Assembly (NCBI GenBank): GCA_964016885.1 | Contig: OZ024741.1 | Coordinates: 340,876,001-340,940,000 of the forward strand | DNA from: Eledone cirrhosa | Lineage: Eukaryota | DNA length: 64,000 nt | Direction of reading: 5' to 3' | Shown: piece by piece, positions 1 to 64,000 of the stretch | How the letters are laid out: the number at the start of each line of letters is the position of its first letter | How positions within the stretch are numbered: position 1 is the stretch's first letter | Made by a program: the position numbers and the translations under genes | The notes under the pieces: generated by a model | What the model saw: only the letters and a program-made list of their open reading frames with translations | Told to the model about the DNA's origin: nothing | Database searches by the model: none

Positions 1-155
1 CGTGTGTGCGTGTATCTGTGGCGTTCGATACTTCAATTGTGATGACTGGGCTTTATTTTCCACGTCTCACCCACAGTTATCACGCTATTCAGAAATCCAG
101 GATTGTTGCTCCAGATGTTCCGTCATCGCGGGCGAAATGTAAACATATATACAGC

Positions 156-156
156 A

Positions 157-221
<65 letters not shown>
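156..221. repeat. (CA)n microsatellite
   Basis: Pure CA run. Confidence 0.95.
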
Positions 222-224
<3 letters not shown>

Positions 225-500
225 GTTGCCTGACAGTGACTGACGCATTCAGAAAGCTTGCCAAATACCACACGTGCACAGGAATGTATGCGGCTCCACC
301 CAGCACGCATTTGTCTCTCTGATACCATAACTTTCCATGGCAAACCAAAAATAAAGGCGGATACTTTTCTGATAAACCTCGTATAACTAACTATAGAGTA
401 AACAACAAGGCTGGGGATAAGGAGGAGTTAGTTGTTCGTAGAAAACAGTTATATATTATTTCACAAAATAGAAGTAATTAGTGCACTTATTATTAATTAG

Positions 501-724
501 AAGCGGTGGATTGACAGTATCGGTAGAGCATCGGACAACATGCTTTGTAGCATAGAGTTACGGCTCTTTACAATCTGAGTTCAAGTTCTGCCGGAGTTAA
601 CTTTGCCTTTCATCCTTACGGGGTCGATAAAATAAAGTACCGGCAATGCACTGGGGTCGATTTAATCGACTTTCCCTGACCCCAAAATTGTTGGACTTGT
701 GCCTCAATCAGAAACCCTTATTAA
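501..724 (+). mobile_element. tRNA-derived SINE (dominant family in the window)
   Basis: Head GCGGTGGATTGACAGTATCGGTAGAGC (A-box-like), GAGTTCAA (B-box-like), core CATCCTTACGGGGTCGATAAAATAAAGTACC, ATT-rich end; ttattaattagaa on both flanks resembles a target-site duplication (TSD). Confidence 0.85.
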
Positions 725-3409
725 TTAGAAACATGGAGTAACTAATGCCAGGTAATTCAGAAGTTAATGATGGCTAAAATCTATGCGATCTTATTGCTCC
801 AAAACTGATACTACAAGGTAGTCTAACAATTTCACCAATCCCTCCCTCTGAACTTGTTCTTTAATTATTGACCTCGAAAGATTGGAAGGCAACGTGGACT
901 TTGGAAGGATTTGAACTCAGGATGCAGGGAACATGGGGCTTGTATGAGGTAGGGCTCGGCAGAAGTGCTACTAAGTAGAAGTGTAAGGTATCGGACTAAA
1001 AAAACTGGTAGAGACCCTTTAAGTAAGAGACCAGAAGGACTTACTGCAACTTGAGAGGCAGGTGAGCTTGTAGAATGAGTGATGTTTGACATCATTTGTC
1101 ATAATGATTGTCAGATGTTGTAATGTTGATGGTTGTAGTTATTATGCAGGCATTGTTGTGGTGGTGGAATAAGGAAATGTTAGTGGTTGTCATGCAGGTA
1201 TTGTGATGGTAATATGGTGGGGGAAGTGGGTGGTTATCATATGGTATTGTGGTGGTAGTGGTCGTGGGGGGAAAGTTAGTGGTTATCATACAGGTATTGT
1301 AGTGGTGGTGGGGCCTACTAGATGAATGACTCTCCATACGAAAGTATAAATCAGTGTCACCATTTAAAAATCAATATGTAATATACTATCGAATTCACAA
1401 GGTACAAATACAGATTTGGTTTAAACTGTTGAAGTCATGCTGTACACCCTCGATGTTATTAATTCTAAATGTTTCCTACTATGGTCTTTGCTGACATTTT
1501 TATTGTATTTTTAAAGTATATCAAACTTCAAAATGTAAAATCTTAAGGAACTGTTTCCATCATGTAAACTCATAAAATACACCTGAATTTTTCTAAGAAT
1601 ACAAAACAATTGTATTTTGTAATTTACCTACAAAACTTATTTTTATTCACCCTACTGTAAATAAAAGCTGTAAATGCAAAACAATGACAGTAAAACGTCA
1701 ATGATGAAAATGGCAACGGTGAATAGTACCCAACCCCTCACCATGTGTTGTAGACATTGTATTTTGCTTGTACTGCTGTAGAACTACTAGGAGAAAATCA
1801 CCTGAGAGGTTTAGGGGCGTATCATTTTTGGCTGTGTGAGGAAGGTGAAAGGTGGATGCGATCAACCATTTGTTTCGTTACTTCAAATGGAGTTGAAGTA
1901 AAGAACATTTGCTGCCAGGGATAGTCGGCATAAAACTCACAGGAATTCGACTAATGCCGACCACTTTACAGTGTGTACTGGATGCATGTTATCGAGTCAC
2001 CAGCACTAATGAGGTTGCAATGTCCTTGATGTTAAGGAAGAACCCTCTTTATCATTATTTAGCATGGATTCACAGCTTGATGCCCTTCCTAACAATATCA
2101 ATCATTTTACAGATTGTACTAGGTGCATTTTATCGTGACATCAACACTAGGATGATTGTCATGTCTTTTACCTGACTGAAGAGTCCTCTCTACCCTGATC
2201 AAATATCAGATATACATAAATGGACTATTTTTCATTTTCCACCAAAACCTTTGTATGTTTATAAGCTCCCTGGTTACTCATTCCTTCGTAAATCAGCACG
2301 CTTCCCCGAAATTGTGTCTATACATGTTCATCACAGAGGCTATTTATAAACAAACTGTATATTTATAGAAAACAAAAACAAAAAAAAAACAAACAATATT
2401 ATTGTGTGCTGCATTGTTCTGTCTTCGGACGATAATATGGATATAGAGAGGTTGAAGGCTGATTCAATACTAAGTTTGTGAGAAGGAAACTGGGGATATT
2501 TTGAGTTTCAGTGAAGTTGTTAGAGATATCAGTATATGTAGATACTAATTGGTGTTGACACTTCAGAATGAATGACAAACATTTCGACTTCGATGCTAGG
2601 AACGCTGGAATATGAGAACCAGGAGGAATATTTTTTGGTGTTTTTAAACATTAAAATCACTGAGGATGATCATTTCACGAAGAGTTGGTACAGGAAAGGA
2701 AGTTAATTTAGGTACTAGCAAAGGGTATTGCCAGATAGGTAAGGGGAGTTGCCAAATAGCTAATGGGGTAGAATTTGTTCAGTGGATCGGGGTCAAAAAG
2801 AGGGAAGGGATAGAGACAGCAGGTGAATTTAGAGAAATGGGAGAGAAGAGACTTCGAGTCAGAGTAATTGGAAACCTTTGTTGGGAAATTCTAGGTGTGA
2901 GAAGGTAATAAGTAGAGGAGAGAATTGTTTCTATGTAAATACAGAAACATCTCGGCGTGGAGTTGGAATATAGAGTTATAGATTTGTCAGAATCGTCAGG
3001 ATGTCAGATAGATTACTTTGAAGTATTCGTTCAGACACACTGCGCTCTCTCAGTTCAAATCCCGAGGTCAACTTTGCCTTTCATCCTTTCGTGGGCGATG
3101 GATATGGTACAAGTCCAGTACAGGATCGGTTATTCCCCCCCCCCTCTCTCTCTCAAATTAGCTGTGTTCAGACCTGGAGAAGAGACTGGATCCGCCAGAT
3201 CTAAAGTGCCCAAGACACACCATATGTCACAGCAACGCTCTTAGTTCCAGATCCATTCATCCATACAAACATGAGGAGATATTTATGTTGTGTAATGTGC
3301 GTGTTATTGTCTCCCCATATCAAGCAGCCCCATGACCAAAGTAAATCCAGACTTGGCTATAATGTTCTTTTTAATATCATATTTCTTATTGTTTTTAATA
3401 GAGTCATGA

Positions 3410-3620
3410 CTGGGGGTGGTAGATTGGCAGAATTGGTACAGAGAGGGATAAAATGCCATTGCAGTATTTGTTCTAGCTTCAAATCCACCAAGGTTAATTT
3501 TGTAGTTATTTTTTTATGGGGTCGATAAAATAAAGTACCAGCCAAGTACTGGGATTGATTTAATCAACTTTTCCTGTTCCCTAAATATGCTGTCCTTGTC
3601 CCTAAATTAGAAATCAATAT
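3410..3620 (+). mobile_element. Diverged copy of the same SINE
   Basis: GGTGGTAGATTGGCAGAATTGGTA head and GGGGTCGATAAAATAAAGTACCAG core; partial copies also at about 3040-3165 and 6240-6370. Confidence 0.75.
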
Positions 3621-4144
3621 GATAATGACTAGGGCGCCTTTGATCAATAAAAAAATATCTTGCGTTGATCCAGTTCACTAAGTAAACATGCTTTTCCAGT
3701 AGTGTGTGGTGGTTGATCCGAGTTCCTTACAACAGAGTAACGTCTTCCGAAGATCCCAAACAGATAGATGGCGTTGTAAAAGAAGTGGGGAGGGAGTAGA
3801 GAGCATAGAAGAGAAGAAAATAGTAAAAGAATAAAGCAAAGTAAGATAAAAATAAATTAAAACAAACTGAAAGAGAATTGTTGTTGGTGGTGTTTAACCA
3901 CAGGTCGGCAGAGAGCCATCACAACCACAACCACCACCTCCACCATCATCATCACTATTGTCATTGTTTTGCAAGTTTGTTTCTTAAATCTCATTGTATT
4001 TTTAGAATTTATCCTTGAAGTAAGAATGTGTGGGAAATGATGAAAAGAGGTGTGTGTGTGAGAGAGAGTGTGTGTGAATATGTGTTTATACCATGTATAT
4101 GTATGTATGTTATGTATGTGTACATATATATTTATATATATATA

Positions 4145-4344
4145 TATTTAATAGAGAAATGGCTTCTAGAGGACTAGAACTGTTTCATTAGAAGGAAATC
4201 ATCAGGAAAGCCCAGGGTTTTCCTGATGATTTCCTTCGAATGAAACAGTTCTAGTCCTGTAGTCATTTCTATATTAAATATTTATACTCTTCTATGTATT
4301 GAGTACCTTACTTACTGCAATTACCCCCCCCCCCCATTGAAGCC

Positions 4345-4345
<1 letters not shown>
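4145..4345. mobile_element. Head-to-head hairpin insertion with HHR motif and tail, in microsatellite
   Basis: Arms 4145-4213 and 4215-4281; CTGATGA...GAAACAG in both arms; about 60-nt tail on the right arm only. Confidence 0.7.
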
Positions 4346-4427
<82 letters not shown>

Positions 4428-5339
4428 TTGTGTGTGAGTGTGTATATATATGTTTCCTTAACCGACAACATCAAGGACGAACTTTATATATATATATACA
4501 CACACATTCAGAGAGAGGGAATAAGAATGGACCTTCGTCTGTTTAGATGACGAATGTATCACCTTTCCAATCTGTCACCCAGTGTGTGACAAAACTGGCT
4601 CTTTGAATTACAGGTATAACTCTTTCTTTGCCAGGCCAGTGAATTGGAACAATCTTGCTTAAAGAGACAACATGGCGCCGTGAATCAAACTCACGACCAT
4701 ACGATCGCTAGCCGAACACCCAAAACACGCCACAACGTACTTTCACAAGAACATCCTCAATATATATTTCACCTTGTCACTGCCCTCTGCTACTGCTTAT
4801 CTCTAACCTGGATTTTAACACACCTTAATATGCACCATAAAAGTTGTTGAACTGCTTTATAGTTTGTCAACAAAAAAAAAAACTTAGTATATCTGTCTGC
4901 GTATTGTTTACTACTAGGAGTGGCCGTTCAAATCTGCATATTTATTAACCGTGAAGGCACGTGGCTTAATGGTTAGGGTGTCCCGTTCACTATCGTGGGT
5001 CGTCAATACGTTTGTCCCTAAGCAAGATTCTTAATTTGCATTTCTAAATTCAAATGACCACGCTCCTTGTCACACATTGTGTCACGCTACACGTGTCTGT
5101 GAAATGCTCAGTCATTTACAATGTTATATTAGATGGACTATCTCTGTAATCCAAACAGCCAGCCAGCCACCGTGTCACATTGATTCTCCTAGAGAACTAT
5201 GTTAAAGGTATACATGTCCGAGGAATACTCAGCCACTTTCAAATTAATTTCATGAACAGGCAGTTTTTCTTGGACAACATCGATGGCGAGTAGAAGAGAG
5301 CCATATACACAAGGTCAACTGTTGATCTTTCACAGAAAA

Positions 5340-5412
5340 CATTGCCTGGGCATGTTCCTCGAAGTGGAAGTTCTAGGGGCAAAATTCATGGACGTTCACG
5401 ACCGAAGAGAGT

Positions 5413-5468
<56 letters not shown>

Positions 5469-5542
5469 ACTCCTTTCGGTCGTGAACGTCCATGAATTTT
5501 TGGCCCTAGAAGTTCCACTTCGAGGAACATGCCCAGGCAATG
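5340..5542. repeat. Two 76-bp copies of one element end, tail-to-tail across a (TA)n tract
   Basis: 5340-5415 is the imperfect reverse complement of 5467-5542; TA run 5416-5466 lies between them. Confidence 0.8.
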
Positions 5543-5544
5543 CA

Positions 5545-5814
5545 GGTTGGAGCACTCGATGAAGTACGCAGATTGGTTTGTTTACTCCGTAGTAATGTAA
5601 AATAGTCAAACATGTTAAATTTGGCTTCGTTTATTATAAATTCTCTGGTATGTATATATTTCAGTGACAGCTATTATTGGCTGTGACCTCATCAGGCAGT
5701 ACGAATTAATGTAGAAAAAACAGGTAAACATGGGGTTGAAATGTGTTCCACTCAGTCAATTCATCGATATGTCCAGCTCCTGGGTGTGTTGTTAGTCATC
5801 TGAGGAACTGGAAA

Positions 5815-5816
<2 letters not shown>
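5545..5816 (-). mobile_element. Old PLE-type end with degenerate HHR, related to the 30.2-30.5 kb element
   Basis: Minus strand CTGATGA-GGTCACAGC..GCTGTCACT-GAAA at about 5650-5695; shares AGCACTCGATG, GATTGGTT and CGTTTATT blocks with 30200-30310. Confidence 0.5.
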
Positions 5817-5874
<58 letters not shown>

Positions 5875-6744
5875 GTATGACGTTCTCGTCTTTTCATAAT
5901 TAACTTTACAGTTCACGTTTTATTTCGTCACCCCCCCCCCCCCTTTCCCCACTCACTCTTCAGTTGTCATTTATACCAGCTAGGATGTTGTTATGCGCAC
6001 ATCGCACCCTAAGGAGAAATTTGAGGATGGCCAAACCATTTATCGTACATCAGAATTTATTTAATTAAAAAAGACAATATGACAAATGAAATTGAGTCTG
6101 TCGATGTTGTTAATATGGTGGTAGGATGGTGAGGCAGTGATATGATGGTGATCGTGGTGTTAACGGATTGGTAGTGGGTGGTGGTGTCTTATGTTTTCTT
6201 TTTAGTATTATTTGCTAGGTTTCTTTTATCTACGATGAAGGTGAGGCAAGATTTGCCTTTTATACTTACGGGGTCGATAAAATAAGTACCAGTAACGCAC
6301 TGGGGTCGATTTAATCGACTTTCCCCTCCCCCAAAATTGCTGGCCTTGTGCCTATATAAGAAATTATTATTTGTTGGTCTGCGAGAAGGGTTTGCGTGTA
6401 CGACTTTTGTACGTGTTCTGAAATTAATGAGATTGGAGCTGTTAATGTTTAGTTAAACTTTTACATGAAAGACATCTTCTGCGAAAGAATTCATGGAGGA
6501 TGACATTCCGGGAGGAAGGACTGTGTATAGTGGCTATTGCTGGGCCTGGGGAGTTGGGGACAATATGTATGATGAGAGAAGCAGAGACAAGTGTGGTAGG
6601 AATGCTTGAATTTGACATGGTGTCAGACAGCTCTGAAGAATAGACGCCATTACAGTAGCCGTAGAAATGTGAGCCTGAGACTGTAGCGTGTCTGCCAGGG
6701 CTTTCTAATTGTGTGCTTTTCATGTTTAAGGGTGATGAGCGACT

Positions 6745-7400
6745 GGAGTGCGGTCATATAGAGCAAGAGAAGTCGACCCAATACAGTGCCTTGTAGGATA
6801 CCACTACTGACTTTAACTGGGCTTGATGCATTCCTTTTGTTTATCAGGAAAAAACTTGATCTATTGCAGTAACTTTCCAGAGATGCCAATGTTGAGTAAG
6901 TTTTTCAGTAGAATGTTGTGATCAACCCTGTCAAAGGCCTTGCTGAAATCAAGGTATATGACATCAATGTTTAAGCCCTCTCAAAGAGCTCTTAAAATGT
7001 CATCAAAGTGATGCAGGAGCTGCGTTAGGCAGTCCCTTCCATTACGGAGGAACCCACGTTGGTTGGAGTTCAGCAAATTGTTGCTTTCAAGAAAATGAGT
7101 TATTCGTGATCTCACCACCCTCTCAAATTCCATAATGATATGAAAGGTGAGTGAGATAGGATGGTAGTACACTGCAAGAGACTTGTTTTCCTTTTTGAGA
7201 ACTGGGACAACAGACTGGGACAAAAAGTGTTCAGGTATATAGCCAGTGTCCAGTGAGATCCTCCACAGATTATGTCAAAATTGCTGAAAACAGAGCAGTA
7301 CTGTTTTTGCAGTCTCTCACTCATTGCTTTAGCATTGTCTTGGAGAGTGCCATGTTCATCAATCAGAAGGCCAACAGTGGAGACAGTGATCTAGTGTTTT
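6745..7400 (-). pseudogene. Degraded CR1/L2-type LINE reverse transcriptase fragment
   Basis: VVPVLKK..YHPISLT, NQRGF, YLDFSKAFDRVDH and SGILQGTVLG motifs across frameshifts. Confidence 0.8.
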
Positions 7401-7430
7401 ATTCACAAATGAAATATTTGTATGTAAATG

Positions 7431-7482
<52 letters not shown>

Positions 7483-7529
7483 CATGTATTTGTGTATGTA
7501 TGCATGTATTTGTGTATGTATGTATGTAC

Positions 7530-8850
7530 GTTCTTCTGGTTTTATAATTTCACAAATGTTTTCCCAATAGAGAGAGAGTCGGTTTCTAACATAGACAGAA
7601 GACTCTCTCATTGGAATTTACACAACATCAACTAGATAGATTATGTATGCATACATGCTTGTGTAGATGTGGATGTTATTGTATGTGTGGATGTGTATGT
7701 TTCGAGTTCTGTGTGCATGTGTATATGCTTTGTATCTGTACATGTGTATATGCTGTTTTTAGATGCAACAATTTTGGAATGTTTTACATATTTTTACTGT
7801 TCCATTAATGGATTATACTTGTAATTTCCTAACTATTTGTGTTCTTTCTGTTCCTGTGAAGCCTAGCTTCTCAAGATTTGTATTGAGGCAGTTATTAATA
7901 TACCCCAGTGCCCCAATAATCACAGGCATAAATCTGAAGGTGTAATCAGGGTGGAGTATCTGCAGATTTCTCATCAGTTCTGCATAAATATTCTCCTTTT
8001 CACTAATCTTTGATATTATATTGGCATCTGCTGGGCAGCTAATTTCCACTACTGTGCATGCTTTCTGCTCTCTGTCCCATATCATAATGTTGTGTAATAT
8101 CTGGTTTGTTATCCCTGCATTTTATTGGGGTTTTTACTGGAACATTCCACCAGTACTCTTTCATATTATGTACATGGATGTCTTCCACATTGCTGTAACT
8201 TTTAATGTGTTTATTGTCGGGGCTATCTTTTCTACGGATTGCATTGTACAGTGTTTTGGTCACTACATCATGCCTCATAGGTAGATAGTAACGCCATGAC
8301 ATCTTTGAACAGCTGCTGATGACATGGGTGATATGTTTGATGTTAGTTCTGCAGAGTCTGCACTTGTTATCACATCTAGGTGTTTTGCCTGCATCCCTAT
8401 CTCTTTTGTGAATCAGGTATTTCGTGTTAATTTCCTATTCTTGGATTGCAAAAGCGTATCCTTCAAAGGTGGAGCTAATATAGCGGCTGCTGGTCCAATA
8501 TAGGCTACTTTCCTTATCTATATTACTCTCACTCTGGAGCTTCCTGGTAACATATCCATGCATGATTTTTTGCTGATAAGCATGCAGTTTTTCATCCATG
8601 GATTCACTGGGATACTGCTGAGCAACTTCCCTGGGTGTGAGTTTTTGATTATCACACAGGGAATATCTCTCGAGGAGATCCTTCCCAACTTTCATGATCT
8701 TATCTGTTTCATGCAGATAGACTTGCTCGAGAGACGGGCTCCTACGCTCCGAGGTTCGTAGATGTTGTCGGAGGGATATGATGCGACATTCAAATGCTGT
8801 CTGGACTGATGTTAGGCCTCTGCCTCCCTGCTTACGTTTCAAGTGTGTAT
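7530..8850 (-). mobile_element. 5'-truncated R4/Dong-like LINE with restriction-like endonuclease, inserted in (TATG)n
   Basis: KQGGRGL, FAIQE, CRLC..H zinc knuckle, RHD, KPDI, VEISCP and PVIIGALG motifs; both ends abut TATG repeats; same 3' end at 41726. Confidence 0.85.
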
Positions 8851-10057
8851 GCATGTGTGCATGTATGTATGTATATATGTATGCATAATCAACTTAAACA
8901 ATGTGAAGTTTTGTATGAAAATTAAATTTCGTCGATATACCTGCTTTTGAATAGAAAGACAACAAAAATCGGAAAATAGAACGCCAACTGACGCTCAAAT
9001 CGTTTATCGTTGTCGATTGAATTAGTTTGTTTACACGTGCTCTTTCCTATTATATATACACACACTTTCTTATTACATACACTCTCTTTCATATTATGTA
9101 TATTCATTTTTTCCTGTTATATATGCACACATTTTTCCTATTATATACATTGTTTCCTATTACTTATTCACTCATTCCAATTATTTACACCCTCTGTCCT
9201 ATTATATACCCCCTCAGTCCTATTATATACACCCTCTGTCCTATTGTATACATACTTAAAAATGTATATAGTTTAATAAATTAACTCTTCTCGTCATAAT
9301 CCTTCGTATTTAAAAGTGTGAATGGTTACTTAGCCTAAATAGAACTGCCACTTTCCCTGTTGTCTTTTCTACTCTCAGCTGTTTTCCTTTTTCTTCTCTT
9401 TCCCAAACTTACTCTTTTCTTTCTTTCTATCTTTTGATGAAGGACTGGTGTCCGAAACATTAAGACTATTTTCTAACTTTATCAAATGTTAAACCAATAT
9501 ACCATTATTGCAATTCTTTTGTGTTGACTTCTCTTACACACACACACATTTATATATATATATTTATATTTATATACGCATACACACACATACGCACACA
9601 CACACACATACAAGCACACAAACACAAACACACACACACACACACATATATATATATTTGTGTGTGTGTATGTCCGTCTGTGTGTTCAACAGCAGATTTA
9701 GTGTGTTGTGGGACGGCATAAGATAAGGTACCAAACGGAGTGGGGTGTTTATTATTATTATTTGGTGTGTGGGAGCGCTAGTTGAATGTTGGGTAACTAT
9801 GAAGCGGGTATGCAAACTATGGACATTGTCTCAGTTTGTGGTGTATATAAAAGCCACCCTTATCAACCACCCACCCCTTTCAATTGAGTGCACAGAGAAA
9901 TAATAGCTGCCATTGTTTTACTTTAACAAGAAAATATTCTTTGAATTCGCCTGGGATTTGTTCTCTAATTTGTTCTTTTTTCAAATATTTTGTTGCATTT
10001 TTGGTTCTTTTTGTTTGTTTGTTTGTTATATTTGTATGTCTTTTAGGCTAGATATCT

Positions 10058-10792
10058 ATATTACTCATATTATAGTACTCATATTATAGTATTACTCACA
10101 ACTATAGTACTACGACCCAACCATATTACTCATATTACGATACAACTATAGTACTACGACCCAACCATATTACACATATTATGACACAACTATATTACTA
10201 CGACACAACCATATTACTCATATTACGATACAACTATAGTACTACGACCCAACCATATTACACATATTATGACACAACTATATTACTACGACACAACCAT
10301 ATTACTCATATTACGATACAACTATAGTACTACGACCCAACCATATTACACATATTATGACACAACTATATTACTACGACACAACCATATTACTCATATT
10401 ACGATACAACTATAGTACTACGACCCAACCATATTACAAATATTATGACACAACTATATTACTACGACACAACCATATTACTCATATTACGATACAACTA
10501 TATTACTACGACACAACCATATTACACATATTATGACACAACTATATTACTACGACACAACCATATTACACATATTATGACACAACTATATTACTACGAC
10601 ACAACCATATTACACATATTATGACACAACTATATTACTACGACACAACCATATTACTCATATTACGACACAACTATATTACTACGACCCAACTATATTA
10701 CACATATTATGAGACAACTATATTACTACGATACAACCATATTACTCATATTACGACACAACTATATTACTCATATTACGACGCAACTATAT
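10058..10792. repeat. 44-bp minisatellite with 88-bp higher-order alternation
   Basis: CATATTACTCATATTACGATACAACTATAGTACTACGACCCAAC alternates with CATATTACACATATTATGACACAACTATATTACTACGACACAAC. Confidence 0.9.
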
Positions 10793-10919
10793 TTCTAAGA
10801 CATTATTGGTTTTTCATTTGGTATATATATAATAATGCAGCTAATTACAACAATAGTTGATAACTATAAATAATAGTTGAATACATCGGGTAAAGTACAC
10901 CTGGAGAATAGAAAATATG

Positions 10920-11010
10920 AATAGAGACGCCTGCGGGATTTCAAACCACGCATCTCTCTTATGTTGGGTGAGCACATTTAACCACCATTACGCCAAAAGG
11001 TCCCATGCTG
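10920..11010 (-). mobile_element. tRNA-like SINE head
   Basis: Minus strand TGGCGTAATGGTGGTTAA (A box) and GGTTTGAAATCCC (B box); too degenerate to be a tRNA. Confidence 0.5.
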
Positions 11011-11017
11011 CCAATTA

Positions 11018-11071
<54 letters not shown>

Positions 11072-11075
<4 letters not shown>

Positions 11076-11229
11076 AGGGATAAACGCTGATACAAGTATA
11101 CATGTGTCCGCATTGCAAATGACCAAGTTAGCTAGATTGAAAAATACTATTTAAATAGTATTTTTCAATCTAGCTAACTTGGTCATTTGCAATGCGGACA
11201 CATGTATACTTGTATCACCGTTTATCCCT

Positions 11230-11233
<4 letters not shown>
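11072..11233. repeat. 162-bp loopless palindrome in (TA)n
   Basis: Axis at TTT|AAA 11152/11153; one mismatch. Confidence 0.95.
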
Positions 11234-11274
<41 letters not shown>

Positions 11275-11516
11275 TCATGATTTTCAGCAAACAGGCGGAG
11301 TACTTAGCTTTGATAAGCGCCAAGAAGTGTAAAACAGAGCGCTGTCAGCTTTATCTCCTCTGTTTGCTGAAAATTAAAGTAAGTGAAACTGTCACTACTC
11401 TAAAACAATAGCGCAAGGTCTTCGAAATTCTTTTAATTAAGCATACAGTGTATTGCAAAATACACTATATATATACATTCATATATATATCGCTATTTCA
11501 GAGCACCAATTCTAAT

Positions 11517-11520
<4 letters not shown>
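11275..11520 (+). mobile_element. PLE-type end with HHR-like variant, ending in (TA)n; relative at 34.8-35.05 kb
   Basis: Stem TTTTCAGCAAACAG/CTGTTTGCTGAAAA encloses AGCT-TTGATAA-GCGC..GTGT-AAAACAG-AGCG-CTGTC-AGCT; 3' end CGCTATTTCAGAGCACCAAT is shared with about 35020. Confidence 0.55.
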
Positions 11521-11564
<44 letters not shown>

Positions 11565-12069
11565 ACACATTGTTACCAAATCAGCTGATAACACGCACCA
11601 TTGAAAAATAAACTAACTTTCCAGTTTATTGATCAAAGACAGTACATCGCCCAGGCACGGGTATATAGCCTGGCTGCTTCACCTTACCTTCCTCATTTTT
11701 CATTATTTAATTCCCTTCTTTTACTTTTATCTCTCTTCCTCTAATTCCATGTTTTAATATAATTTCATCATTGTATATTTCTATTAACCAATAAATATGT
11801 TACTCTATTTATATTAACTGTGCTGTCATGTGGAATATTTCATTGAGAGACAGACCTCGTAAAGTTCACTGATTCTTTGGTTATTAACTCTAGTTTTTAG
11901 AATGTGTTTTTGGTTGTTATAGGAATATATTTGTTGTTATTGGCGATAATGTTGTTGTTGGTGTTGCTGATGTTGTTCATGGTGGTGCTGTTTTGTTGTT
12001 GATGGTAGTGTTGTTCTTGTTGTTGTACGAGCTATTGTTGTTGGTGCTGGGGATACTGGTGTATGCTAA

Positions 12070-16584
<4,515 letters not shown>

Positions 16585-16657
16585 GTATGTATATGTATAT
16601 ATATATATATATGTATATATATGTATATGTATATATATATATATGTATATATATATG

Positions 16658-16726
<69 letters not shown>

Positions 16727-16750
16727 GTATATGTATGTATATATATGTAT

Positions 16751-17086
16751 ATGGCTCTGAACATTAATCAGTATACACTGAGGATGAAAAACTCAGAGCT
16801 GTATGGGAGCCTCCCAAAAGTCAGCTCAAAAGTGACACAGAGGAGACTGAGGTTGGCTGGACATGCTCACCGACATCCAGAGTTGACATTGCACTCCGTG
16901 CTCCTTTGGGAGCCCCTACATGGACACACTGGAAGAGGAAGACCAAGGTTAACATATGTTGATGCCCTAAGGACAGACACTGGTCTGTTGGAGACGCAGG
17001 ACATGGCAGCGATAATGAGGGACAGAGACCGCTGGAGAGAACTCGTCCATGGATCTCGGGAATTTTACCCGCCTTAGATAGATAGA
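16751..17086 (+). mobile_element. RTE-clade LINE 3' fragment in (TA)n
   Basis: Near-identical to 45660-45997 ([22 protein letters not shown]); (TAGA)n tail. Confidence 0.9.
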
Positions 17087-17102
17087 TATATATATATATA
17101 TG

Positions 17103-17223
<121 letters not shown>

Positions 17224-17307
17224 ACAAACACTAGGAAGATCATACTGTCAATAAAGACACACGTAGCAGCTGAGTTTCACTTCGGCTTCATCATTAGTCA
17301 GATAGGA

Positions 17308-17532
17308 GGGTGGTGGAATGGCAGTATCGGTAGATCGTCGCACACCATGCTTTGCGGCATATAGTTACGGCCCTTTATGTTCTGAGTTCAAATCCCGCAG
17401 AGGTTAGTTTTGCATTTTATCCTTACGGAATCGATAAAATAAAATACCAGTAACGCACTGGTGTCTGTTTAGTCGACTTACCCGTTCCCTTCAAATTGCT
17501 GGCCTTGTGCTAAATGTAGAAACAGTTATTAG
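17308..17532 (+). mobile_element. SINE, dominant family
   Basis: A/B boxes and core as at 501. Confidence 0.8.
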
Positions 17533-18036
17533 TCAGGTAACTAACCCATTCCAGCTTAATAATGAGAAAGTTATATATACTAAACAACTTCAAATTCTTG
17601 GTTACTTTCGAAATTATTTGAAAATCACAGGCACCCTTTCATTAAAAATATGGTTAAAAAAGCACAAAATGTGTGTATAATTAACTTATGCAAGAACCTT
17701 TGTTAAGTTGTGCTCCAAAAAACACTTTGATAATAAGGAAGTTGGTTTTATTACTAAATCCCTCCAAATTATTTATTATTTCTCAACTATTTCAAAGTAA
17801 CTGACAATGTTTTTCCATTAGAAACATGGAAACGAATAGTTTAAATCTGAATTTATGTCTTTGTAGTGTGTTTTTATCTTATGCCTACTTGGTGCCGGAT
17901 TGGCTGTGTGGTTAAGCATTTTGCTTCGCTACCATATGATTTTGGATTCTGTCTCGACACTTGGTCCCTTAACAATAACCTCAAGTTAACCAGTGTCTTG
18001 TCAATGGAATTTGGTTGACCGAACCTGCAGAAGCCC

Positions 18037-18076
<40 letters not shown>

Positions 18077-18078
<2 letters not shown>

Positions 18079-18190
18079 CAAAGAAGGTGTGGCAAAATAC
18101 CAGGTTGTCCATAACGCACCAGAGTACTTGATACTTCGGATCTAGCTGTCGAAACGGCCGAAGCTCAGCCGTTGGGGTCCTGACTCTTTT
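18077..18190. mobile_element. Family D, copy 2 (non-overlapping arms)
   Basis: 18077-18140 is the reversed tail; 18141-18190 is the forward body GTCGAAACGGCCGAAGCTCAGCCGTTGGGGTC. Confidence 0.75.
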
Positions 18191-18354
18191 TCTCTCTCTC
18201 TATATATATATATAAAGAAAAATCGATGAAGTTTTGTTACGCGCGTTTCACAGAGGATTGGGTCAAGGTCACCCATTGAAGTTATGGACCAGACTCTATT
18301 ATCGATCTGCTCTTCAGACTGGTGATTCAACAAACACTGTATTTATGTTGGTCA

Positions 18355-18560
18355 TTTACAGTTTAGTGTATGATCAACCTGGTCATTTATAATTAGGTGT
18401 GTAGTCTACCAGATCTTTCACAGTTCAGTGTGTAATCTACCAGGTTTTTCACAGTTCAGTGTGTAATCTACCAGATCTTTCACAGTTCAGTGTGTAATCT
18501 ACCAGGTTTTTCACAGTTCAGTGTGTAATCTACCTGATCCCTTACATTTTAGCCTGCGGT
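18355..18560. repeat. 31-bp minisatellite
   Basis: CACAGTTCAGTGTGTAATCTACCAG(ATCTTT/GTTTTT) repeated, with degenerate flanking units. Confidence 0.85.
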
Positions 18561-19214
18561 CTATCTGGTAATATACAGTTGAGGCTATAGTAGTAGACTG
18601 AACCTAAAACCACATGGTTGTGAGAACTTCTTAACCACACCACCATGACACATTGTTTAAAGTTCCTTTTCCCCTTCTGTACACACAAATTCCTCACTCA
18701 TACTAATAACCCCCCCCCCCTCTCTCTCTAATTAATATGTCCTTTTCTTCTTCTCCCTATTATTGGTTTATTTCCTCTCCAAACACTCCAGCATCCCTCC
18801 ATTCCCTCCCATCGATCTGCCCATATATATTCTTTCTATCCCTTTAACACTCCCAGTAACATTCTGTGTTATTGATACTGCCTCATTAGCTAATGCCGGC
18901 ATCATCAATTATTACTTATCCTTTGACTAATAACTTTTAATTAACACTAATCCATTTGGACCTACTGAATTAAGTTTCCTGTTCCTATCTTCCTCCATAA
19001 CAGTAACTCAGTAACCCTCCTCCCTTCCACGGCAATACATCATACCTAGTACCTCCAGCTCTCACCCTCCTTCATACCATAAGTCAATCCTCCTTCCCTC
19101 TCTGCCTATACATCATATCTAACACCCACCCATCTTCCTCCATGCCAAATGTCAACCCTCCTCCTACTCCCATGCCTATAAATCACACCCAACTGCACAC
19201 TTTTACCCCTCCAC

Positions 19215-19690
19215 ACCTGGATACATCCTACCTAACAATACCCCCACACACACACACACACCCCACGTCGATACTTCCTACCTAACACATACCTTCCCCT
19301 ACCCCCACGCCGATACTTCCTACCTAACACTCCCCTCCCCTCCCTACGTCGATACATCCTACCTAACACAGACACCCCCCTCCCCACAAGTCGATACATC
19401 CTACCCTACACCTCCCCCCACCAAGGTCGATACCCCCTACCTAACACACACCCTCCCCTCCTACGTCGATACCTCCTACCTCTCCACCCTCCCTACGTCG
19501 ATAAATCATACCAAACAACCCCCACCCCGCCACGTGGATACATCCTACCTAACACCCCCCCTACGTCGATACATCATACCCCACCACCACCACCACCACA
19601 TGTCGGTACATCCTACCTACCCCCTCCTCCTCCCCAAGTCGATACCCCCCCCCCCAACGTCTATAAATCCTACCTAGCACATACCTTTCC
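19215..19690. repeat. About 35-40-bp C-rich minisatellite
   Basis: ACGTCGATACATCCTACCTAACAC plus a variable C-run, about 12 units. Confidence 0.85.
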
Positions 19691-19994
19691 CCCTCTCCCT
19701 ATCTACAGTCTATCTAGCGTCCGTATCTCCTCCCTTTCCCATCTTGATCAACTCCATATTGTTAATTTTTACTTTTTAATCTTTCAAGTAAGAGTAATTT
19801 AGATAATTGCAGATAGTAATGGGATGTTGACACAAGACATACTGAGTAGATGTTTATAGGGCATACAGCGTGTAGATGTATATAGTATACAATATACAAT
19901 GTGTTGTTGTATATAGGATATTCAGCAGCGTATAGATATATATATAATATACAATGTGTTAATGCATATAAGACATACTGCAATATATATATAT

Positions 19995-20185
19995 AGGAAA
20001 AAGTATGACCCCGACGGCAGAGCTCAAGCCGTTTCGACGACTATTTCTGGACTCCAGAAATAGCCGTCGAAACGGCTTGAGCTCTGCCGTCGGGGTCATA
20101 CTTTTTCCTATTTCCCACTCTACTACCCTAAGTATTGAGTATTCTGGTGCGTTATGGTCCATCTGGTTCCTTACCACAATTCCTT

Positions 20186-20190
<5 letters not shown>
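19995..20190. mobile_element. Family D, copy 3
   Basis: Hairpin apex CTGGACTCCAG; tail on the right; TA flanks. Confidence 0.85.
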
Positions 20191-20253
<63 letters not shown>

Positions 20254-20509
20254 CGTAAAATAAGAACATTTAAAAAAAAAATTTTTTTAAAAATTAACTT
20301 ACTTACTTAAATTTTCACTCCAACTAATTAGTTTCTGCAATGGGATAAAGACAGTTACGTAATGAACCGTTGAGAATTTCATTGCGTCATCAGGGAGGTC
20401 ATTCTCAGCCGAGTCTCCAGGCGATGCGCGGACACTGGCGACTCATATAAAAATAATAATAATTCGGTAAATGGAACTGCTATCGAGGACTGGATTCCAG
20501 CTACTGAAA

Positions 20510-20617
<108 letters not shown>

Positions 20618-20657
20618 TACAAATATTAATAAAATGGATGTTCTTTTGATCAAATAC

Positions 20658-20710
20658 ATTTTATTATACATATTTCGGATGTACAACAGTACGTCCTCAT
20701 CAGACAAAAT
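20658..20710 (-). ncRNA. Type I minimal hammerhead ribozyme
   Basis: Reverse complement of 20782-20834. Confidence 0.8.
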
Positions 20711-20781
20711 CTAATGATATATGACATACCTTGATTAAATCTTAACCATTTAACATCTCAGGGTATGTCATGTATCATTAT

Positions 20782-20834
20782 ATTTTGTCTGATGAGGACG
20801 TACTGTTGTACATCCGAAATATGTATAATAAAAT
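20782..20834 (+). ncRNA. Type I minimal hammerhead ribozyme
   Basis: ATTTTGT-CTGATGA-GGACGTAC-TGTT-GTACATCC-GAAA-TATGTA-TA^ATAAAAT; stems I and II pair. Confidence 0.85.
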
Positions 20835-21007
20835 GTAATTGATCAAAAGAATATCTATTTTATTAACATTTGTATTTTAATATTAATAACTCTGGAAATG
20901 TATTTTCGTAGAGTGCTTCCAATCTACTGTAAAACTCATTCTTTGATATACTCATTGAATCTAGAAGTTAAAAGCCAAGTGACCAGGCTACAAGTAATCA
21001 TGTATAT

Positions 21008-22716
21008 ATGTATGAGATGAAAGAATGGTATTTAACTAATGTATTGGTACGCGATGGGGCCCACCCACAGCCCCGGCGGACAGAATGGAGAAGGCGTTTC
21101 CCCGGAGGACGGCAAGGGAGAGGCGCTGGAAAAGCCACTCCAACTCGCAGGGATCACACCTACGGCTGGCCAGCTCAGCGCCTATGGTGGTGAGTAAGGA
21201 GGTAGCCATGGGGCCGAGGACACCAGACGTTTCCACTGCCAGGGGAACGCCCGCAAACCTGATGGATAGCAACCGGTATTTGAGGAGTTTCGCCCCCTCA
21301 GCCCGACGTGCAGCAGAACCTGGGTCAGTCGCAGATTTCACCAGGTTGCGGCTGCAGAAAGTGTCGGTGCAAGTGGCATCCCAGACGAGGGGTTTGCCAC
21401 TGCGGAATTGGAAGATGGTCATGCCATCTGGCCTTTTGCCGTCCCCTCGATCCAGCCCCACCGGCTCGAGCTGGGAAGGGAAGCCTGCAGCGTCCAAGCC
21501 ATGCTTAATGACCTCGTTGAGGGCAGTATGGCGTGGATTGCGGCCGGCACTGTGGCGACAGGAAAGTGGGTGGAGGCCGAAAGAGTCCACGGTGGAACCG
21601 CAGCGACATTGGTGTGGCTGGCAGATCCGGAGGCCGAGCCTCAGGGAAACGCCGATTCGCAGGCTATGGGAGTCGAGCTGCGTACCAGTGGAGAAGGAGG
21701 GCAGAGTATGGAGCCAGGCACCACTGTGGGGTTTGGAGGCCGCACGAAAACAAGCAAGGCGGTGCTGGTCGAGCTGGCGCGTGAGCCTGTCTGAGGCCAG
21801 GCTGCACTGGATGGCATCCCAAGTGCGTTGGGGGGGGGGGGGGCTTGACGTCAACAGGGGGAGAAGGAGAAGGGACGTCTACTGGGCTAAATCCCAGCCG
21901 GTCCCACGTCTCACAGGCGGCATCACGTTCTCTGAACACAGGGTTCTGTTGTGTTTTGAAGAACCCTGCTGACGAGGACGCGGCGCGAGGTTACCGACGA
22001 AATATACGCCGGCAAAGCTAGTGAGATCGGGGACCGGAGGCCTAGGCCGCCATACCTGACCGGTAAAGTGGCCTGTTGCCACCCTATGTCGTCAAACTTG
22101 ACGTTGCATATCCCCTCGGCTGCTGCTCGGATACAAGTATCGAGGTCAGCGAGGAGAGATGTCTGGGTGTAGCATGGAGCGCTGCGGAGTGTATAGAGGA
22201 GCTTCGGCATGGCGAAGCAGTTCCTCAGCAGAAAGAGAGCTGGGTGGCCGTCAATAAAGCCCAATCGGCTCGTGAGAGTCTGGAGCTGTTGAAGCCTGGA
22301 CCTGATGGTGGAGCGGATGGCCGGCGGGTGGATCGGTGACCCGAGGATGAGGACATCCTCTTTGGGGGTCACCTGAACCTGGCGGGGAATGGACTGCACG
22401 TCCAAGACGGAGGCTGCAAAGCTCGCAGCATCGAGGCTGACGTTCACCACCTCCGACTTGGCCGAGTTGAACTGGAGGCCGATTCCCACCAGGGCAGGAG
22501 TCACCGATTGAAGGTCTTGGCAGACCGTCCGTACGGGCCCGCTCAACGTAGCATCATCCAGATACCAAACGTCGAGAGGGGCCGTGATACTCCGGGCGAT
22601 GTGGTCAATACCAAGGGCGAACAGGAGGGGTCCCAAAGGATCGCCCTGTTGGACCACAGTAGCATACGGTATGACTGTATCAGCAGCTAGGAGCATGCTC
22701 GGGGCTCCATTTAACT
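21008..22716 (-). mobile_element. 5'-truncated, frameshifted CRE-like non-LTR retrotransposon (RT, zinc knuckle, PD-(D/E)xK nuclease)
   Basis: QQGDPLGPLLF, WYLDD, GGLGLR, CRCG..H..SC, RH, RPDG, WDATC, KY and AVET motifs; GC-rich. Confidence 0.85.
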
Positions 22717-22799
22717 CTTTAATATATATATATATATATATAATATACAATCTGTTAATGTATATAAGACATACTGTGGGCGTGTATATATATATATAT

Positions 22800-23165
22800 A
22801 TTTCGTTTTGAATTTGTTTTGCAAGATTTCTTATCTGAAAACGTGTGTTGAAACAGATATTGTTATACTTTGGGAGGGTCATGCTGCCAATAAAAACACA
22901 CGCGTCTGTTGGTTTTCACTTCAATTTATTATAAATTTCCGCTTGGTTGGTTGGTTCGATAAACGGATGGTTGTTTATATGTTGTCAAAGCTCTTTCGTC
23001 ACACATTCTGTGACCTCCTCAGTGACTGGGTTTTATTTTGTCTCTCTCCTCTGTTCTTTCCTGTTGTGTGTTGTGTGAACACATAACAGACAAAAACGAG
23101 ATGCTGTTGGATAGAACAGGTGTGTGTGTGTTTATTGGCAGTATGGCCCTCCCAAAGTATAACTA
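22800..23165. mobile_element. PLE family C end (tail arm plus short inverted arm); HHR on minus strand 22984-23026
   Basis: GTCA-CTGAGGA-G-GTCACA-GAATG-TGTGAC-GAAA-GAGC-TT^TGAC; homologous to 57.3 and 58.7-60.0 kb. Confidence 0.8.
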
Positions 23166-23167
23166 TA

Positions 23168-23205
<38 letters not shown>

Positions 23206-23774
23206 AATATATAAATATATACAATGTGTAGATGTATAATGTATATAATATATACTGAGTAGATATAATAATATAATAATAATAATAATAATGCTTTCTT
23301 TATTAACCACAAGGGTTTACATAAAGTAGACATTAAGGACAGTACAGGACAATACCGGACGGTACAAATGGGCATTTCTGCGTGTAAAAAACAAAACCAG
23401 AGGATGTAACAAAAAACAATAACAATGAAAAATTCCCCAATAGGGGGGAGACTTCCGAGAGACATTCGTGGAGAAAGCCCATTAAAAAGCCACAGTGACC
23501 CTGACCACCAGTTTTCCACCTTTAATTTACAAACACATATTCAGAGTAGGCCCATCTACTCTCTCACCTATCTCTACCCTGATTTTCTTTTTCAAATGTG
23601 AAATTTGAAAAAGGTAATCAGGGCATCACCGAAGAGGTGAGTGCTCGTCTTCAGTTCTTTCAAACGTATCCACCATACTATCTCTTTCGCCATGGCCACC
23701 AGACAGATAAAAATTGCTTGCCCTTCCCGGCTAAAGGAGGAGGGCGGGGCAATCCTCTAATAATAATAATAATA

Positions 23775-23965
23775 ATTGTTTCTACTTTTGGCACAAGGCC
23801 AGCAATTACCCAGTGTATTACTGGTACTTTATTTTATCGACCCCGTAAGGATGAAAGGCAAAGTTAACCTTGGCGGGATTTGAACTCAGATTGGAAAGGG
23901 CCGTAACTCTATGCGTCAAAGCATGGTGTCCGACCCTCTACCGATACTGCCAATCCAGCGCCTCT
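23775..23965 (-). mobile_element. SINE, dominant family
   Basis: Full-length reverse copy with (ATT)n tail; CTCTAATAATAATAATAAT on both flanks. Confidence 0.9.
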
Positions 23966-23967
23966 AA

Positions 23968-24414
23968 TAATAATAATAATGAAATTATTGTATACAGTGC
24001 TCATGTGCGCTACAACTCATCAAAGGTGCATGTATAGTACATAGAATAATGTACAAATGTCAGGAAAATGAACAGTGTACGAGTCATGAAATACATGTGT
24101 GCGTGTGTATGGAAGGGGGACATTAGGTGTAGTGTTGGCGAATCTCAGGAAGCATGGAGGTTTTAAAGGATGCGGTGTCTCGACAGCTAACAACTGATGC
24201 TGGTAGTTTGTTCCATGCTTCAGCAACTTTGAGCGTGAAAAAATGGTTCCGAAAATCATGGGAGCTGTGCTGTTTTCTGACTTTGTAGGCATGCCCACGT
24301 GTTCTAGACATATGGAAATCAAAAAGGTGCTCAGATATGTTAATATATTTAGAGCACACTCTGTGTAGATGTACAGAAGACAATCTGGATGTAAACAGGA
24401 CATAATGTGTATAC

Positions 24415-24415
<1 letters not shown>
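23968..24415 (-). mobile_element. CR1-type LINE 3' fragment
   Basis: TRGHAYKV..FRNHFFTLKVAEAWNKLPASVV is the typical CR1 ORF2 C-terminus; (ATT)n tail. Confidence 0.85.
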
Positions 24416-24480
<65 letters not shown>

Positions 24481-24528
24481 CATATATATCTATGTATGTA
24501 TGCGTGTGTATGTATGTATATGTATGTA

Positions 24529-24587
<59 letters not shown>

Positions 24588-24619
24588 AGATCAAAAGATG
24601 GTTAAAGGAGTTCAATATA

Positions 24620-24686
24620 TTTTATTATGCGCATTTCAAAAACAAACATCATCAAACAATAATATTTGTGTTTTCATCAGATAAAA
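24620..24686 (-). ncRNA. Type I hammerhead ribozyme in the sense 3' UTR of the PLE
   Basis: Reverse complement of 29842-29908. Confidence 0.85.
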
Positions 24687-25905
24687 CAGGAGAACATGAT
24701 ATGAAGGCTAAAAAAAACACTTGTTGATAGTGCAGTTTTAAATCAACATATGAAAAGTGGTTTTAGATTGATGTGTGATATTGGGAAAAATATTTTATTT
24801 AGAGAGGGGGGGAGAGAAAAGGATGAAAAGGGAAGGAGATGAGAGGGAGAGATGGGTGATAGAGAGAGAGAGATAGTTTTTATAACAGAGAGGAGATATA
24901 TTTTATATAGAGGGGTTGAAAACCGTTGGAAGATACTGTATAAATTAAAAATTTTGAAAATTAACGAAGGGAGGATATGTGCGAGGAAAAAATATATTAT
25001 ATTTAGGGAGGGGTGGGGGTGGAAAGGATGAAAAAAAGGGGAGGAGATGAGAGTGAAGGTGGAAAGGGAGAGATGGGTGATAGAGAGAAAGAGATAGTTT
25101 TTATAACTGAGAAAAAGATATAATGTTTTAATATAGAGAGGTTGGGAACCGTTGGAAGATAATGTATAAATTAAAGGAATTTGAAAATTAACGAAGGGAA
25201 ATTATGTATGGAGATAGAGAGAAAAAAATAACGAAGGGAGATTATGTATGGAGATAGAGAGAAAAAAATAATAATTGTGGGTGAATATTCAAAAGGAGAA
25301 ATGTAGGAATCTTAAAATTAGCAAAGAGAAAATGTTTATGTATAGGATTTGAGAAAAATTTATATTGAATTCATATGTATTAATAATGAGTTCGTTGATG
25401 GGGAGAAAAAAATAATAATAATAAATTAAGGATGAAATTGAGATTAAAAAGATTTATGATAGAGAGAAAAAATAATAATGATTGCGGATGAATACTCAAA
25501 ATGTCAAAAACAAATGTTATTGTTTTACGAAGAGATATAATGAGGGTGATGAGTAAACGGGTATTATAGAGTGTATAATGCCCTTTAAAGTAAGGTAGAT
25601 GGGTATATTTTAAAGAATATATGAGTATATATTAAAAAAAATATATATAATAATAAATTAAGGATGAAATTGAGATTAAAAAGATTTATGATAGAGGGAA
25701 AAAAAATAATAATGATTGCGGATGAATATTCAAAATGTCAAAAACAAATGTTATTGTTTTACGAGAAGATAGGATGAGGTAAATGAATAAACGAGTACTA
25801 TAGAGTGTATAATGCCCTTTAAAGTAAGGTAGATGGGTATATTTTAAAGAGGTGTATGTATATGTGCCTTTGAGAAAAGATTCTAAATTGATAAAGAATT
25901 GAATA

Positions 25906-28308
25906 TTAACTGTATACTTTGTGAAAAGTTCTATGGAATTTATGAAGGCAGATGGAAAACAAATCCGAGCGTCTATTTATTATGGATTCTAGGTTAGAGA
26001 TAATGGTAAATTTTTCATTTAGGCAGAGATTACAGATTTTAGATAGAGAACTGTTCAAGTACGAGGATGCAGAAGAAATCTTTTTCCAAAAGATGTTATA
26101 TTTAATGTTTTTGTCTTTTAAGGACCATATGAGTTCTGAGAGAGCAGTGTTAGTTCTTTTAAGTTTGTATTTGAAAGATGAATGATGATTATAGAGACGA
26201 GCTTTAAAAGAGGTGGAAGTGGAGCCAAAATAGGTGAAGGAGTTGGTGCTAGTTATAATTTTACATTCATAAATTAAGTTTTTATCGAGGCAATGGTTGT
26301 TGAGAGGACATTTATTTTTAATGCGGCAGTTGCAATTAGAGAGATTATTAATGAGTGATCTAGTGTTATCTATAGAAGGAATTGGATTGGAGAAGTTGTT
26401 TGCGATAGGAATAATAGGTATAATAGTTTCTTGATTTAGAGTTGGATTATGAACATTTAGCGAAGTTGTGTTTGACGTTGCATTTGGGTTTACAGAAGTT
26501 AGCCTAGGGTTTACAATGACGTCAGGAGTACTATTATTGTTATTATGAGATTCAATATTGGAAGGAAGAGATTTAGTATTTAATATTTTGTTGTTGTGTT
26601 TAGAAATGATGTTGGAAATATTGGAGGATGTAGAATACGAAAATTTAATGGTGTGTTTGTTAAATATTTTACTATAGATATGTGAGGGAGGGAAGCATTT
26701 ATTTAAGGCACTAAAAAATAATTTAGGAATATTGTTATTAATAGAGATGGAGAAAGGAGCATTATACCAGATTATGTTTTTGTATCTAGGTCTTTTATTA
26801 AAATTATTGGAATGGTTATGATTAAATATTCTACTGTAAGTTTTCCTAGAATTTGTTTCTTTATTATATTTGATTTTATCTGGATAGCCAGCTTTAGAAA
26901 GTGCGTTATTATAGTAATTGGCGTTAGCATCAAAGATGTTTTTATTAGAAGATATGTTAGATATTCTATTTCCAATATTATTAACTATAGCATTCTTGAT
27001 ATTGGTAGGATGGTTAGATTTAAAGTTAACATAATTAAGATTCTCATTGTTTTTATGGTAAGGGTAATATAGGCCAGTGTCAAGATTAAGAGATACATCC
27101 AAGAAATTAGCTAGTTTGGTACTATTATCAAATTCAATTTTTAGGTTATGTTGGTTAAAGAGATTACGTATATTGTTCTTAATAATATTAAGTTTAACTA
27201 TATTGCAATTTAGGATAGTAAAGAGTCCATCGTCACGATAAATTCCACCGCGAAGTTGAGGAATTTTCCGACTCAAAGAGTTCAAAATGAAGATACCAAT
27301 TAAATCAGTCAATTGGGATGAATCGGATGCTCCCATTGTGATGTCGAAGTTGTTAGAGGTATCGGCTCTGGTCCAATATTCGTTGTTGAACTCTAGGATG
27401 GTTTTACGTGCGGTGAGGATGATGTGAAGTTCATCTGTGGTGATGTCAGAATATTTAAGTGCGAAAGATAGAGCATTATTGAGAAGTGAAGGCGAAATGG
27501 AGGAATAGTAGCTGGCAATATCGAATTGAATAAATTTTAGTTTGTTTTTATTATCCAATTTGTTGAACCAGCCAATCACTTCAGAAGTACCAAACCATAA
27601 ATTTAGGTTTAAAGAAGAGCAATTAGAACTAACCTGTGGGATAATCCTATCCAAGATGGCTTTACTAACAACCCCCAGATCAGATTTAGAGGGGGCGATT
27701 AATCTAACAGGTAGTTCAGTGCGAAAATTGTTTTTGTGATCCTTGAGATTTATCCTCGGAGTTCTTGGGAGGAATGGTTCGGTCTTTTTTTCAATGCCAA
27801 GTTTTGACATAATCTCATAGGCTTCAAGGTTTATGCATTCTAAATTTTCATGGTTGGTTTTACGATACTTTTTCCTAAGTTCCTTTAGGATAAGGTTGTT
27901 ATAATTATCCTTGGAAATACCATATAGGTTATTGGTTTTGTCAGAGTGGACTAAAACATTTTTTGAGGAATTTAGGTTAGAGATTGTGTTCTTGAGATTT
28001 ACAAGGTGCTCTTGTCCTTTGTAAGGGTATCTCTTGAATTTAAGATTTTTTATAATTTTAGTTAATTCTTCCTCGAATTGTGCTAGATTTTTGTTGGAAG
28101 GAGGATTTCGTCTGGAATTAAAAAGATGATCGAGGAAGTTGTGTTCTTTGGTATGAAAGTTCCCTTTTAGGCGCTGGTCATAGAAATAGGCTGTCCATCT
28201 AAGTCTTCTTACGAAGGAGTCAGTTTTTTCAATAAGAAGTTTGGTGAATTCAGATTTACCAGGTATAGGAATGTCTTTAGTAGAATTGGTTATGTTGTAA
28301 TAATCCAT
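25906..28308 (-). CDS. PLE polyprotein: reverse transcriptase, Cys-rich linker and GIY-YIG endonuclease (about 800 aa)
   Basis: Uninterrupted ORF with QFDIASYYSSI, ITMGASDS, IYRDDGL, FLDVSL, SNHP, CNCR..CPL..CL, LIYECKI..YFGST..FKARL.NH and CNLCLNEK; start taken at the ATG of MDYY (upstream ATG at 28335 possible). Confidence 0.93.
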   Translation of the reverse strand: MDYYNITNSTKDIPIPGKSEFTKLLIEKTDSFVRRLRWTAYFYDQRLKGNFHTKEHNFLDHLFNSRRNPPSNKNLAQFEEELTKIIKNLKFKRYPYKGQEHLVNLKNTISNLNSSKNVLVHSDKTNNLYGISKDNYNNLILKELRKKYRKTNHENLECINLEAYEIMSKLGIEKKTEPFLPRTPRINLKDHKNNFRTELPVRLIAPSKSDLGVVSKAILDRIIPQVSSNCSSLNLNLWFGTSEVIGWFNKLDNKNKLKFIQFDIASYYSSISPSLLNNALSFALKYSDITTDELHIILTARKTILEFNNEYWTRADTSNNFDITMGASDSSQLTDLIGIFILNSLSRKIPQLRGGIYRDDGLFTILNCNIVKLNIIKNNIRNLFNQHNLKIEFDNSTKLANFLDVSLNLDTGLYYPYHKNNENLNYVNFKSNHPTNIKNAIVNNIGNRISNISSNKNIFDANANYYNNALSKAGYPDKIKYNKETNSRKTYSRIFNHNHSNNFNKRPRYKNIIWYNAPFSISINNNIPKLFFSALNKCFPPSHIYSKIFNKHTIKFSYSTSSNISNIISKHNNKILNTKSLPSNIESHNNNNSTPDVIVNPRLTSVNPNATSNTTSLNVHNPTLNQETIIPIIPIANNFSNPIPSIDNTRSLINNLSNCNCRIKNKCPLNNHCLDKNLIYECKIITSTNSFTYFGSTSTSFKARLYNHHSSFKYKLKRTNTALSELIWSLKDKNIKYNIFWKKISSASSYLNSSLSKICNLCLNEKFTIISNLESIINRRSDLFSICLHKFHRTFHKVYS

Positions 28309-29841
28309 GTTGTAGAAGAAGAGGTGAAGGACCATCAAAAGGTATCCAATATGAGAGTAAGCGCTCAACCGTTAAGGAGCAAGTAAATGTAGGACTCATA
28401 TGGTCCTTAAAAGACAAAAACATTAAATATAACATCTTTTGGAAAAAGATTTCTTCTGCATCCTCGTACTTGAACAGTTCTCTATCTAAAATCTGTAATC
28501 TCTGCCTAAATGAAAAATTTACCATTATCTCTAACCTAGAATCCATAATAAATAGACGCTCGGATTTGTTTTCCATCTGCCTTCATAAATTCCATAGAAC
28601 TTTTCACAAAGTATACAGTTAATATTCAATTCTTTATCAATTTAGAATCTTTTCTCAAAGGCACATATACATACACCTCTTTAAAATATACCCATCTACC
28701 TTACTTTAAAGGGCATTATACACTCTATAGTACTCGTTTATTCATTTACCTCATCCTATCTTCTCGTAAAACAATAACATTTGTTTTTGACATTTTGAAT
28801 ATTCATCCGCAATCATTATTATTTTTTTTCCCTCTATCATAAATCTTTTTAATCTCAATTTCATCCTTAATTTATTATTATATATATTTTTTTTAATATA
28901 TACTCATATATTCTTTAAAATATACCCATCTACCTTACTTTAAAGGGCATTATACACTCTATAATACCCGTTTACTCATCACCCTCATTATATCTCTTCG
29001 TAAAACAATAACATTTGTTTTTGACATTTTGAGTATTCATCCGCAATCATTATTATTTTTTCTCTCTATCATAAATCTTTTTAATCTCAATTTCATCCTT
29101 AATTTATTATTATTATTTTTTTCTCCCCATCAACGAACTCATTATTAATACATATGAATTCAATATAAATTTTTCTTAAATCCTATACATAAACATTTTC
29201 TCTTTGCTAATTTTAAGATTCCTACATTTCTCCTTTTGAATATTCACCCACAATTATTATTTTTTTCTCTCTATCTCCATACATAATCTCCCTTCGTTAT
29301 TTTTTTCTCTCTATCTCCATACATAATTTCCCTTCGTTAATTTTCAAATTCCTTTAATTTATACATTATCTTCCAACGGTTCCCAACCTCTCTATATTAA
29401 AACATTATATCTTTTTCTCAGTTATAAAAACTATCTCTTTCTCTCTATCACCCATCTCTCCCTTTCCACCTTCACTCTCATCTCCTCCCCTTTTTTTCAT
29501 CCTTTCCACCCCCACCCCTCCCTAAATATAATATATTTTTTCCTCGCACATATCCTCCCTTCGTTAATTTTCAAAATTTTTAATTTATACAGTATCTTCC
29601 AACGGTTTTCAACCCCTCTATATAAAATATATCTCCTCTCTGTTATAAAAACTATCTCTCTCTCTCTATCACCCATCTCTCCCTCTCATCTCCTTCCCTT
29701 TTCATCCTTTTCTCTCCCCCCCTCTCTAAATAAAATATTTTTCCCAATATCACACATCAATCTAAAACCACTTTTCATATGTTGATTTAAAACTGCACTA
29801 TCAACAAGTGTTTTTTTTAGCCTTCATATCATGTTCTCCTG

Positions 29842-29908
29842 TTTTATCTGATGAAAACACAAATATTATTGTTTGATGATGTTTGTTTTTGAAATGCGCA
29901 TAATAAAA
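29842..29908 (+). ncRNA. Type I hammerhead ribozyme in the inverted arm
   Basis: TTTTAT-CTGATGA-long A/U stem II-GAAA-TGCGCA-TA^ATAAAA; palindromic stem III ATGCGCAT. Confidence 0.85.
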
Positions 29909-30055
29909 TATATTGAACTCCTTTAACCATCTTTTGATCTTATATTATGCATACTCCAGTCCCACAAACTGTAGAGTGCTTCTTATCCGATATCTGCATT
30001 GCTTTATTGTACTACAATAAAACTCACCTCCTACATATATATATATATATATATA

Positions 30056-30148
30056 TATCTAAGGCGGGTAAAATTCCCGAGATCCATGGACGAGTTCTCT
30101 CCAGCGGTCTCTGTCCCTCATTATCGCTGCCATGTCCTGCGTCTCCAA
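30056..30148 (-). mobile_element. RTE 3'-terminal 90 bp in (TA)n
   Basis: Reverse complement of 45897-45990. Confidence 0.9.
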
Positions 30149-30154
30149 TATATG

Positions 30155-30512
30155 TATCCAGGGAGTGTAACTTGGAGTTACTGTAGGTTCACCCGAGTGA
30201 GCACTCGATGTTTAGGTTCACTTCAGTGTCGAGGTGTAGAGCTATACAGAGTGTATTATATAGTTAAATAAGATAACAAGGACGATTGGTTACTCCTTCA
30301 TTACGTTTATTGGTTGGTGATGCGCGTTTCGCCACTGACAACCTCAAGGTTCGATCTGTATCGATCTGAACTGACTCTGTAATCCGCGCCTCGTCAGACC
30401 TCTATCGATAAAGATCGAACCTTGAGCTGGTCAGTGGCGAAACGCGCGTCGCCAACCAATAAACGTAATGAAAGAGTAACCAATCGTCCTTGTTATCTTA
30501 TTTAACTATATA
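30155..30512. mobile_element. Hairpin-plus-tail element, family F; HHR on minus strand 30316-30400
   Basis: Arms 30258-30365 and 30403-30512; about 100-nt tail on the left; GGT-CTGACGA-60 nt-GAAACGCGC(A/G)TC-ACC. Confidence 0.8.
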
Positions 30513-30608
30513 TATATATATATGTATGTATATATATGTTTGTGTTTATATATATATATATATATTATATATATATATGTATATATATTTATATATATAT
30601 ATATATAT

Positions 30609-31385
30609 ATTAATGTTCAGAGCCATCCTCAACATTCTCGTGTAGCACCCATCCACCATCTGAGTGAGTTTCTTGGTCAGTGTCCAAGTCTCAGACCCAT
30701 ACAGCAACACAGACTCCACTACAGCAATGAAGAGGCGGACTTTCAGGTCTTTACGAAGGTCCGACTTCCACACCGATCTCAAGTTGTGGCACGCCGCCCA
30801 GGCCTTGCTCTTCCTCTCAACCACATCATCTTCCGTATTCCCAATCTTTGCTCCCAAATACAGGAAGCCCTCAACCAATTCTAGCGGCTTCCCGCCTACA
30901 TGGCTTCTCAACATTCTCTACCAGATATTTTGTTTTAGTCTCATTTATTCTCAGCCCCACACTCATCGACACAGTCTCAACCTCCCGCATCAAATACTCT
31001 GCCTCCTTCACTGTATTTGTCACCAAAACTATGTCGTCGGCAAATTCAGCATCCGATACCTTTTTCGCCCTAACTCTCCTGCTCTGAGCCGGTGCTACAG
31101 TAAAGCCAGAGTCCTGGTGTTTCTCCAGTGCAAGGCGCATACAATAGTCCACTACGATGAGGATGAAAAACTCAGAGCTGTATGGGAGCATCCCAAAAGT
31201 CAGCTCAAAAGTGAGACTGAGGTTAGCTGGACATGCTCACCGACATCCAGAGTTGACATTGCACTCAGTGCTCCTTTGGGAGCCCCTACATGGACACACT
31301 AGAAGAGGAAGACCAAGATTAACGTATGTTGATGCCCTAAGGACAGACACTGGTCTGTTGTAGACGCAGGACATGGCAGCGATAA
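30609..31385. mobile_element. RTE copy with 5' inversion and internal deletions
   Basis: 30609-31157 is reversed RTE sequence (about 45115-45677); 31158-31385 is forward (about 45688-45924). Confidence 0.85.
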
Positions 31386-31571
31386 TTGTTTCTACTTTAG
31401 GCACAAGGCCACCAATTACCCAGTGCATTACTGGTACTTTATTTTATCGACCCCGTAAGGATGAAAGACAAAGTCAACCTCGGCGGGCTTTGCCTTTCAT
31501 CCTTACGGGGTCGATAAAATAAAGCACCAGTAATGCACTGGGTAATTGGTGGCCTTGTGCCTAAAGTAGAA
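31385..31571. mobile_element. Inverted pair of SINE 3' halves
   Basis: Minus half 31385-31487, plus half 31488-31571. Confidence 0.85.
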
Positions 31572-31994
31572 TGTATAGATGTCAAGATACAGTATTTTGT
31601 AAACAGGACTCACTGAGTTAATATACTGTGAGTTAATGCAGACAGGATATACTGTGTAGGTGTAGATAATATAATGTGTGTAGATGAAGAGAAGACAACA
31701 ATGTATAGACGAGAGACACACTCAATCTCTCCCTATATATGTGTGTATTATTTTCTTTTAACCATTTCATTCCCATGGGATCCTTAGGGTTTTGAAGTAT
31801 ATCCACCAAATACTTGTACTGTCTCTCTTAAGACATGATTTGATGAAAATCTACCAAACAGACCGTCCTTGTACCATCACGTTTAAACCATGCCAGCCTT
31901 TTCCCTAGCTTCACGTTGTAACTTTCTTTATTATGTTTCTCACGGTCTCCTTTTTTTTTCTAGCATACACCATCCAACTGGCTACATATCTGCG

Positions 31995-32260
31995 AAGGGG
32001 CGTAGCTTAGTACTTAGGGTGTTCAGCTCACAATCCTGAGGCCGCGAGAGTTCTATTCTCTGCGGGCGCGTTGAGTGTTTGAGTAAAACACTTTAAGTCA
32101 CGTTGCTCCAATCCACTCAGCCATGTCACACATTACCACGATGAATCTCCATGAGAATTACATTAAATGTACACGGGTCAGTGGAATACTCAGCCATTTA
32201 TGCGATAATTTCATAAGGAGGTTGTTCCATTGATCGAACAATTGGAATACCCACCGTCGA
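31995..32260 (+). mobile_element. Second tRNA-derived SINE family (relatives at about 4955-5270 and 32425-32600)
   Basis: GAAGG(G/C)..GT(A/G)GCTTA.TG.TTAGGGTGT head; shared GGAATACTCAGCCA. Confidence 0.55.
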
Positions 32261-32729
32261 AACAGATAGAGGTCCGTTCAATTCGGTTCCCAAACGAAAT
32301 GGACTGGTTTTGTTTTTGGTTTATATATTTGTTTTTCTTAGTTGTTCCCGTAATTTCTTTAATTCATGGCATACCCCCCCCCCCGCACCCCATATCCACT
32401 TGAGCTTCCGTTATATCTGCAAAAGGAAGGCATGTAGCCTCGATGTTAACGTGTTAAACTTACGATCATAAGGTCGTGAGTTCGATTCCTGCACTTGGCA
32501 GCGACTTGAGTCCTTGAGCAAAATACTTTATTTCACGCTGTTCTTTCTGCCCGGATTTGCGACTGGCAAATATAAACAGCAATGAAAAGACCAGTGGAAA
32601 TGTTGTTTGCTGAGTCAAATGTTTCCTTTTTTATCAACAATGTCATTCGAGTACTACCTCCTATCACGCTTACTAAGTCTTCTTACTTCACCATTAATAA
32701 AGTTTCTATTTTCGGTTTTCAAAATCTTT

Positions 32730-32810
<81 letters not shown>

Positions 32811-32815
<5 letters not shown>

Positions 32816-32999
32816 CTTGTCAACTCTCTCTGTCCGACGGGGAGATCTCCCAACCACTCTAGGGTGAATGAGAGATATCTTCTCTTGAGAAAATGGGTAC
32901 AGCTTTCATTATGTAAAATCTCTCCATTTGCCTCATTTCTCCTCTTTTGGGGCACTTTTTTCATGGTACTCCCCGGTTGGGTTTTTAGAGGATGGCAGG

Positions 33000-33004
<5 letters not shown>
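32811..33004. mobile_element. MITE-like 194-bp insert in (TA)n
   Basis: Imperfect terminal inverted repeats TTAGACTTGTCA / TGGCAGGTCTGA; no HHR core. Confidence 0.5.
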
Positions 33005-33047
<43 letters not shown>

Positions 33048-33164
33048 ATTTCGTATTTCAGAAGAAATATGGTATGTTTAAAATAAACATTTAGAGAGCC
33101 GTTACTATGCCAAAACACCAGCGACTAACGCCGTCTGGCGGTGTCCAGCAGAAGCAAGGGGGGT

Positions 33165-33212
33165 AATCGAGGATGTGCATTTCGAACTGAACTGGTTCTC
33201 ATCAGCACGATC
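33165..33212 (-). ncRNA. Type I hammerhead ribozyme within a 270-bp TA-flanked insert (33043-33312)
   Basis: GATCGTG-CTGATGA-GAAC-CAGTTCA-GTTC-GAAA-TGCACA-TC^CTCGATT. Confidence 0.8.
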
Positions 33213-33319
33213 CCTTCCACTCTTGCAACTGCTGGACGGTGAAAACAGGTGAGGATATATGGTTTTCTAGTCTGTGTAAATGAGGTGATTAATCTCATTT
33301 GCAAATGAAGCTATATATA

Positions 33320-33605
33320 TATCACCTTGATCACCTTGACCGACCAGTCTGTCGGGCGTCAATTCGGCGCCGCTGGTCACACAGCACACCGTCCATTCCT
33401 CTCTGGATCGTGCTTTCCTAATCCATGTAGTCCCAACCATATTCCTAAAATCGTAACTCCACCTTCGTGGAGGCCTTCCGAGTGGTCGTTTCCGCTCGCG
33501 CGGGTACCACTCGGCAACTGCGCGGGTCCACCGATTATCGGTGAACCGGGCGACATGTCCAGCCCATCTGAACTTGCTGCACATATATCCCGTGATGGCG
33601 TCCCT
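33320..33605 (-). mobile_element. 3' fragment of a second RTE family
   Basis: KFRWAGHVARFTDNRWT..WYPRERKRPLGRPPRRW; tail (CAAGGTGAT)2 into TA; 29-bp tandem duplication at the 5' side. Confidence 0.85.
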
Positions 33606-33917
33606 CACGCCGATCCTAAGGCCGCGAGAGATCCCTCACGCCGATCCTAAGGCCGCGAGAGTTCTCTCTCTCTATATATAAGCCTTCTATACAAACTATC
33701 GAGGCACCGGGTAATTTGAAATTCATCCAAAAAGTGTAGGAATCCTGAACATAGAATGTAATAACTTAGAAAATCGGGTAAAATACCCATATACCCTATT
33801 TTTAAAGATATTATTTATAGCAATCGACTGTTGGACTGTTGCTGCAATTATTGACTGCGTTTGGGATTCCTACACTTTCTAAATAAATACATGTATTTAT
33901 ATATATCTATATATATA

Positions 33918-33970
<53 letters not shown>

Positions 33971-34517
33971 ACCGACACTATCCTGTTTGATCAGTTGTTG
34001 GTGCGGTAGACTATTAGCATTTGGGGGAAAGATTCTGCGAGATAATTAGTTTAATTACTGTTTGACAATCAACCACTTGATATACACTGACATTCACATA
34101 CATAAGCATGCACAATCAAATACACACACACACATACATACACACACGGGAACATACATGCATACACATACACACATACGTACACATGCATATACACACT
34201 CACACACACATACACGCACACACATACACATATACACACATGCACACACTCACAGAGTCAGTAGTAGTTGTGCTGTCAGCGACGGGGTGGAGGGCTCGAC
34301 GCTGTGAAGTAATTTTTGAAAAGTCTTCTTGTTATAGAAATAATAATGAACTGTGTTAATTTTAACTGAAGATATATTATAGTTTTGAAGATGAGGTTTG
34401 GCCTCGTTCAAGTACGTACTTACACAAAAGCCGTCTACCGCAGGCATATATAGGCTCATGTATATAAATAAATATATATATATGTTTGTGTGTGAGTGTG
34501 CGTGTATGTATGTGTAT

Positions 34518-34548
<31 letters not shown>

Positions 34549-34784
34549 CAATAAAGTATGTCCGTAGAATCATTTGATAAAATATATACATCATTTCCTC
34601 TCCCAATCAGCATAATCAACCACACAAAAAACCAATTAAACAAGGCTATAAGATTAAAAGGCACCTATGAAGAAATAATAGATAAATAAACGACAGCTAT
34701 CTATCCGCGATCAACAACTATACAATATTTACCCACCATTTCTAATAGCACGTGGAAATCGATTAAATATATCGTCAACCATAC

Positions 34785-35047
34785 ACCATTCGCTATCACT
34801 TTTAAAGTAGTGAACATGTCACTTATTTTCGGCATAGGCTGGGAGAGAGGCTGCCAGGTGTGTCTCGCTGTTTGGCGTTTATCAAAGCCACGCACTCACC
34901 TGCCTTTGCCGAAAATAAGTAAGTGACATAGTCACTATTTTAAATCTGATAGCGAATGGTCTTCTAAATGGTTTTAATTAAATATTGCCAAATATACTAT
35001 ACATACATTCATGTATACATCGCTATTTCAGAGCACCAATACTAATA

Positions 35048-35050
<3 letters not shown>
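34785..35050. mobile_element. Diverged hairpin-plus-tail element related to 11275-11520
   Basis: Arms 34785-34850 and 34900-34960; shared 3' end runs into the TA array. Confidence 0.65.
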
Positions 35051-38594
<3,544 letters not shown>

Positions 38595-38597
38595 TAC

Positions 38598-38629
<32 letters not shown>

Positions 38630-38899
38630 TGGTATAAATGTAATACAAACACGTGGTCTTGTTTAAGTATTTGACTGCTTGAACAAAAAATATCCAACTG
38701 CCTTATTTCAATTAAACACACACACGCACGCAAGCATGTACACACATTTATTGTCTGCTCCTAAGATAATAGGGGCAAAGATGAACCTATAGCTAGGATA
38801 CAAGAGCTATAAGTTCCACATTAGTTCACCATAGATGATTTATTTTCCTTAACCTAAGACACTATATTCACATAAACTGGGCCGCTGATCTCTACCACA

Positions 38900-40115
38900 G
38901 GGCACGACTTTTGTTGCTCGTCCCATAGAACAAAATCAAGTCTGCTGTGTTTACAACTATATTCCTATTTTTGTTGGTATGTTCCACAAGTATATATTTT
39001 ACAGATATGGATACATTATGGTTATAGTATGTCTTTTGTATATTTGTCAGTATAATCTTTCATGGGTGATAGCATTGTAAATAATTTTAGCAACTGCAGT
39101 ATGTCGTTTCTCATAGGCAGGTAGTACTATGCAGACATATTTAGACAGTTGCTGATGATGTGATTGGTACCGTTATATTCCAAATGTTAGTACTAGCACT
39201 GGTTATATTTTAAATTTATAGAACTTTAGATCTAAATATAATGCTATGTATATGGGATGTATAGGGATGGGCTCCGTCAGACTTAAAATGTCCAAGAAAC
39301 GCCGTATGTCAATATGGCGTCCATATATGACTCCATCAGGATGTGATTGGTACCTTCCACACTGGTATGGCATAATCGATATTTCGTATCACAATGTGGA
39401 GGTTTGGAGATCTCTTATTGATCAGATATTCAGTAGCTGTCTCCTGTTCCTGGAAAGTGAAGATGTATCCTTCGCGGTAAGTGTTGGTGTATCTATCACA
39501 AGTCCAGGATAGGCTATGCTTATTGCCAATGCTATTGATACCTTTAATTTATGGGATATGCACCCATACATGACTTTCTGCTGATATGATGAGTGTTTTC
39601 CCTTCAGGTTTCTGTTTAAATAGTTTTGTCCAGCTACATTTGGACCACATGGAACAGTTATAGTCAAGAGTACCCCACTGTTCAACAGGTGTTGGTTGGG
39701 TTTTATAATGTGACACTCAAAGGCCGTTTAACTGACTTAGGTTTCTCCCTCAATTCATCTCATCTATCATATATCATGTTAGTGCCACTGTTGATGTGGA
39801 AGTTACCAGTGGTGATCAGAATCTTGCTAATCTTGATGTCCAAGTTATGGATCTCATCAGGTGTCCAGTCTAATATCCCAAATAGTAGTACGAGCACTTG
39901 TACTACAAAAGCATTATAACATATGGTCAAACTGTGTGTGGACAGATCTAACTTCCATATATTTCGAAGTTTGCAAAGGTCTTCCTTTGTCACACTATCT
40001 GTCTTTCCTCACAGAACCAATTGTATGTATCAATTTCAAGATATTTGTAACATTCAATACTGGAGACAGGAGAGATAGACAGATCACTTGTATATTGCAG
40101 CACTGACCACAGGAG
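38900..40115 (-). pseudogene. Old R4-like LINE remnant; further fragments at about 42860-43560
   Basis: CYKYLEID, KLRNIWK, FGILDWT..I..LDIKISKILITTGNFH; abuts (TATG)n. Confidence 0.65.
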
Positions 40116-40134
40116 ATGTATGTATGTATGTATG

Positions 40135-40149
<15 letters not shown>

Positions 40150-40168
<19 letters not shown>

Positions 40169-41520
40169 TCAGGTCAGGTTTGTTGGTGAGGAGGGTGACT
40201 TTGGACATCCTGCAGGACTAAAAACAAAACCTGTCAAAGGGCAAAGGAGCTCTTAAGAGTCAATGGCCATCCAAAATCACCGGGAGAGATGACCCTTAGC
40301 CTTTGTCAAGGCAGAATTCTAGAAGGAAAACTCTGATATAACACCTGCAGCCCTGATGGTATCCAATGATGTTGACTTGTTCTTCTTTTTGGTAAATATC
40401 ATTTTGGTTAAGAGAGTGGGACTGGCTTTGTGCAGTGCCTTTGCTCACTATAAAAGCTTCACGGCACAGGCATTGCTTTATATCTGGAGATCTCTCTGCA
40501 CTTGTCGTCACATGGTACCATGGGCCCAGCACTATGTGTCAATAATTGTCACAAGTGTAGTGTTTGTACCAGAGTTTTCAAGTCGCTGGCTGGACTAAAA
40601 AGTCACACTCGTTCAGCGCATCGGTAGGGGTTCTACTACATGGATATAAAGTAGTGGCCGTACTCGAAAACGAGTTGGCAGCCACCATGTATTGGATCAC
40701 TCTTGAGTGTTACTGGTAACCTGTCGCATGGTCGGGTCGTCGACGACTAAACCGGCAACCCCACCAGGAGGGTGATTTTGGACACCCTGCAGGACAAAAA
40801 ACAAAACCTGACAAAGGGCGGAAGAACTTATGACAGTCAACGGCCATCCAAAAATGTATAAACATGTATATACACATGTATATATGTATATACATGCATA
40901 CATGTATATGTATATGCGCGGGGACATAGAAATAATCGGGCTGTATACCCGATCGCGCGGTTAAACCACTGCTAGTGAAGAACCCATAGCCTTTGTCATG
41001 GCATTCTTCTAGAAGAAGGCAACTCAGGAAATTGGGATGACTCCGACATAAAACCTGCGCCTCAGTAGTTACCGATGATGTTGATCTTTTCTTCTTTTCG
41101 GGTTATGGTTGCTGTTGCTCAGAGCGTGGGATTGGCTCAGTGCAAAGTCTTTTCTCACTTTAAAAAAAATCTTCACGCACATGCATTGCACGATAGCATT
41201 TATTGATAATTATTAATGTAATATCGTGCAATGATCATACTCGATAACGAGACGTCAGCCATCATGTATGTATTTATTTATGTATGTATGTATGTATGTG
41301 CGTGCGTGCGAGAGCATAGAAATATTTGTCTGGGAGTGAGAGACTCCTGGTCTTTGTTAGGACATCATTCTAGAAGGAAACTGATGTAAAACCAGCGACT
41401 CGATAACAGCCAATGTTCATGTGTTCTTCTTGTTGGATACCATAGTTCAGAGCGGGGGAGGTGGGGGGTCCCGTGCAGGGCCTTTCTTCATTTAAAACAC
41501 CTTCAAGCACAGGCATCACT
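40150..41520 (+). repeat. Cluster of diverged partial copies of an unclassified repeat, separated by TATG tracts
   Basis: GGAGGGTGA.TTTGGACA.CCTGCAGGAC at about 40170 and 40767; CTTTGT..GG..TTCTAGAAG at about 40300, 40990 and 41352. Confidence 0.6.
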
Positions 41521-41725
41521 TGAGCTGGACATCTTTCACGTGTGTTGCAAGAGCTTGATTGGTCGTAACCGAAAAAGACCTTTTGTTTTTCGCTGCGGCA
41601 TATACAGTAAGGGGTTTAAGTCTTTGGAGGGATAAAACGTCATGTTCGTGCCTCCCATGTATGATAAAAGGATAAAGTGATGGCAATTCACGGTATTGAA
41701 ATACAGCCATTATATGTGTATGTAT

Positions 41726-42207
41726 GTTCTTCTGGATTTATAATTTACAGATTTTTTTCTGGTTTTATAATTTACAGATAATATACAGATTTTTGCCAAT
41801 AGAGAGAGAGTCGGTTTCTAACATAGATACAAGACTTTCTCATTGGAATTTAGACATCAACTAGGTAGATATGTATGCATGTATGTGCAGGTATGGATAT
41901 TATTGTATGTATGGATGTTGATGTTTTGAGTCGTATGTGTGCATGTGCATATACAGTTATTAGATACAGAATTTTTGGAATGTTTTACATATTTTTACTG
42001 TTCCATTAATGGATTGTACTTGTAATTTCCTAAGTAGTTGTGTTCTTTCTGTTCCTGTGAAGCCCAGCTTCTCAAGATTTGTACTGAGGCAGTTACTAAC
42101 ATATCCCAGTGCCCCAACAATCACAGGTATAAATCTGAAGGTATAGTCGGGGTGGAGTATCTGCAGATTTCTCATTAGTTCTGCATAGATATTAGTTCTG
42201 CAGCTAA
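41726..42207 (-). mobile_element. Short 3' copy of the R4/Dong-like LINE in (TATG)n
   Basis: NIYAELMRNLQILHPDYTFRFIPVIVGALG matches the 7813-8085 translation; same 3' end. Confidence 0.9.
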
Positions 42208-43637
42208 TGTATGTATGTATGTATATAAGCATGTATGCATGTATGTGTGTATGTATATAAGCATGTATGCATGTATGTGTGTGCATATATATATAAGAGC
42301 ATGTATGCCAATACGTATATTTGTGTGTGAGAAAGAGAAAGAAACTAGAACTAAACACTGTTTTATATACAACGCACACATCCATACACGCATATACGTA
42401 CAGTTACCTGCTCTCTCACACGCACATTTACAAATTCATATACACATACACACATGCACGCACGCACACATAAACTCTCATACTCATACATACTCATATA
42501 TACACACATAAACACACGCACCCACACACATCCACACACACTACCATTTTGTTTCTTCCAATTCAATAGAGTTGTTAGTTGGACATTCTCCGTTAATTTC
42601 CTTTCCATCAACCCCTTACGTGATTTAAGAGAAACTTTACACCACTCACCTCTCATCGCATGCAGCTGAAACTATAGATATAATTGATTAGTTGGTTGGT
42701 ATTTTGTTCAAGGGAAATATGATCTTTGCAATCGTTAACGAGGCAAATCATCAATTAGAAACTGGTAATATTTTAATTTTATAGAATTTTAGATCTATAT
42801 ATAGTGGTATGTAGGTAGAGAATAAGCAGAACCCTTATATTCCAAATGTTAGTACTAGCACTGGTACTACAAAGACATGGGATATGGTTTAATTATATGG
42901 TTATATTGAATGTGGACAGCTTTGACTTTCTTATATTTTGAAGTCTGCTCAGGTCTATTTTAGTTACTCTGACTTTTACTCAGAGAATCCACATGTTTAA
43001 TATTCTCATCAATTCCTACACAGGTTATATTTTAAATTTATAGAACTTTAGATCTATATATAATGCTGTGTATATGAGATATATAGGGATGGGCTCCGCC
43101 AGGCTTAAAATGTCCGAGAAAAGCCGTATGTCAAACGACGCCCATACGACTCCATCAGGAGTTAAGGGACCATACCATAATGCTATGTAAGTGGCGATTT
43201 GGCTGAGTTGTTATATCCTAAATAAAGGTACTAGACCCTGTCAGTTTTACTGTTGATAGTACTAGCACTGGTGCCGCTGTTTAAACTGACCATATGTCTC
43301 TGTCTCCACCCCTCTATTTAACATAGATCCTGTCTGTGTCCCTGCTGATATGGAAGATACCAGGAGTGGCTAATATCTTCCTAGTCTTAATATCCAAGGA
43401 TATCATCAGATGTCGAGTTTAATATCCCAATATTTGGGATATTAAAAATGCACTGGTACTACAAAAACATGGGGTATGGTCATACTGAATGTGGGTAGCT
43501 TTACGTTTCTTATATTTCGAAGTTTGCAGGAATCTATCATGGTCACTCTGGCTTCATGTTATATTCTTGTCAATTCAAATCATGTTGGGGATTATCTGTC
43601 CTTATCTAAACTTTTATCTTCAGTTGTAATTAGCTTC

Positions 43638-43667
<30 letters not shown>

Positions 43668-43668
<1 letters not shown>

Positions 43669-43851
43669 ACGAAGGAAATGTGGTAAGGAACCAGGTGGAC
43701 CATAACGCACCAAAGAACTCAATACTTGAGGTAGTAGAGTGGGTAATAGGAACCAGTAAGACCCCGACAGCTGAGCTCAAGCCGTTTCGACGGCTAATTC
43801 TGAATTAGCCGTCGAAACGGCTTGAGCTCAGCTGTCGGGGTCTTACTGGTT

Positions 43852-43854
<3 letters not shown>
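43668..43854. mobile_element. Family D, copy 4
   Basis: 80-nt tail on the left, perfect hairpin with apex AATTCTGAATT, TA flanks. Confidence 0.9.
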
Positions 43855-43900
<46 letters not shown>

Positions 43901-44295
43901 GTATTTTGTTTCTTTATAAAGAGAGAGAAAGTTGGTTGGTTTCCTTCCATATTCCATTATTAAACTAATCAGTAGCTCTTTGCTTGGTTCTAAGTATTTT
44001 TCTAGACAGCTCGACGTTGTATAATGTTTATCTATTTACATCAAGACTATTGACCCCACTACATGCAAGGGTTTAATATATCCAGTTTATATTGTTGCTA
44101 TTGATGTTCTTGTGAGGGAATAGATTGGCACAATCATTACAGCATAGGACAAAATACTTTGCAGCATTTAGTTACGGTGTTTTGTGTTCTGAGTAAAAGT
44201 ACTGGGGTCAATTTAATCTACGTTCCCCTACCCTCAAAATTGCTGTCCTTGTCCCTAAATTAGAAACCGCTATAATTATCACTATTATTATTATT

Positions 44296-45997
44296 AGCCT
44301 TGCCCTCCTTGATCCTCTTCTTGGCTCACTGAAGCTCCTCTCTGGTGAAGGGCTCTGTCTCAACATCCAGTTCCTCAAACAGCCGCCTGATCTCCCCAGT
44401 GCTCTGGGCTGTGGAGGGTGGCTCTCCTAGTAGGGTCCTAAAATGGTCTAGCCATTTCCTCTTCCTATCCTCGGGCCCCGTTCCCTGGATCTGACTCGAA
44501 CACCTCTTCCTCCCTGGAAGGCAAGGCTCATGGAGAAGATGGAGTGGCATCAGAGGTGATGAAGAGGTGTGATTTTGATGATATCATCCTGGGGTTCTGT
44601 AACGGGGCACTGGAGAAAGGAGTTGCCCCGAATCAGTGGAGGATCAGTAACATCGTCCCAGTGCCAAAGAAGGGAGATCTCTCTAACACCAACAACTACC
44701 GGGGGATCTCACTGACGTCACTTGTGGCAAAGACCCTCAACAGGATGATTCTTAACAGGATCCAGCCTGAGATGGAGAAGAAGCTCAGGGACAACCAGAA
44801 CGGCTTCAGAGAGGGTAGATCAACCACCAGTCACATCCTGATGCTGAGGAGGATATTAGAGGGAGCTAGAGTAAAGTGCCTTCCTGCGGTCATGGTTTTC
44901 ATTGACTTTAGGAAGGCCTTTGATTCTGTGGACCATTACTGCCTGATGAAGATCTTACAGGCTTATGGAATCCCCAAGAGGATAGTGGACCTGATATCAC
45001 TGCTCTACACCAACACCAAAGCCCAAGTCATTACACTTGATGGGATGACAGAGTTCTTTGAGATACTGGCTGGAGTGTTCCAGGGAGCTACATTGGCTCC
45101 CTACCTTTTTATCATCGTAGTGGACTATTGTATGCGCCTTGCACTGGAGAAACACCAGGACTCTGGCTTTACTGTAGCACCGGCTCAGAGCAGGAGAGTT
45201 AGGGCGAAAAAGGTATCGGATGCTGAATTTGCCGACGACATAGTTTTGGTGACAAATACAGTGAAGGAGGCAGAGGATTTGATGCGGGAGGTTGAGACTG
45301 TGTCGATGAGTGTGGGGCTGAGAATGAATGAGACTAAAACAAAATATCTGGTAGAGAATGTTGAGAAGACAGAGGGGATCACTAATGTAGGCGGGAAGCC
45401 GCTGGAATTGGTTGAGGACTTCCTGTATTTGGGAGCAAGGATTGGGAATACGGAAGATGATGTGGTTGAGAGGAAGAGCAAGGCCTGGGCGGCGTGCCAC
45501 AGCTTGAGATCGGTGTGGAAGTCGGACCTTCGTAGAGACCTGAAAGTCCGCCTCTTCATTGCTGTAGTGGAGTCTGTGTTGCTGTATGGGTCTGAGACTT
45601 GGACACTGACCAAGAAACTCACTCAGATGGTGGATGGGTGCTACACGAGAATGCTGAGGATGGCTCTGAACATTAATCAGTATACACTGAGGATGAAAAA
45701 CTCAGAGCTGTATGGGAGCATCCCAAAAGTCAGCTCAAAAGTGACACAGAGGAGACTGAGGTTGGCTGAACATGCTCACCGACATCCAGAGTTGACATTG
45801 CACTCAGTGCTCCTTTGGGAGCCCCTACATGGACACACTAGAAGAGGAAGACCAAGGTTAACGTATGTTGATGCCCTAAGGACAGACACTGGTCTGTTGG
45901 AGATGCAGGACATGGCAGCGATAATGAGGGACAGAGACCGCTGGAGAGAACTCGTCCATGGATCTCGGGAATTTTACCCGCCTTAGATAGATAGATT
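44296..45997 (+). mobile_element. RTE-clade LINE, 5'-truncated with 5' inversion
   Basis: 44296-44515 is inverted; (TAGA)n tail; ATTATTATTAG on both flanks (TSD). Confidence 0.9.
44517..45986 (+). CDS. RTE reverse transcriptase domain and C-terminus (open frame, lacks endonuclease and native start)
   Basis: VPVPKKGD..NYRGISL, QNGFR, FIDFRKAFDSV, GVFQGATLAPYLF, FADD, FLYLG, VLLYGSETW. Confidence 0.85.
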   Translation, partial: EGKAHGEDGVASEVMKRCDFDDIILGFCNGALEKGVAPNQWRISNIVPVPKKGDLSNTNNYRGISLTSLVAKTLNRMILNRIQPEMEKKLRDNQNGFREGRSTTSHILMLRRILEGARVKCLPAVMVFIDFRKAFDSVDHYCLMKILQAYGIPKRIVDLISLLYTNTKAQVITLDGMTEFFEILAGVFQGATLAPYLFIIVVDYCMRLALEKHQDSGFTVAPAQSRRVRAKKVSDAEFADDIVLVTNTVKEAEDLMREVETVSMSVGLRMNETKTKYLVENVEKTEGITNVGGKPLELVEDFLYLGARIGNTEDDVVERKSKAWAACHSLRSVWKSDLRRDLKVRLFIAVVESVLLYGSETWTLTKKLTQMVDGCYTRMLRMALNINQYTLRMKNSELYGSIPKVSSKVTQRRLRLAEHAHRHPELTLHSVLLWEPLHGHTRRGRPRLTYVDALRTDTGLLEMQDMAAIMRDRDRWRELVHGSREFYPP

Positions 45998-46003
45998 ATT
46001 ATT

Positions 46004-46653
46004 AGGGCGGTGGATTGGCAGAATCGGTAGAGCCTCGGACATCCTGCTTTTCCGCATAGAGTTACGGCCCTTTACGGTCTGAGTTCAAATCCCACCGAGG
46101 TTAACTTTGCCTATCATCCTTACGGGGTCGATAAAATAAAGTACCAGTCACGCACTGGGGTCGATTTAATTGACTTTCCCCTCCCCCCAAATTACTGGCC
46201 TTGTGCCTATACTAGAAATCATTATTATTAGGGCGGTGGATTGGCAGTATCGGTAGAGGGTCGGACGTCATGCTTTGACGCATAGAGTTACGGCCCTTGC
46301 CATTCTGAGTTCAAATCCCGCCGAGGTTAACTTTGCCTTTCATCCTTACGGGGTCGATAAAATAAAGTACCAGTAATACAGTGGGTAATTGCTGGCCTTG
46401 TGCCTAAAGTAGAAACAATTATTAGGGCGGTGGATTGACAGAATCAGTAGAGCGTCGGACAATATGCTTAGCAGCATAGAATCACGGCCCTTTACTTTCT
46501 GAGTTCAAATCCTGTCGAGGTTAGCTTTACTTTTCATCCTTATGGGGTCGATGGAATAAAGCACCAGTAATGCACTGGTGTCGATTTAATCGACTTTCCC
46601 CTCCCTTTCAAATTGCTGGCCTTGTGCCTAAAATAGAAACAATTATTATTATT
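46004..46653 (+). mobile_element. Three SINEs head-to-tail, joined by (ATT)n
   Basis: GGGCGGTGGATTG heads at about 46004, 46231 and 46424. Confidence 0.9.
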
Positions 46654-46729
46654 ACTGTTTCTTCGTTCAGTTTCTAGCGCTGGAAATGTATTACAGTATT
46701 AGCTGTTCACTATCATTACACTTAGGTAA

Positions 46730-47620
46730 CACCCCTTGTTTTTCGAGTGCCCTCCGGAGTATTCGAACTGTTCCAAGAAATGTATTGCAATCCCTATTTG
46801 TTTAATGTACTTCTCAAGATTCCCAATACTCACTGTTCCCAAGACTCCAACTATTATTGGTATTACCATCACCTTTTTCAGTGACCCCCAACTGCTTAAC
46901 CTCTCAAGCTAACCTGTCATCTCTATCATTTTTTACTTCTTTATCGCATACCTTGTTATGACCCAACGCTGTTTGCTATCTTTCTCAACAATGTACTCTC
47001 TGGTTTCCTATGCTCAATCTCATGGTCAAATTGTACCACAAAGTCCCACAGGATCTTTGCATCATTATTTTCGATAACGCCTTAAGGATTGTGTTCGTAC
47101 CACTTGTCTGCTCTGTCTAGTGCATATTTTTCACAAAGTGCCCAATCGACTATCTTTGCTATCTTGTCATGACGTCTCTTATATTCTTTCTGAGCTAGTG
47201 GTGTTGATTGATTGTTAATATGTCACAGTTTCTCAGTTCATGCCACAAATTCTACACTTATCACTTTCTGCTGTGTAATCTACTCCATGCTTGATGTAGT
47301 TAGTTCTTAGTGCTTGGTCTTGAGCAGCGCAGATTAAAGATTCTGTTTCCGGTTTTAGATCACTTTTAGCCATCCATAACCACCTTTTTTCTCCATTGAG
47401 AATTGTCCATATATTCTTTTTTCATCCATCTTCAAATGCGTGTACCATGTTTTTGTTTACAATCATCTCTTTTGTACATCCCTGATCTTCTTATTTCCAG
47501 CAACAGTTCTGTGGAATGTTTTATCTACCACGCCATGTTATTTTTTTTCTCTTCTAATGCTGTCTTCGCACCCCATCAGTATTTTTCCTCCTCTTTCTTG
47601 GTGTATATAATTTGTCTGTG
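46730..47620 (-). pseudogene. Degraded R4-type LINE 3' region
   Basis: Read manually: DLKPETESLICAAQDQALRTNYIK, YKRRHDKIAK, ILWD, PIIVGVLG. Confidence 0.75.
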
Positions 47621-48662
47621 TCGCTCTTTGGGTGAAATACCCCATATAGATAATAATTAGATAACTAAAGGAAACAGTAAATTAAATAATGGCATACACC
47701 CTTCTACGCTTCCTTCTAGCACTACTGGCCATATTCTGTATAATAACCAAAAATATCCTAATAATAATAATAAAAATATTATGAATAAAATGCACAGTAA
47801 TAACACTAAACCTAACATCTATAAAGTTAATAATAAGACTGAAGGTAATAATCAAAATAATTTAAATCCCAATCACTTTAAGAATACACTTATTAGTAAC
47901 AAAAATGAAAATAATAGAAGAAGGTTTAATTCCTATTTTAATCCACCTTTCAACTTAAATGTATCTGCAAATATACCTAAAGTATTCTTCTCAATTATTG
48001 AAAAAATTGTCCCACTTAATCACAAATACCATAATTTAATTAATAAAAACACTATTAAAATCTCTTATTCAACCACACCTAACATTGTTAATCACACAGT
48101 GCGTAGTAATAAAAGGAAAATTAATAAATATTTTACTTCTTGTAACTTAACAATTTACAATCATTACATACGCTTAACAATACTGTACCTAATAATACTA
48201 GTAACCACTCTCATAATACACTAGAACCTAGGACTTATAGGAACATTAATAACTACAGCATTCGTATACCAAATTCTAATAACTCTTTACATCTTTACCC
48301 ACAAAACTGCTTAATTACTAACTATAATTGTAGACTTAATAGTGTATGCCCCCTAATGGAAATTGCCTCGTTAAGAAAATTGTTTATTTCTGTACTGTCA
48401 CAACTTCTATTAGCTCTAAAATCTATATTGGTTCTACTTCGAACAGCTTTAAGACAAGATATAATTTCATCTCCATACTTTCAAGAATTCTAAGCTTAAA
48501 CATGCGACCTCATTAGCTACTTTTATTTTACAATTGAAAAATAACAATACACTTTAGACCCTAACCTGGAAGGCGATTGCCAAAACTTCATCCTATAAAC
48601 CTTCCAATAAAATGTGTAGCCTTTGCTTTCTTGAGTCTCATATTATTTACTCTAACCTCTAA

Positions 48663-48850
48663 AGGTCGGTGAATTGGCAGTATCAGTAGAGGGTTGGACG
48701 CCATGCTTTCTAGCATAGTTACGTCCCTTTACAGTCTGAATTCAAATCCCGCCGAGGTTAACTTTGCCTTTCATCCTTACGGGGTCGATAAAATAAAGTA
48801 CCAGTAATGTACTGGGTAATTGCTGGCCTTGTGCCTAAAGTAGAAACAAT
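48663..48850 (+). mobile_element. SINE inserted in the PLE endonuclease region
   Basis: 17-bp TSD ATTATTTACTCTAACCT at 48642 and 48849. Confidence 0.9.
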
Positions 48851-49275
48851 TATTTACTCTAACCTAAATGTATTAAATAGAATGTCCAAGATCTTTTCCA
48901 CTTGTCCTTACAAAAATATCCATTCTTTTCACTATTTTAGACCCTAATAACTAGTATATATCACATCTATATTGTATACCTTATTATTTGCAGTACCACT
49001 AGTATCACTGTGTAATAATTACACCTTTCAAACCTAAATGTTTCATAATATATCTAACTACTATATAGGTCAATCAGTTTTTTTTCACACATTCCTTCAC
49101 AGATTCCTACTTTGACTAATATTTTTTTATAACCACTACACTTTATTATAACCAACACACCACATTAAGTACTTTAATAATACATTGTTTCCACACCTTA
49201 TTTCACAAGCCTCTTTTCCCTTATTTTTGGCTAATAATTTTATAACAACCATCGCATCACCCATTATATATATTA

Positions 49276-49589
49276 ATTGTTTCTACTTTAGGCACAAGGC
49301 CAGCAATTACCCAGTGCATTACTGGTACTTTATTTTATCGACCCCGTAAGGATGAAAGACAAAGTCAACCTCGGCGGGATTTGAACTCATTATATATTAA
49401 TTGTTTCTACTTTAGGCACAAGGCCAGCAATTACCCAGTGCATTACTGGTACTTTATTTTATTGACCCCGTAAGGATGAAAGGCAAAGTTAACCTTGGCG
49501 GGATTTGAACTCAGATTGGCAAGGGACATAACTCTATGCGTCAAAGCATGGCGTCCGGCCCTCTACCGATACTGCCAATCCACCGCCCT
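49276..49589 (-). mobile_element. One truncated and one full SINE at the same site
   Basis: CATTATATATTAAT-like TSD occurs three times (49262, 49388, 49590). Confidence 0.88.
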
Positions 49590-50765
49590 CATTATATATT
49601 AATATTAACTATTCAGTACCAATAAAATTAAATTACTAATTTCTTTATCTTTTAATAATGCATAACTTTTAAGTATACATAAATAGTTTCTTTAATAATG
49701 TATAACATTTTAATTATACATAGATAATTTCCTTCATTGCAATTTGTAAATTTAAATTTTTTTTGAAGTTTTATAGTTTTGCAATCATTAGCCCTAGAAA
49801 TTTTCTAATTCGATCCTCATATATCTTTACATATTAATTTGTCTTTGTTTTTTATATAATCAATTTCCTTATTAACTCTTTAATATCTAATATTTCGTAC
49901 ATGAATTACCTCCGCTTTATTTTGCTTTAACCGTATTTTTAAGGATTGACTTCAAAATATATTTCATTTCTATGTTAAGAAGTTATATGTTTTATACTCT
50001 TGATAGTATATCAGTCGAACTGTATAATGCCTTAGGTGATGTGTCCTAAATACCTCATTTATAGTACTTTCATTTATATTGTCTCTTTTCACTTTCATGG
50101 CTTGCTTGTTTTATTGATTCCCCACAACATAACTTTTTTGGACGTTTATAAAATCGTTATTATTCCTGAATTGTGTGGTTGGATTTATAGTTTTAAATTG
50201 TACCAAGATCATGCGCCTGTCTGTAATCTTATGTTATACTACACTTGCATCTAACCCTTGAAAATGCTTAAATCCTTAAGCTTTATTTTGCAATAAAAGT
50301 TTCCTCTGTTTTTATTACCAACTTTTTCACCATCAATTTTGTCCACAACTGTATGTGGATTTTTGCTGTACTTCGTTTATCTGTAACCATATGTATTTTA
50401 CTTTATTTCATCGCCTTTTATCTGCTCCTGATTTGTTATCTACTCCTATTTTTCAAATGTATTCCGCCTCAGTTGTTTGGTTATCTTGTATAAATATTAA
50501 TACTTGCTCTCATCTAGCCTGTCATAATATGTATCCTCCAAATGTTCCCGAAGCAAAGTTTAGATCCTATATTTGTATTTAACTCTTGTAATAATTCTCA
50601 AGACAACTGCCTTGTGCTGGGATGAAACGGTCGTTAGTTATTAAATGTTTGAAAGAAACACTCTTTGATTATTATTTACATTGTATTTCGGCTCTGTATT
50701 ATACTTGATATATTACATCGAGCTATAATCATATTTTGTAACTGGGTAATATTTAATATTAGTCA

Positions 50766-50809
<44 letters not shown>

Positions 50810-50840
50810 GGAGTGTAATGCGGAGTTACTGTAGGTTCAG

Positions 50841-50880
<40 letters not shown>

Positions 50881-51085
50881 TTCAACCCATACTTCCTTCC
50901 TCCCATTGGAATTTTCTAGATACTCTTTACATCTGAAAATGTAGTCACACCTCATGAACCTGTGAGATCACAGGGAAACTTCAGATTAACATGACTCTAA
51001 ACTTGACCGCAATACAGTAGATATTAATTTTTACTATAGTATTGAATGCTATTACTCGCGACTGCCGTTACTAAGCAAACAAATG

Positions 51086-51195
<110 letters not shown>

Positions 51196-51554
51196 GACAG
51201 ACAGAAACCGACAGAGAGGCAGGCAACAATTACACAAAGTCTTATTAGCTTCATACTTATGAGAAAAGGAATAAACATGTTTCAACGTATTGGGCGTTAG
51301 TCCTTCATCAGTAAAGTTAGGAGAAATAGGAGGCTGGAAGGTTGAAAGAAGAATTCTAATAGGATAGGGGAGTTGGCCAGGTAAGTGGTGGCATAAGTAG
51401 TTCAGTGTATGGGAGTGTTAGCAGAGGTGGTGTTGAAGCATCCATGTGTATCATTGGTGCCGGTGTGTATGTGTGGACAAGGTGCATTTTGTGAGTGTAT
51501 GTGTGAGTATTTATGTATAAATGTTAAATGTGTGTGTGTGTTCACTCCCCTGCC

Positions 51555-51627
<73 letters not shown>

Positions 51628-52460
51628 ATACAATAACAGAGATAGTTTAAAGCTAAACTCTGACTGGTAACCATCTCACTCAACAAACATTAGGTTATAT
51701 TAAAATATAAACCAATTTAAGTGTTTGGGGTGCTAACAATATGTATAATGTGGAAAAACCAGTTGTATTATTTTATGAGATATAATTAAAGTTAAAGTAT
51801 ATCTCTCTTTCCAAACAATTGTTTCATTATAAGTTTTCTACAAGTTTGGGAGAATGTTTCCAGTTTATGTAGAAGCCTAATATATATTCATGTAAGAATA
51901 TATTTAGGTGGGCACTTATAAATCATCAGTGGAAGCCCATTAAACATTGATATAAGAAAACAATTTCTTACCGCTGTCAAAAATATATAATATATATGTA
52001 TATCTTTATCTATATATCTTTATCTCTCTATATATATATATTTATATATATATATGTATGCCCGCTTATGTGTGCGCACGATGACACATACATGCGTGTA
52101 ATAGTACATATATTCATATATACATCTAATAGATGTATCTAATAGAAAGATAGGGTGGAGTCGGAAATCAGGAATGCTACCTAGAAACACGAAAACTTGA
52201 CACCACATATTTCCATTCTTCAGTACCGTCTGATACAGTCCTGATGTTTCAGACCGGAAGCACTTCAACTCTCAAGAAGGTTCATGATACATTTCCGTTA
52301 ACTGGTCAGTAGCCATGTTAATGACGTCATACATTTGAATTTAGTGGGCTTTTTTCATTTCATTTTTTTTTTTTTTTTGCTTTTATTTCATTAATTTATT
52401 TATTTATCCTGCAATTGGTCATGTAATACATTGCAGTGGTATGCAAACATAGTAAACTTG

Positions 52461-52552
<92 letters not shown>

Positions 52553-53080
52553 TGTATATGAGGCTAATTCAAGAGAATCCGAGAAGCCTCAGCCATTCTT
52601 TACTCATTGATATAAGATTTGTAAGAAAATATGTTATTTTTATGTAAGGAAACGGCAATGCGTGGGCAATGATTGTTGTATACCATATAAACCTGGACTA
52701 TCGATATATTCTGTTCTATAGTCTAATCATAACAGTTACAACTGCAAATGTTATTCACAGTAGTTATGCAATATCAGCAAACATTACACAACTGGACCTT
52801 GAGTTTGTCATTAGCGGGAGATCGTCCACTTCAAACGGAAACGTTTTTCTATGACACATCCAAGTCCAGTCGCAACCGTCACTAAATTTAACATTTTCAA
52901 GCTTGTAATGACACTTGATGCCACATAGAGAAAATCGGTGAAATTAACCCTTATAAGGAAACGCGCTGGAAAGAAATTCAAAAACTGAATTCCAACACTC
53001 TTAAGCGGACAAATACAGTAAGAAGCAAAAACTGAGATGCAAAAAATATAAATCGAACTAAAATAAAAATAAAAACAACG

Positions 53081-53201
<121 letters not shown>

Positions 53202-53811
53202 GAGATAGAGAGATAAAGATATATTATATATTATATTCAAAGTTATAGATGTCATGTTTGAGATAATCTCGAACACGTGTCTTTTCTCTCAAAATAAGCT
53301 CAAAGAAATAATTCAAAGAACAGATCCGAGCATTTAATCATTATAAAATAGTGAATGACATATATACATACATAAATATCTAATTATATAAATGTATAAT
53401 GGGACATCAAACTTTAACAAAAGACAATCTGGACAGAATGTAAGAATACATAGTTCATTACAGTATCATATTAAAATTTAACAAAAATTAAAAATATATA
53501 TACCTGATGAAAATCATATATATTTTCCTCATATATATCCTTCACAAATCATGAATACATTTCACCAAATATCGGTGAAGTTTGATATGTCCTATTATAC
53601 ATTTATCTCCTTATAATATATAACCAGCAATTTCTCTGTCTGTCTGTCCGACAGTGGAAACACGTGCGCGCGTGCGAATGTTTTTTGCGCACGCGACGCG
53701 TAGAGAGAGAGTGAGAGTGAAAGAAAGAGACAGACTACAACAGGGGGTAGCGGGAGGGAGAGAGGGGGAATTGAGGAGTGGTACAGAAACATATATACAT
53801 TTCTGTGTGTG

Positions 53812-53876
<65 letters not shown>

Positions 53877-53894
53877 GAAATGTATATATGTTTC

Positions 53895-53959
<65 letters not shown>

Positions 53960-54298
53960 CACACACAGAAATGTATATATATTTCTGTGTGTATATATAT
54001 ATATATTACACACACAGAAATGTATATATATATATACACACAGAAATATATATACATCCCTTAGCTACTGTACTGTATCTGTTGCTATCTCTCTCTCTCT
54101 CTCCAGCTATCCCTCTCTTTTAGTCTGTCTGTTTCTCTCACTCTCACTCTTTCTCTTTGTAACACACTAACATTCCTCCCCTCTATCGCTGTGACGAATG
54201 GGGAGATGGAGGAGGAGGAGGAGGAGAGAGTCACTTCGTCACTTCACCTCTGCCTTTCTTTCTCTCCCCTCTCACTCCCTCATTACGTACAGACATTA

Positions 54299-54492
54299 GG
54301 GCGGTGGATTGGCAGAATCTGTAGAGAGTCGGACACCATGCTTCATAGCATGGAGTTACGTCCCTTTACGGTCTGAGTTCAAATACCGCCGAGGTTAACT
54401 TTGCCTTTCATCCTCACGAGGTCGATAAAATAAAGTACCAGTAATGTACTGGGTAATTGCTGGCCTTGTGCCAAAAGTAGAAACAATTATTA
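54299..54492 (+). mobile_element. SINE, dominant family
   Basis: A/B boxes and core. Confidence 0.88.
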
Positions 54493-54789
54493 GAAACATT
54501 GCTTCATTTTTACATATCTAAGCATTAGTAAAATAACTAATAATTTCAAAAGTAATTTTTCAATTCCAATTGTTATGAACAGCAAAACATTAATAATAAT
54601 TTTCTTCTAAGAAATATATATACATTTCTGTGTGTGTAATATATATATATATATACACACACAGAAATATATATACATTTCTGTGTGTCTAATATATATA
54701 TATACACACAGAAATATATATACATTTCTGTGTGTGTAATATATATATATATATATACACACAGAAATATATATACATTTCTGTGTGTG

Positions 54790-54821
<32 letters not shown>

Positions 54822-54824
<3 letters not shown>

Positions 54825-55333
54825 GATAAATCTACCAAGAGTTTACGGTAGTGTCCAATCCGTATGAAGAACTCAATGTATTCCGGATATCATGGAAAGA
54901 AGAGATGTAATGAAAAATCACTTTCGGTGAAAGATAAACGGTATACAGAGTCAAGATAAAATATTAAACAAATAATGAATAAAACAATGAAACAGTTCCT
55001 TATATTAAACAAAAAAAGTTCATTATTTAACGATCGTTTCTAGGATATATATGTGTTAGAATTGGCATGCATATTCAACAGATCTATGTACAAAATTATA
55101 CAAAATTATACAAACTATCAAGATTAAATATACATACCAAACACACATATACGCCGTCTTCAGAAATAATGGTATGTATATTTAATCTTGATAGTTTGTA
55201 TAATTTTGTATAATTTTGTACATAGATCTGTTGAATATGCATGCCAATTCTAACACATATATATCCTAGAAACGATCGTTAAATAATGAACTTTTTTTGT
55301 TTAATATAAGGAACTGTTTCATTGTTTTATTCA
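54822..55333. mobile_element. Hairpin-plus-tail element, family G
   Basis: Arms 54957-55138 and 55171-55333 match; about 135-nt tail on the left; TA flanks. Confidence 0.88.
55021..55171 (-). ncRNA. Type I hammerhead ribozyme with about 115-nt stem II
   Basis: CATTATTT-CTGAAGA-long hairpin-GAAAC-GATC-GTT^AAATAATG; perfect 8-bp stem I; palindromic ACGATCGT. Confidence 0.8.
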
Positions 55334-55970
55334 TTATTTGTTTAATATTTTATATATATATATATATATACACACACAGAAATATATATACATTTCTGTG
55401 TGTGTAATATATATATATATATACACACAGAAATATATGGGCATTTCTCTGTTTGTCTGTCTGTCCTTCCCTAAAACTCAGATGTAGGTGCTACAGAAAT
55501 ATTACCTTCTTCTTCCTTTCTCCACTTTGGTACTACCAAGAGAAACACTGTCGCTATAGAAACATTACCTTCCCCTCTCCACCGACTTTGGTCACTGAAG
55601 CCGGGGGAATCGCTGGTTGCTATAGAGACACCTTGCACAAGCCAGAAGTAACCAGTTCGAGGCGGTTCTGACTTGACACCATGCCAAGGACCATTTGAAG
55701 ATATATTTCCATCGTTATATCATAACGTTTATGTATCATAACGTTTATATTTCCGTCACTAATCTCTTTTTCTCCTTTTTCGTTTTAACATATATTTATT
55801 TTAAAGTTTTCACCGTATAGATAACATATATATTTATACATGCATAAAAGACACACCGAGAGACGGTGAACATGTGGTGCCGAAAACATTTCTCATCAAA
55901 ATCTCAACAATATCAGTATATACACTAGATTTGCTAGCAGAAAACCGCCCACCGGGTGGTTTTCTGCTAG

Positions 55971-56843
55971 TCTATATATATAAAACTGAGGATGTCTGTC
56001 TGTGTGTGCGTGAGTTTGAATCCCTAAAATTCGAGAACCACCCAACCGACTGTTTTCAAACTTTACACATGTAATACTGATGTTTCAGGGAGTGTTCTGA
56101 GCAAAAGAAATTTCAAATTTTTAATGCCCTAGGTACCGCATTAGACGATTTGGCGATCTCTCTCTATAATTCTTAGTCTTTCTCTTTTTAGATAGATACA
56201 TACATATAACGTCGCGCCCTTATAATATCTGTCTGTATGTCTGGCTGTCTGAATTACCTCACTTCCCTGAGGATGTGTGTGTCTGTGAGTTTGAATCCCT
56301 AAAACTCGAGAAGTACCCAACCGATTCTTTTCAAACTTTACATGTGTATTACTTATGTTTCAACTTTTTGATCTCCTAGGGCCCGCATTAGGTGAAAAAC
56401 TGCGCTTTAAAAGCTTTTTAGGGTTTTTTAAGGCCAATTTCCTTGAAATTGTAACTATGTATTAGTCAGTCTCTTCTTCATACCGTAAGCAGAAAAAACC
56501 CAACTTGTTTATGGCCTAGGGCTCGCATTATGTGAAAAACTTCATTTTTTCAGCTTTTTAGGGCTTTTTGGAGGCGTTACGTCTAGCCGATTTTCCCGAA
56601 ATTTCAAGCCATATGATGCACATAAAAAAATTCATTTTTTTTATCCCCTAGGACTCGCATTAGGTGAAAACCTGCATTTTTCCTGCTTCATCGAGGAAAA
56701 TCTTAAAGATTATCCAGCCATCAGAGTCTTGGGTTTATTTTCTTTACATATTGTCCAGGCATGCAGTTTTTCCACGATTAGGTCTGTTGGCGGCCCGCGT
56801 TCCAAAATACCTTATGCCGTGCAATGCCGGGTAAGACTGCTAG
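55971..56843 (+). mobile_element. Non-autonomous Helitron-like element
   Basis: 5' TCTATATATATAAAA plus (TGTC)n; 3' CCGTGCAATGCCGGG hairpin then CTAG|T; four internal CCTAGG..CGCATTA repeats. Confidence 0.7.
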
Positions 56844-56904
56844 TATATTATATAAATTAAATATTTATATATGTTTATTTGTCATTCACTATTTTGTAAT
56901 GATA

Positions 56905-56943
<39 letters not shown>

Positions 56944-57139
56944 TTTTGCCCCAGAGACGGACGTAGTAGTATGTAGTAATATATATATAGTAATAATAAT
57001 TACGAAAACCAAAATCTGATGGGGGCTCGATAAGGGTTGTATATATATAAAGTATATATAAACTCGTAGAGCAAATATTTAGTACAGATTCAAGTTTAAG
57101 CAAAGAATCGCTGCTTTCACGCTATTATGAGATCTTCTG

Positions 57140-58689
<1,550 letters not shown>

Positions 58690-60000
58690 TTGTTATACTT
58701 TGGGAGGGTCATGTTGCCAATAAGAAACACACGCACCAGTTGCTTTCACTTCAGTTTACTATATATTTATAAATTTACGAGTTTATAAAGTTATAAATTT
58801 CTGGTTGGTTGGTTGGTTCCACAACCAGATAGTTGTTTATATATAGTCATAGTCCTTTCGTCACACACTCTGTGACCTCTTCAGTGACTGGGGATTCCTT
58901 TCTTTGTTTCTGTGCCTCTCCTTTGTTCTGTCCTACGCTATTTTGTTTCTGTGTGTGTGTTGTGTGCTCAGTCTGCGCATGCGCCACATCCGGGTGTCTG
59001 TGTGTGTTTATGTTCATTTATCTATTTGTTTATTTATTTATTTATTTACATGTTACTGGTTGGTTGTTTGTTCTATGTGTGTGTGTGTTTTCACTTTGTC
59101 CTTAATTGTAAGTTGTAATGTTGCTGTTCCACTCATATTTTCTATTTAATTTTGGTTGTAATTCTTTTATGTTTATTGCCTCTGTAATTTGTCTAAACAT
59201 TGCATCTTTTCTGTGTGTAGATTCTATTTTTATTTCTATGTTCTCTAATTTACCCTTGTGTTCTATCTTAGCATGTTGGTAGAGTACAGATGATTCTTTA
59301 TTATCTGGAACGGATAAATGAACACTGGCGAGACCTTCAAGATAATAAAGAATCATCTGTACTCTACCAACATGCTAAAATAGAACATAAGGGTAAATTA
59401 GAGAACATAGAAATAAAAATAGAATCTACACACAGAAAAGACGCAATGTTTAGACAAATCACAGAGGCAATAAACATAAAAGAACTACAACCAAAATTAA
59501 ATAGAAAATATGAGTGGAACAGCAACATCACAACTTACAATTAAGGACAAAATGAAAACACACACGCACATAGAACAAACAACCAACCGGTAACATGTAA
59601 ATAAACAAATAAATAAACGAATATAAACACACACAGACACCCGGATGTGGCGCATGCGCAGACTGAGCACACAACACACACACAGAAACAAAATGGCGTA
59701 GGACAGAACAAAGGAGAGGCACAAAAACAAAGAAAAGAATTTCAAGTCACTGAAGAGGTCACAGAATATGTGACGAAAGAACTTTGACAATATATAAACA
59801 ACTACCTGGTTGTGGAACCAACCAATCAACCAGAAATTTATAAATTCCTAAATTTATAAATTTATTATAATAAATTGAAGTGAAAGCAGCTGGTGCGTGT
59901 GTTTCTTATTGGCAACATGACCATCCCAAAGTATAACAATATCGGTCTCAACATACGATTTCAGATGAAGAATTTTGCTAAACAAATTCAGAAACGAAAT
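58690..60000. mobile_element. PLE family C head-to-head insertion: GIY-YIG C-terminus, 3' UTR and HHR in both arms, tail on the right
   Basis: ERINEH..SVLYQH..H..RQITEAINI..PKLNRKYE; HHRs at 58845-58889 (-) and 59746-59788 (+); tail 59943-60000. Confidence 0.9.
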
Positions 60001-63452
<3,452 letters not shown>

Positions 63453-64000
63453 TTGTTATACTTTGGGAGGGTCATGTTGCCAATAAGAAACACACGCACC
63501 AGTTGCTTTCACTTCAGTTTACTATATATTTATAAATTTACGAGTTTATAAAGTTATAAATTTCTGGTTGGTTGGTTGGTTCCACAACCAGATAGTTGTT
63601 TATATATAGTCATAGTCCTTTCGTCACACACTCTGTGACCTCTTCAGTGACTGGGGATTCCTTTCTTTGTTTCTGTGCCTCTCCTTTGTTCTGTCCTACG
63701 CTATTTTGTTTCTGTGTGTGTGTTGTGTGCTCAGTCTGCGCATGCGCCACATCCGGGTGTCTGTGTGTGTTTATGTTCATTTATCTATTTGTTTATTTAT
63801 TTATTTATTTACATGTTACTGGTTGGTTGTTTGTTCTATGTGTGTGTGTGTTTTCACTTTGTCCTTAATTGTAAGTTGTAATGTTGCTGTTCCACTCATA
63901 TTTTCTATTTAATTTTGGTTGTAATTCTTTTATGTTTATTGCCTCTGTAATTTGTCTAAACATTGCATCTTTTCTGTGTGTAGATTCTATTTTTATTTCT
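63453..64000 (-). mobile_element. Duplicate of 58690-59237 (family C arm), cut by the window end
   Basis: Appears identical at offset 4763. Confidence 0.9.

Follow-up and report, generated by a model that had tools for sequence, protein, structure and literature searches.

An inverted insertion of a Penelope-like element (PLE) lies in a stretch of 64,000 nucleotides of Eledone cirrhosa DNA (hereafter the window), and we regard it as probable that this Hydra-clade element was inserted into (TA)n by twin target-primed reverse transcription (TPRT) on one RNA, which was itself probably a unit-length circle. That twin priming on one RNA made the insertion is very likely. The more general proposal, that autonomous PLEs move by twin-primed rolling-circle reverse transcription on a hammerhead-made 3.9-kb coding RNA circle, is a possibility that we put forward tentatively.

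Positions prefixed with U refer to a ruler of 3,896 nt, one natural unit taken from locus L021, in which U1 is the leader start, the ATG is at U79 and the hammerhead ribozyme (HHR) cut is predicted at U3762/3763. As summarized in Table 1, the region 24580-30036 is a single insertion with a (TA)n tract on either side; with respect to target-site duplication, both of its ends were found to lie within (TA)n. The long minus arm, with (TA)n outside 24580, is 99.8% identical to the natural unit in L021. The arms are complementary between 24575-26137 and 28391-29953 (2 mismatches per 1,556 nt), meet at an inversion junction with 1 nt of exact microhomology, and neither is contained in the other. The original prediction held that the end of the tail and the start of the ORF leader share an 8-mer, that the first cDNA was primed about 45 nt past the HHR site and that both cDNAs cross this site. 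These observations were all borne out: the plus arm ends in ...CACCTCCTACAT at 30036, followed by (AT)n; the minus copy starts at 28394 with TCCTACAT, directly followed by TTACTTGCTCC; the 3' end of the minus copy (24580) lies 46 nt past the predicted hammerhead cut; and both arms traverse that cut.

Table 1. Features of the inverted insertion, in window coordinates.
Feature	Position	Strand	Remarks
S1-ended long arm: TCCTACAT, leader, ORF, 3' UTR, HHR	24580..28394	-	U3889-U3896, then U1-U3808
S2-ended inverted arm: 3' end of ORF, UTR, HHR, tail	28394..30036	+	about U2253-U3896
78-nt leader, U1-U78	28309..28386	-	follows the tail in tandem copies
Final 8 nt of the tail (TCCTACAT), copied at the 5' end of the long arm	28387..28394	-	
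88-nt tail between the fixed 3' ends S1 (29948) and S2 (30036)	29949..30036	+	
800-aa ORF, ATG at 28308	25906..28308	-	PLE RT (DIASYY, YRDDG) and C-terminal GIY-YIG-type endonuclease
Minimal type I hammerhead motif	29842..29908	+	found by hand; cut predicted after 29902
Second copy of the hammerhead motif	24620..24686	-	on the minus arm
U3633-U3640 (CATATG)	29772..29779	+	hot spot for 5' ends among short copies across the genome; probable transcription start

With RT and GIY-YIG domains recognizable in a single ORF, the element has the sequence features of an EN+ PLE, and the EN+ PLE layout is present: a partial tandem (pLTR), an inverted 5'-truncated copy and a tail on one end. Among its Atlas neighbours (0.95-0.98), GIY-YIG (26-50% of members) and RVT_1 families are represented; a Pfam search of the ORF returned 0 matches at E<=0.1. 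The accessible text of PMC8557442 defines the Hydra clade by DKT, an RWK-like motif, a CxCX5C linker, the lack of CCHH, CxxC/CxH around E and N, and (TA)n targets. The ORF contains DKT, RWT, CNCRIKNKC, CNLC and CLH, lacks CCHH and has a single Cys in the GIY-YIG core. By that definition, its motifs together with the (TA)n target would place it in the Hydra clade.

The putative minimal type I hammerhead sits in the pLTR region and comprises stem I (TTTTAT/ATAAAA), CTGATGA, a long stem II, GAAA and the palindromic TGCGCA of stem III. Its core is kept in most fetched copies (CTGATGA in 323 and GAAATGCGCATA in 320 of 339), and Rfam gave no hammerhead match at gathering or E-value thresholds. The family is large, a 21-mer of the tail having 12,016 exact copies in the genome; a sequence look-up turned up no look-alike. 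Three further features of the window lie near the insertion. An unrelated palindrome at about 30255-30510, imperfect and about 250 nt long, has TA on either side and resembles a MITE or another fold-back element; at about 30660-31300 there are short open frames with, by eye, an FADD-type RT motif on the minus strand, possibly a LINE fragment; and a 111-nt direct repeat (94% identical, 23772-23882 and 31382-31492) flanks the insertion region.

We first consider the ends of the copies. Throughout the family these fall at S1 (U3801-3814, mostly U3805-3808), 46 nt beyond the hammerhead cut, or at S2 (U3896), 88 nt beyond S1, and the tail is the span between the two. One S1 and one S2 end were found in 90 of the 92 inverted insertions for which both ends were classified. 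Because the arms are not nested within one another here or in most long inversions, and because S1 is paired with S2 in these 90 insertions, the arms derive from two separate primings, as had been proposed. Both primings would have occurred on the same RNA, or on RNAs from one donor. Between arms of the same insertion the median difference was 1 base per 150, and between loci it was 7 (81 pairs); in 6 of the 81 pairs the arms were less alike than the between-locus median, and the similarity could partly reflect gene conversion. At one locus (L046) a private deletion junction, found in no other fetched locus, is present on both arms in 8 copies. Two other loci, L037 and L162, belong to two subfamilies and have the same inversion junction, with the leader start joined to U1130 at a near-palindrome, which suggests sequence-driven joining.

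Several loci consist of mini-multimers. L025 and L046 carry HHR-less mini-units of 187 and 205 nt as perfect multimers on both arms, and no other carrier of these units was found among the fetched loci. The HHR core is likewise missing from the mini-units of L142 and L166, the latter restarting at the HHR cut. These four loci and L302, which also lacks the HHR core, consist of internally deleted units that retain S1, the tail, S2 and the leader start, which would narrow the cis-acting region to about U3797-U60. In L131 (4460-4560), a 16-nt unit in which the S1 end is joined to the leader start is repeated about six times, suggestive of RT switching back and forth between the two priming sites. 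At G000:C6:38071211-38085901 units are arrayed head to tail, and five tail-leader junctions recur at intervals of about 3,657 nt; the array is possibly a master donor or a long rolling-circle product, and it could be a source of linear multimer RNA.

It had also been predicted that in the template the tail runs on into the leader. By itself the 8-mer occurs at chance level (4 matches in the window, 4.6 expected). In contrast, a 20-mer spanning the end of the tail and the leader has 46 copies in the genome, compared to 0 for the control, and these include five tandem pairs spaced 3,894-3,936 nt apart. The leader was preceded by the tail in 45 of 50 exact leader copies, all 45 matching the junction exactly, so that the junction search supports a contiguous template over a shared 8-mer with differing upstream sequence. 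The remaining 5 copies, the window locus among them, start 1-9 nt upstream of U1; all 5 are S1-ended, and each has an S2 partner.

We next asked how general is the abutment seen in the window locus. Of 124 leader-bearing arms, taken unselected, 15 start between -6 and +9 nt of the junction, where 2.4 were expected (p=5e-8). This set retains 18 arms whose 3' end was broken or not visible, which were dropped from the S1/S2 comparisons; the counts omit six mini-multimer loci and 13 loci (L132-L144) chosen for junction breaks, and small upstream indels in L130, L136, L140 and L232 were scored as passes. Among classified long arms 90 of 106 read through the junction. Stops up to +14 were similarly frequent in S1 arms (11/65) and S2 arms (5/41; p=0.59). 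A genome-wide search for breaks at the junction gave 22 matches, 3-4 of them small indels and about 18 of them independent arms with a common start and different neighbours, while the control U14-U30 was intact in 100 of the 100 copies listed (of 296). The shared 8-mer thus marks a real, six-fold enriched hot spot, but a minority outcome: the L1-type rule, in which one arm's inner end lies against the outer end of its partner, holds in only those 15 of the 124 long arms. The proposal that the cDNA stops at the second primer consequently stands in part. The pile-up at the junction agrees with it; exact abutment is exceptional, and S2 arms stop there too.

The shape of the template is addressed by arms that pass the junction. 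Junction-crossing S1 arms stopped within U3769-3878, roughly one lap from their own start, in 13 of 54 cases (8 in U3793-3811), compared to 0 of 36 S2 arms. These stop windows were picked after inspection of the first set and were written down before 30 new loci were fetched. This replication covered 30 of 40 planned loci, and 4 were set aside, namely L296 because it was fetched on the wrong side, L301 as broken, L302 as a mini-multimer and L306 because its S1 arm halts about 15 nt beyond the junction. In the new loci the difference was 6/17 vs 0/9 in the wide window (p=0.063) and 2/17 vs 0/9 in the narrow S1 window (p=0.53), so the replication taken by itself is weak; pooled values were 19/71 vs 0/45 (p=4e-5) and 10/71 vs 0/45 (p=0.006), respectively. 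S1 is not simply a pause site, because S2 arms stop there on the first pass (10/44) and not on the second (0/36; p=0.002, junction-targeted loci included). At each of two loci, L141 and L226, both sites are used as stops and one unit is tiled exactly.

Three other templates or causes were considered and set aside. HHR-cut linear RNA is disfavored as the main template: breaks at the HHR cut numbered 170 (small indels accounting for about a quarter of the 100 listed) compared to 149 in a control window, a rough comparison in that anchor and recall differ. With a linear RNA cut within the tail the two arms would share their 5' end, a pattern that suits about 4 loci (L158, L250, L296, L311) and not most. 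Microhomology between S1 and (TA)n could cover the partnerless starts at 3801 (L223, L244), but neither the partnered ones nor the absence of such stops in S2 arms. Taken together, the stop patterns make it fairly probable that the template was effectively circular for many long copies; that it was a covalent RNA circle is a somewhat weaker proposition, which we hold tentatively. The original prediction had left the choice between an uncleaved tandem RNA and a re-ligated circle, and in its support the cut is not a marked hot spot of 5' ends. The breakpoints favor the circle over the linear tandem.

The linear tandem is nevertheless the strongest competitor. Twin priming on a linear read-through RNA, where the downstream unit supplies S1 and the upstream unit S2, covers the junction stops and the raised stop rate just past the junction, and, which counts against a circle, it fits the window locus without strand displacement of about 1.55 kb. 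Two-unit and longer donors are present in the genome, the probable transcription start serves as the 5' end of 2-3 long arms, and the arrangement agrees with the multimeric-mRNA scenario in the accessible text of PMC11167929. However, it gives no cause for S1-arm stops at the upstream S1 site, where the rate is 6.7 per kb at risk compared to 1.4-1.7 in the flanks, and it leaves unaccounted the S2 stops at S1 on the first pass only and the double stops of L141 and L226. Its mirror arrangement expects S2 arms to be blocked at the upstream S1, which was seen in 0 of 45, and a mini-multimer donor was not found among the fetched loci. We consider this reading rather unlikely.

A second 5' end bears on where the template begins. 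About 40% of arms reaching U3638 (4,558 of 11,252) start at U3633-3638, compared to 149 breaks in the control window; thousands of short copies start at U3638 on one or both arms, and many are palindromes of about 430 nt. Among non-palindromic starts an unexplained G precedes U3638 in 14 of 56, and starts one base on have it in 5 of 63 (p=0.013, counted by hand). An extra G fits a capped 5' end by analogy with L1, for which the accessible text of PMC11702581 describes this signature. Transcription thus likely starts near U3638, in the upstream pseudo-LTR. Long arms started there in 0 of 70 cases in the first set and 2-3 of 18 in the new loci (2-3 of 88 in total); our prediction of zero long-arm stops at U3630-3645 failed, with 2 clear and 1 ambiguous among the 18. 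Since 2-3 long arms start at U3638, some long copies derive from linear transcripts, and most long arms appear to have been copied from RNA extending upstream of U3638.

If transcription instead began at the end of the tail, the RNA would be linear, the stops at the junction would mark its 5' ends, and RT would jump from end to end on this RNA, making the template functionally circular without ligation. The motif CTACATT at the end of the tail resembles the initiator consensus. Such a start gives a natural mRNA with a short leader and the same one-lap stops, and is compatible with similar rates of junction stops in S1 and S2 arms and with repeated switching between S1 and the leader start in L131. 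Yet the dominant 5' end is at U3638; the junction stops are scattered over about 20 nt, with an extra G in about 1 of about 21 by eye, unlike U3638; and 45 young junction-crossing copies match the junction exactly. We judge this alternative to be quite improbable.

Earlier accounts of PLE inversions invoke a single cDNA that folds back and primes itself, or a DNA intermediate resolved by the endonuclease (PMC3846280, PMC8557442). Perfect palindromes over CATATG make up 37 of the 100 U3638 starts listed, and L017 is a symmetric S1/S1 palindrome, both of which would suit fold-back. Fold-back of one cDNA cannot make the window locus, however, because neither arm is contained in the other, nor are the arms nested in most long inversions, and the U3638 start recurs beside plain (TA)n and beside unrelated partner ends. 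This explanation is very improbable. Chance or an assembly artefact as the source of the 8-nt match, suggested by the expected frequency of the 8-mer in the window, is negligible in view of the repeated junction and the independent arms with different neighbours described above.

Twin primers on one circular RNA remain our preferred reading because they fit the one-lap, S1-pass, U3638, HHR-cut and mini-multimer patterns. The RNA would begin near U3638 of an upstream pseudo-LTR and exceed unit length; the two minimal hammerheads in the transcript would cleave as a dimer, releasing a monomer whose ends would be ligated to give a circle of 3.9 kb. Both cut target strands would then prime this one RNA at two fixed positions separated by 88 nt. 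RT primed at S2 would reach the S1 primer after 88 nt and either halt or displace it, while RT primed at S1 would travel around the circle to meet the S2 primer at the end of the tail (3,808 nt), then the tail hybrid, and finally its own primer (3,896 nt). Displacement by the S1-primed RT would yield pseudo-LTRs and tandems, and end joining would fuse both cDNAs head to head. Priming near the 5' end of a transcript would account for the abundant short palindromes starting at U3638. At the window locus the S1 arm would have halted 8 nt into the S2 cDNA, and on a monomer circle its 1.64-kb partner arm would require the displacement noted above. We infer promoter, cleavage, ligation, displacement and blocking from the sequence.

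From the breakpoint census, the ideas of twin priming and of a circular template gain precise expectations: priming at U3808 and U3896, transcription starting near U3638, ligation at U3762/3763 and one-lap stops confined to S1 arms. Each can be addressed in RNA, in vitro or in any long-read genome that harbours a young PLE family. If the model is correct, one rule yields tails, pseudo-LTRs, tandems, inverted ends, mini-multimers and a one-lap genomic signature; a protein-coding retrotransposon would replicate via a ribozyme-made RNA circle, linking retrozymes to autonomous partners.

How PLEs make tandem and inverted insertions, and what role the hammerhead has, are described as open in the accessible text of PMC8557442, PMC7761336 and PMC11167929. 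In the accessible parts of these and the other papers cited here, the layout, a tail bounded by two RT start sites, uncleaved RNA as a template and the idea that the template is circular are already in print; among openly accessible main texts we found no paper applying twin priming to PLEs, and none with breakpoint evidence for a PLE circle or a one-lap signature. The EN+ PLEs of PMC8557442 and PMC3846280 resemble the present element, as far as their accessible text goes, in an ORF with RT and, C-terminally, a GIY-YIG-type domain, partial tandems, an inverted 5'-truncated copy, a tail on one end, an HHR, a (TA)n target and DKT and CxCX5C motifs. In contrast, their tails are 30-40 nt rather than 88 nt, and in the present element the 3' UTR, ahead of the leader, contains the HHR and start sites. 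Those texts credit self-priming or EN resolution for inversions and tails, and the word 'twin' is absent from their accessible portions.

Poseidon of Anolis carolinensis, studied in vitro (PMC11167929, accessible text), likewise has two adjacent internal RT start sites bounding the tail, both DNA strands are cut and extended, and cDNA passes the HHR site; there, the sites are not paired with the two strands of one insertion, and inversions are untreated. The same text proposes a linear multimeric mRNA and predicts a dimer. It reports that HHR mutants still insert in vitro, that unprocessed RNA is the main substrate and that no RNA reads end at the cut, results that we count against the circle. 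A circular template for autonomous PLEs has been proposed tentatively, and in the accessible text without breakpoint evidence, in PMC4209133. That proposal and the non-LTR retrozymes (PMC7229834; bioRxiv 10.64898/2026.07.22.740005) share with our model the dimeric minimal HHRs that cut a precursor whose ends are ligated, and reverse transcription of more than one unit, giving tandems. Retrozyme circles and their PLE link are treated in PMC7229834, PMC7761336 and the bioRxiv paper. As described in the accessible text, retrozyme circles are shown only for non-coding units of 170-400 nt, in contrast to a 3.9-kb coding circle with two primers. The element itself is not a non-LTR retrozyme, given a coding unit of 3.9 kb and HHR-less mini-units.

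A parallel to the two primings is drawn from LINE-1 (PMC11702581, accessible text), in which the second target end primes the same RNA, the arms are end-joined, and the first cDNA ends beside the second primer with a 1-10-nt overlap or gap. In contrast to L1, where the first primer lies at poly(A) and the second at variable sites of a linear RNA, both priming sites of the present element are internal and fixed, and abutment is the minority outcome.
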